Positions 1 to 64,000 of a stretch of DNA of 64,000 nucleotides are shown piece by piece. The notes below the pieces were generated by a model that was not told the DNA's origin, did no database searches, and worked only from the letters and a program-made list of their open reading frames with translations. How positions within the stretch are numbered: position 1 is the first letter of the stretch; each line of letters begins with the position of its first letter. The position numbers and the translations under genes were made by a program. Source of the stretch: Selaginella moellendorffii (taxonomy: Eukaryota > Plantae > Lycopodiophyta); contig NW_003314301.1 of NCBI RefSeq assembly GCF_000143415.4, forward strand, positions 592,336 to 656,335. The letters are read 5' to 3'.

Positions 1-952
1 TATTTCTGAATTGAGTTTGTGATTTTGTTTCAGGATAACGCTTGCTATCAAGATTGACCACTGCTCCAAGGTAATCCATGAGCACTTGGCTGCTGCTCCT
101 CGAAATCTTGTTGTTGAGCTTTTGATGAAGAAGCAAAAAGAGGTGCCCTCTAATGTGGTTCCAAAGGAAGAACAGCATGTTGTTCCTTTGGATGACCACA
201 TTTTCGGCATGGAAGAGACGCTGGAGCGGGTTGTATCAGACTTGCTGGGGTCCCCTGTAAGCAGCAAGTGGGTTGGAGTCCATGGAGCAGGAGGTGCTGG
301 AAAAATACTCCTGGCCAAACGAGTATGTGACAACGATCAAGTAAAGGGGCTTTTTGATCCAGTTTTGTGGCTAACATTTGGTCAGTCGTTTCAGGTACGT
401 TCCTTAAGCTTATAATGCAACATATTGAGCAGCTATGGTTGTATCTCCTCAGGTGGAAGCAAAGAAACACGAACTTGCCAAGAAAATCCGACTAGAAGGT
501 GATCAGATCAGCTATGAAACACTGAAGAGGGGGCTTGATGGGAAGAGATGCTTGTTGGTGTTGGATGATGTATGGAAGTCCATCCATTTGGATTTATTTG
601 ATGTGGTGCAAGAGAATGGAAGCAAGATCTTCATTACCACTCGACAACGTGATGTGCTTGACAGTATTGAGTAGAGGTGCAATCAAAACCGAGATGGGGC
701 TTTTGGGAAAGGAAGACAGCATGAAGCTGTTCGCAGTCCACGCATTCCCAAACCAAAAACATGCTCAAGTCAGCAAGGTAGTAGTGGAGCAAGTTGTGGA
801 AAAGTGTGGGGGGCTTCCACTGGTCTTGAAGGTAATTGGCAGAAGAATGGCAGGCACACAAGATTGGGACTATGTTCTGAGCAAACTCAAGGATCAACGA
901 CTTATTGCTCTTGATGAGGAACAACAGGTACTGCAGCGACTCAAGCTGGGTT

Positions 953-1818
953 ACGATGCTTTGTTGCCTCTTGGCATCCAACAGCACTTTCTCTTCTTTG
1001 CAGCCTTTCCAGAAGACTGGCGAATTTGATTCTGGGATCTGTTCAGATGTTGGACAGGGGAAGGGCTGGTTTGTTGAGAGTGGCCCTGTGCCACGTGGCT
1101 AGTCCATGGAGAGACACGAGTCTTCACTGGTTCACCATGTTACACATATGTACATTTTCCATTCCATATATGCTATGATGGATCTTGAGCACCATCACAT
1201 GGTTTCACCTTTCGTTAGATGGTATCGGAGCAATGCCTAGGAGAGAGAAGAATTCAAAACCGTAGGATTAAAACTACACTTGCTACGGTGAATCGGAGCC
1301 TCCGTCTACGTAGACAGAAGTGTGCCCTAATCCAAGCGCTCCAGGCCTTGCAAGAGGCACTGGACAACTAAGAAACAAATCCGTCCAGTGCCAAAAATTT
1401 GTTTCTTAGTCGTCTAGTGCCTCTTGCAAAGCTTGGAGCACTTGGATTAGGGCACGCCTGTGTCTACGTAGATGGAGGCTCTGATTCACCCTAGCAAGTG
1501 TCGCCCTGATCTTACAGTTTCGAATTTTTCTTGCTCTCCCAAGCATTGCTCCGATACCATCTAAGGAAAGGTGATGGTGCTCAAGATCTGTCATAGCATA
1601 TATGGAATGGAAAATGTACATATGTGTGACATGGTGAACCGGTGAAGACTCGTGTCTCTCCACGTGGACTAGCCACGTGGCACAGGGCCACTCTCAACAA
1701 ACCAGCCCTTCCCCTGTCCAACATCTGAACAGATCCCAGAATCGAATTCGCCAGTCTTCTGGAAAGGCTGCAAAGAAGAGAAAGTGCTGCTGGATGCCAA
1801 GAGGCAACAAAGCATCGT
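953..1818. repeat. Long inverted repeat: arms 953-1380 and 1397-1818, 16-nt loop
   Basis: 1397-1818 is the reverse complement of 953-1380. The outer 119 bp differ at only 2 positions; the inner parts are more diverged, with indels. Loop is ccgtccagtgccaaaa. Confidence 0.97.
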
Positions 1819-1822
1819 TAGA
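1072..1822. mobile_element. Insertion in the NLR: fold-back element TGTTGAGAG...CTCTCAACA (1072-1699) plus inverted host flank, bounded by a 5-bp duplication TGGTT
   Basis: TGGTT occurs at 1067-1071 and 1823-1827. Removing the insert and one copy restores ...GEGLV-ANIAEATNVLERL in frame. TG...CA termini and a 5-bp duplication are LTR-like. Confidence 0.7.
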
Positions 1823-3344
1823 TGGTTGCCAACATAGCAGAGGCCACGAATGTTCTAGAAAGGCTCAAGAATCACGCACTTATCACTGAAGAACACTGCC
1901 CAGGGGAGAATAAGAGGTACAGGATTCACGATGCGTTGCTGGCTCTTGCTTTGCACATCCTGGAACAAGAAGGCCCAAAGTGTTATTTCAAGGCTGGGAA
2001 GATGAGGGACGTGGGGGACGCCTTCACAAGTACGTACAGCAGGATTTCACTGTTTGCTTGTAGAATTTCGGAAATCACTCTGCCTAAGAAGAACAGCAGC
2101 ACCACTTTCCTGCTCTTGGATTATAATCCCAGTCTCACTGCATTGCCAAGCCTCTCTTGTTTCAAACTCTTGAAGGTTTTGTGCCTGAGTCACACTGGGG
2201 TGGTAAGTTTGCCACATAACATTGGACAGCTCAAGACTCTGGAGACTCTGGATTTGTCTCGGAATGATTCACTCGAGAGCATCCCAGCTTCACTAGGCAA
2301 CTTGACGAATTTATCATATATGAACTTGGGATCCTGTTCGAAACTCAAGTCTTTCCCTGTGGATGCTTTGCTCAAACTCACCAAGCTGGTCTACTTCAAG
2401 GCAGAGAAAAGTTTGAGAATGTCGACATGCCACAGGCCGCATCATCGGCTTTTCAAACATAAGAAATGTTTAAACAGGATATCCCATGCTGACAACACTC
2501 CACCTTCAGGGATGCCAAAACTTGATTGGCATGGCCACCATCTCTCAACTGACATCACTCAAGCTCCTCAACATCTCCAACTGTTTCTCCTTGAAGGACC
2601 TCTCCATCTCGTTCCTTCCAAATCTAGAGACAGTTCTTCTAGATAGCTGCAACGAAGTGACCACCATCAACATATCCGAGTGCCCATCATTGAGAGTTGT
2701 TCAAATCGTTGACAATCATTGGCTTGACCGTGTTGCATTCGATGGCAAGCTCCCACGACTTGAAGATATAATCCTTGGTGGATTTGCAAAGCTTCCAGAT
2801 GTATCTATAGTTGCCATGGATGCGTTCCCACAGCTGACGTCGCTGCAAATAAAGAATTATGGTATTAACCAACTACCAGAATGGTTCACATCATTCACAA
2901 CGTCGAGAACTCTGGAATTTTGTTTTTTGGAGAACTTGGATGTGATACCTGATGGTGTTGCAAGGCTTCCTCTGCTAAAGAAGCTTAATCTGGAAGGTTG
3001 CATGAAGATCAAGACGTTACCCTTTGCAGATTCTGAGGACATCTCCTTCTATCCATCCCTGGAGTACTTATGCTTGATAGGCACATCCGCCTCTGGAGAG
3101 CGCCTCTCACAACGCCTTTGAAAAAATGACAAGTTTATATGGAACCTCTCACAACGCTTTCGTATTATGAATATTAAACATTCACATTTATAACCATGTT
3201 ATAAATTTTTACTAAGAGATTCACAAGTTCATTGCCACGTTTACTGTCCACTTAATACGAGAATTTCCATTAGATGTCACATAAGCTTCAAACGTTAACA
3301 AGAAATCTGAATCGTTAATTATATCAGAATCTAGACCGTCGCTC

Positions 3345-3560
3345 CTGGTGGAGCTGGATCGGCCGTGGCTGCAGCTGGGGCTACTTGCTCGTGGCTGCAC
3401 TGCTGCATTGCTGGATGGAGCTGGATCTGTGTTGCTAGATGGAGTTGGACCAAGTTCGATCACTTCCTGGAGCTGCTTGTTAGAGCTAGATTGCTGCACC
3501 GCTGTGTTGTTGGATGGAGCTGGATAGCTGCTTGCTCGGCTGTGGCTGCCTGGCTAGTGC
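3345..3560. repeat. Degenerate low-complexity repeat ((tgga)tggagctggat units)
   Basis: At least four imperfect copies of a tggagctggat-type unit (~3348, ~3416, ~3440, ~3515) in GCT-rich sequence. Confidence 0.55.
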
Positions 3561-3666
3561 TGGATTGCTGCTTGCTTGGCTCACGCTGCTTGTCTGGTCG
3601 GTCCGCTACTCGCTGAATGTGCTACTCCTGGAGAGAAAACAAAAATAGCTCTAAGAAAAAGTAACA

Positions 3667-4750
3667 ACCAAATCGAAAACATGTAGTTGCTATGACACAA
3701 GCAAGAACTCCGGAAGTATTGGAGAGTACTCCCTGTTACAAGCTTAGTATCAGTTCCGGCCAGAAGTACTAGTTAATTACCGCCAATATCCCGACTGCAA
3801 GAATGCATCCAAACCCTGCATATCAAAACAAACTTAAAGCTGTATTTTACCTGGGCCATCATACACAGAGAAGGCGAACAGACATGGCTAAGCTGCGTAA
3901 GACCGGCCAAGAAAACCAATGGATTGCATCACCTGCACATAGTAAAACAATGCTGCAAATGCTTAACCAACAACGAAGAGCTAAAATTGAGCATATATAT
4001 ACATACCTTCCTCGAAACATGAACGAGAGAGTAAAACATGAGAAAGGGTGGAAGAAAGTTTGCGCTGGTTTCTGCGACAAGTCAAGAGGGCTTACGTCGG
4101 TTTCGTTGCCGAGGTTTAGCTTCGTCGCAATGTACTTCTTGACCAGCAATATGGGAAGTTGCCTATCTCTGCGTGTTTAGAGAAGTCGGTGGAGTTGAAA
4201 TCGTCTTACGTTATTCTCACCTAGGGTGTTATGATCGGGAAGCACCGAGTCCTCACTCCTGTGGATCCGACAAGTCAGACGCCAAAGAGAAAAATAAAAC
4301 AGAGAGAGATCGAGAAAAAGAGACAACCTGGAAGCGAGGAGGAAGAGTAGCTTTGTAAAGTTCTCCGAGAGCAGAAATGCACGAAACTAAGAAACCGAAG
4401 GACTACTGTGCAATCAAGCAACTTCTAGGATTAAAACTTAGCATTGCATGAAACTGATACAAGCAATTTACCTGAATCACTGCTCTAAGATTTGTGCTCT
4501 TTGTCCTCTTCGCTCGAGCTTGTTATTTCTCACTTAACTTTCATGTAATTAAATAGAGCCGGGGCAATCTCTTCCTCTGAAAGTGTGATATCTTCCACAG
4601 GCGAGCTATATGCCTGAAAAACAAAACTGACAATGAGAAGTAATGCAAAGTATGAGCGAACTCACGGTTTTCTGCCAGAATGTAAACCAGACCACTCCCA
4701 ACGAACCAAACGTGAAGAAAACCGGGGGCCAGTTATACTCGTGAATCAAG
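3667..4750 (-). pseudogene. Decayed PHT4/ANTR (SLC17-type) anion transporter
   Basis: Colinear spliced remnants: LIHEYNWPPVFFTFGSLGVVWFTFWQK | AYSSPVEDITLSEEE | VMQSIGFLG..LTQLSHV | GLDAFLQSG | GVLSNTSGVLA. They match plant PHT4 motifs, with internal deletions, frameshifts and stops. Confidence 0.8.
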
Positions 4751-5199
4751 GTACAGTGAGCACCATATCACTCCGAGCCAGTTAAGTTTCCATCCAAAAG
4801 AGAAACGAAACTTTTTTCTGGATGGAAACGAATGTAGGTGTCGGAAAAAGAAAATGAAAATCTTTGCTCGCGCCTCGTCCTAAAAGTCGTGACGTACGTT
4901 TGAGGCGATGGAGCTGGCATCGCGGCCGACATTGCGACTAGAGCCGATCCCTCGGGCGTAGATTCGATCCTGTAGATACGAGAGAGCTGTGCCATAGATG
5001 AGAACCCCGCCTCCAATCCACGCGATTGCTCCAATCTGCTGCTATCTCTCTCGCTTGATCGCGCAATGCGGAGCGCTACCGGCGGATTGTCTCCCAGCCG
5101 TAGCGCCTATAAACCATGTATCAACGTGGCACATGCTACGTAATGAAATTGTGAAATTGTCATGAAAATTTTTTCATTGCGTGATTTCAACTGAAAACT

Positions 5200-5870
5200 A
5201 CTAGCGATTCATACATATTGAATCCTCAGATTTCTCTAGCCATGTTGACGACGCAAAGTTACTCTTTGACAAGATGCCGGAATGGGACGTCGTCTCGTGC
5301 ACGACCTTGATCTCCCTATTTGCGCTTAAACAAAGGCTAGGAGACTCAATGCCCAACAATGGGCATCTTGAAGAATCCAAAAAGGTGTTTGACGCCATGC
5401 TATACAAGAACTTGGAATCCCTCCACGCACTGATTGCCGCTGCGAAGGTCCTCGATTCCGTGCAAGTCCGAGACATAGTTTCCTGGAACACTCTCGTCGC
5501 TGCTTATGCCCAGAACGGTCAAATGGATCGAGCAAGCGAGTCTGATTCTAGGTCGGCTATCTAGCTTTTGAGTTCTCCAGCAGTTCTATGATCGCTGGGC
5601 AGGCCGTCCAAGTTTTGATTGAGATGGTCATGGAAGCCGGACGAGCTAACTTTCGCGAGCGTTTAAGGGAGGGCTGCTCGAGCAAGGCAGACGCTACTTC
5701 CTTTTGATCATCTCGGACCTCGGGATCAAGCGGTGCAGTGCTTCTCGGCGATGGTGGACATTTACAGCCGAGTCGGGCTGCTCAAGTTTGCTGAAGAGCT
5801 GATTGAGACGATGCCGTTTGTGCCCAGAAGAATTCGTTGCTGGGGTCTTGAGCTGCCGAAAAGGTTGTTT
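5200..5870 (+). pseudogene. PLS-class PPR protein remnant
   Basis: Fragments AKLLFDKMPEWDVVSCTTLI, NGHLEESKKVFDAM, RDIVSWNTLVAAYAQNG and CFSAMVDIYSRVGLLKFAEELIETMPFVP, broken by deletions and frameshifts. Confidence 0.85.
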
Positions 5871-6635
5871 CTTGGATCCTGCGTATATTTTACTTCACGA
5901 GCATGGCTTTGCCATTTCACTGCGTGTTTTTTGAGAATTTCTTTCTTGATCACAAAGACAAATCCTATTATACAAGTATGACAAATACTAAATATTAATA
6001 ATTTGCTACACGTGCTTGATTTACTTAATACTAAATAAAAATTTATAATTAAAACACAAGATTAATTTTATTGCATATTAAATGGTGTAAAGGCCTAAGT
6101 GTACAACTATGATGCCATATACTAATATTAGTATAGTGAGATTTTAGTAGCTATCGGATTGGTTTCAATCTGGACTATTCACTCTTGTATATAAGTTATG
6201 ATTTTTGGGCTAATTGATATGCATATTTTTTGTATTCCCTTTCTATAATGGTAGAATAAAATAGAATATACTAAAAAGTGTTTAAGAAAGTTTATAAATT
6301 ATAAATACAAAATTAACTTAAATGAATAAAAACTGTTAAATGATAGAATATTTTAAAATACCCAAGCATATTTTAGGTATATTCACTACCCCTTACAAGT
6401 TTGCAAAAATTTAAATTTATCAGAATATTTTAAAACACTTATACCAAAAATTGAATCTTTATTGGTTTTCTAAGTTACAAATTGTGTTGTCCCCAAAAAT
6501 CCGGGCCCAAAATTTACAGCAGCCACCACCACTCCTCCATCCATACATTCGTGAAGATGAAAACGAAAGTAAAAAAAGAAAAAATGAAAATAAAAACAGC
6601 AGAAGAAAAACTCTCTATGCATGCACCGTGGATGG

Positions 6636-9505
6636 CTACATACTCGTCGTATCTCCTTGCAGCTGTGGAACAAGGCACTCTCGCGGATTGGAGAAAAAGT
6701 AGTCCTCCTCCTTGGGCCTGTCTGGGAGAACTCGTCTCTCCACAGGAGATCCCATTCGCTCCGCGTGGAGATGCCTCACCGCCATCGCAAACTCGTCCCA
6801 CCGAAACGTTCCAGATTCATACTCGTCGATGAGTTCCACCAGACTCTTCCTGTCCAGTAAAACTGTCTTGCGGAATCCCAAGTACCTGGGAAGATTGCAC
6901 AGAAAAAGTTTTAGAATCGAGACATTGACACTGCAAGAAAATCAAAACAACCAAGGATCTCGGTTCTCGACAAGAACTCTACTTTGAAAGCAAGCAAGGA
7001 CACGAGTTCTTGTCACGAAACTGGAATGAATGAATGAAAGGACACAAAAACAAACTTTGGTTCGATGAAAAGCGATGAAAAACCACTTTAAATCGGCCAT
7101 GGAGCTCGACAAACCAAAGAGATCCAGCACACCAACAAGGACGAAGAAAAAAGCTGGAGAGTTTTAGCCAGTACCTTCGGTGTCCTTCCACGACTTTAGC
7201 CATATTCCCATCGTAAGTTGGAATGAAGACGTCACTGGCGAGCGAGATGAGATAATCCAAGGCTGCCATTTGCGAGGACCTGTTCTGGAAAGGTCTCAGC
7301 TCCTCCTCCGTGAGAAGCATCTCCTTTCTCACCTGCAAAACAAGTTTTGATTCTTCGAAAACTTAGAACAAGTTAAGACGCACAAGATCGAGCGAGAAAA
7401 CTTACGATCTTTGGAAAAGCTCGCCTTACGACTGCCATTCGCTTGTCACCTCCGTAGATCTCTCCAGCAGCGATGTATACTTGCATGCCACTGTCGTATC
7501 CCAGCGCTCGTAAAATCAAAGTCGTCTCTTCCGGAGTGAGTGGACAAAGCCCGTCTTTTCTCTTTTGGACACCGTCAATGATCTTCTCCTTCCACCACGG
7601 GTAAGCGTATCTGCAAGCACGAAAACAATTCCATCGTGTGTTAAGTCACAGAGAACAAAGTTTTAAAAGAGAGGAAGGAGAAGAAGAAAAGTGTGAGGGA
7701 ATGTGACAAACACTAGAAAGTTGCCACGACAAGAGTTGCAGAGAGTTCTTTTTACTTTTCTCTACTCTCTCGCACTGTGAAGGATGAATTGACTTGCCTC
7801 ATTCTCGTGAGCTCCTTGGCTTCTACTCTCTTGCAGCCGTGAGTGCATCCAGAGAAAGCTAGCATGTCCATCTCGTAGCGGAGATGGAGAGCCATGAATG
7901 GACCCTTGGCCTGCAAGAGCTTGACGAGCTTATCACCGAGGAGCTCGATCTGGGGAGTGAAACGAAGAGAGTGGAAGTTTACGCGGCACCGGAGCTTCTG
8001 GATCTCGTCCGGAAGGCCATTGTTTGCTAGGCGAGCGTCCGTGCGGTTTAAGTGGAGGATTTTGTGCTTCTTGATCAGTGGAAGTATCTGTGACAAGAAA
8101 GAAAGAAAAAGTCGTCCATCAACTTAAGAAACTTGAGAAGAACTCCACCACAAACTAAAGGACTAGACAAAACACTCGCATCAAAGAAAAGGAAGAACTA
8201 TAAAACTAGAAAAGAGAAAAACGAAAGCCAGACTCGACCGAAACACATCAAGAAAAGGAAGATGGATTGATGAATCCGAGATTACCACCGAAACACATCA
8301 AGAAAAGGAAGACCTCGGAACTAGGATTGATAGAACGAGAGCTCACCTGGTTGAGATAATATGACTCGTTGGACCAGCTCACGGGAGGCATGGTATAGAC
8401 AGCTTGGTTTTGCAGCTTCTGTGCGAATTTGGCTGGAACTTGTTTGATGATCCGGACTTCGTCACGGAGAGAGTTTATAAAGTGATCCACGTCGAAGATA
8501 TCTCCAAAGTCACTGCGAGTAATCAAGATAGTCACCTCCATTGTTTCTTTGATACCATGAGATTGAGTGGAAGCTTACCTGGGATCGGCCCAGAACGATG
8601 TCTTGTCCAACTCTGGAACGATCAAAGTAACGTTTAAATACTTGGCGATGGCGACCATATCACATATCTGCACGAGAATTGGTTCTAGAGTTATGAAAGG
8701 AAAGTAGAAAAGTTTGTTTCGATCCTGAAAAGCTCACCGCTGCTCGCATCTGGTTGAGCCCTCCATTGCACGAAACCATGAGATAGCCATTGTTCTTGTA
8801 AATTCCTGCGGTGATCAATCAATCAGCAAACGTTAGAAATAAAGGCCAAAAAGGAGAAGAAAAGTGACTCCGAAAGGAAGAAAAAAAAAAAGAAAACCAA
8901 GAATCGAGACAAAGAGAGAAGTTTTCGCGAGAGCAAAAGATCCATTCAAGTAGCGTCACGGCCAAGAAGATCCTTGAGACAAGCAAAACAAAAGAAGCAA
9001 AGAAAAACTCTTATAAAAGTTTGGCCATACGAGAGACGAGAGAAAACTTACTTCGAGGTGGCGGAGATGGATCGAGCAGCAACGCCGCGGCGGCCGGATG
9101 ATCCAACCGATGGACAAGAGGGCGATGGAAATCCACGCTGCTACTGCCGCTGCTACTCCCACCCGAGTCGAATCGATCGAAGCACGAAGGCCATCGCTTT
9201 ACCAAATGGAGCCTCCACAGCTCGCCCAGCGCCGTGAGTTGGATGATACACGTCCACAAGAGAATGCTGGTGCTCGCGCGGAGGAGCCAGACGTGGAGCC
9301 GCGATCGATGCGAAGAGGGCGCTGGAATCATGGCCGAATTGCTACTCTTCTTCTTCCTCCCGCGCTGGAAATTCTTGATCTTGGCTATGGCGGCTACCTC
9401 CAAATCCTTCCACCGCTGCTGCTGGAATCCATCCTCCTCTTCGTTCTCCTCCTGCTCTTCCAGCCCTTGCTCTTTCTCTTCCTGTGGATCTTCCTTCCGG
9501 GGCAT
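6636..9505 (-). CDS. RRT: GT106 / O-fucosyltransferase family, rhamnogalacturonan-I rhamnosyltransferase (RRT)-like; multi-exon
   Basis: [33 protein letters not shown]; [21 protein letters not shown]; [21 protein letters not shown]; [18 protein letters not shown]; [15 protein letters not shown]. Canonical introns. Confidence 0.92.
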
Positions 9506-10243
9506 CTTGGTGGCTCATTCGCGCGAGAATTCGTTCAGCATTGGGTGGAGCGCGAGAGATCGCGAGATCGCGCAAATTGGGCAGGATGGTTTCGTCCGGG
9601 GCAAGCCGCCCACCAAACAATCCAACGAACCAACAAACCCAGCGAAGAGAATCGAGACCGGAAGAACAACCAAACAAACCGAAAGAGAAAAAAATGTCCC
9701 TTTTCTTTCTACCCCCCTGTTCTTGGTTCGCGCAATTCGCGAATCTTGGCTCGATTCCTCTTCCTGGGCAGCGGCGATGGGAGGAAGCCGGAGCGATTGC
9801 GCTCGCAATTCCCAAGAAGATCACCTGGGGCGATGGATCTCCTCCTTTGCCCCCTCTCCCATTCAAGAGAGGGAAAATGGGAGCTCGCTACAAACAAGAA
9901 CTACTCGCAAACTACTCCTCCTCTCTTCTTGCATTGATCAAGAAATGTAGGAGCACCGATCCATCCCCACGCTTTCAATGTGGGCGCTACCGACTTTAGA
10001 TCAGATCTAGGCGCGCGCGCGCGAGAGAGAAAGAGGGGGAGAGGGGAAAAGAATCGATTGATCTGTTCGACCACCAAAGAATCTCTCAAAGAATCGGCCG
10101 TATGCGCGGCAGCCCACCTCGGATTCCTCCCCAAATCGCGAGCCCAAAGAGCCCTAATCCCTCTGTCGGGCCCTCTGCGACGTCACGGACGCCGCGATCG
10201 CCATCGCCTCTCTTTCATCCTCTCTCTGGTTTCTTGCTCGTAG

Positions 10244-10285
10244 TGACGTGGCACTGACACGTCAGTAATGACGTGGCGGGCCCGC
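10244..10285. promoter_or_regulatory. Cluster of ACGT (bZIP/hex/ABRE-type) motifs plus GGGCCC upstream of RRT
   Basis: TGACGTGGC at 10244 and 10269, ACACGTCA at ~10257 and GGGCCC at ~10278, all within ~40 bp. Confidence 0.5.
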
Positions 10286-11934
10286 CGCGCTGGCCCCATC
10301 CTGGCCGTCGGTGGGGCGCCCAACGGGCACACCGTACGGTGGGAATATCCCGGACCTTATATGGCCCATCCGTACACATTAATAGCCAAGGTATGTGCAG
10401 CGTGTCTGCTGTCCAAAGTCATCAAGGCGCCAGGACGGTGCCATTTTCTCATTCTTTACGACCAAAGCTTTTTTGGCCTGGACGACTGATTAAAAAAAAA
10501 ATCCATTCCTTCTCCGTGTTTGGCTGTCTGGAAGACCACCATGAGAAACCTTTAAAGAAAATTTAATCACCCCTGGTCATGGTCGACACTACAGAAAACC
10601 TTTGCTCTTCTTCGTAGATTGGTACCGCGTTCCATCGTTTTCGCCTTTGGTTTCAACAAAAAAGACAGCCTTTGGCAGGGACTAAAGCCACTGGTTTTCG
10701 CAAATCACTCCGTTTAGCGAGCCTAGAATAAGAATAAGAATGCACCGAGTGAACTGTAAAGCACAGAGACTTACAGCCGTGCGCCGGACGAACAGGGCAG
10801 CGGTGGTCGCCGCAAAGACGCCGTTGCTTTGGTTTCGGGGAAAGCGCCATGAGTCGTGACCAGTTTGTTCGATCCATGATTTTCCATGGAGCTTTGCGAG
10901 ACGTTGCAAAGTGGATCAAGCAAAGCAAACCTGTTCGAAACAAAGACAATCACACACACACACACTAAAAAACACAACTTGAGACGAAAGTGAAACGGGG
11001 TACCTTTCCTCGATTGGGATGTTTAAACACCGGGTAAGAAGAGCGATCACGATCAAGGGAGTCCCCCACCACAACGTCTGTTTCCATGTAGAATGCGCCG
11101 ATAGAACTAACGGGACCCCGGACCCGATCAATGGAATGCTTGTCACCGCTGTTCATATCGACCAGTCAGTATACTTGGAGAATCTAAAGCAGGGGGAAAT
11201 CATACCCCACACTCCCCAGATACCTTTGATGGTCCTACTTTGATTGTTGGCCACCTTTAGCATTCAAGCGCCACCGAAATTTTCCCCTTTGACAGTACAC
11301 CGACTGGACAAGTGGACGGAGGATCGTAGGCCGGAACTGCAACCTCAGCAGTCTAGATTTGACTCGAAGTAGCACTGCGATTCACCAGCGTCAAAGACGA
11401 GTGAAAAACACCAGAGAGCATTCATGTTACGTCTGGAAGCTGAAAGTAAACAAGCGGCCAAAAAGCCTGTAGTGGTGAGTGGTGAAGGATAAAAAAACGC
11501 TTTCAAGCGTGAAAGGTGTAGAGATACCTCTCTTGCTCTGTACGCCAGATCCAGCAGCGCGTATACGTTGTGCTGATATAACTTTGTGCTTATACGCATA
11601 AAAAACCACCTGCGACTCAGCTTTCAGTCTCGCTTATAATACGAGTTGAATCTGCGAAAGAAGAGTTACTCGGGAAGAGAAAATCGCCACCACTAGCTCT
11701 CATGACGAGCTCAGGCCGTAAGGATTCAAGGCAGACTTTCACCTCTCTCGATAAAATACGTAGCTGCGAAAGGGCTTACGTATCACAATTCCTTTGAGGA
11801 CCGAATCCTGTGGAAAAACCACGTGAAACTGGCGCAGCACTAAGTTGGTAGCAAATTGAGCACGACTCGAGCAAGCACGAGATGGAGATATCGAGCGCAT
11901 ACCAATTAATTCCACGCCTACGTCAGGGAGCTCG

Positions 11935-12342
11935 TCATTTGTCTCTAGTTTTCTCGCCTTTAGATCGCTTGCGTGTTTTCAATGGCCACTCCCAGCGCCA
12001 GGATTCTCCAGAGCTATAAGCTTCTAGAAAAAGTCCTCGAGCTGGAAGAACAAAAGAAAGAGAAGATCGTATGAAGTTGCTAGGAAATAGGAAAATCAAA
12101 AGAACTCATACCTTCCCAATATCCAGGATGTTTAAAATCCACGGCCGTGCCAAGGAGCCGCGACCATTTCTTCGGCTCCTCCTAATCAGCATTCACAAAG
12201 AATTTCCAATCCTAGCGAAGATTTCTACTTCGATCGTGGAACTACCCGAGCTTGACCCATTGGTGGCGCTTCATCACTCCGTCTGCGGAGGATCAAAGCA
12301 GCCATTTCTTCCAGATTATCAGGAATGCGCACCTGTCGCCAT
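11935..12342 (-). CDS. Putative 70-aa Trp-rich microprotein, 4 exons (not in the ORF track)
   Basis: Exons 12342-12333, 12282-12257, 12181-12112 and 12041-11935, joined by GT-AG introns of 50/75/70 nt, give MATDGVMKRHQWEEPKKWSRLLGTAVDFKHPGYWEARGLFLEAYSSGESWRWEWPLKTRKRSKGEKTRDK*. A telo-like AAACCCTAG lies immediately upstream. Confidence 0.5.
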
Positions 12343-12456
12343 AAACCCTAGCTTGAGCTAGAAGAAAGAGTGTTACAGGAATCGAGCCTGACACTTCGGC
12401 TTAACCCGGGTTTAGCCTTACCACGCATTTCCATTGATTACATGTATAACTCAATC

Positions 12457-14271
12457 TCAGAGATTTTTCGCTGTGGCCTTCGCTAGGCGAGCACTCGACT
12501 CGGCGATCTTGCCAAGAAGAGTGCTAACTTGGAGTTCGTAGTTGACTGTCAAGTTTTTCTGTAGAGAAACCAAGGATTCAAGCAACTTAAATTTGGAGTT
12601 CCAACATACCAGTTCCAGCAGTAGGCCAAGATGTTTTGCCTGGAGCTGCTCGAAAGTTTCTTCGTGAGAGTAGCTCTTATAAGTCAGCGTGGCGCCTCCA
12701 TTAGACGACTGGAACATCAAACGTGAAGGATATAGAAAAGAACTAAACAAGAAGGGCGTTTGACGCGAACCTCGTTTTGGCTGGCTTGGATGCCTTCCTT
12801 ATCATCCAGGGGAGCCTACAGACGAGCGTTTTAAACGGGAAAAACACGTACAAAGTGAAGTTACCTCAGTTTGTGCGAGTCCTTGCTTTCCACCGTCGCC
12901 TTTAGATGGCTTGCTAGCAGGAGAAGTTTTTTTCAATCCGCTAATTGGTTGTTCGTTCCTGGGATTCGGACTACTGCTTGAAAGCTGGAGCTGAAAAAGA
13001 ACAAAAGCAAGGCTTAGTTTTAAGGAATTATATTTCTACCAGTGAGTTCTGTGTAACTTGGCTGTCAGTGCATGATTTCTTCGCAGACCATTCATGGTTC
13101 TCATCGTCATCACTATCTGGTACAACCAGAGTTGCAACAGCGAGCTTTTCCTGAGAAACACGTTAACAACGGTAGTACAGTCGCTTGCTTACCTCTTCGT
13201 GTCCTCGTTTTTTCCCGCTACAGGATGAAATGACGTTCGCTCCCGTTATCTTGACGTTTACTTCTGTACAGTTCTGTGTTCTCACCTCGACAGCAACACC
13301 TAGATCATTATTCAGGTTGTTCGCCTCGACAGCAGCACGAACTGTGGGTTCAATTTGACATGTCCCATTGTTGTGCTTGCCTTCCTCATTGTGATTTCTG
13401 CATAGCCCGTGAAGAGTTAACATTGAGAACTAAGTGATACGTTAACACACCTGAGAAAATCCTGAAGGTAGTCAACCAAAGGATAAATATGAAGGTAGTC
13501 TACAGCTTGAGATGCACGTACTTCCCATCCATATGATGATATAAAATCGCCCTTCGCCCTGTATGTAACACCGCAAGAAGCTTTGAGACAAATAAGAGAA
13601 TAAAACTTGTCGCACATTACTTTAGGAAGAGACTCTCCAGCGGCATCCATTCGAAATCTTCGATCCCGCCGCCCAACTTAGGCTGGACATGGTCCTTGCA
13701 GACCATGATATACAGACGAGTGTTGTCCCCTTTCTGACTCATGGCACGGAAATGGTGGAAACGTTGCTCAAGTTGTACACAACCCGGCTCAATCTCTGAA
13801 GGAAAGAAGGAAAAGAATAAGAGAAGAATGAAGAAACCAAGTTACTCACCCACATTTTCCCGAATTGCCGAATACGCACAGTCGAGAGGATCACCATTGT
13901 CCGCTACTTCCTTTTCCACAAAGGACCACAGACCACGAGTGATCAAGCTCTTCACAAGCAAGCAACTCTTCCTGTCCTTGCTTAGAAGGAGAACCGCAAC
14001 TCTGGTAATGGTATCACCGGTTGCGGCACCTTCAGCGGCAGAGAAAGCTGCCTGGACTCTCGCTTCTGCTAGGTCCGTTTCTCGTCCAGGCTTCACGTAA
14101 TGAGCCAGTCCAAGACGAAAAAACACTGTCTTGCGGCAAAACTCCAGAGGATCGTAGTACTCGAGCTCTAGAACAGACACACGTCTTTAACAAACGCTAC
14201 CAAAAAAGAAAGAAAAAGAACCTGGGAATGACTTGTGTAAGTAGAAGTAGTAGAGCCATGCCGTAGCTTCT

Positions 14272-14306
<35 letters not shown>

Positions 14307-14628
14307 GTTAGAAACCACTCTATTGGATGGTGCAAGAATCGAAAGCAAGGAATACGAAAGAACTCTCGTTTCAACGACGAAACAATCAAGCAAGCCATTC
14401 TACATTCATGATCATCCCCAGGAAAAGAATCGAGCGCGAGGAACACGAAAGATCTCACATTTGGAATGAAAACGCTCGAAATATTTCAAGAAACTACTCG
14501 TAAACCTGTTTGGCGACGAGCTGCGCTCCATAATCCGGGTACTGCTTCTTGCTCAGATCGTGGAGATGGTCATCGACGAGCCGAAAGAGCAGCGCGTCGA
14601 GAGCGTCCCCGGCGTCCACATCCTCCAT
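12457..14628 (-). CDS. Conserved plant uncharacterized protein, At1g05950-like; multi-exon
   Basis: MEDVDAGDALDALLFRLVD..VAKQ | LEATAWLYYFYLHK | RVAVLLLSKDRKSCLLVKSLITRGLWSFVEKEV match the family as I recall it. Coiled-coil-like C-terminus; stop at 12457. Confidence 0.75.
14276..14304. repeat. (GA)n microsatellite forming the intron pyrimidine tract on the minus strand
   Basis: About 14 GA units directly adjoining the CAG acceptor at 14274-14276. Confidence 0.95.
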
Positions 14629-14678
14629 TTATCCCAAAAACCCTAGTTCTCATTGCCAATGGAAGCGCGCTGAAAACA

Positions 14679-15237
14679 CTAGCTACACAGCTTGAGCTTC
14701 TTGAAATGGGAAGAAACGCGCGACTTCCAACACGGCTTTGTGGCCAGGCACGTAGGAAGGTTCTCTGGCTGCTCGATCCACAGCTTGTGATCGATCGATG
14801 CCTCTGCCAGCTTCTTGGAGAGATTGAGGAGCTGGATCTCGCCTTTCACCTCCAGGGTCACCTGGAAATTCTCAGCTCGATCAATCAACAATGCCATGGA
14901 ATTGGAAGTTGGGATCTTCCCCTACCTTGTGCATTGTGTCGATCTTCTCGGGCGAGCAGTACTCGATCGTGTCTGGATCTCCGCGATGCATCCACACGGC
15001 AGCCACCGCGGCATGGCAGCCCTGTGAAATCACGCTCCCCAACGGCCATTTCATCGTCTCCACGAGATCCTTGCGAATGACCACGTATTGGATGAGGACG
15101 TCCTCCTTCGCGGCCTCCGCGGTGGGAATTTCTTGCGCCATGGGCTTGCAGCTCGCGAATCGGCTCCTGGGCGCTGCTGGGAATCGCGGGATTGACGCCA
15201 ATGGAGCCGCGATCCTAGACCCTATAATCACCACCAT
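14679..15237 (-). CDS. Peptidyl-tRNA hydrolase II family (PTRHD1-like), 2 exons; alternative start at 15141
   Basis: LIQYVVIRKDL..WPLGSVISQGCHAAVAA..MHK | VTLEVKGE..HKLWIEQPENLPTCLATKP. The upstream Met adds an Arg/Ser/Ala-rich targeting-like leader. Confidence 0.9.
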
Positions 15238-15284
15238 GAAAGAAAACAGGGCCTCTGTTTTAGGGCTCTTGGGGGGCTCTGTTT

Positions 15285-16034
15285 TTAGGGCTCTTCGCTC
15301 TCGCGCTGGAAGAACAGGATGATTTGGAGGAAGTACTGCGCAAATCCTCCAATACTGGCGAATCGAAGCTCCGTCCCTTCGACACCCTCGAAGTCTCTTC
15401 TCTTGGCAGCTCCAAATCCGCCGTCCAGCCACGCCAGGTTAGTGAATCCATCGCCGTGGAGCTTCTCGATCGCGAGCAAGGACCTGCGAGATAGAGCTCT
15501 ACTCAATCAAACAATTGATATCGATCGATCGATCTGACCGTAGTCCTTCGCCGCAAGCGATCAGGAGCTTGGAATCTTTACTCCGCGCGGCAGCATCGAG
15601 CGCCTGATCGAGAAACTGGATGTTGACAGCCGTGAGCTTGTGCCCCATCCACATTCCAATGTAACCAAAGTGGATCCATTTTTTGAGCAGCGTTATGGGG
15701 CTGAGATCATCGTCCTCCACGAACAGCGGGACATGGATCGATTCGGCCACGAAAGATTTCTGGCGCTCCCAGATCGGTCTCACATCCAGGAGCTTGAATC
15801 CACGCTCAGAGATTAGGGTTTTGGCTTCCTTGGGCGATACCGCGATCACTGCGCCGGATTGGACGAGCTCCTTGGCGTCCTAGATTCCAAGATCGATCGA
15901 TAGCGGCAAGGAATGGAATGGATCAATACCCGCATTGAAGCCGATGGCACTGGGTGGAATTTCTTCCCGGGATTTCGCTTGAGGCGCTGGAAATCCACCG
16001 CGGGAGAACGAAGAGAGGTGGAAGCCATAGCCAT
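15285..16034 (-). CDS. STR10: Rhodanese-like domain protein (STR10-like), 3 exons
   Basis: LLDVRPIWERQKSFVAESIHVPLFVEDDDLSPITLLKKWIHFGYIGMW; LIACGEGLR | SLLAIEKL..NLAWLDGGF. Confidence 0.88.
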
Positions 16035-16259
16035 ATCTTTTAAAATTATAGGGCAAGGGCTCTTATTGGGTAGGGCTGGGTAGAAATATTTTGGCGCTTG
16101 GATCGATCGATCGATCGATCTGGAGTGGCGCATTGCGCGTCGGATCTGGAGATCCAGGACGTGCCGATCGTCGCGAGCAGCAGCGTCCGGCACCGAGGTA
16201 CAAATCTTGAGGAGGCTTGTGGCGGCTCCTCGGGCAGCGACGAGGAATTTGAGGAACAG

Positions 16260-18125
16260 ATGAGGCGGATGCGGCATGAGAGCTCCCAGGAGAAATTTGC
16301 GAAGTACAGGGGGGTCTTGTTGCTGGTATCGATCCCGCTGGGATTGATCTTGGCCGTGATGCTGCTCATGCCACGGTCGACGCTGGAGAATGGCGCAGTG
16401 TCCATCACGGATCCTTTTGATCGCGAGGCATTTGGGAGCCAGTCGAGCTTCGCTGTGATCTTTGACGCGGGGAGCTCTGGAAGTAGAGTCCATGTCTTTC
16501 GATTTAGTTCCGATCTAGAGCTACTCGCCATGGACAATGGTCTTGAACTTTTTAGGCAGGTAAGGAACTAGTTTTGTCCTTTTGAATTTGGTGAGCTAAC
16601 TTTTAGTTCTTTCTTTCTTCCTTGCAGCTAAAGCCTGGATTGAGCTACTATGCCTCTGATCCACGAGCAGCAGCCAACTCCTTAAAGCCACTACTGGATG
16701 CTGCTTTGAAGGTGGTGCCAGAGAATTTGCAAGGAAAAACTCCAGTTCGTCTCGGGGTATGGAAATATTTTTTGCTGCTATTGTTTTCACATTATGTTGT
16801 TTTTGTAAAGGCTACAGCGGGATTGAGAACTCTACCTGGTGGAAAAGCCAATGAGATTTTAGAAGAGGTATGTCTTTGGACGAGCTTTTAGTCTGAGCAG
16901 TAAAACAACTTTCTTGCAGGTTCGAGATCTTTTATCAAATAGCAGCTTTAAGTTCGATCCATCCTGGGTTAGCATTCTTGATGGGGCCGACGAAGGATCA
17001 TTTCAATGGGTAGTTCTTTTGGTGTTTTCTATGTGTCTTTCTAAAGCTCATATGTAACTGCAGGTTACAATAAACTACTTACTAGGCCGCCTTGGAAAAG
17101 ACCTTTCCGAAACTGTTGGAATTGTGGATCTTGGGGGAGGCTCGGTGCAAATGGCTTACGCAATTGCTGAAGAGGACGCCGCAAAAGCTCCAAAGGCGGC
17201 AGCTGGCGAAGACGCTTATGTCAAGACTCTGACGCTTCTCGGAAAGACATACTATTTGTATGTTCACAGGTATGTTCATCATTGGTCGCTTCCAAAGGCC
17301 TCTCGTCACTGACAATATGTGGTGTTATGCGATGCAGCTACTTGCACTATGGCTTGCTAGCAGCTCGGGCAGAGGTGCTCCGACTTGTAAAGACCAATGA
17401 TGAAAATCCTTGTGTTACCTCTGGCTTCAAAGGTAAGCATTGGCCGATCAGCTTATCAGGCTTGAATGATAGTTCTGTTCCAGGCCAATACGTATATGGA
17501 TCAGAGACTTTTGATGCCGTGGGGGGTGCTGATTTTGATCGATGTAGCGATCTCATTGTCAGCGCTCTCGAGATAAATCACACATGTAACTATCTCAAAT
17601 GCACTTTCAAGGGAATCTGGAGCGGTGGCGGCGGTGCGGGTCAGAAAAAACTCTTTGTGGCCTCATTCTTTTTCGATCGAGCATCTGAGGTATGTATATA
17701 CGCATGTGTTTTTGCAACACTCAGGCTTGTTTCAATGTTTCAGATTGGAATCATCAAAGATCCACAGGTTTCAGAGGCAGTTGTTGAGCCCTCTCAGTTC
17801 AGAGACGCCGCCAGATCGATTTGTTCGACGAGTTACGAGGACATGCCAAAGAAGTTCCCAGGCGTTCCAGAGCTTGCGCTGCCGTACATATGCATGGATG
17901 TCCTATACCAATATGATCTTCTCGTCAAAGGCTTCGGTAAGCTTCGTGTATCTTCGTTTCATCCTTTGACGATGTTGTTCCTCAGGTATTCCGGCCAACG
18001 AGAAGATCACGCTCGTGAAGCGTGTCCAATACAAAGGCTACGAAGTGGAAGCAGCCTGGCCTCTTGGTAGCGCGATAGAGGTTGTATCAGGACACAGCTC
18101 CTCGACTCATTCTTTGCAACTCTAG
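16260..18125 (+). CDS. APY: Apyrase (GDA1/CD39 NTPDase), APY1/APY2-like; multi-exon
   Basis: N-terminal TM segment; ACR1 [14 protein letters not shown]; ATAGLR; [12 protein letters not shown]; SYLHYGL; WSGGGGAGQ; [12 protein letters not shown]. Stop TAG at 18123-18125. Confidence 0.94.
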
Positions 18126-18237
18126 GCTAATTATTTGATGGAGATTCGTGAATTCTAGGATATGAAACGGCATTTTAGCCGACGACATGAAGAAAGTCGA
18201 TTTGAATTGTAATCAGCAGACCATCGTTACAGGTACA

Positions 18238-18793
18238 CTACTTCTTTGAAGCAACCTTATCTGGAAAGACGCCTTCCTGGTACTCAGACTCACAGAAATC
18301 TCCGCCAAGTTCATCGCAGGCCTCTCCCGGGAACACACTGCCAAGCACCAATTGTAAGTTAGATTGTAAGTTAGATCTCTTCCTTTTCGTTTTCGTTTTT
18401 GGAGTTCTTACGTTTTTTTTTCTTTGTAGTCGACGTAATCGCGATCAGGCTGCTTCACGGCTTTCACTTCCTTCGGTGGCGATGGCTTGGGCTTCACCTC
18501 TTTTCCAAAGCCTTCGACCGAAGTCCCGACCTCTTCGCCCGCTTCGGCCGGGAAAACGCTGTAAGAAAGAGCTCAATTCTCTCCAGGTAGTACTATAGGA
18601 AGAGATTTCTTCGAAGAACTTACGATTGCTCGCCCTCGTAGGAGACATAATCTTCGTCGTCTGGCTTCGCTGCTAGAGTCGCCACTCGATTGATCCTCCT
18701 GGAGCAAATCCCCGCGAAGCTCCTCCGAGATTTTAATCCTGGTAGATTTCTTTGGTGGAGCTGGTACGGGATTGGAACTCCGGCAGCTTGCAT
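18238..18793 (-). CDS. LIR1: Light-regulated protein LIR1 (plastid), 3 exons
   Basis: Transit-like N-terminus; SVFPAEAGEEVG...RDYVDYKEKK | TVFPGEACDELGGDFCESEYQEGVF. Confidence 0.88.
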
Positions 18794-18847
18794 CTTGGTA
18801 GCTCTTCTCTCTTTTTGATCTTCTTCTCTCGTTCTCTCTTCTCCCAA

Positions 18848-18889
18848 AGATATTTAGATATATTCCCAGATATTCTAGTCTGACGTGGC
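18848..18889 (-). promoter_or_regulatory. Evening-element-like AAATATCT and ACGT box upstream of LIR1
   Basis: AGATATTT at 18848-18855, AGATATTC at 18868-18875 and TGACGTGGC at ~18880. Confidence 0.45.
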
Positions 18890-19429
18890 AGGCTACTGGC
18901 TGTTTGCGTCACCAACGGCTGCGATTAAACGCCATGTTTGTACTATATTTTGAGGAGATCTTAAGAATAACAATATTATTCAATAAAATATAAATTTGAA
19001 CATGTGAAGTCTAATTGTACAGTTATAATGCCATTTCTTCCAAAGCAAACCCAGCAGGAGGGGTAAAAAGGACATCGCCATTTAACAGCTATGAAGAGAC
19101 TTTTGAATTTGCAAATGTGTCTTATATTGGTTGCAATTAGGACCAGCCTTTTTTAACACCCTTATTAAAGTTAAGGGTGAAATTTAACGTTCACACAAAC
19201 CTTTAAGCTAAGTATCAATACTTACCATTTTATTTTTTATTTTTTTTAAGAAGGATTTAATTTGCACATATTTCCCTTATACTTACGGTTAACCCACTTA
19301 ACTTCTAAGTATTTGGTTGTGAGGAGAGCTGCTTGATTGCTAGTGTTGCCGCACTAATAAATTCTCTGTTATGTTCAATCACGGTCGGCTTTTTGTCCAA
19401 TAAACTTCGACTTTGTCGTCCAAGAAACT

Positions 19430-19690
19430 TTGTGTTCGACTTTGTCCAAGAACACGTCCTCGGCGTTCTCTACACTTGAGGTACATGTCGACGAGGTGCT
19501 CACGCAGGTAAAAGGTTTCCTGAAAACCAGACTGTACGACGTGACTGTGAATCTTTTGTGCATCTAGCAGGCTTCCCAGAGAACCACACTCGCGGATGAG
19601 ACGAGCCAGAGTGAAGACGTCGGAGGAGCATAGCTTCGAATCGAGGTGCTCTCTCAAGTTTCTTTGCTTGCACAGTCTATAGTGAGTCCT
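19430..19690 (-). pseudogene. PPR protein N-terminal remnant
   Basis: TLARLIRECGSLGSLLDAQKIHSHVVQSGFQETFYLREHLVDMYLKC, followed by a frameshift and truncation. Confidence 0.75.
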
Positions 19691-19980
19691 CTGACCAGCC
19701 TTCTCATACCCGCTGCTAGAGTTCTTCCTGCGAGCACCATCACGTTGAAGCCTCTGGCAACAGGGGCAGAGCAAAGGTGAAAATTCGTGTTCCAAGTGGC
19801 AAACATCAAGGGCTCGACACACTGGACAAAATCGTGTACGACTTTGGCTCCGAGTTTGTGACTTGTGAAAGCCACTTGCTTCGTTGTTCCCTGGTTACAT
19901 CCACGTTGACGCTTAGCACCGCATTGCTACGGTGGCCTTGTGGACTCTCGTGAAAGAAAGAAGCGATTAAGATTAAGAGT

Positions 19981-21041
19981 TTACGAAACCTCCTTGGCCC
20001 CCTTTACGCGTTGCTCAACTTGGTAAAACAGGCTGCCGTCGTAGATTGCTCGGATATCCTCCTTTGAAGCGAAGCCGTCCTGGTCTTTCATTATTTCGTA
20101 AGCAGGTCGCCATTCGAGCTGGGCTGCGGCCCTGCAGACGCGAGGAACAATTCGATTACAAATCCAAATGCTTTCAAACAGAAATTACCATCCAAAAAAG
20201 TCGTTAACATCGCGGTTTCTTCGTGTCATAGTTAGGATCTCGTCGAATGTCATTTTGTCCGGATGTGTACGCGCAAACTTCGCGAAAGTCTTCTCAAAGT
20301 TGGCTTCGTCAAAGCTGGAAGTTACAGAACACTCTTCACGTCAGGAAAATATAAAGCACACTGAACTTACTTCCCGTCATGATCATAAATTCCCGTGTCA
20401 CTTCCATGTATGCCCTTGTGTATGTTCTTGATGTGAACTGGGAAGAGTAGGTCGGGGATCCAGCTCTGGCAGCAATAGCAAGCTGATGAGATGTTTCATC
20501 GAATAATATGAAAGGGAGACCTCCAACGTCGGATAGCTCAAGGCAACATTAAGTGCAAGTGTGCTGAAAACAGAGAAGGGAATATCGAAACCCAACGCTC
20601 TGAATCCTAAACAAGACCACAGAAAAGAGGAATTGAGACGAAGAAATCTCTAACAACTTAACAGCATACCATTATACGTTTCCCAGGGGTACACTTTGCC
20701 ATCCCCATCCCTATCGAAAAATTCAACATGCAGCTCCAAGGGAGTCTTCCCTTCTGTTGTTAGAGATCAGAATGAGCTCGGAATACAATTCAAAACTACA
20801 ACTTACTTTGATTCATCGCAGTATCTCCATCACTCTTCAACTTACTTTGAGTCGTCACAGTAGCTCCATCATACTCCAGCTTACTTTGATTCGTCGCAGT
20901 AGCTCCATCACTCTCCAACTTACTTTGCTTCATCGTGGCTCTGATGGAGCTGCTGCGGCGTCTGGACTTCAAACCCGAGGCTCTGGTTCCGGAGGCCGGG
21001 CCATTGGAACAGCACGGAGAATAGAACAGGCTTGAAGCCAT
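19981..21041 (-). CDS. Caleosin / peroxygenase with N-terminal transit-peptide-like extension; multi-exon
   Basis: [26 protein letters not shown] (EF hand) | [14 protein letters not shown] | [28 protein letters not shown] | [16 protein letters not shown] | [17 protein letters not shown]. The last exon could splice on to ~19808. Confidence 0.9.
20799..20935. repeat. 39-bp tandem repeat x3.5 at the caleosin exon1/intron1 boundary
   Basis: Units start at 20799, 20838, 20877 and 20916 with ca(a/g)cttactttg; they encode QSKL(E/K)(S/Y)DG(A/D)T repeats. Confidence 0.95.
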
Positions 21042-21231
21042 TGAAAATGCGGGAGCTTCAAGCTTCAACACTTTGTTGCCTCATGAAGAAGGTGCTAGAC
21101 GGAATCAGGGCCGCGCCAGATGTCGGACAATCCGGTAAAGCGTACATGCTGCGCCTGGAACAGCGCCTGTAGGACACATAGCCTCATCGTAAACCTTGCG
21201 ATCCAGGATTCGAATCCAGGATTGCCTATAT

Positions 21232-21240
21232 GCCACGTGA
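21232..21240. promoter_or_regulatory. G-box/ABRE upstream of caleosin
   Basis: GCCACGTGA next to a TATA-like ctatat, ~190 bp above the ATG. Confidence 0.4.
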
Positions 21241-21982
21241 CATAAACTGTGATGTGGCTCCTAAACAATGGTTGAAACTGATGCATTGCTCGTCGAAAAA
21301 GCTAGAAGTTAATTGTTTTTAAAGCTCGAAAGCAGCTAAATTTCCTTCTTAATTTGTTGCAAAATTTAAGATTGGCTTGGATGTAAGAAGTATGGAATTC
21401 TTTGTACCATTTACAAGTGGACAACTCTTTCCATGATGTGTAGGCTTGTGGTGTTTGTTTCTTCGGAGAAGATGAAGTGTTCTAATCACCTTGTTGACCA
21501 TATTTGACCAATAGTTTCCAAGGGGACATTCAGCATTCAGAAGAGCTTAATGAACTTACATTAAAAATAAATTGGCTCTATTTCCCTTTGATATTTTCTA
21601 AACCTTCTATTGTACATTTACCAAGAACTGCACCTTCATGGATAGCTGTCTTTCAAACTAAAGCAAAACTTATCCAAAGACAACTCAAGCTTATCCACAA
21701 TCTTATTCGAATAATTTGTTGCGCTTAGCATCAACCCTTAGTTTGAATTTATTATGTAATTACAATAATTTATCAATTGTCTGGCATATTTCATATTAGT
21801 TCCTATGCTTTGAACATAGAGCCAAGCGGTGAGAGTGGCCAGCACCAAAATATTTTCTCGGCTTTGCAATGGCTTGTTGAAGGTGACGCATATCATTACG
21901 GGTGGAGGAAGCCACAGTATTGCTTCAGGTAAAGCTCTGTCGGAGATGTAGAAAGCAATACGAAATTTTCGATTGTATGCCA

Positions 21983-23470
21983 ATGGCGAGTGACGAAGCT
22001 GATGTTATAGCAGAAGAGACGATGAGCAGCAGACCCAGGCCGCGTTCCAGTTGTGAGTAAATTCCAAAAGTATGATCACCTGGCCGAGAAGGATCCACAA
22101 AATGATGAGAGGCCTTTAGAGGGATGAAAAGAAAGAGACCAACCAAAGAGAGACATTCCATGGAGGAACTAATCATAAGCATCAACGAGACCATTTGGCA
22201 AGAAGAACATAAAGTATGGGGTTCACAATCCAGCCACCGTGATGCCACGAATCGCGTTGATCGCTCTAGAATTCTCGACAAAACAATCACTCTCCAGAAC
22301 CGGGTGTGGACAGCGTCAAGACGCAAGTCTCGCAGAGGCCAGCAAGATATAACCTTTTTAAATTTCTACAAAAGCTCTTAGAACGAGCTCTCCCAGCTCG
22401 TTTCATTCTATTTTTTCCTATCATCCTGAATTTTTATCAACGGGATAAGTCGCCACGATCACGAGCATACTGAAAACATTTGGGGCCCCGCAGATAATCC
22501 TCGATTCCTTGAGTGGCAAGGTCTCGTTCAAGGAGTATGGCAATCAAAGATTTTTCGAGGCCCCGAGCAAGGACGAGCTCGAATCGATGAAGGCCGCAAG
22601 GAAGCCTTGCACCTGGATGGAGAAAACAAAAGACATTTTTTCTTTGGTTAGAGGCAGACCGTGTAAACAGTATATGAATCACAAACATGGTGACAAGTGA
22701 CAACTTTCTCTCAAAAAGCTTGATGAGTCTCTTTTAGCTGATTCTCATCAAATATCTGGCAGTTCCAACCCTCGCATCTTCGTTCTCGAAGTTTTCACTC
22801 CAAATTCCAAAAAATTATTTCTCTGGTGTTCACGGGGAATTTTACTGTACAGCTCAAGCTCCTGAGCTTCCAAGTTTGTTCTAATGAGCTTCTCGAAGAC
22901 CTGGTTTTTAAAACCCTTTTTCCTCACATTGACGTTAGCAAACTCTGTGGAAGGAAGAGGAAAGAAAACGACCTTAGAGCTACGGTTCCCGGTGGAGGCT
23001 TATTTTGTGGCGATTAGTAGCGATGCTTTCTTTTGTCATCTCTCTCACTATGCAGGACAAGGGATTGATGATCGCCGCGTCGTTCTATCCTTCTAGCTCT
23101 TCGTTTTTTTCCCCTTTATCCTTTTCTTTCCTGGGAAGGTGATAGAAGCTCTTGCGATTATTCCTTGCCACAAGCTCTCATCACTTGGTCGAGTGTTTTC
23201 TCTCTTGTTTTTGTTTCCTTGGATTAACACAAGACCGTGACATGCGAATAACTCCAGTGACACGTCTGTGATACGTAAAAGTCACGATCTTTACTTCACT
23301 GGAGCTCCAGCGCTCTCTCTAAAAGATTTCGCGACTTGTGATCTCGTCGAGGATGCACCAAAGCATTCGAACGAGCAAAGCTCCAAAAAACTCTTAGGTG
23401 AGATCGACAAAGAGTGCTGGAAAGAATTTGTTTTTCATTTCCCCTTTTGCTTTCTGGCTGACAGGCATTG
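21983..23470 (+). pseudogene. Unassigned degenerate or lineage-specific multi-exon gene
   Basis: ATG at 21983, GTGAGT donor at ~22053, then short exon-like purine-rich ORF pieces separated by T-rich tracts. No recognisable family and no clean full-length frame. Confidence 0.3.
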
Positions 23471-23574
23471 AAAATCGCGAGCAAAGCAACAAAGGCATCG
23501 ATTCTTTCACTGCTAGAAACCATCCAGCTTCGAAGAAGAAAGATGGCCCTCCCAGTCCCCAAGAGCCATCGATT

Positions 23575-24748
23575 CTATCCGGTTCTTCCCATGTTTCTAC
23601 GCTTCCTGTACCGATCTTCGGTCGTCAATGGACAGCTCGAGCAGTAATAGTATCTCGCGTAGCTGCTACATGACGTTTTAAAATCCTGCGAGCGTTTTCA
23701 AAGGTCAATAAGAGAGCGAGAGATTGATTGATACGAAACAATATATAAAGTCAAGGGAAGCAGCAGTAGCGCGTACCTTTCCGGCTGACATTGCTTGCCA
23801 CGAAGACAAGCTGCTGTTGCTATCTTGCTGCTGCTTTTCTTCTATTTGCTTTTGAAACTCTGCCTTCTCTTCTTCCTGGCAAGGAGAGAATGAGGATTTG
23901 CGCGCAAGGCAACAACACGAACCATTATTCTTTGTTGATCAGCAAACCAAGGTGCCAGGTTGCTTGGCAGCTTGACAATATCCTCATCAAACAGCTCCAG
24001 GAACTGCTCGTTTGCGTAATGCGCTTTGTTCCCCGCGTAGCGTCTATACTGCCAGAGAGTGCTTCCAATTCAGGACCTTTGAGTAGAAACCTGGGCTAGC
24101 CTAGTACTTGTAGAAAAACTTGCTCACCTCCTCTATAATTGATGTCAAATTCCACTTTTGTAGCCTCCTTAAGCAGCCGACAAAGGTTCCAGTTTGCTGA
24201 ATCCCGGAGCTGAGACCCAACGAAGATGAGTGATGAAGCTTAAAACCATGGAGTGTAAAGGAACTTACGAGCATGTAACCATAATAGGATACATGGAATC
24301 GTCCAAAATAATTTCCAACGCGTCCTTCATCATGTTTTCGCTCACTGGTTTCCACGAGGCGGGCTTTCCCTCTCGCGCCCCTAGATGAATCTGTTGGCAA
24401 TACCAATAAAAATCGTAAGTGATCGTCGGCCCAAAGCAAACTAACACAGGAAACAAAAGAAAAAGGCCAAGGAGAGAGAATGAAAAAAGAATGAGAATGA
24501 GAGAGAGAGAGCTTGCTTACCAAATTCACGGCTGACTGCTGGAGAAACGTCTCGATGACAGGACAAAGTGGCTCGGGAGAGAGATGCAGCAACGTCTTGA
24601 GATGGAGATTGGAGACAAAGGCGAGGCTGTGAACTTTGAGGGCGCTGGCTCTGTAAATTCCTGGCTCCACAATACCATAGTTCTCTGGAATGCTCATCAC
24701 GGCCAGCGGAGCGGCTGAAGTAGAACTGCCATTTGAGACAGCCATCAT
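23575..24748 (-). CDS. SIW14/OCA-family (Y_phosphatase2) protein, OCA4-like pseudophosphatase; multi-exon
   Basis: [91 protein letters not shown]. Confidence 0.88.
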
Positions 24749-25173
24749 ATCTGTGTGTGACCAGTTCTCCCTTTTAGAATCTCAGCGGGGATCCAACCTC
24801 GCCGGAATCCAAAAGAGGAAGATCCACTTAATCCTCTTGCCTTGCGCGAAGGTAAACGAGCGCTTACACCTGTAGAGCCTTTGTGGCGGCAGAAGACCAG
24901 GCAATCAGCGTTTTATTCGACGACGCAAAAGGGTTAAAGGGAAACCATAAAGAAAAAAAAGCAGCCATGTACCACGATCAGGAATCTGTTCCCGTTTGTA
25001 GTTTAGCTCCGCGTGGTCCCACTCGGCGGAACATCTCAGCATCACAATTGCCAGGTTCCTTATCCAGTAACACAAAACAACTTCTCCTCTGTGCCACAGA
25101 AAAGAAGATTGAATCAGGCAAAGCATCGAAAAATTTTCCAGGTGAAGGGAACCACCAGAGTTACATACCTGAC

Positions 25174-27785
25174 TTATCCAATAGAGGTCACATGAATGGA
25201 GTGATCCACAGATCCTGTAACATATGTGTCGAGATGGGGGTGCCAGTCTACTGAGGTTACTGGACCCTTGTGTTCTAGGCTTTTTAAAGCTTTTGGCCTC
25301 CCTCTGCCAAACTGCAACACGCCACCCAGTGGTTTAGATTTCGGAAGTAAAGTCTAAAGTGATGCTTACATTGATCAAAGGTGCGTATAGATTGTTTGAA
25401 GTCAGCAGCAAGCTGTTCCCATGAGAAGCCAGAGCCATTTCGTGCCGCGGCAACTTTAAGCCATCCGCACTCGTGAACCTTGACAAAATTACAAAATCAA
25501 TCACGGAAGTCATAAAGTGACATTTCTTACTTGCTTGCATCGTATGATTGAAGAACTTGGCCTTGATTATGCAAACTCCATTCGAACACCTATTGCCACA
25601 AGTTGTGTGCACGCAAGTGCAGAAGAAGAAAGATTTTACGTACCTTGCCATCTGACCCCATCGTGAAGATGCTAGTCTGGTTGGTACCAAATCTGACACA
25701 GTTTATAGCACAACCATCGTGAGCTGGCCAGCCAGTGATTGGAAGATATCCATTCATATCTGCAACGCATTAAAGAGGTAAACAACTGAATAAACCATCC
25801 ATCAGGATACCAAAGAGCCGGATCACTCCGTCATCTCCTGCAGCGGCTACCATTTTTCCGTTGTGGTTGAAGCAAATGGAGGTCACAACTGGTGGATCTT
25901 CACCAAGTGGGAGCAAATTCTGTAAAATAACAGATTATCAAGACTACCTTTAAAACACTTGCCACGATTACCCAAGCCTTCCAGTTCTTCATGTTCCAGA
26001 CTGATAAAGAACCAAATCGACGTCCAAGTTTATCTGCATTTGTGCTGATCTTGAAATATAATCACAATATCAAGCTGCGTAGACTGTTACCATTCAGCGG
26101 AAACGAAAAACGGGTCTGTAGGACTACACTTTATATCCAGAACTCTGCGTAGAACACGAAGTTTCAATATTTATCATCCATAGTACGATATATTTACCTT
26201 GGAAAAGCCTGGTTTGAAGAAAGATCACAGACAACCCGCTTAGCATCGACATTCCAAGCTTTGATACCAGCTTCTGAAGTTCCAAGCAACAGCTGCGAGA
26301 ATCATTGTGAAGATAGGCTCAATGTAAATAATCTTACCAGACGACCCGATTTATGCTCCCAATCCAGAGACATTATTTCAGCACCACAGTAGATGGTTGC
26401 ATTTCGCGACGTTGAAACACTCGAATCATACGTCCATATTCTGAGCAAGAATCCGCTTTGTTTATTTTTTTTCTTTTGTGAAGCGTTAGAGCAAAATATA
26501 CCTGACAGTCCCATCAACTGATGCACTGGCAATATTGGATCCCGTTGGAGAAAAACGACACCTGGTTATTGGACTAGTATGGCCTGAGAAGCTTTCCTGT
26601 TCACAGTCACATAGCATATGGGTTTAGTTTCCAGAGAAAAAGAAAGGAAAAACAACAGGAAAATGGACATCTCCGATGCTCACCACCATCCCACCTGAGA
26701 TCGGACAGTAACTTCCGTAAAATCTTCAAGTAAAAACACGTTCTCTGAAAATCAAAATATCAATCCAGCATGTTAAAGCTCACAATTCTAAGACGTACCA
26801 GCAGTAAGAGGTTCGAAGGCTACAGATCCAGATTCCCGAGATGTGGACAGTTCTGATGAGTTAGCCAAGTCCGATGTTTTCTCGACTGAAGAGATGTCAA
26901 TATCTCCGTCGGTCAATCTACTAGACTCCATCGACGTCGTAAGTTGATTCTTCAGAGCTCTGAAAGTGAAACAGTAAACACGAGACTATGAAGATGGCTG
27001 ACATACGCTTTAAGCATTATGATCTCTTCCTCTTTTCCCTGTAGCTCGGCTTCAAGAGAACTGCATTTCTCTCGACTTTGAGTCAACTGCTGCTTGATCT
27101 CTCTATAGTTCGAGCGCTTAGAGATGAGCTTTAGCAATGCAGGAAATCGTGAAAATCGTTAAAGAACACAGGCGCATAGAAAAAGGTACGGAGCAAAGGA
27201 TATGAATACCGTCGAAAAACTGGCAGAGAAAATTGCGAAACGAGACCATCAAAGTCTCCAGCCAGTCTTTGGAGAAATAAACTTGGAACTGAGGGTCGGA
27301 GCTTGGATCTTTCACGTAAGGAAGAGCTGCAAAGAAGAAAAGAAAGGGACCGCAAAGTGAGATATAGCTGAAGTTCCTTATCGAGAATTTTTACCAAACC
27401 ACGCTTGCCAATCGTCTCCTTCGTTCAAGAGATTGCCCCCATACTGCTTGAAGAAATCCAGCACACGATCCATTCGCCCCTTTTGCAGCGCATGAACCAA
27501 GTAGAATCTCTTCAATCCAGTGTGGAGCTTCCTCGCAGTGGCTTGGCAATGCGAATCGCCCGGCGCAAACAGCGACAAGCTCAAGAAATCCATGAGCTCG
27601 GCGAGCTTCTCGATCTGGTACCTCGGAATATAGACATCAAACACGAGCTGCATTGTCTTCTCGACCTGGTAGCCCTGCGTCACATCCGCCGCGAGATCCG
27701 CCTCGAACGCGCGAATCGTCTGCGTGAATCCACGAAACAGGAGGAATTCGCGAACCAGCCCCTCGGCATTCTTGTGCTCGTCCAT
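25174..27785 (-). CDS. WDR91: WD repeat-containing protein 91 homolog; multi-exon
   Basis: LVREFLLFRGFTQTIRAFEADL..LKRFYLVHALQKGR; FQVYFSKDWLETL..SFRNFL; C-terminal WD40 repeats ending HKGPVTSVDWHP..GSVDHSIHVTSIG*. Confidence 0.92.
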
Positions 27786-27868
27786 CCAAGAACCCTAAAC
27801 TCTTGTCCCAAGAACCCTAAACTTTAATTATAAATATGGGCCCTACGTTTAGGGTTTGTGCAAAGGAT

Positions 27869-29436
27869 ATGGAGGGTGAGAGACTGTTAACGGATTGGGA
27901 GCTGTCCCAAAGTCCATTCCCGGAGCTTCCAATTAGGGGGAGCCAACATCGCAGCCAAGTTCCAATTTGCCCTATAACTTTTCAGGTGTTGAGGCCGTGG
28001 CCTCGATTCGAGGAGGAAGCAGCAGCTATGGCACACGATCTGGATAACCAGGCACATAGAAATCAAGATCCTGCCTTGTTCATAGAGCCTTTAGACGAAC
28101 CAGGCGACGAGGTAGGAATAAGAGTTCCTTTAGAAGGATATATCTTTCCTCTGACAAACAAGTTGGCGGCAAGGCTAGGACTTGCGTTTAGATACAAGCA
28201 CAATGGAAGTGGACGGGGTTTCAGCTTTTCAGATCTCCTTATTCTCGACTCCAGCCAAGGACAGCCAGCAGGAGCTAGAAAGATGCTCTCGCAAAGGGTT
28301 TTTGGGAATGGAGGAGCAAAAGGGGTTAGTTTAGCTGGTTATACAAGCTTGGATGAGCTTTTACGTGACGATTCAGTGAAGCAAGTGATCCAGCAGCTTT
28401 ATGGCGATATGATCCTTGATGAAACCAAGTATGGCTTCATCACGGAGTACAATTCCACAGTTTTCTTCAGGCGGGTTGTAGGAACTCAGACTTTGGAGTG
28501 TTCTCCGGTGGTGAGAGTGAATGAAGCACCGATCGAGAAGTTTCTCTTTGTGCTCCACCAGGCAGAGATGGACAAGAACATGAAGCCTGATTTTTCCAGG
28601 ACAGTAGTGAAGGACACCTCTCCAGGTGATTACCACGTTCTACAGAAATTCGCAATGTCTGAAGGTTTCTCAGTAAAACGATCTTTCGAGTTTGTCACAA
28701 ACTCGAGAGATATAACACAGTCAAAACCAAAAAGACGGCTGGTATATAATCCTCAGGGTATTGTCCGAGTTGATGTCATTGACAATATGGTGGATGTCAC
28801 GGATAATATGGTTGACAACTTTGAGTTAGCCATTAATAAATTGCCAACAATCGATATGGAAGAACTGGGTGTGACAGGTGCTGTTATTGGGTTTGGAAAG
28901 TATGGTAATGTGATAGAAGGAAAGGCACCGGATGGAACAAAGCTTGCACTCAAACTCTTTGATCTGAGAGCAAACGAGGCATGGGATGCTGCATTTCAGG
29001 AATTCCGAGTGTACCGTCGCCTAAAGCCTTTGCAAGGGTTGCATGTCCCGCGTTTGATAGCATTGGGAAGAATAGCTCACACCAGTATCATCTCTCTTGT
29101 GCTCACAGATGAGGCAGGCAGCGATGTTGTGAAAGAATTGCAGGGAAGGCAAGGCATGCTTGTGAGGAGAAAAATTGTGCAAGCTTTGTCAGAGATTCAT
29201 AACCTGATGGTTTTGCACAACGATGTCAAGCTTTCAAATATCTTGTGGAGTGGAGGCGATGCCAAGTTCATAGATTTTGATGCGAGCATATTAAACCCAG
29301 ATATGTTTCCATATAAGCGTCTGGAGGAAATACAGAGCTTGGAAAACCAGCTTGACGAAGGTGAATCTTTGCTTTGTATGTGTTAATTGCTCATTCATTC
29401 AATTTTTGTTTCCTTGCAGCTATATTAGAGGCATGA
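27869..29436 (+). CDS. Restriction-endonuclease-fold + atypical protein kinase (Crinkler/CR-REase-kinase-like)
   Basis: One ~1.5-kb exon (ORF open from ATG 27836) and a probable terminal intron 29361-29419. N-half: FSDLLIL..GNGGAK..VIQQLYGDM..YGFITEYNSTVFFRR. C-half: IGFGKYG, LALK, QEFRVY, LHNDVKLSNIL, FIDFD, short C-lobe. Confidence 0.8.
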
Positions 29437-29453
29437 ATGAAACACTCACAGTT

Positions 29454-29939
29454 TTATACGTAAACAGTTGTGCCTTGGACTATGACATGGCGAGCGGACA
29501 TGGCACTAGTGACCACGTCACCGACCGCAATAGCTGGGATTGGACAGTGCCTTCGTCTCTGCCACAAAGGAAGAGCAGCACTCGATCGATCTTCTTTCGT
29601 TTTTGCACTAGAATTCGATGATAAGGACCTCAAGCTCTTGAATTTGCTTCTCCAGGCAGAGTCGCTGGACCGTATCACTGTGAAGAATTCGGCACTTCTC
29701 TCGTCGAGCTCGACCCCAGATAAATGGAAACTAAATTGATCGTCGTGGGAAGAACTTATCTCTGATCTTTGCCGTTGTTGCTGCTGCTGCTGCTGTTGCC
29801 GCTGGATTATGAAGCTAGCATTTTCTTTCACCCATCTCCTGAGCAGTTTGAGATAACAGCCATTTCTCGTGCTCTTTCCACTCTTTGTAAAGATCTGCCT
29901 CATTCTTCCTGTGAGGATCTCTAAAACCTCATACCACAT
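29454..29939 (-). CDS. Hypothetical 161-aa protein with polyQ tract
   Basis: ATG-initiated single-exon ORF preceded by a good acceptor (ttcgcag, 29949). Family not recognised. Confidence 0.45.
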   Translation of the reverse strand: MWYEVLEILTGRMRQIFTKSGKSTRNGCYLKLLRRWVKENASFIIQRQQQQQQQQRQRSEISSSHDDQFSFHLSGVELDERSAEFFTVIRSSDSAWRSKFKSLRSLSSNSSAKTKEDRSSAALPLWQRRRHCPIPAIAVGDVVTSAMSARHVIVQGTTVYV

Positions 29940-30179
29940 TGAGTACTACTGCGAAACTTAAAAAGAAAATTGTCACCTCTTTCAGAGAGAGAATTGGAGG
30001 AACAAGTCACGGTCACCTTGACTGGTGGAAGAACGTTCCTATATCACGTTGCCCACAAAGAAATTTCCACTGAAAGTTGAGTCAAGCCACGGCCTTGACG
30101 CCAGAAACTGTGGGATCATAAGAACTTGTCCAGAAACTGTGGAGAACATAAAGACTTACACTGAGGGACACTGTTCACG

Positions 30180-32121
<1,942 letters not shown>

Positions 32122-32325
32122 CTCTAGGGCTAGGGCTTTAGCAAGCAGAAAAGGTTTTGGTTCCCAGGAATCGAGCCTTGCCAGAACGAGAGCCGAATAT
32201 CCTACGAATTATTTCATTCGCGCTGTCAATGCTGCCCTCTCCAGTGCTAGCTAGAAGTAAACCGTAGCACTAGGGATTCTACGCGCGACGCGGACGACGA
32301 TCCATCGATCGCTCGGCGACCAGGT

Positions 32326-34336
32326 ATGCGAGGCCTACCGATCGCTACGATTCTCTTCTGCGTCTTCATTCTCGTGCCCCGATCGTCGTCGCAACCTCCC
32401 ACGGACAGCCTCCCCAATGTGATGTACTACAACACCATGTCTTTCTCTCCGGGCAGCGCCTTCGAGCGTAATCTCGATGCCGCGCTCCAATCGGTCATCT
32501 CCAGCTCCAGATCCAGCCCCAGCGCTGCTCTGGGAGCCAGCCCAGACGTGGCATACGCGCTGGGCGAGTGCTACAACAATCTCTCCCCGCAAGATTGCGT
32601 GTTGTGCCTTGGCATGGCGAATCGGACAATCCGTGGTCAAGCACCAAGAACGATTGGAGCGCGCCTCTTTTCCAATTCCAGCGATTATAGCTGCTACCTT
32701 CGCTACGAAAACTACGATTTTCTAGGTACGTTTTTCATCTCTTTTTCTTGGTTTTCTCTCATAGATATGTTTGTGTGGATCAGGAGGAGTTACTCCCAGA
32801 AATCCAGAGGGAACTATTGAAAATGCTCCTGCGGCTCCACTACTTCGAAACGCCGCCCAAGCAAGTAAGTGGTTTTAATTTCAAAGCAGTGAGCCTGAGA
32901 GTTTTGACTTTATTCTTCCAGGCTTTCCACTGGGCATAGTCGTGGGTGTGCTTGGAGGCGTTTTAGGTACTTTAGTCGGTATCTTCGTGTTCTTCTGCTT
33001 ACGTCGTAGGCGTTCTTTGAGGATTCGTCGAAAGTTCCATCTGGATAACTTGGATCTTCCTGGTATGAATTTGAAAGTTTTCTCTGCCCCCAAAGTTGAC
33101 ACCACTGGTTTGAAGTTATTGATGGGATAAGTAGCTTTACGTACCATGAGCTCGAGACGGCAACAAAAGGCTTCTCGGACGATAACAAGCTTGGTCGTGG
33201 TGCATTTGGAACGGTTTTTAAGGTTGTAGTGGTCATAATTTGTTACTGACTTAACATCTCTCGGTTTGCAATGCAGGGAGTGCTGAAAGACGGTAGCGAA
33301 GTTGCCGTTAAGCAGCTGGACTTGCATTCCAAACAGGGACAGCGAGAGTTTGTCAACGAGCTGTCTATTATAACGAGCATTCAGCACAAGAACCTTGCAA
33401 AACTTCGAGGTTATTGCCTTGACCGAGACGATCGAATACTAGTGTATGAATTTCTAGAGAACAAGAGCCTTGATCAGCTATTATTTGGTAAGGACTAGGC
33501 TACTTCCTTATTGGTTAGTCTCTCAATTTTGTGATTGTAGAATCGGCTACTGGAATACTTTTGGACTGGCCAACACGCTTTCAAATCGTCCTTGGTGTTG
33601 CGAATGGCCTTGCTTATCTTCACGAAGGATCCCAAAAGCAGATCATCCACCGCGACATAAAAGCAAGCAATATCCTTCTCGACCATAGACTACATCCAAA
33701 AATCTCGGACTTCGGAATCTCCAAACTCTTCAACCAAGAGAAAGGATTTACGAGCACCGTGATCGCCGGAACAATGTAAGGCCAGTTTCTTCCCATTTCT
33801 CCTCCTTATACTTCGATCGTTTTTCAGGGGCTATCTCGCTCCAGAGTATGTGCTGGGTGGATTGCTGACTGTCAAAGCCGATGTGTATAGCTTTGGAGTC
33901 CTGACGCTGGAGATTGTCAGCGGACAAAGATGCAGCGACCGAAAAGATGGCCGTCTGCTAGTTCACTCGGTAAGTTACGAGATTTATCAAAAGTTCCAAA
34001 GATCTATTGCTGTTTTATTAGGCATGGATACTTCACGAAAACTGCAGCGAACTCGAGATTGCTGACCAGAGACTAGACTTGGAACACAACTCCGAAGAAA
34101 TCTTACGAGTTATCCAAGTCGCTCTCGCTTGCACTCACGAGAACTCGGCGTCTCGTCCATCGATGGGGGACGCTGTTGCCATGCTCTCCGGCTACAAGCA
34201 AGTCATAATCGCTCCCAGATCCCATGATGTCTATCTAGATTATCTCAGCAGCAACGATACGGATAATTCTCGCTTGTTGACAACGTCCAACACATTCGGT
34301 CCGGGAACGAGTTTTAGCATTGAATCAAAGGCATAG
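32326..34336 (+). CDS. Cysteine-rich receptor-like kinase with a single DUF26 ectodomain
   Basis: Signal peptide, one DUF26 (C-X8-C-X2-C: [14 protein letters not shown]; CYLRYE), TM followed by CLRRRR, and an IRAK-type kinase ([31 protein letters not shown]). Confidence 0.92.
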
Positions 34337-34899
34337 TCGAGCGACATTTTTACGTGTAAATTAACTTGTCATAGAATGTTTTTTTAAAGGCTAATTACAA
34401 TTTTGAAAATCATATTTTGGCGGTAAAAGTTTGCTCAAATTAGATTTCCGTGCCTAGATTTGCCACTGCCGGTGCTGCTGCTTTCCGCTACGCAAGTATC
34501 TCCCGGGGCTCTTCCTCTCCAGGAAGTTTGGCTCCTCATGTCACGATTGCTCACCGCTTTCTTCAGATCACAAATCTTGCGTAAGCATCATATCTCTCGA
34601 GAGTAAGAGTTACTAAGGAGTCACAAACCTGAAGAGTATATGGACGTCTACCATGAATAGAATCCTCCTCTGCAATACTTCCAAGACCTCAAGTCAAAAA
34701 ACTATTTACCAGGACTGTCTGTGACAAAGTCGAGCTTCCTTCAGCTCTTGGACGAGATGTTAACTCTGCCTAGATGGACAACTAAGTGTAAGCTGGAAAT
34801 GTTTTTCAAAGAGCTTTTAAGTTGTTTGTGCGTATAAACATTGTAGGATTACCTTGGAGAACTGATTGAGCCGGAAGGTTTATTGGATGCTTTCGCAAG

Positions 34900-36008
34900 C
34901 TATTCCGTCGGAAAATCCGGCTGGAGCCGTGGAACCGACTGCCGCACTTCTTCCAGCTTGTGAAGCTCCTCCTTGAGCCTCCGGAGTGTTGGATATGGCG
35001 TCTGTGTGCAAAACATATAAGATTTTTTTTTTGCCTCTTGAGATGGACGAGAAGCTTACCATATCGACCTTGTAACGCTCCGCGTTGCCGATCTGTGGGA
35101 TGACAAACACATCAGCCTGGAGTGACAAGAACCAAACGAAGATCCCGTCAGTTACGAAGGACAAGTGCAAAGATTTTCTAGAATGAAAGAACATACGAGG
35201 GTGAGTGTGTCTCCAAAGCAGTATTTTCCCGATGTCTTCTTCACGATCTCCTCGAGAGCTACATGAAAGTCCAAGACACTTGTGAGTTGCGGGGTGTGAA
35301 AGCAGAAAGCTCACCGTTGAAACCAATGACAACCCAGTGTTGCGCCCACTTGAGTCTCTCCTCGTCGCCAAGTTTCTCCTTGATCATATTCTGCCAAAGA
35401 GCAAGGAAGGATTCAGCCTTGCTATGAAAAGCAGGCAAAACTTACCATAACGCGGCCTCCACTCTGCAGAGGCTGAATATTTGACGCGACGAGATTGACA
35501 ATCTTGCAAATGTAACAATCGAAACATGAGAAACAAATCGAGCTAAAACCGATAATACTTTTTACCTGGCGAATTGTCGCTCGCTGCTTCACGTTTTTAG
35601 GCAGGAGTGGCTTCTCTGGGTATTTTTCTTCCAAATACTACGTGATAGCAATTCCACAAGAGATCCCTTCCAAGAGAAGAAAAAAACAATAGCAAACCTC
35701 CACAATTGCTACAGAGTCGATCAAAAGACCATCTTCTTCGGTTTCTAGTGCAGGCACCATACCCAAGGGATTGATCTTCGAAAACTCTGAGAATCACAAG
35801 GGATTTAACCCCGAATGCCACACAAAACAAACTCTACCATCGTCGAGCCGACCATTTGCGAAACCCACAGCCTGGTACTCGTATGGAATCCCTGATCAAG
35901 TAGAAAACTGCGATCACATCCAGAGGGAGAAAGAGAAAAACCTTTCAATGCAAGCGCCAGCCTCACTCGCCAACCACAAGAGCTCCCCCAAAACGTGTAG
36001 AGCTTCAT
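34900..36008 (-). CDS. GSTZ: Glutathione S-transferase zeta / maleylacetoacetate isomerase; multi-exon
   Basis: MKLYTFWGSSCGWRVRLALALK; YLEEKYPEKPLLP; ASNIQPLQ; GKYCFGD; ADVFVIPQ; QPDFP. Confidence 0.92.
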
Positions 36009-36284
36009 CTTCCCTCCACAAAACCTAGATTTTAGAACCAATTTAGCCTAGATCCGAGGTATATCCCCGCCACGTCACTCTCTAAGCTCGTAACGGAAGA
36101 TCTACACCTTCCACGTGTCCAAGCCGAGTTTCGTAACGAACAATTTTTGGTATATTCTTGAGCGAGACTATTCTGATATTTGTTTGGACACATGATTTTT
36201 GTTTTCACAATGTTTAAACAATTTGACTCTTGATCCACTCATTCTCAGGCTTTGAGAATGATTCCACAATCTACTGCAATGCTT

Positions 36285-37198
36285 CTACTTTGAACTGTGC
36301 CTCTTGATCCATTCATGGTTGAGGATCTCCTTGATTACGAGCCTGTTAGCAGTCATACCCCTGATCAAATCTCGGGCTCCATCCGAGATGCCATCCCAGC
36401 AAAACACGCCGTGATGGACACCCGAGCCACTGCTTATCACGCTCTCAGATATCCTCCTCGTCTCCTCCCTGCGAAGCTTGAGAAATGGCGTTCGTGCCGT
36501 GAGACAGTGATACAAAACCATTCCCAGACCCCAAACGTCCACCGCTGGAGTGTAACATCCATCGCCTAGCATCGCCTCGGGAGCCATGTAAACCCACGTC
36601 CCGATGCCCGACACCCGCCATGGATTCGTCATACAGCACGCCAGCCCGAAATCGCACAGCTTGGGCACACAGCAGTCATGGTTTGATTCTCGATCAGCCA
36701 GCAACACATTCTCCGGCTTCACGTCGCAGTGGATGAAGCCTTCCTCGTGAACTTGTCCCAGTGTCTTTGCGAGCGGCGCGATGATCTTTGCGGCTTCATG
36801 CTCGCCTAGAACGCCCTTCAGCGAGATCCGCTCGTAGAGGTTATAGTCGCAGAGCTCAAGAACAAGGTCCCGGACTTGCTTGCGATCGGGCAAGCGATCG
36901 GTGTTGGAATACCCCAGGGTCGCCAACGTTCGATCCTCCCGATCGAAATATCCATCGCCACTGTCAAGGATCGTCTTCACGGCAAAAGCTTGTCCATCTT
37001 TCCTGCGCAGAACTTTGAACACGCTGGCCTGGCCTCCGATCCGAATCCGATTATCTTCTCCACCTGGTATTTTTCCGCCAGAGCTGGGTATTCGTTGCGA
37101 AGCTTGTCGACGCCCAGCCACGAGTGTAGCTTCTGGGTTTTCTTGGGTGGGCATAGGTATTCCTCCACCGCCGGGCGCTTGAGAGTGATCGCATCCAT
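36285..37198 (-). pseudogene. Intronless CAMK-group (PPCK-like) kinase, frameshifted
   Basis: KYQVEKIIGFGSEA is in one frame and SVFKVLRRKDGQAFAVK..HCDVKPEN..DFG..APE..DVWGLG in another. A 5-bp tandem duplication (ctggc x2, 37024-37033) explains the shift. Confidence 0.85.
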
Positions 37199-37329
37199 CT
37201 CTTCGATCGATAGATAGGAAAAAAAAAAGAAAACGAAGAATATACCTGGAATGTACTGATTCTGAATAAAAATAATGTACTGTACTAATCGCGGTTAGAC
37301 CCCCTTTCAATCGCGGCCATCAAGAAGAA

Positions 37330-37960
37330 GGCGCCTTGATCAGATATTATTTGGTAAGAACGGTTTGTCTCCCACTCGCAACACCAGGGACGAGTTGAAA
37401 GCGTGTTGGCCAGTCTCCAGGCCTTGCTCATCTTCTCGAAGGATCCCAAAAGCAGATCATCCGTCGAGACATCAGAGCAAGCGATATCCTTCTCGATCAT
37501 AACATCCAAAAATCGAATCTCCAAACTCTTCAACCAAGAGAGGGATTTACGAGCACTGTGGCTGCCAGAACATTGTAAGGCCAGTTTCTTCTCCTTATAT
37601 TTCGATCTCTTTGCAGGGGATATCTCGCTCCAAAGTATGTGCTCGCTGACTGTCAAAGTATCGCTTTTGGAATCCTGGAGATTGCCACCGGACAAAGATG
37701 CAGGGACCGAAACGATGGCCCTCCACTGCACAATCCGTGCAAGGGAAAGTCGAATCTGACTGCACCACCGCTTTCGGGTCCGCCCCTGTCGCTACAGAGA
37801 TCGCTGAAACTAAAAGACAACTCTAAGAAATCTTGCGAGTTATCCCAAGAGATCATCCATACTATCCGGCTACAAGCAAGTCACAATTCGCTCCCAGATC
37901 CGAGATTTTATCTCAGCAGCAACCATACATATAGTTCTCGCTTGTTGAAAACGTTCGAGC
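37330..37960 (+). pseudogene. Decayed partial copy of the neighbouring CRK kinase exons/introns
   Basis: Colinear similarity to 33465-34290 (e.g. gaaggatcccaaaagcagatcatcc, ctccaaactcttcaaccaagaga, tgtaaggccagtttctt) with many small deletions. Confidence 0.9.
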
Positions 37961-38178
37961 GGGCTACGGAATCATTTAAATGATATGGTCAACTAAATCA
38001 TCTAAAAACTCTTGCCACCTTACATTTCATATGAATAAGGGTATTTGTTGCGAAACTAGTCCAGCACCAAGTGTAGCTGCAAGTCTCTCTTGGAAAAAAA
38101 AACAATGTATGTATATCATCGCAGCCGTTCGTTAAGCCCTATCCAATCACGGCCACTTATAACTCGTTCTAGAAGATC

Positions 38179-39624
38179 TCATGTAGTTTTGGCGTCCAGG
38201 CACTCGTAGAAGAGGATGTAACCATGATCCGTGTTGTTGGAGTACTCCTGCGTGGATCCAAAGAAAGTTTGCACGTACGTCTCGTCGATGATCTCTACGT
38301 TCTCGTCGTCGAAAAACAGCCAGTGGCTGTGGCTCTTGACGAGGCTGACATAGTGGCCGTGATTCGGACCGCTGCCGACGTGAACCACCACCGCAAACAG
38401 CGAGTACTCGGACTCGGAGCCTGGAGCATCGTCGGTGGTGTTGCAAAGCTTGAGCTCCAGCGGAAAGACCACTCTGTACGAGAGTTTCTTGTATCGGCCC
38501 AGTTGCTCTATGTACTTGAAGCGTTTGAGGTGCAGGGCGAGGATCCGAGGCGGTGTTTTGATCTTCATCCTCTTTTGAGCCTCCTGCAAGCTGGGAGGTG
38601 GTCAGAAACGAAGAGAAGCGAAGAAACGGTGATGGATGAAATTGAGTTTTACCTGCAGCATTTGTCGCAGAAGAACTTGTCCTCGGCGTTTAGCGTCTCG
38701 GTGGAGCTGAAGTTGCGAAGGCAGCTGGTGATGGAGCTGTTTTGCTCGATGTCTAAGCTCAAGTCGAGAAACTTCTCGTCCCGCGCTGTGATCGTCTCGC
38801 ACCGTAAGCACCTCGTCTCGTTTGTGAGGAATCCCTGAGGATTCAAAGCAAAGAGCTCGTTTATTTCCTACTGGATGGAAACAAGAGAAGAAGAGAACTG
38901 GACCTGGAAGATTTTGTGAACCCAAGTAAGCGGATGATCTTGGTCTGCTGCTGTTCCATTGGCCACACCGTTTTCTTTTTTCTCGGCAGGTTTCAGATTT
39001 CCCGAGGCTGTCCGTCCCGACTTGGCCTCCTTCTCCAAAGTCTCAACTAATTCATTCAGCAAAAAGTTTAGAAACTCGTGTGCGTCCTGCCAGCGTAGTG
39101 TTGGACTTCTTTTACCAGAGGAAAAAAAAAGAGAACGCAAAGGAAAACCAAAGATCACGAACCCGCTCTTTTCTCGTACGTACCTGGTGCATGTAGCTCC
39201 GGAAGAGCTCGTTTTGTTTCTTCACTCGCTGCACGAATCGCTTTGGAGCTATAACACCCGTTTTCTTCTTCTGGGAGTTTATCTGCAAAAGAAGAAAAAA
39301 GAATGGAATGATCACGAAAATGCCCCAGAGATTTCTTACCTGCGAGAAGAGGTCTGCAAGGCAAGTGAGCAAATTCTCTTCCGGCTCTCCGCTGGATTTC
39401 GTCCGGCTGTAGTACTCTAGCAGCTGATCCCGGAATGGGACACAAAAGTACAGTGCCTAGACGCGAGGAATTCAGAGAAGTGCCTATAGAAGACGCTAGA
39501 ATCAAACCTGGAGAACGCTGTTGCAATAGCAAGTGTTGCCAAAGTTTTCCAGCCCAAAGTACCTCTCCCCCTCTGGGAATTGGTCCCCCAGCGCCTTCTC
39601 CAGCTTGGAGCCCGTTGCTCCCAT
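38179..39624 (-). CDS. UBP3: Ubiquitin-specific protease UBP3/UBP4 (USP12/46 clade); multi-exon
   Basis: [39 protein letters not shown]; [14 protein letters not shown]; [16 protein letters not shown]. Confidence 0.96.
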
Positions 39625-40007
39625 CGAGAAAGTGCCTAGCCCTAATTTCTAAAATGCGTAGTTCAAAGGGGAAAAGAAGATAAAAGTACATTTGCTATTG
39701 AATATTCGCAGAATATTAGTTAGGGTTCTTATAATCACAATTTAGGGTTCCTAGGGTTTGCATTTCTTAACTAGATCGAATTGATGGAGCCTCCTCAATG
39801 TTCTAAAGCAATATAGGGAAGAAAAATATATCTTAGTGAAACATCAGATTTTCATTATAGAGATTCCTGAACGTAATTTGGGCCTTGGAAAGACCTAAGT
39901 TCATGCAATGAAAATTTGATGTTCGAAATCATTTTCGAAATTTAGGGCTGGGCGCTTTAGAAATTTTTTCTTTTGTAAAGAATTGGCATGGACAACAAAT
40001 CGGTTCG

Positions 40008-41913
40008 TCACCTCACGTCTTGAATGCACGCCCCCCTGTGGCTAATTGGAATGTCACATTTGCTGCCACTGCTAGAATTTGGGATGTAAACTCCTGTCCC
40101 GGGCCTGCTCGCTTGCTGCCAGGAGGACGATTGAGCGGAGGAGCTTTGCGTTGCCGACGAAACTGTGGATGGTGGCTGCTTCGATCCTCCAGAAGCGCTG
40201 GAGCTGGACTGCTGCTGAGCATGCTTGGCTGACAACACCGGCTTTGAGGGAGGAGCCGTCGCCTCTTGGCATTGCTGTTCTAGGCCGAGGAACACGAGGA
40301 TGCGCTTGAATCGGTTACTAGCAACGGCGTATGCAATCTCATTGCCCGCAGCAGCGTTCTGTTCGAATTTAAGCACGGATCTAGAGATGAGAACAAGCAA
40401 AGTCAGCCACTTGGGAGTATAGTTTGACTTGGTCATGCATACCCGGCTTCAAGTGTCACTTGGCCGATGGCCTTGCCGCTTACTACGAAAGGGTCCGCCA
40501 ACAAGGAGACAAGGCACAGCGGCTGCACGGCCGTGTCCTTTTCTTCAATGGATAGAGATTTTCCCTGATGATGCAAGCGTGGAAAAATTTAGAAGAGAAA
40601 AACACATGGGATCAGACCTCGTCAATAGCATGGAACATGAAAAAGTTTGGCCGCACTTCGCCGGGAAAAATTCCACGTCCTTGACCAGAGAGGTAGTCCA
40701 TCATGGAATGCACCAATTCTGGTATTGACCGCGGGGTTTTCTCTGCAAGAAAAAGCAACAATCAGATTCAATCTGGACTTTGCTTGTTGTGCTTACTGTT
40801 CGTCGCCGTCTCTTGGGAGGTTTTTAACTTCCCACGTATGCAGTTGTGATCGCCTGAGTGGAACATACACGACATTAGTAAATAGACGAAATCGAGAAAT
40901 GCCTGGCGATGCCAGTGTACAAAAGTAACAAAACAAAACGAGAGCACATACCTGTAGTTGTCCTGCCCAAGATCTCAGTTGCCGAGTGCTCCATTTGAGC
41001 TCTTTTAACTTCACCGAACACGTGATTGCACACCTGGCCCCCAGAATTATGTGTTAGTGAACGAGCCCATTTCGTCACAAAGACATTTCATAACTGTACC
41101 TTCTGGCTACGCTCAACAACTGCAGCTTGTTTGTCGGCCTGTGCTTCTTTAACGCGTGATGACTCTGGAAAAGAAAAATTCAACACCACAGCACATTCAA
41201 CACCCACACAAATCAAACACTTTCTGCCAAATACCAACTTGATCACACTTACCACCTTGGAGGCTCTCGTTGACATTGCTGCTAGGCGGGTCCTCATCAC
41301 GCTGTTGCGAGTCGGGAGAAACACTCGCAGATGAAATGTCGGCCACAGTCTCCTTGCTCTCTTCAGCGTCTACTTCTGTCGAGTCCGGCTCCTTCTTCCC
41401 GATTGGATCACTTGGAGGTGGCGGTGGCGGTGGCGGTGGGACGTTAACTCTTCCCTTCGGAAGTGGTCGTCTCGAGCCGGAAAAGTCTCTACGTGGGTGA
41501 CCACCACTGTTGTTGATCTGCGCGTAAGGCTTTTGCTGCATCGCGGGCACCTTTGCATTGCCATTGAGAGGCATTTGCTGCTGCTGCTGCTGCTTTCGCG
41601 TCAGTACTTGTTGGAGAGAAAAGAGCACCTCCGCCACCGAGAAGTACTGTTGCATATGAAGAACGCCGTTCCAGCTAAAGCGGCGCTGCTGGATGGATCC
41701 AAGAACAAAGTCGTATTCGCCGGGCGCTCCAATCAGGTGCAAATGCTGGCACAGGGAATCGATGATGGCGTTGGCCGCCGCAAATTCCCCTCGCAGCCAT
41801 CCAATAAACGCGTCCCGCTGATCGGGAACCCAGTGCCTCTGGTGGTGAGGAACGCTGCTCTTGTCGATCGTGCCGGGAGGGAACTCCCCGAGCTTCGGTG
41901 GCGGTACGGCCAT
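40008..41913 (-). CDS. ALKBH10-like protein with a degenerate 2OG-Fe(II) domain; multi-exon
   Basis: RDAFIGWLRGEFAAANAIIDSLCQHL..QQRRFSWNGVLHMQQYFSVAEV is the ALKBH10 N-terminal signature. Later exons are colinear but divergent. Confidence 0.82.
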
Positions 41914-42464
41914 GGACACGAAAACTGCTTGCGCTCGCTCTAGTCACAGAAAGGGAACCTCTCACACTCGAAAAGCCTGCGAGCAACAAAATCCACAGCG
42001 TCAGCTCACGATTCCCACATACATTGCATGAAATTCTCGTCGCTCCAAGCCACAAATGCGCACGCTGCCACGCTGCCGTGGCTCGATCGTCACAGATTGT
42101 GGCGATCCACACCAAAACCTCGCGTATTTCGATGCGGCGCATGCAAATGCGGCGCCGGGAGGGGCCGAAATATCGCGAATCGGACAGACCTAGCTAGGAT
42201 CTAGACGCGAAATCCCTCGCAAGCACAGAAACTCGAGCAAGAAAGATCGAGGAGGCCTTACATTGAGCGATGGCGCATCCGCAACTCCAGCCATAGACGA
42301 CCTATGCGCGCTCCAGCTCCAGAGCGCCAGCGCCAGCGCCAGCGCCTTCGCTCTTCAAACGGGAAGACAAAATAAAAAAATTAGGAGTGAGAGTAGCTAG
42401 CGAGCAAAGCTCTGTCAAGCTCTGTCACGTTACACCGCCCCGTCCGTCTCTTTAACGGAGATTG

Positions 42465-42525
42465 TCCTGTCAAGTGCCAGAATATCCATGTTAGTCCTGT
42501 CACGTGCCGGAATATCCCATGTTAA
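42465..42525. repeat. ~30-bp tandem duplication in the ALKBH10-like/Trx f intergenic region
   Basis: tcctgtcaagtgccagaatatccatgttag versus tcctgtcacgtgccggaatatcccatgttaag. Confidence 0.8.
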
Positions 42526-42662
42526 GAATGTTGGGTACCAAGCCACGACGCCACAAAACTTGTCCAAATACATTTGCGCGTCTTTGGCACTAATGAATCA
42601 TATTTAATTTACAGCGACACCCGTACGGCCCGTGATCTTTTTTCCTTGCTCGCGTGATCAGC

Positions 42663-43338
42663 TCAGCCCGTCCGTACAGTGTCGATGGTTCGAACGAGAT
42701 CATCGAATTTGGCACCGGCGATCTCTGCCACGATCTTTTTGTGCTTGAGTATCTTGAACGTGGGCACAACTCGTATGCCGAGCTCTTTGGCAAGCGGCTA
42801 GAGAAAAAAAAAAGAAAAAAAAGAAAAAAAAAAGAGTTAAAATTCCATTCCACACACAAAGAAATGATAAAACTTGCCTTGTTCTCTTGGTTGCAATCCA
42901 GCTTGAGAAACATCACGTCCGAGTATCTGGAAGAGAGCTCCACGATCTTTGGAAACATCATTTTGCAAGGGCCACACCTAAAGAGCGGAAAAAAAGCGTT
43001 TTTCTGTGTCAAGCTTCCGGAAAAGAAGGGAGAGAAGTTTACCATTGGGTGTACATGTCGAGCACCACGACCTTGTCCCCAGCTCCATCAACGAGCGGCC
43101 AGAAGCTATCCTTGTCCACCTCTGTAACACCACTCGAGGAAGATTGGCCGCTCGTCACAACAGTGGTAGAGCCGGATCCCTGTTGCATTGCTGCCACCAG
43201 AGTTTTTGGCCAGAGAGATCTGGACGAGCAGCTCGATCTCGCTACGCCCAGCGAAGATTTTAGAGCCCCCAAACTTGTAGCAGCAGCAGCAGCTGTGGCT
43301 GTCGCTCCAGCTCCTGGAGTTGAAGCGAGAAGAGCCAT
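42663..43338 (-). CDS. TRXF: Thioredoxin f (plastid), 3 exons
   Basis: Transit peptide; VTEVDKDSFWPLV..DMYTQW | CGPCK; FLKLDCNQENK | PLAKELGIRVVPTFKI. Confidence 0.95.
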
Positions 43339-44276
43339 AGCTGCAATCCAACACCACGCAACTCAGCACATCTTTCTTCCTTCTTTCCACTTGGTTTTAG
43401 ATTTGGATCACCTGGCTCCAAAGATCTTCTTCATCACCTGAGGGCCTCGCAGCATATTCACTTTGCTCTTCGAGATTCGCGAGAGAACAAGTGGCTCGCG
43501 TTGCCGGATCGTATTCCGACGTGGAAGATCACCCTCCACACACGCAAATCTGTGACTTTTGTGCCTTGATCAATCTATATGAGAGTTTCGTTTCCTCAGA
43601 ACTCCTTTAACTTTGAGCTCAAGCACGTAAGTACCTGAAAGAGTTCTTCCAAAGTTCCGTGCCAGTGAACTCTAGCTGTCCGCTTGTTTTCTCTTTGTTT
43701 TTCTTGCTTCAAGCTTCTTCGAAACAAATTCCTGGATCGCGGATCAAGTCACACAAACCGTGAACTTTGGAGAGAAAAATGCGCAAGTATACCGACAATA
43801 AGTAGCTTAGCAGTTCATTGTACAGGTACTGTGAGTGTACAGGTACTCAAGTGTGTGTACACCAACCAGACTCTCAGGAGCGGAGTAAACTTAAGGTTCC
43901 TAGACAGGGGTACTTAAATATTTGAGTGTAATCCGCCCCCACTGTGAAAGCGTGTGCAAACTCTGTAAGATGACTGTGATTGCCAAACAGGAAGGAAGAC
44001 AAACGAGGAAAGCGAAAGCGAAATCGAAAGGAAAAAAGAAATGAAAAACCAACGTCGATGCGATGAAGATCAAGAGGAGGATGCAGTAGAAGAGCTAGAT
44101 GAAATGGAGGAGACTTACTTCACCACGAGACCACCAAGTTAAAGCATAGTAAAGTACTTGCCATGAACTAAAAACAGTCCAAGCTGAGAAGTGGTACATC
44201 ACGGAGCTCTGGTCGATCGATCATCTGTGTGTGTGTGGTGAAGTGTGTGCTCTCTCCCTGTGCCTGTACTTATTCT

Positions 44277-45200
44277 TTAAAAGCGAGTGGGTGTTTTGGC
44301 CTTCTCAACGAGCACGATCCGTCCATTCCACTCTGTCTGATCCAAAGCCTCGATAGCAGCATCTGCATCCTCGTCGCGTTCTAGAGTCAAGAACCCAAAA
44401 CCCCGAGACTCCCCCGTCCTGGGAAAAAGTGATTCGAGTCAGATAAACACATTTTTTACCACATAAAAAAAAAAGAAAAGAAACCAACCTCTTGTCTCGC
44501 ACTATGCGAACGTCCTTGACTTTGCCGAACTTTGAGAACTTCCTCTCCAGATCCTTCTCCGTGGTGATGAAGTTGAAACCAGCGATGAACAAGTTGTTTC
44601 CTGGTTCTCCCAGGCCATTGGTTCGATCCGCCGGAGGAGTCCATGGTCGGCGCCGCGGCGATCGTCTCGATCGGTAGCGCGGAGGAGAGCTCCTCCTCCT
44701 CGAGTAACGTTCCCTGTGATCACAACCAAACAAACCATAAGTTCCATATTCTCTATTGCTATGATTTACCTTGGAGAGTAGCCCCGTCGTGGAGATCTCC
44801 GGCTGTAAGGACTCCTGGAGCGCGATCGATAGCGTCCCCTGTGCGCCGGGGAGCGAGATCGCGACACCGAGCGGCGCCTTTTCGGGGAATACGAGCGCCT
44901 CCGCCTGGGGGAATACGAAGGCGATCTTCTCGCCGGAGACCTGGAAGAGCGCTTCCTGACTGGAGATCTGGAAGGAGAGCGCGATTTCCCCCGCACGGGC
45001 GACCTAGATCTGCTCCTGGAGCGCGACGCCGGCGACCGGGACCTGGAACGATCCCGATCTCTCACAGGAGATTTCGAATAACTGCGGCGAGGCGAGCGCG
45101 ATAACGATCGACTGCGGTGCTTGGCGGCGGCGTGGCCATTGGAAGACGCTGGCTCCGGGGCGGCTCCCTCGCGAGGAGATGGGGAAGAGGACGGCGCCAT
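44277..45200 (-). CDS. RS-rich RRM splicing factor (SR45a/Tra2-like), 3 coding exons
   Basis: Long RS/SP N-terminus; PGNNLFIAGF (RNP2); RGFGFL (RNP1); DADAAIEALDQTEWNGRIVLVEKAK. Confidence 0.9.
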
Positions 45201-45300
45201 AGCCAGAGCTAGGGTTTATCTTTACCCTAAAGCTCTAGAGTTCCATCGCTTTTACGTGGGGGTTTATTGACGGTCGTGACGTGGCAAGGGTTCATATGGC

Positions 45301-46362
45301 ATGGGCTTTTTCTTCCAGCGCCATTGCTGCTCCTGCGCGTGGCTGTCGAGCTACGATCGAGTGCAATGCATCGCCGTCGCGCTGATCTACATCCAGGTTT
45401 GGCTCTCTCCTCGATCTTCTTCGCCTGGCATCGCAGGTTCTTGCTCAATCGATCGATCTCCTCTCTCTTCTCTTTCTTTGCCCTCGCATTCGCATAGCCG
45501 ACCGCGTTCTTGCCCTCCTCCGATGTTTTCCCATTGATCGATCATAGCTGTCGGTGCATCGTGTTCTTGGTCGATATTTCGCGAAATCCCTCTCGATCGA
45601 GCATGGAAATCTCTTCTCTCCTTCACAGATCCTCCGTTTTCGCAGATTCTTTGCGCTGTTATCGGCTCGTTGGGAGCCACATACGCTGGAGTCGCGGTCG
45701 CGAATTTGGCAGTAGCACTCTTCGCGTTGGTAGCAGTGGAGAGTGGCAGCCAAAACCTGGGACGAACCTATGCCGGTTTGCTCGCCTGCGCTCTTCTTCT
45801 AGACGTTGCTTGGCTCGTCCTCTTCACTCGTGATATATGGTAAGAACTGCGTTCTCTTTGATCTTCTAGAGTTGATATATCGTTTAAACCTCTTGCCAGG
45901 CACATCGCCAAGGATCCAGACGCTGGATCATACGTGAAGTTCTCAGTGATGGCCGTCCTGTCGATGGAAATCGCGGGGTTCGTGGTGCGCTTCTTCTCGG
46001 CTTTCCTTTGGGTGCAAATGTACAGGCTCGGCGCGTCCAGGGACTTGACAGGGCTCTACCACCACATTGATTTCGGAGGGATCGGAACTGTGGGTTTCAC
46101 GACACCGCTCGCCAGCCCCGCGCCATCTCGCCAAGTTTCTGGGAAAGAAGACATTGTTGGTGGCTCCATCTACAACCCCGCGTACTATTCTTCGCTCTTC
46201 CAGCCCGCTGGAACACTGGCAGAAGCAAACGTCGAGGTAAAAATCCTCTTTTTTCTCTCGAATTCTCGTGGTTTGATCACTGGTGTTTGCTAGATCGTGG
46301 AGGAGAAAACCAATGGAGACATGGCTACCGCGCTAGCTTCTTGTCCAAGTGAGCGATTGTAA
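45301..46362 (+). CDS. Conserved plant multi-pass membrane protein (At1g55535-like); multi-exon
   Basis: WLSSYDRVQCIAVALIYIQ | LCAVIGSLGATYAGV..ALFALVAVESGSQNLGRTYA..LDVAW | RFFSAFLWVQMYRLG..GGSIYNPAYYSSLF. Confidence 0.82.
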
Positions 46363-46522
46363 AGATGGTGGTCTTCTTCGAGGTAGCTTATAGATTCGTT
46401 TGATTTTCATGGTTTGATCGTTGGTGTTTGCTAGATCGTGGAGGAGAAATCAAAAGGAGACACGGCTTAGCGCGCTAGCAAGTGAGCGATTGTAAAGATG
46501 GTGGTCTTCGAGGTATCTTATA
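46270..46522 (+). repeat. Tandem duplication of the terminal exon with its acceptor
   Basis: 46270-46392 resembles 46410-46522; both contain ggtgtttgctag|atcgtggaggagaaa...gagcgattgtaaagatggtggtctt. Confidence 0.92.
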
Positions 46523-46584
46523 AGTTTGTTTATTCGCACACCACACGATGATAGTAGGGAGGGGCACAAGTCAGTAGTGATCGA

Positions 46585-47061
46585 TCACTCAAGGCTGGAG
46601 AGTTTGCGCTTGAGCAAAGGTCCCGGATTGCTGGAAGACCCTCGCAAGAAGCAGTCGATCGAGTAGAGCGAGAGGGAGAGATTGACCTCGTCTCTCCCCC
46701 ACGTCGATCGGGGCTGGGACTGGCAGCAATTCCTCTTGAGCATAGGGCCCAAGTGGAGGAAGAAGAAGCGGCGGAAGCCCCCGAGCGATTCCACCACGGC
46801 TCTGATCTGCTGCGCGGAAGAACACGCCGGCACGGGGCCGGATCCCAGTGGGTTCTTGTGGCCGCTGGATCGCCGGCTGCGCTTGGCGGCGGCGGCGGGC
46901 CAGTGGAGGATGCACAGCGATTCCCACAGCTTCTCGTGCCGCGCCACGCCGCTCCATTGCTTGCTCACGCACGAGACCCTAGCCAAGGAGAAGGCATCCA
47001 GATGCTTGAATACCTCGAGGAGCATGTCGTCGTGGATGGGATTGTGTCGCGGGGTCCCCAT
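46585..47061 (-). CDS. GID2: F-box protein GID2/SLY1 (gibberellin signalling), intronless
   Basis: F-box (DDMLLEVFKHLD..VSCVSKQW..LWE), GGF motif (VVESLGGFRR) and LSL motif (WGRDEVNLSLSLYSI). Confidence 0.92.
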   Translation of the reverse strand: MGTPRHNPIHDDMLLEVFKHLDAFSLARVSCVSKQWSGVARHEKLWESLCILHWPAAAAKRSRRSSGHKNPLGSGPVPACSSAQQIRAVVESLGGFRRFFFLHLGPMLKRNCCQSQPRSTWGRDEVNLSLSLYSIDCFLRGSSSNPGPLLKRKLSSLE

Positions 47062-47159
47062 TCCCGGGCGATGGACGATCCGGAAAGCTCTTTCTTTCCC
47101 CCTTATCGCGAAATTTAGGGTTCTTGGGCGGATTTTAGGGCTGCTTTGTTTTTGGCGCC

Positions 47160-48847
47160 ATGGCGATGATGGAGAACAAGGTGAGAGAGGGAGCGATTCT
47201 TCTTTTGCCGGATTTTTATCTTACGAGGTTTTGATCGATCCAGTCGCTGCTGTGGGCGCATCCGGAGAAGAGCGGGCAGCTCCTGAAACGCGGGAGCGAC
47301 ATCAAGTCTTGGAAGAAGCGGCAATTTGCGCTCAAGGACACATTCTTGTTCTACTTTAAGATTTTGCCTACAGTGGTACGCTACATTTGTCTTATTCTTT
47401 AATGGATGCAAAGGATTTTTATTTTTTTTGTAGGAACAATCCGAGCCAACTGGTGTGATTCCTTTGCAAGGATGCAAAGTGGAAGCCATTCCGGCTGGAG
47501 TCCATGGCATCAAGAAATACTCTTTTATCATCAATCTTCCGGACAAGTATATATTGACAAAGGCCGTGAAGCGTGCTCTTTATATTCTATCAGCGCACGA
47601 CGAACCGGACAGACAATCTTGGATTGGTACGCTGGATGAAATTTCGTTTCTCTTTTCTCTTTTCATTCTTTTCTGTGTGATGTCTCTTTGTTTGAACAGA
47701 TGCAATTCGTTGTGCCTCTGTATCCAAGCAGATTATTCGCGCCAAGCTCGAGCACTCGAGGCTTGAGGTAAAATCTCTCTTCAAGCTTAATGAAGGGGTA
47801 GTTCTGAAAGAAACAAAGACCTTGCGTAGGTTCACGACCTGGAACTGCGATGGAAGGTTGCAAGTGCTCTGGATGCCGGCAAGGTACGTTATCAAATTGT
47901 TACACTAAACAAAACCTTTGACTCTAAACTTTGTTTTTCTCGTCAGAAAATGCCATTTGAGCTGCAAGAAAGCGTTGTCATGCAAGCTCTGGCGGACGAA
48001 CTTATGGAAGTTTACTACTCCATCGAGCTTTTAAACCAGGCAGGGAAAGCCTTTGCTTTTGCTACTGGCGTTTAAGTCCTTGAAATTTCAGAGACTAGAG
48101 GAAGCCACGGACAGGTACAGAACAGCGTGCGAGCAACTATCTATGCTAGAGCAAGCCAATGCCATGTAAACTTCTCATTCTTTCTTTTCTTTCTTCTCAG
48201 TTTATCTTTCCGGATCAAATGGAGCTACTGAATTGTAGGCACCAGGAAGCTCTTATGCGTGAAGGATCTATGCAAATGATGCATAAGATAAGATCAGGTA
48301 TGATCTTTCAAAGTTTGGTTTAAATTTTTTCTTTGCTCACTCGTTTTGTGTTTCGTGTTTTAGACGAAAGTGAATGCAACGGGATCCTCGAGTACTTGGT
48401 CGCTGCAAGGATATCATTAAGAACACTTCAAAAACAGGTAACTCGCGATTTGTATAGAGGCAAAGCCGTGAAAAGTTTTCTACAGGTTGACGCACTGTCT
48501 GGCCTCAGTGAAGGTGGTGAGGGGGTTCCATCTTATGTGGATATAGAGGGGCTACTAAGACAAACTTTGGCTCGCCTGGGAACTCTAGAGGTATCAAAAA
48601 AGAAGTTTTCAAGGATGATGGTCTCACTGTTTTGGATTTGCAGTACCAAACATGGGGAACTGAGAACTTGCCAGACGAGGAGCAAATTGCGAGCCTCTAT
48701 GCTGCGATCGAAGCTTGCCACAAACAAGAGAAGCATCTGGTGAACGAAGCAGCTATATTTCTCGGCTATGCTCCAGCTGATGTGGGAAGTCAAGTCACTT
48801 TACCTCCCCCAGCAGCTGGAGGAGAGAATACATCCGAAGATCATTGA
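47160..48847 (+). CDS. PH-domain + coiled-coil protein; multi-exon
   Basis: PEKSGQLLKRGSDIKSWKKRQFALKDTFLFYFK | PTGVIPLQGCKV..YSFII..YILSAHDEPDRQSWI (PH fold), followed by short heptad-rich exons. Confidence 0.8.
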
Positions 48848-48883
48848 TCTTTCCTACCAAAATTTCCTCTTTTTCGGCCTCTG

Positions 48884-51649
48884 CTAGCTTGGACGACCAT
48901 CGCCAGTTTTCAGCACCCAAGTAGCACCTCTCGTGTAGCAAAGTTCCTTCATTATCTGGAGCACAGAGATCAAGTATGGGAAGTTTTGTAAGCTTTTGAG
49001 TACCTTTTGGTAAAGTTGATTCGACGGCATTTTACGTAACGCCAGCTTGAACGCTTCCATGATCTCTGATCTTTGCAAGCCAGCGGACTTTTGCTTCAGT
49101 AACGCGATGACCACTTCCCTGCACGAAGACAAGTTAGAAACTACGCACATAATCTACTTTCAAACAGTACCTAAAAGGGTCTTGAGTGGGATCTCCGAGC
49201 TGAGTTAGGAAGTAAACACCGTTGATGTTCGTCGCAATGGTGTCCACAATTGCTGTTAGTTCGGCCACTGGCGCCGACGCTCCTTTGGCAGCTGCTACTG
49301 CCGAGGCCTTCTCCTCGACTTTAACGTTGTCTGCTTGAGATTTTGTGATTGCCGATTCACGCAGGCAGTGACAGATGAATTGCAGCCTGTGGAAGCGAGT
49401 TAACAAGATTATCAAACGCTAGCAAGACAAAGGAGAAAAAACGAGAGAGAGAAACTTACGTGCACACATGGTGTTTGAGAAAGATTTGCGTGAGTGCGTC
49501 CGGTAGAGCAGCAAGCGTTTCCGGTGCCATGCTCGACGAAGTTGAGGGCCTCGGTGGAATGCCTGTGCTTGCTGCAAGGCCGCTGCCTGGCTTAGCACCC
49601 ATTGCCTTGCCAGACCCCATTTGTTGGACGGCTAGAGCCCTGTCGCTAATGAGCTTATCTCCTGCAGTCCAGCGTTGGAGCTGATCTTTGGCGATGGAGT
49701 TATGACGCTTGATAAAAGTCTTGTCTGTGCTTTCGATGAACTCCCAGCCGCCTGTCTTGATGTTTTGCACTGCGAGAGGAACAAGTATCTCCCGCAAAAT
49801 CTCCTTAGAGACCCTGAGTTGCTCGAGAGTTTCACGACTGACCACCCGGTTCTTGACAAACTGTAGGAGGATATAGTCTCGAATCGCACACCGACCACCT
49901 GTGTAGCGCATATTACTCGTTGCCACCCAGCAGCCTTGCACCAGATAAGCTGTTTTTTGGAGAACATCCAGAACTTCCTCCTCCGTGCAACCTGCCGGAG
50001 CCAGCTTCATAAGTCTTTCGAATTGCAGCACATGTACTCGACCCTGATATTTTACCGCATTACAACCGACTGTGTTTTTAGAAACTCTTCCTTACCTGAG
50101 ACAAGACAGCGTGCAATCTCTTGTCCAGCGGCAAAGTATCCAAATAGCTGCAAAGTGCGTCGGCAGATATTCAGAAGAAATGAAGAAAATAACAAATTCT
50201 AACCTTTTCGAGAGAGGCTCTTTTCCTAGTCCTGGCACGGCTTGTGACGCTGCAGCCGAAGGCGCACGACCAGGGACCAGTTTCTTCATATATTCATTCC
50301 TGCCAAAAGTAAGAACAAGTTCTTTCGCATCTGTTCACGACTAATATCACTTACCGAGACATGTCGAAGCGGATGAGATTGTTTGCGGAGGACTTCATTT
50401 TCATTTTGATTTCCTTGGTTACAGGACTGTCTAACCCATGCGGCTCAAGTGTGATCCACGCCTGCAGAAGGAGCATGTTAGTAGGAAAACTGATTTAGAT
50501 AGAAACAGACCTCGGCCTCCTCAAGTTGTTTCAGATGCGCGTATGACATCAATCTAGATTGCTGCTGACGCTCTGTCTCTTGTTTCTTTATTTCCACCTG
50601 CAAGTTCGTCCCCGTCAGCTACTGAAGTGGAAAAAGCTAAAGAATGGAACACACCTTAAAAGCCACAGGCTCTGGTTTCTTTTCAGTAGCAGCCCCTTCC
50701 TCAGCGTCGGGCATCTCGTCATCACTTTCAACGCGAGTGATATTTTTTTTCTTCTGCTCATCAGCTTCGTTTAGATAACTCAACGACGGACGAAGTTGGA
50801 CAATCGCATGCAACGGATTCAAGTGGAGCTGTAGAAAGAACATGCATGAGGACCAAGGAAAGAAGAGAGATGGCAAATAACCTTGTTCCCTTGCAGAATT
50901 CCAATGGCATAGTTCGTCGAGAGGTTGCCTTGAGTAGAAGTTAACGTCTGGGAGGAGATTATCAGGAACAACCCATCGATCTTAGCGTTTCACCTGTTTA
51001 GCGATTCGGAGATGGTCGTCCGCGGCGTCATCATAGTTGTCTCCAAACCGATCGACTTGAAGATCAACCTCGAGTTTCTGGTGTTGGTGCTTCACGCGAA
51101 CCTGATAGCAAACTAGAACTCAATCCGGGAAGAAACCACTAAAACGTAACGTAAAGAACAAACCGCTTCGCATCGTTGTTCCAACTCGTAAGGTCTCCAA
51201 TACGGTCGAAGAGGATATTGGAGAAGATAGAACTATAGCAAAATCTATAAGACAGAGAGAAAGAGAAATCCATACGCTACCTTGGTGTCTGGATCGGCTG
51301 TAGGAGTAATATGGACCTCGATCTCTCTCACCACTGTATCTCCATCCTCCACGATATCGGCCACTGATTCCATCGTCACTTCCTCTGGAACACTGCTTCC
51401 AGCTCCATCCATCCCCTCCCAGACCACAGCTCCATCCTCCATTTTTACCTTGATATCCATTTCCTCGTCATCGAGGATGAAATCCAGAGGCTCCGGCTTG
51501 ACATCGATCTCCATTGTATCCTCGTCGATCACTGGAGGCCGATCCTCGATCTTCACCTGTGGTGGGGGCTGCGCGACGCTGGAAGCATTGGCGCTGGCCT
51601 CCGATCGCCTCCCGCGAGCTGGAACTCGCGGCTTGAATTTGGGCTCCAT
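48884..51649 (-). CDS. RPC5: RNA polymerase III subunit RPC5 (Sin-like / POLR3E); multi-exon
   Basis: DTVVREIEVHI | FYLLQYPLRPYWRPY; LHLNPLHAIVQLRPSLSYL; AYLVQGCWV; IMKELCYTRGATWVLK. Confidence 0.92.
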
Positions 51650-51719
51650 TGCCACACAAACTTTAGGGTTCTTGGACTAGGTTAGATTTTTGGAGCGATC
51701 GAAATGTAGCAGCCGAGGT

Positions 51720-54700
51720 ATGGATCGCAGATTCTCGGAGTACACCGGCCATGGCGCTGCTGCGAGCGTGTCCAGCAGCGATCCTTCTTCCACCGCGGTG
51801 CCGCTCCAGTTGTTCGTGCGCCAGGAGATCCCTGGCGCCTCAAATCCGGGGCCCTACATTGCGGATTGCTTGCCAGATTTCGCCGGCTATAGCTGGATCG
51901 CGTATGGCGCGGGCAGCCAGCTTGTAATATCGATCGTCGCGTCGCCAGACAAGAAGGAGGAGTTTGGGATCGCGCGCTTGTTTCATCAGGCTCTAGAGAC
52001 GAGGCTGGTCGAGGTATCGGACGAGGATTCTCGTGTGAGTATCGTCAGCTGGGGGAATTCTCAATCCGGGAGCGTTGGGGCTGCCGCTGGAAAGGCGATC
52101 TACATCTTTGCTCCCAGATTTCTTGGAAGACCTGAGACACAAAATACTCCAGGTGATCTCTTTTATTTTCTTCCTCGCTTCATGGAACTGGAACTAAAAC
52201 ACTTCCTTTGTTTGCAGCTCTTCCGCTAGAATGGGAGCCCAGGAGCATGCTCGTCCATACTTTTCCTGTGACACATTTTTCATGGAGCGGATCTGGCGAT
52301 GGTATACTTTCGTCGGCTGGATCAAAGATCTCGATGTGGAAGCAGGACGATGATGGGTCTGGTAACTGGGTTCCTGTTTGGGAGTCTTTGGTGGAGTGGC
52401 CTCAAGCGCTTGTGGCTGCTTCGTGGTCGTATAGGGGTCTCGCAGCGTCCACTGATATGGATAACTTAGCAGGAAAGGATCTTAGAGGAAAGGCTACAGT
52501 GTGGTGGTGGCAAGAAGGCTCAGAGGCACAGCCAGTGGAGCTTTCTCATCCAAGGCAAGTTCTTGCTATACAGTGGAGGCCCGTGTCAAGGCAAAATGGA
52601 AAGGTGGTGGAGGAAAGTGACCATCACAGGCTGATACTACTTACGTCTTGCCGAGATGGAGTTGTCCGGCTGTGGCTGGAGATTGACAGTGGGAAAGCTA
52701 GAGCCGACAACGCCATGATCAAGCCAGCGTTTTTCGTCAGTGCCTTGATCGAAGTGAACACGAGCTTGCAGGCAACACTGGGACTGGACTGCTTTGTGAC
52801 TTGGGGGTTGGAAAAATCGCAGGGAAGTAATTTCGCCACGGGGAATTCGACAGAGGTTGCGGCTTGTGAGTGGATCGTGGGGACGGGGCCTCGTGGAATC
52901 GTTGCACTTTGGTCTTTGCATTGCCTGGACGATGTGTATCCTCCGCGCTGTCCTCGAGTCTTACTGTGGCAACAAGGGACGTTACGTTTGCTCGACTCGG
53001 AACCAGACATCGCAGAGAATCCATGTTTTTTCAAGGCAGTGATTCAGAGAGCTCAATCTTCGGTTCCGCCAACTTCGGTGGACTTGTTCGAAGTTTACGA
53101 TGGAGGTCTGTTGAGACGCTCTCGGCTTTGGCCCCCGGTCACTTCCATTGGCGGTGGTAGTGGTCTTGTGAGGAGAGCATCCGATACAACGGGGTTGACG
53201 AGTAAGATCAAGATTGGTACGTGGGGACGCTCTCACGAGGATTTTCTCACGTTCGGTCACACCGGGAATAAGATAAATCTTGCTCTACATCCGGCTCGTG
53301 CAGCAAGAGTGGCAGCATCTGTTGACAAAGCAGGAACTCTTCTACTTTGGCAAACTAGCCTTCCTCTCGAACCTTACGTCGAAGCTCCGCATTTGCACGT
53401 ATCATCCTGGAGACTCTGTGGCAGATTGTCCATACAGACCGAAAACTTTCTGCCGGCACTCTGCTGGTCTCCGGCTCTACTTTTGGGTGATAAGATGGTG
53501 TTAGTGGTGAGCCATTCCGACAGCCTCTCCTGTTATCTCGTAGTAAGGGACAGATCGAAGGAACAACACTGGCTCGCATTAGATCTGCTATACGAGTTGC
53601 GGCCTCCAGTGTCTCAAGAAAAGCTGGTACTGGAAGACGTGTTCGTGATCCAGAACTCTGCACAGAAGGATCAGTCGGTTCTTGTTCTTGTTGCTTGCGG
53701 GAACAAGGGAAACGTGGCGATGTCCTGGACCTTCAACATCGTCTTATGCGAAAAAGATGGTGAAGAAGATCAACAAAACTCTCGACAGTCGGGCATTCCT
53801 TACAAGGGACCACTAGTGGGGGCTGAAGAAGCAATCTACACAACATGCTTCTGGACTGGCTATATGTTTATGGCCCTTGGAGAAAGACTCTTGAGCGCAA
53901 CCTCCCATTATCCGTCACTGTATAATTTCGTTTCGGGCTGTGAAGACGGGTCTTTACGGCTCTGGCGAGTAACTCTGCCGGAAAATCAGCATCTCAACTC
54001 CTGGGAGTGTGTTGGTCGACTGACAACAATTTCTTCTGAACGGTTCACTTTGCTAGCTGTGGGTAACCATGGCACAAAGCTGGCTTCTTCGACGCAGTCT
54101 GATTCAACTCTGAGAATTTGGGAGATAGTTTGTGGCTCAGGCAGCTACTTGCATTACCTTACAGGAGAGATCGTCCTAGCGCAAACTCCAGCTGCATTGA
54201 GCTGGTTCGAAGGTGGTGATGGAGTTTCAATGCTGGGGATAGTGGTTGCCGGTTTAGTCCAGGTTTACGTTGAAGCCCGTGATGACGCATCCGACTACTC
54301 GAGCTGGGTCTGCCTAGCATCAATTTCCACTTTGCATTGCGTGGATGGACTTTTTTGGGGGCCACAAGCGTCGCTTGTTGTGACGACTGAAAGCCGGATA
54401 CAACTTCTAAGTCAATGGGGGACGGAAAGCGGGTAAGCATTGTCTTTATGCTTTACTTTCAAATCGTTAAATTTTGATTGCTCAGTGGAACTGTGGAGAT
54501 GTTGTTGAAGGCAGCTATTACAGCTTCACGACCGCGATCTCTCTGCCATCCGAAATCGATTTTGAATTTTCTCTTGAACGGTATGCTGCACTGCCTATTC
54601 TGGTTTCGTGAAACTCATAGCTGGCTGTGATAATATGGCTAGGAGAGCAGCACCAAGCAAGTATCTGTCTTCGACGCCTCTTATCCCTTGCGGCTGAAAG

Positions 54701-57700
54701 GACATGCGACTCTCTTGAGTTCCCGTTCATTTCGATACATGATATTCAAAAGGAGAAGAAGTTGGAACACACCGCGGTAACACAAACAGCAGCATGGGTC
54801 TTTGGGGAGTCGATGGAGCACTCAGACAGTCTTCACGATGTAGATGGTCCGTTGAGCGCTTTGGAATTGGAGCAGCTTACCTCGATTGTAGAGCTTTTTA
54901 AAAATGGCTCTCAGCTTCTACCAGTCATCCACTTGCTTCAGGGGATTCGTCAGTCAAGTCAGTTTGCATACCTTGATGAACCCGGCCAAAGGTAAGATCT
55001 TTTTAATAACATGCAATCACTTATAGTGCATTATCCAGGGTTGCTATATCTGTTCTCTACAACAAGCTTCAGAATTTGGAAGTCCTTGTAGATTCTAAAA
55101 CGATTGCATGGGCCCTTCAGTCGGAATGCAAGGATTTACTCGTTGATATGCTCATTCCAGAGAACAGCATGTCATGGTCCGCTTTAAGAGCTCTTGGAGT
55201 TGGTTTTTGGTTTACAGATGTTGGACAGCTTCGTGCACGGGTAACTACTGGTGCATATTATTGTGATTACTGATCTGTGCTATCTCGTTTATGTTGTCAG
55301 ATAGAGAAACTGGCAAGGACTCTATTTATGCAAAGCCGTGATCCTAAGGACTGTGCTCTTTTCTATATTGCATTGGATCGGAAAACGGTACTGTCCGGCT
55401 TATTTAAAATGAGTCGGGATGAAAGCGACAAACCTTTGGTTCAGTTTTTTGCCAGGGATTTTCAGGTACGTGCTTTGAGTGTATCCAAAAGATTGTTTCA
55501 ACCTTTCTTCTTTTCTGGTGTTAGGACGACAAAAACAAATCTGCTGCTCTTAAAAATGCCTACGTCTTGATGGGAAAGCATCGGCATGAACTTGCAGCTA
55601 CGTTTTTCTTGTTAGGGGGAGATTTAGAATCTGCAATATCAGTGTGTACCAGAAACCTTTGTGACCCGCAGCTAGCATTGGTTATATGTCGCCTGAAGGG
55701 GAGTAATGAGCAACCAGCAAAAGATCTTATTTCTAAAGATCTGCTTCCAGACGCGAAAATTTCCGATAAATGGCTTGCGAGCGTATTTCAGGTATTTTAC
55801 TTCTATTTAAGTATAAGAATGTGAGAAGACGGTTGTTTCTTTCTGCAGTATTTACTTGGTGAGCGTCTTGAAGCTCTCTGCGAAATAGTCGGAAGTGACA
55901 AAGATCCAAGAAAACTACCTCTTCTCGATCCTGATGTTGGAGACTACTGTCGTGTTGTTCTCTCGAAACCCGGAATGACTAGTTCTTCCATAGCAAACAA
56001 GGCGTGTCGGATATCTGCTCTAGCTTTGAAGAAGCTTGGACTTCCCGTAAGATATACTTCCTCGCTGTTTCTGATCTAATGTTTTACTTTTGCAGTTAAG
56101 AGCTTTAGAGATTCTGCAAAGATCGTCACATGAAACTTTCAGTGCTGGTCAAATGGATTGGATTGTTCCCGCTGTGGCAGAAAAGCTTGCTGTACACTTC
56201 GTGGAAGGTCTCGCCTTGCAATACATGATCGATGCTGGGGAGATATGGCGCGACTTCAAGCAAAAGACAGCGGACAATGGCGTTCGGGATCTAGCCATCC
56301 TCAACCGCAAGTTTTCTATCGATTTGGCATCTTTGTCTAACTTGGTAAGCTGTTTCCCATTCTTTTTAGCATGTTTATTATTGTGTTATCTTTACAGCTT
56401 GAGCTCACCGCATGGCATCTTGGGCGTCCATGGTTTGGTTATTGGTTGCTCAACACCGCAACTATATCTACGGATTTGCCATCACCTTTCAGTTCTTCGG
56501 CTAATTATAAAGAAACCATTTTGGAGTTCGTGTCTTCGACAGAGATATTTTGTGCGACATTGCTAGCCTTCGGCCCTGCCATCTTTCCATCAAGTATTTC
56601 ATTGGATACATATGGGAACTTTCAACCACTTTTGATGAACGAGGGACATATTGGTCTAGCAACTGACAAGGCCTGGTCTACAACGTTGCCTCAGGTTGAA
56701 GAATTAAGAAGTTATGCAAGCCAGATCAATCAGTTCGTATCCAGCAGCAGCTCGATACCTGATGAAACGGAGAGACGGCATTTGTTTCTACTCGCCTTTA
56801 TATTTCTGATGGGAGCAGCTTGGCTTAAGAGACAGGCGGAGGTGCTGTTATTTATAATTCAGATGATGCTGGACACCGAGACAACTTCTGGACTCGATCT
56901 TAACGCCTGCTTTCGTATGGAGCCGTCTAAGACTCCTTTCGACGGGTCTGAAACAAAGTTACTAAGCGACGATGATACATGGCTCTTACTTGGTGTTGCA
57001 TTGTGGAGCCGGGTCCTTACTTTTCTAAAACGGCAGCTTTCGACGGTGGCGACTGAGGTTTCTTATTCTGGCTTTGGCAGAGTTTCTCCTAGGCAATCGA
57101 CTATCAAATCCTTCTCTCGACTATCGTTCGTAAGCGTTGCCGAGCAATCTGTGAAACCTCGCCGACAACCTGGTGCCGAAGCTCTGTTATCGTCCATAGG
57201 CTGCATATTTTCGAAACTAAGAACTCAGTTGGCACTTCGGGTCAGGGACACAGCAAATGGGGCTTCACTTGACTTTTTGTGGAAGGAAGGACCGGATGCT
57301 GGAAACTATATCCAGAATTCGTACGTGGAACTTTGGAAGCTTCTATCTGTAAATGAGGAGGTTCGCGCGGCCTTGAAAATGGAAGGTATTGATGGACAAC
57401 AGCCGTTGGAGAGCAAGGTTGGCTGGATAGCAGAAACAAGTGATAGAAGTTCGGCTTCAGCTGTTCCTGCTCCAGAAGAAAGTGGCATCCGGTCTCAGCT
57501 TAGTAGGAGGTTTAGTATGAAGGGATTGATCCGGAGCCACTTCAACACTAGATTTCGCAAGGACGACGAAGCTTTGCATTCGCCAGGCGATTCACTGGAG
57601 GTATATCATTTTCCATTTCGACTTTGAATTCCTAAAGAATCCGTTTGTTTGTCCTTTGCAGGCTATCTCAGTTAACAGTTGCAATCCCGAGCAAGTGGTC

Positions 57701-59650
57701 GTTGCGAGCAGTAGCAAGGTACATTTTCTCATCTCTAGTGTCATTTCGTAGTTTGCATGGAAGCTTGCCGTTTGTGAGCCTACAAACATTGTGCAGGCAC
57801 AGTGAGCATCCTGTGCTCGACTTTTTTTTCCATTTGGAGCGTGTTGAGATTGCTTGGAATGTCTCTGGGATAATCCCAGTCGTCGAATGTAAGCACTTGA
57901 CTGACCTTGTTTTGTGGCTAGCCTGCACAAGTCTTTCCATACTTTTGATTTGGTACTTTTCTCCAGGGACTTCTTTACCTTGAACTTAATACGTATGGCA
58001 AGTTTTCTGAGTCTAAAGACAACTTGTGGGCAGAAGCTGACTGGCCTCAGGATGGCTGGGCAGGATCAGTGTCAACACCCGTCCCAACTTTTGTCACACC
58101 CGGTGTAGGCTTGGGTAGCAAGAGCGGCTCGGGCATTGGACTAGGTGGTGCAGCAGTTGGAATGGCAGCACTGTCAAAGTCCGTAAAGGAGTCGAGAAAA
58201 GCTGCGGTTGGATTTGGAGTTCCAGGATATGCAGGCATTGCAGCCTGGCATATGGGATGGGAGGAACTAGCAGACTACGATGGACTCGTCGATCCTCCGG
58301 CCACTGTTGAGAACGTGACAACGTCCGCTATAGCTGCACATCCTTTGCGGCCTTTCTTTCTCGTCGGCGCGAGAAACACTCACGTTTACCTCTGGAAGGT
58401 ACGTTTTAATCACGTTTTCTCGTCCCTTGACTCTTATTTTGTTGCTGCCCGATATAGTTTGGCGAGTCGTCGGCCACTGCAACTTATGGTGTCTTGCCGG
58501 CTGCAAATGTCCCACCACCTTACGCCCTTGCTTCCGTTTCTTCCGTCCAATTCGATCGTTGTGGTCATCGGTTTGCATCCTCAGCAGTCGATGGCACTGT
58601 GTGTGCGTGGCAGCTCGAAGTTGGAGGCCGAAGTAACGTCTGTCCTACTGAGTCTCAACTGTGCTTTGACCGCCATGCGTGGTACTGTATTCGCGAGCTA
58701 CAGTTCTATTCGATCTCTCACGGTCGGCCACTGCAGGGACGTCACTTTTGTTGGTGAGAGTGGCGCTATTATTGCAGCGGCCGGTTCTAGCCCCTCGGGA
58801 GAGAACCTGGTCGTCTGGAATACTTTAGCTCCCCCAAGCTCGGCGCGAATGTCGATTTCCTGCCATGAAGGTCTGTCAGCCTGTCCGTCTTCCTTCTTTT
58901 TTACTAGTATCGTACGTGTATATCTCATACTAGAGAAATGTTTTTGTTCTTGTGAAGGTGGTGCCAACTGCCTGGATGTATTGCACGCGGACCTTGGTGG
59001 CTCGCCTCTGATTATAACTGGAGGGAAGAAAGGAGATATCTCCGTCCATGACTTTCGATACATTACAACCGGCAAGGCCAAGCGTCGCAAGAACGGGTAT
59101 CAAAGAACAGGCGACGATGGTCGTTTCGTGTGGCACATACCGAAAGCTCATACAGGTATGTATCTTGATTCGATTCGAGCTGGCCGATTGAATTTTTATT
59201 TCTCGGTTCTTGGACGTAGCGAGTGTAACCAGAGTGCGAGCAGTGCCAGGGACAACACTGTTTTTAACTGGCAGTAAAGACGGAGACGTCAAGCTTTGGG
59301 ATGTGAACAAATGCGAGCTCGTAAAGCACTGGCAGAGAGTCCATGAGAAACGCTTGTTTCTTCAGCACAATACGCCAGGCTTGGGTGCTCTGGTTCAGGT
59401 GAGTGTTCCTCTCTCGTCGGCAAGGAATTGATTAAACCAGGCAGGCCTTCCTTGTTTCTTTTCTCTGCCTTTGTTTTCTTTCCATTTCTTTCGTTTTCTG
59501 CCGCTGCACGTTGATATAATAATGCGTGCACTTGCTTCGTTTCAGGCAGCAGTGATGGATTTGAGGATCTTACCAAATGGATTCATTACATGCGGGAGCG
59601 ACGGGGCTCTTCGGCATTTTCGATTGGAAAGCGAGCATCACTCTGGTTGA
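51720..59650 (+). CDS. RAV1: RAVE complex RAV1 / DMXL (rabconnectin-3 alpha) WD40 protein; multi-exon
   Basis: N-terminal WD40 repeats; Rav1-C motifs (IAWALQSE, WSALRALGVGFW, DPKDCALFYIAL, AALKNAYVLMGKHRHELAATFFLLGG); C-terminal WD40 repeats. Stop at 59648-59650. Confidence 0.94.
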
Positions 59651-62222
59651 CCCGTGAAAGGTAGTGTTTCCAGTTTTTTGGCTTAAAAGCTTGCTTTCGA
59701 GTAGCTTTCTTCTTTTCTTCTTCGTTTTTTATCGCAGCCCTTTGGTGTTGTGCGCAGATTAGCATAACTTATAAGAACGCAATGCGTGTCAGAGAAATCC
59801 CAGAGATAAAACTGAGGATGAGGCTTTGTCGGGCATCCACCTGACAGGCTGCGGACGTGGATGCGTCTCCGCTTGCCACGTGCCGTGGTGTCGGGTGGGC
59901 GCTGACTTGCCGGTCAACTTTACCGTCTGGTGTAAGTATGGTTAGTGCTTTCACTCACTATACGAGTATTTCTTTTTTTTACTTATTTATTTTTTTTGTG
60001 TAGGAGATTGGGTCCCCTTGGCTTGAATAAAAGATGTTAGAAAATGGATCTCAGTGCAAAGTGGTATCAGCCTCAATGCCTTTTGTGGATGAGGGGAATC
60101 TTTAAAATATTGGTATGGTCAATGTACGTCGCTTGCTTTTCTAGAACACTAGGAACATTTTTGTGGCAACCAAAAAGAAAGCAAGAGAAACAACAGGGAC
60201 AGAAATAAAATAGCAAGGCCGCTTCTTCGAAACTCCAATACCATAAACCCGAAGTACTTCCAACTAAGATCGTTCATAAACACCCACAGACTCAGATACA
60301 TGTTTAAGGAATAATTCAAGTCTTTTTGCGTGTTTAGAGAAGAATCCACGTATTTAAAACAAATATTCGAGCATGAGCACGAAGTAAACATGTAGCTGAT
60401 TGAGATTATATACCCGATGAATGATATGATTTAGTATCATATACAATGCAGGTTTATATGATTTAAATTATATACACATGTTCTTCTCTTGTGGAACGAA
60501 GTTGTGAGTGGTGAACAACTCATCGTGCTTTCTTGCTTGCAGGATATGCCGCGGGTACACTGGAAATCTTTGACGAAACACGGCTTTAAGCAACAGGGGG
60601 ATATGCCACTCTCTGCACGCAGACAGACAACACGAAACCAGGCGAGAGGGGGGGTGGTGGATTCGGATTCCATGAAACAAGATATTATGCTCCCCGCGAA
60701 AAGACGTCTCGTCTCTTTGGAGGGAATTCCAGAATTCTCGCTTGAGCTCGCAAAAGCTCGAGGAACAAATCCAAACGTATAAGTGTTACATGCACTATGG
60801 AGTTTTCACTTGGAGAGGGGATTAGAGCTTTCTTTTCGGTGTTGTCTCGTATAGCAAGAAAGGAACGACTTTGCGTGTCGGCACATTGTGCCCATTTCAT
60901 ATCGAAACATTAATATATCACTTGTCAAGCTCAGTAGGACGAAGCCGGCATTCAAGATTTTCAGCGTGAAGTCGTTTTGGCGCTGCCGGTGTCACGGTTT
61001 GGGGTTGAAAAACTTTGCCGTGGCTACGATACGGTAGCCGCCTGGTGGTGAAAGCGAGAAAAGAGGAAAAGTACTACAAACAAGGAGCTTGAGGTGGTAC
61101 TGTGAACATTGAGTTCTAAGTTTTCTAAAACTCTCACGTACCTTCTCTTTCGTGATCTCGTGCTCTTCTGGATAGACATCTATGTCTTGTTTACAGTTGT
61201 TTCGTGATTCTAACTAGCTTGAAAACCTGCGAGCTTGCAATGTTAAAAGAATGTCAACTTATAGAGCACGGCAAAAGGAAACTTCTACTTCTCTGTAAGG
61301 CCTCTGGGATGCCTTGTACAAGCCGGGGGATGCCAAGTCTATCCAAGAACATCGACACAAGCAATGTTAGTGAAAGGTTTCTTTGTTTATCCCCAAAATA
61401 ATCTAAAGCCTTGTAGCTTTTGCTGTTCTTCTTGTACAACACTCCCATAGATAAGCTCTAGCAAAAGACTAGATCCAAGCCAGCACTAGACGTAGCCTTC
61501 ATCAACTGGAAGTTACTCGTCTGCGGGTTAATCCAAATAAAAAACCACACGATTACGACTTGTCTTTAGCCAGAAACGCTTCCACCAAGCCAAGGCTCGA
61601 GCAAGGACATGGTGTGGGTTGAGGAACCATTTGAGGATGATTAGCATGCCATTAAAGAAACTAATAAAATAATGGGCTCAGTGCACTATGAGATCTATCA
61701 TGTAAATAAGTATGATAGAAAAGCCAGAGCTCATGGAGGAAAAATTGTTAAAAATTACAGCAGAAACTACAAAGAAATACGTAAGTTAGTCAGCTGTGTA
61801 TTACAGTAACAATTAGTAATGCTGGCTCTCTCCCAGGGTTTTTTTAATAGCTAGATTATTTACCTACACATTGCCTGACACTTATAAGCCACAACACCAC
61901 TGCCTTAGTTCTCATATTTTCATTCAAAGTCTCAATTGAGTTCCAGCACTATATGCTTTGGAGCACACTCACTCACACACGCACACTCTCACACTCATAT
62001 CACACACACCCAAAGTACAAAGTTCTTGAGTGGAGTGATTTAAATCCATCCCAGGGAGCTAGGAAGAAATTCTTAACTGGTTTGATGGAGATCATCCATG
62101 GACACTCCTTCACAGCTGCCCAATTTTGCCCAAGACCAACATTGATTGATCCATTGGAGTGATTCACCCAGAATTTCTTGCTACCTAGAGAAATTTCTCT
62201 TGTTTCTTCTTCTCCTCTCTCT

Positions 62223-63914
62223 ATGATCATGAGCTCCAAAGCAATGATCCATCACCAGCATCACCAGCAGCAGCAACACCACCATCTCAATCTCAATGTC
62301 AACAATGTGCTGCCAGATTGGATCAAGCCACACTACTTGACAGCAATTCACCACACTGCCCACCAGAATCTCCCCATCGCCATTCCAATTCCCATGCCAC
62401 TCCCAAATCCCCCAAGCATCAAGAAGGAGTCGCCATCCAGCGGCCAGGATCGCGACCATCGGACGATCCCCACCGCGCCAATAAAGCCTCTCTACGATCA
62501 GCACGGGCAAAGCGCGCAGTCTTGCTCCTCCTCCTCGATCCCTTTCGTCAGCCTGCGGCGGCTGCCAGAGATCGCCAGCAGCAGCTCCAGCAGCGCCTCC
62601 GGATCAGCATCCGCCACTAGCAGCAGCTGCGGCGGCGATGGCGTCCAGCAGATCCAGACCGGCATTCTCGACGACGATCGCATCCCACTGGCACTGGCAT
62701 TGCAGCTGGATCAAGATCGAGCGCGGCGGCGGCGCGAATCGTCCTCGTCGCCAAATATTTCGGATCGGGAGGAGGCCGCCATGATCGATTCTCCCGGCGC
62801 GGGGCTCCGGATTGGACTCCCGACGGAGGCGATCGCCTTGAGCAGGAGCAGCAGCGCCAGCGCCAGCGCCACGGCGGCGATCGATCAGGGCAGTAGCAGC
62901 TCGGCGGCGGTGGCGGTGGCGGTGGCAGTGGCGGATCGCTGCATGTTCCAGGATCAGGGAGCGGGGATTAGGGGCAAGGGCCAGTTCTGGATTCCAACGC
63001 CCGCGCAGATCCTTGTCGGGCCGACGCAATTCTCGTGCCCGGTGTGTGGCAAGACGTTCAATCGCTACAACAACATGCAGGTAATCAAGCGTCGAGACTT
63101 CCTGGTCGATTTCTTGCCGTGTTCTTGCGATGGATATCTTGTGTTCTTCGTTTCCGGTTTACTTGTGCGTTATACTGTCTCGTCGATGGATCGTGTTCTC
63201 TTCTTGTTGAGAGAAATGGCTGGCTGGAGTGCTCAATCTTTGGTTGATAAGAGCTCTCCTTGGATGCCGTGTGTGAGAGTTCTTGAGGTATTTGACTCCC
63301 TTGGAAGCCTTTTCTCTTCTTTTGTCTGAGAGAATCTCTTCAGATGGTACTCTTCGGTCAAGTTGGTTTTGTTCTTGCGAAATGGGAGATGACTGACTCA
63401 TTTCTCTTTTGGTTCTGTTTCCATGATCCAGATGCATATGTGGGGGCATGGATCGCAGTACCGTCGCGGCCCCGAATCCCTCCGCGGCACGCAGCCCAGC
63501 GCGATGCTCCGGCTGCCGTGCTACTGCTGCGCGCCGGGGTGCCGCAACAACATCGAGCACCCGCGCGCCAAGCCGCTCAAGGACTTCCGGACGCTCCAGA
63601 CGCACTACAAGCGCAAGCACGGCGCCAAGCCCTTCATGTGCCGCAAATGCGGCAAGGCGTTCGCGGTGCGCGGCGACTGGCGCACGCACGAGAAGAACTG
63701 CGGCAAGTTGTGGTACTGTAGCTGCGGCTCGGATTTCAAGCACAAGCGGTCGCTCAAGGACCATATCCGCGCGTTTGGGAGCGGCCACTCTCCCGTGGGG
63801 CTGGATGAACAGGAGGAAGATCCGGACGAGGACGAGGACGAGGAAGCTGGATCGAATTCCACCAACGAAGACGACGGCGAGATGGACACGACTATGACGG
63901 CCATCTCCAGCTAG
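62223..63914 (+). CDS. WIP: WIP-type C2H2 zinc-finger transcription factor, 2 exons (intron 63081-63431)
   Basis: [34 protein letters not shown] | [44 protein letters not shown]. Confidence 0.95.
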
Positions 63915-64000
63915 AAGCAGTCTTTGTTTTTTTCTTGTTTTTTTTTTCTTTTTTTTTTTGCTCCAAGAAACAGAGCACTACCTATGAAATGTAGTCAGAG

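Follow-up and report, generated by a model that had tools for sequence, protein, structure and literature searches.

An exon of an NLR pseudogene in the lycophyte Selaginella moellendorffii contains a long palindrome, the outer stem of which is NLR coding sequence. The fold-back lies near the start of the window (the whole stretch of DNA that was analysed, 64,000 nucleotides in length) and is a real, young, haplotype-specific 751-bp insertion in that exon. Its history probably began with a retrotransposon-type insertion, after which snap-back (fold-back) break repair was primed by an internal inverted repeat of the element. The capacity of the locus to form dsRNA is most likely an incidental by-product, and there is no sign of selection for dsRNA. 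With both arms transcribed, the RNA would feed Dicer. The fold-back is regarded here as candidate raw material for a hairpin locus and not as an established regulator.

Comparison loci were taken from GCA_000143415.2, and the proteins of paralogs bear NCBI names for S. moellendorffii; L005 is the allelic haplotype, and L002, L003 and L004 are paralogs. The features of the host gene and of the fold-back, in window coordinates, are as follows.

1–3124, + strand: NLR (NB-ARC-LRR) pseudogene, its 5′ end truncated by the window start; intron at about 393–452
953–1071, + strand: NLR part of the left arm, the RNBS-D/WHD exon of the gene itself, in situ and joined to the upstream exon
1027–1029, + strand: in-frame TGA, younger than the duplication; C is retained in the allele and, at 1744, in the inverted copy, giving CGA
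1067–1071, + strand: left copy of the target-site duplication TGGTT; a single TGGTT is present in L002–L005
1072–1219, + strand: 5′ end of a high-copy repeat, starting TGTTGAGAG, most likely an LTR end; delimited by DNA depth and the match boundary of another copy
1220–1380, + strand: inner left arm, belonging to the older portion of the inverted repeat; differs from its partner by 22 substitutions over 161 bp
1381–1396, no strand: loop of 16 nt, from repeat finding and folding
1397–1559, − strand: inner right arm, which pairs with 1220–1380
1560–1699, − strand: inverted copy of the 5′ end of the repeat; retains CG at 1663–1664, absent from the left arm, and is missing the 10 bp at 1195–1204
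1700–1818, − strand: inverted copy of the NLR flank 953–1071; contains the inverted target duplication AACCA at 1700–1704
1819–1822, no strand: four filler bases, TAGA, resembling neither arm nor NLR, or a leftover of the 3′ end of the element
1823–1827, + strand: right copy of the target-site duplication TGGTT, where the NLR frame resumes

Repeat finding returned a single inverted repeat with arms at 953–1380 and 1397–1818 that are approximately 90% complementary. In self-BLAST, 953–1818 matched its own reverse strand over 881 columns at 89%. When the two arms were aligned globally, 389 of 432 columns were identical, and the differences comprised 29 substitutions and four indels (2, 2, 2 and 10 bp). 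These three analyses bear out the architecture described in an earlier sequence-only reading of this DNA, namely arms of 428 and 422 nt around a 16-nt loop. The folding check recommended in that reading, carried out on 953–1818, yielded a strong hairpin of −762 kcal/mol, compared with −265 ± 6 kcal/mol for shuffled sequences (z = −84). The palindrome is genuine and lies far outside what chance would produce. The span of 953–1827 given previously is correct at its start, but its end takes in the four filler bases and the right copy of the target duplication; the arm itself ends at 1818.

The outermost 119 bp of each arm (953–1071 and 1700–1818) encode part of the NB-ARC/WHD region, with the translation YDALLPLGIQQHFLFFAAFPEDWRI*FWDLFRCWTGEGLV, and tblastn recovered this peptide from the right arm as well, on its minus strand. 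Translation and tblastn both confirm the proposal that the outer stem is an inverted copy of the RNBS-D/WHD exon of the gene. The host gene, in which Pfam identifies NB-ARC and LRR_14 domains, was likewise correctly recognised as a pseudogene. Its lesions comprise a frame change near 665–670, the TGA codon, the insertion, and a deletion of approximately 390 bp in the LRR region with a frame change at 2479–2525. In tblastn, the paralogous protein P0151 matches the pseudogene in frames 2, 3, 1, 1 and 2. After the insertion, the NLR frame ending ..GEGLV is picked up again at 1823 as ANIAEATNVLERL. Protein searches with this post-insertion piece returned mostly generic LRR proteins, with only P0003 and P0004 being informative, and a homolog search with a 206-residue piece turned up no gene model for the locus in the window.

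The 751 bp between 1072 and 1822 are confined to one haplotype and are flanked by the 5-bp duplication. Locus L005 is collinear with window positions 1–13306 at 90–97%, and passes directly from window position 1060 to 1823. The empty site, reading GEGLV-AN with one TGGTT, is also found in paralogs L002, L003 and L004, and protein P0004 reads GEGLV-AN as well. An RNA contig from a paralog joins 1066 to 1823, with five shared letters that are ambiguous. A fifth locus, L001, is a paralogous 3′ fragment of an NLR that begins within 2 nt of the same point as the insertion, which the favoured model leaves unexplained. The sequence upstream of this NLR fragment shows no relation to the insert or to the other loci compared.

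An assembly artefact, in the form of a chimeric fold-back read or a misjoin, is extremely unlikely to account for the structure. A chimeric read would generate identical arms, so the 29 differing sites and four indels, one of 10 bp, count against it. The right arm furthermore retains ancestral states that have been lost from the left (C1744 and CG at 1663–1664), the exon/repeat junction at 1071/1072 occurs in exact RNA contigs from independent studies, and a DNA sequencing run shows depth in 30/30 bins. What can be said for an artefact is that the loop and the right junction are not explicit in the independent data listed, a point that also weighs against the favoured history.

The outer part of the insert belongs to a repeated element. 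In the DNA run, depth reached approximately 8,500–10,000 over the repeat end, compared with approximately 2,000–4,000 over the NLR. The match to a contig from another copy of the repeat stops exactly at 1699, the mirror position of 1072, and the 5′ TG terminus is common to another copy. The 3′ terminus of the insert is missing, and its last bases are TAGA. The element, whose terminus is TGTTGAGAG, is most likely an LTR retrotransposon or a solo LTR. Two LTRs, a PBS or PPT, and gag-pol were not found in the insert, which holds roughly 150–310 bp of one element end, twice and inverted, with no internal region; a lone end of this kind is compatible with a remnant but is no proof of LTR class. Further copies of the insert or of its repeat parts are absent from the 64-kb window and from the 94 kb of related loci (L001–L005), including by sensitive BLAST, and the foreign tails of contigs (past 1138, 1219 and 1699) are absent from the same sequences.

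The two arms have not diverged evenly. Positions 953–1219 differ from their partner at 7 of 267 sites (2.6%), compared with 22 of 161 (13.7%) for 1220–1380 (Fisher p = 3e-5), while the two haplotypes differ by 3.7% over 7 kb. As the inner divergence exceeds that between haplotypes, which in turn exceeds the outer divergence, the inner repeat would predate the insertion and the outer part would postdate the split of the haplotypes. Three derived bases, T960, C1005 and A1047, are common to both arms, in contrast with the allele and all paralogs, which indicates that the right arm was copied from the left flank of its own haplotype. The left arm subsequently gained G981A and C1027T. Besides the inner mismatches, arm-specific variants lie at 981, 1027, 1106, 1128, 1141, 1179–1180 and 1195–1204.

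These shared bases also bear on the idea that a mobile fold-back or gene-capturing element transposed as one unit, bringing the NLR fragment from elsewhere. A 5-bp duplication around the whole 751 bp and a long terminal inverted structure would be expected of such a unit. The captured piece is nevertheless exactly the sequence adjoining the insertion point; it stops at the target duplication and carries the three derived bases of this haplotype's own flank. The right end (..CGTTAGA) is no element terminus, and no second copy exists in the window or the 94 kb of related loci. Transposition as one unit is thus very unlikely, and capture of the NLR fragment by a mobile element is rejected in view of the exact adjacent flank and the haplotype's private variants. 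Joining of two like (U3) ends by an integrase was also considered, and is insufficient alone because host flank lies inside the inverted copy.

It is proposed that a repeated element, with an imperfect inverted repeat already inside it (now 1220–1380 and 1397–1559), inserted after the GEGLV codons and generated the 5-bp TGGTT duplication. At a later time, a double-strand break on the right side of the internal repeat would have been resected, allowing the single strand to snap back on that repeat and its 3′ end to be extended along its own strand. Extension would have copied the 5′ end of the element and the 119 bp of adjoining NLR exon in inverted orientation. The extended end may then have been rejoined with the opposite side of the break at a point 4 bases away from the right target duplication, with loss of the rest of the element. 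The outcome would be a long palindrome with NLR coding sequence as its outer stem.

Several observations sit uneasily with this order of events. The pieces of the arm are also found apart: other copies of the repeat diverge past 1219, and 1225–1374 is present in a different RNA contig with different flanks, so that the arm may be a mosaic of several template switches. Only 4 nt separate the rejoining point from the right target duplication, a coincidence that the model does not predict. The internal inverted repeat is known from this insert alone.

A mosaic arm would be expected if the whole structure had arisen by one-step patchwork repair, with no prior integration. A break would have been filled by a template-switching polymerase or by captured extrachromosomal cDNA of the element: the repeat end and a second sequence would have been copied, followed by snap-back over the flank, and TGGTT would be a microhomology or a by-product of a staggered break. 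The four filler bases at the right junction fit such an event, and a cDNA end would account for a copy that begins exactly at the terminus of the repeat. An exact 5-bp direct duplication combined with an exact terminus starting TG is, on the other hand, the signature of an integrase. Divergences of 2.6% and 13.7% within the same arms are also impossible from a single event, unless the inner repeat was copied ready-made. One-step repair is therefore rather unlikely, and insertion followed by snap-back repair is preferred.

The preferred history has parallels in other systems. Palindrome formation primed by short inverted repeats occurs in yeast, in Tetrahymena and in mammalian gene amplification. 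Next to the chromosome-scale palindromes produced by fold-back priming, the tract copied here is much shorter. Break repair by snap-back synthesis at structure-forming sequences has been described (PMC5728401), and the synthesis-dependent MMEJ form of it shares with this locus an inverted copy of the sequence adjoining the junction, a short loop, filler bases and loss beyond the break. Relative to typical templated insertions, the tract is much longer, at about 270 nt, or 119 nt if the whole element was already palindromic.

The sequence-only reading had further proposed that the fold-back is an NLR-silencing hairpin, and that the pseudogene may have become a trans-acting regulator of its NLR paralogs. 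Its structural premises hold. Transcripts of the pseudogene exist and are spliced, and in three studies RNA contigs pass from the exon into the left arm; an untranscribed locus, which the reading had named as grounds for rejection, is not what is found. Exact contigs with 0 mismatches cover 747–1171 in X5 and 930–1100 in X7. Within the left arm, a GT dinucleotide occurs at 1139–1140. The 119-bp outer arm is 87–96% identical to the allele and paralogs, and of its 99 21-mers, 26–88 from the left arm and 27–88 from the right match each of the four other copies with no more than two mismatches. Perfect 21-mers occur against L002, L004 and L005, reaching 45/99 for the right arm against the allele L005, with none against L003.

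A functional hairpin-RNA (endogenous inverted-repeat) locus would use the active NLR promoter to produce a dsRNA of approximately 420 bp, from which DCL4, DCL1 or DCL3 would generate siRNAs that silence the allele and a few paralogs in trans. Its near-perfect stem, the left-arm transcripts and the matching 21-mers are all consistent with such a role. Orthologs of DCL1, DCL3 and DCL4 have been reported from every land plant studied, lycophytes among them (PMC5569507). NLR-targeting miRNAs have been proposed to originate from inverted repeats of NLR parts (PMC10575705), and endogenous inverted repeats such as MuKiller and IR71 can work in trans (PMC10827316). Against this role, the loop and right arm (1172–1822) yielded no RNA contig from the host locus in three RNA runs although upstream exons were covered, contigs being unable to prove absence. 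The structure is present in one haplotype only, and NLR sequence makes up only 119 of approximately 425 stem positions. The arm substitutions, 25 transitions and 4 transversions, give 13 wobbles and 12 mismatches in plus-strand RNA; this decay is neutral, without the strand bias that would preserve pairing. With the anatomy explained by insertion and fold-back repair, a silencing role, and with it the regulator claim, is possible but unsupported, and a functional hairpin locus is quite improbable.

Similar loci are known from other plants. Like the endoIR or hairpin siRNA loci, such as Arabidopsis IR71 and maize MuKiller (PMC10827316), the fold-back is a long, near-perfect inverted repeat, and read-through transcription would make it a source of RDR-independent dsRNA. 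As in MuKiller, an inverted partial duplication includes a transposon end and lies downstream of an active promoter. The stem is approximately 0.42 kb long, compared with approximately 3 kb in IR71. In a further difference, only the outer 119 bp are genic, and the structure is polymorphic between two haplotypes. The host lineage also differs, as S. moellendorffii is reported to be without DCL2, phased secondary siRNAs (phasiRNAs) and a 24-nt peak (PMC5569507). siRNA amplification would therefore be missing, which counts against a functional hairpin locus.

The inverted-duplication model of MIRNA birth, attributed to Allen et al. 2004 as cited in PMC10575705 and PMC3237417, offers a second comparison. 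As in that model and in NLR-derived miRNAs of the miR482/2118 type, the fold-back is an inverted duplicate of part of its would-be target family (NB-ARC RNBS-D/WHD), and a young one that retains extensive complementarity to the NLR family. It departs from the model in lying inside its parent gene and not at a separate locus, and in that most of the stem is transposon sequence. Rfam returned only sub-threshold generic hairpin matches, with MIR7724 scoring 58 bits where the gathering score is 100.

It is decidedly improbable that the fold-back is already a newborn, active hairpin locus, in which read-through from the promoter of the dead NLR would give dsRNA and DCL4 or DCL1 would produce primary 21-nt siRNAs that damp a few related NLRs. 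If it were, the locus would represent a natural, polymorphic first step of the inverted-duplication model, reached via transposon-seeded fold-back repair, in a lycophyte reported to be without phased secondary siRNAs. The NLR family of this plant is very small. Since the insertion is carried by one haplotype and not the other, selfing the sequenced plant would give progeny with 0, 1 or 2 copies, making silencing directly testable. If no small RNAs are made, the fold-back is a simple repair scar in a pseudogene.

The birth of hairpins and miRNAs by inverted duplication requires raw material of this kind, which is rarely seen so young. The locus is a natural and fully resolved example, with its empty-site allele, of how inverted duplication of a gene fragment can arise. 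It illustrates a route in which a transposon with an internal inverted repeat would enter an exon, and later break repair would stretch the palindrome into the host gene.

The window contains one long inverted repeat, in which a left arm at 953–1380 faces a right arm at 1397–1818 across a 16-nt loop (1381–1396). A repeat search of the window detected it as four collinear pieces, self-BLAST returned a single match of 881 columns at 89% identity, and aligning the left arm globally to the reverse-complemented right arm gave 389 identical columns of 432. These results bear out the fold-back and loop proposed in the sequence-only reading. Its outermost 119 bp had been described as an NLR's RNBS-D/WHD exon in inverted copy, and translation of both arms agrees: on the left arm they lie in place within an NB-ARC-LRR gene and encode the RNBS-D/WHD region, and the right arm encodes the same peptide on its minus strand. 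Folding as RNA, a check suggested by that reading, yielded a single hairpin at −762 kcal/mol, whereas shuffled sequences gave −265 ± 6 kcal/mol.

The fold-back is unlikely to be an assembly artefact. A chimeric fold-back read would generate identical arms, whereas the observed arms differ by 29 substitutions (25 transitions and 4 transversions) and four indels. Furthermore, the right arm retains ancestral states lost from the left, and exact RNA contigs of independent studies contain the exon-to-repeat junction, although the loop and right junction are not individually visible in the read-contig tables.

The NB-ARC-LRR host gene, on the plus strand, is a pseudogene with the following features.
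~393–452: normal intron, spliced out in RNA contigs
near 665–670: lesion, frame change
1027–1029: lesion, TGA
1072–1822: lesion, insertion
2479–2525: lesion, ~390-bp deletion and frame change

Its relatives form a small Selaginella moellendorffii family comprising P0004, P0151/P0228, P0152, P0153, P0036/P0227 and P0003; the proteins carry the NCBI species name S. moellendorffii and are encoded at loci of assembly GCA_000143415.2. The full-length member combines NB-ARC and LRRs with an RPW8-like N-terminus that scores below threshold.

Locus L005 (GL377654.1:537384–560048) is collinear with window 1–13306 at 90–97% identity (96.3% over 7 kb of flank), and is therefore taken as the allelic haplotype. 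In L005, window position 1060 runs directly into 1823. The paralogous loci L002, L003 and L004 are uninterrupted at this site and carry a single TGGTT, the P0004 protein reads ...CWKGEGLVANTAEAVNVLERL... across it, and a paralog RNA contig passes from 1066 to 1823, five letters at the joint being compatible with both sides. Without the insertion, the reading frame passes from GEGLV directly into ANIAEATNVLERL. The empty L005 site, the uninterrupted paralogs and the single TGGTT thus identify 1072–1822 as a 751-bp insertion with a 5-bp direct duplication on either side (1067–1071 and 1823–1827). The insertion is heterozygous, being present in one haplotype only.

The haplotypes differ in other respects. 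The window NLR lacks ~390 bp of LRR (at 2479–2482) found in the allele and in every paralog, and carries 7 additional bases near 663–669; the allele (L005:10664–10666) lacks window 496–724 together with 5 bases where the insertion sits. The two alleles are therefore dead through separate lesions. The first LRR block (window 1823–2479, L005:11001–11676) is only 88% identical, compared with 95–98% in neighbouring NLR parts, suggesting either conversion by paralogous genes or rapid divergence of the LRRs. The haplotypes also carry one 208-bp segment in opposite orientations (window 5354–5561 and L005:15174–15381, 97% identical on the opposite strand), with no flanking repeats in either. The ~300 bp at window 19443–19741 are 90–91% identical, reversed, to L003 1430–1739 and L005 5583–5892, which lie inside or beside PPR genes located 5′ of the NLR copies.

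The insert and its palindromic structure can be divided as follows.
1072–1219: end of a high-copy repeat, from DNA-run depth and contigs of other copies
1220–1380 and 1397–1559: inner arms
1560–1699: inverted repeat end
1700–1818, minus strand: inverted NLR flank, whose first bases are the inverted target duplication AACCA
1819–1822: TAGA, matching nothing

Summed DNA-run depth is ~8,500–10,000 over 1072–1219, against ~2,000–4,000 on the NLR. In a contig of another repeat copy the match stops exactly at 1699, the mirror of 1072, and foreign sequence follows; several other copies diverge beyond 1219. The repeat end begins with TG at 1072, which, with the 5-bp duplication, is compatible with a putative LTR end. 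A second LTR, an internal region and a 3′ terminus are all absent from the insert.

In a six-way alignment, T960, C1005 and A1047 are common to both arms but absent from the allele and the three paralogs, indicating that the right arm was copied from its own haplotype's left flank once the haplotypes were diverging. G981A and C1027T occur in the left arm only, the right arm and allele keeping the older bases, and so arose after copying; C1027T changed CGA to the stop TGA at a CpG. Similarly, a CG at 1663–1664 is kept in the right arm but absent from the left, and other repeat copies appear to have it. The transition excess (25:4) and the CpG/CHG contexts of the two changes whose direction is known would fit repeat methylation.

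Divergence between the arms is uneven.
NLR part: 2/119
1072–1219: 5/148
1220–1380: 22/161

Outer divergence is 2.6% and inner 13.7% (Fisher p = 3e-5). Given a haplotype divergence of 3.7% between window and L005, the outer part is about as old as the haplotype split or younger, in agreement with the empty site in L005. The inner repeat exceeds the greatest possible age of the insertion several times over, and most likely arrived ready-made within the element.

Palindrome extension from short inverted repeats occurs in yeast, Tetrahymena and mammalian amplification. The simplest history here, and a fairly probable one, has three steps. A retrotransposon-type element with an imperfect internal inverted repeat would have integrated; a double-strand break to the right of that repeat, followed by resection, would have let the single strand snap back on it and its 3′ end extend along its own strand, copying the end of the element plus 119 bp of exonic sequence; the extended end would then have been linked across the break via 4 filler or remnant bases, with loss of the rest of the element. 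Break repair by synthesis primed at structure-forming sequences is a described route (PMC5728401). Alternatively, the whole element (1072–1699) may already have been palindromic and the newly copied tract 119 nt only, as 2/119 and 5/148 do not differ significantly. Against the snap-back history, only 4 nt separate the rejoining point from the target duplication, the arm may be mosaic, since a different RNA contig has 1225–1374 between other flanks, and the history is read from this single copy of the element.

L001 (GL377572.1) is a paralogous locus with only the NLR 3′ half. Homology between L001:5990–6010 and window 1819–1827 starts at GA/TGGTT, ≤2 nt from the insertion's right junction; the sequence upstream holds an 86-bp tandem duplicate and a Vps15-like kinase-WD40 gene, and the repeat is absent from it. 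The common breakpoint might reflect an insertion hot spot, transduction by read-out from an element, or chance.

An untranscribed locus would have counted against the sequence-only reading, but zero-mismatch contigs to the insertion haplotype from three studies, identified as RNA by spliced joints, cover 32–165 (spliced to an upstream exon), 449–626, 747–1171 and 930–1100, and show that the pseudogene promoter is alive. In runs X1 and X5, no contig from this locus covers 1825–2052. One X1 contig joins the unique left flank (930–1138) to an arm showing two differences besides a CG after 1106, which is the state of the right arm; past 1138, where the window has GT, 132 foreign nt follow. This contig may reflect cryptic splicing, polymorphism of the left arm or a mosaic of both arms in the assembly graph; in the last case, the right arm would be transcribed.

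It is nevertheless improbable that the fold-back silences NLR relatives in trans. Besides the live promoter, 26–88 of 99 NLR-part 21-mers from the left arm and 27–88 of 99 from the right match, at ≤2 mismatches, each of the other family members compared, perfect matches reach 45/99 (right arm and allele; none to L003), and orthologs of DCL1, DCL3 and DCL4 have been reported throughout land plants (PMC5569507). Yet the structure is heterozygous, S. moellendorffii reportedly lacks DCL2, phased siRNAs and a 24-nt peak (PMC5569507), and three RNA runs gave no contig from the fold-back locus over 1172–1822, where repeats break assembly graphs and contigs cannot prove absence. In plus-strand RNA the transitions produce 13 G:U wobbles and 12 A:C or C:A mismatches, giving no sign that pairing is preserved.

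In structure, the fold-back resembles endogenous inverted-repeat siRNA loci such as IR71 and MuKiller (PMC10827316), and suits the inverted-duplication model of MIRNA birth (PMC3237417), which has been extended to miRNAs that target NLRs (PMC10575705). Viewed as a product of repair, it is like snap-back templated insertions, but much longer; unlike the fold-back retrotransposon structures noted elsewhere in this genome, it also holds host exon sequence within the inverted copy. The fold-back is a real, well-resolved, young structure of a known kind, and small RNAs arising from its NLR portion would make it more interesting.
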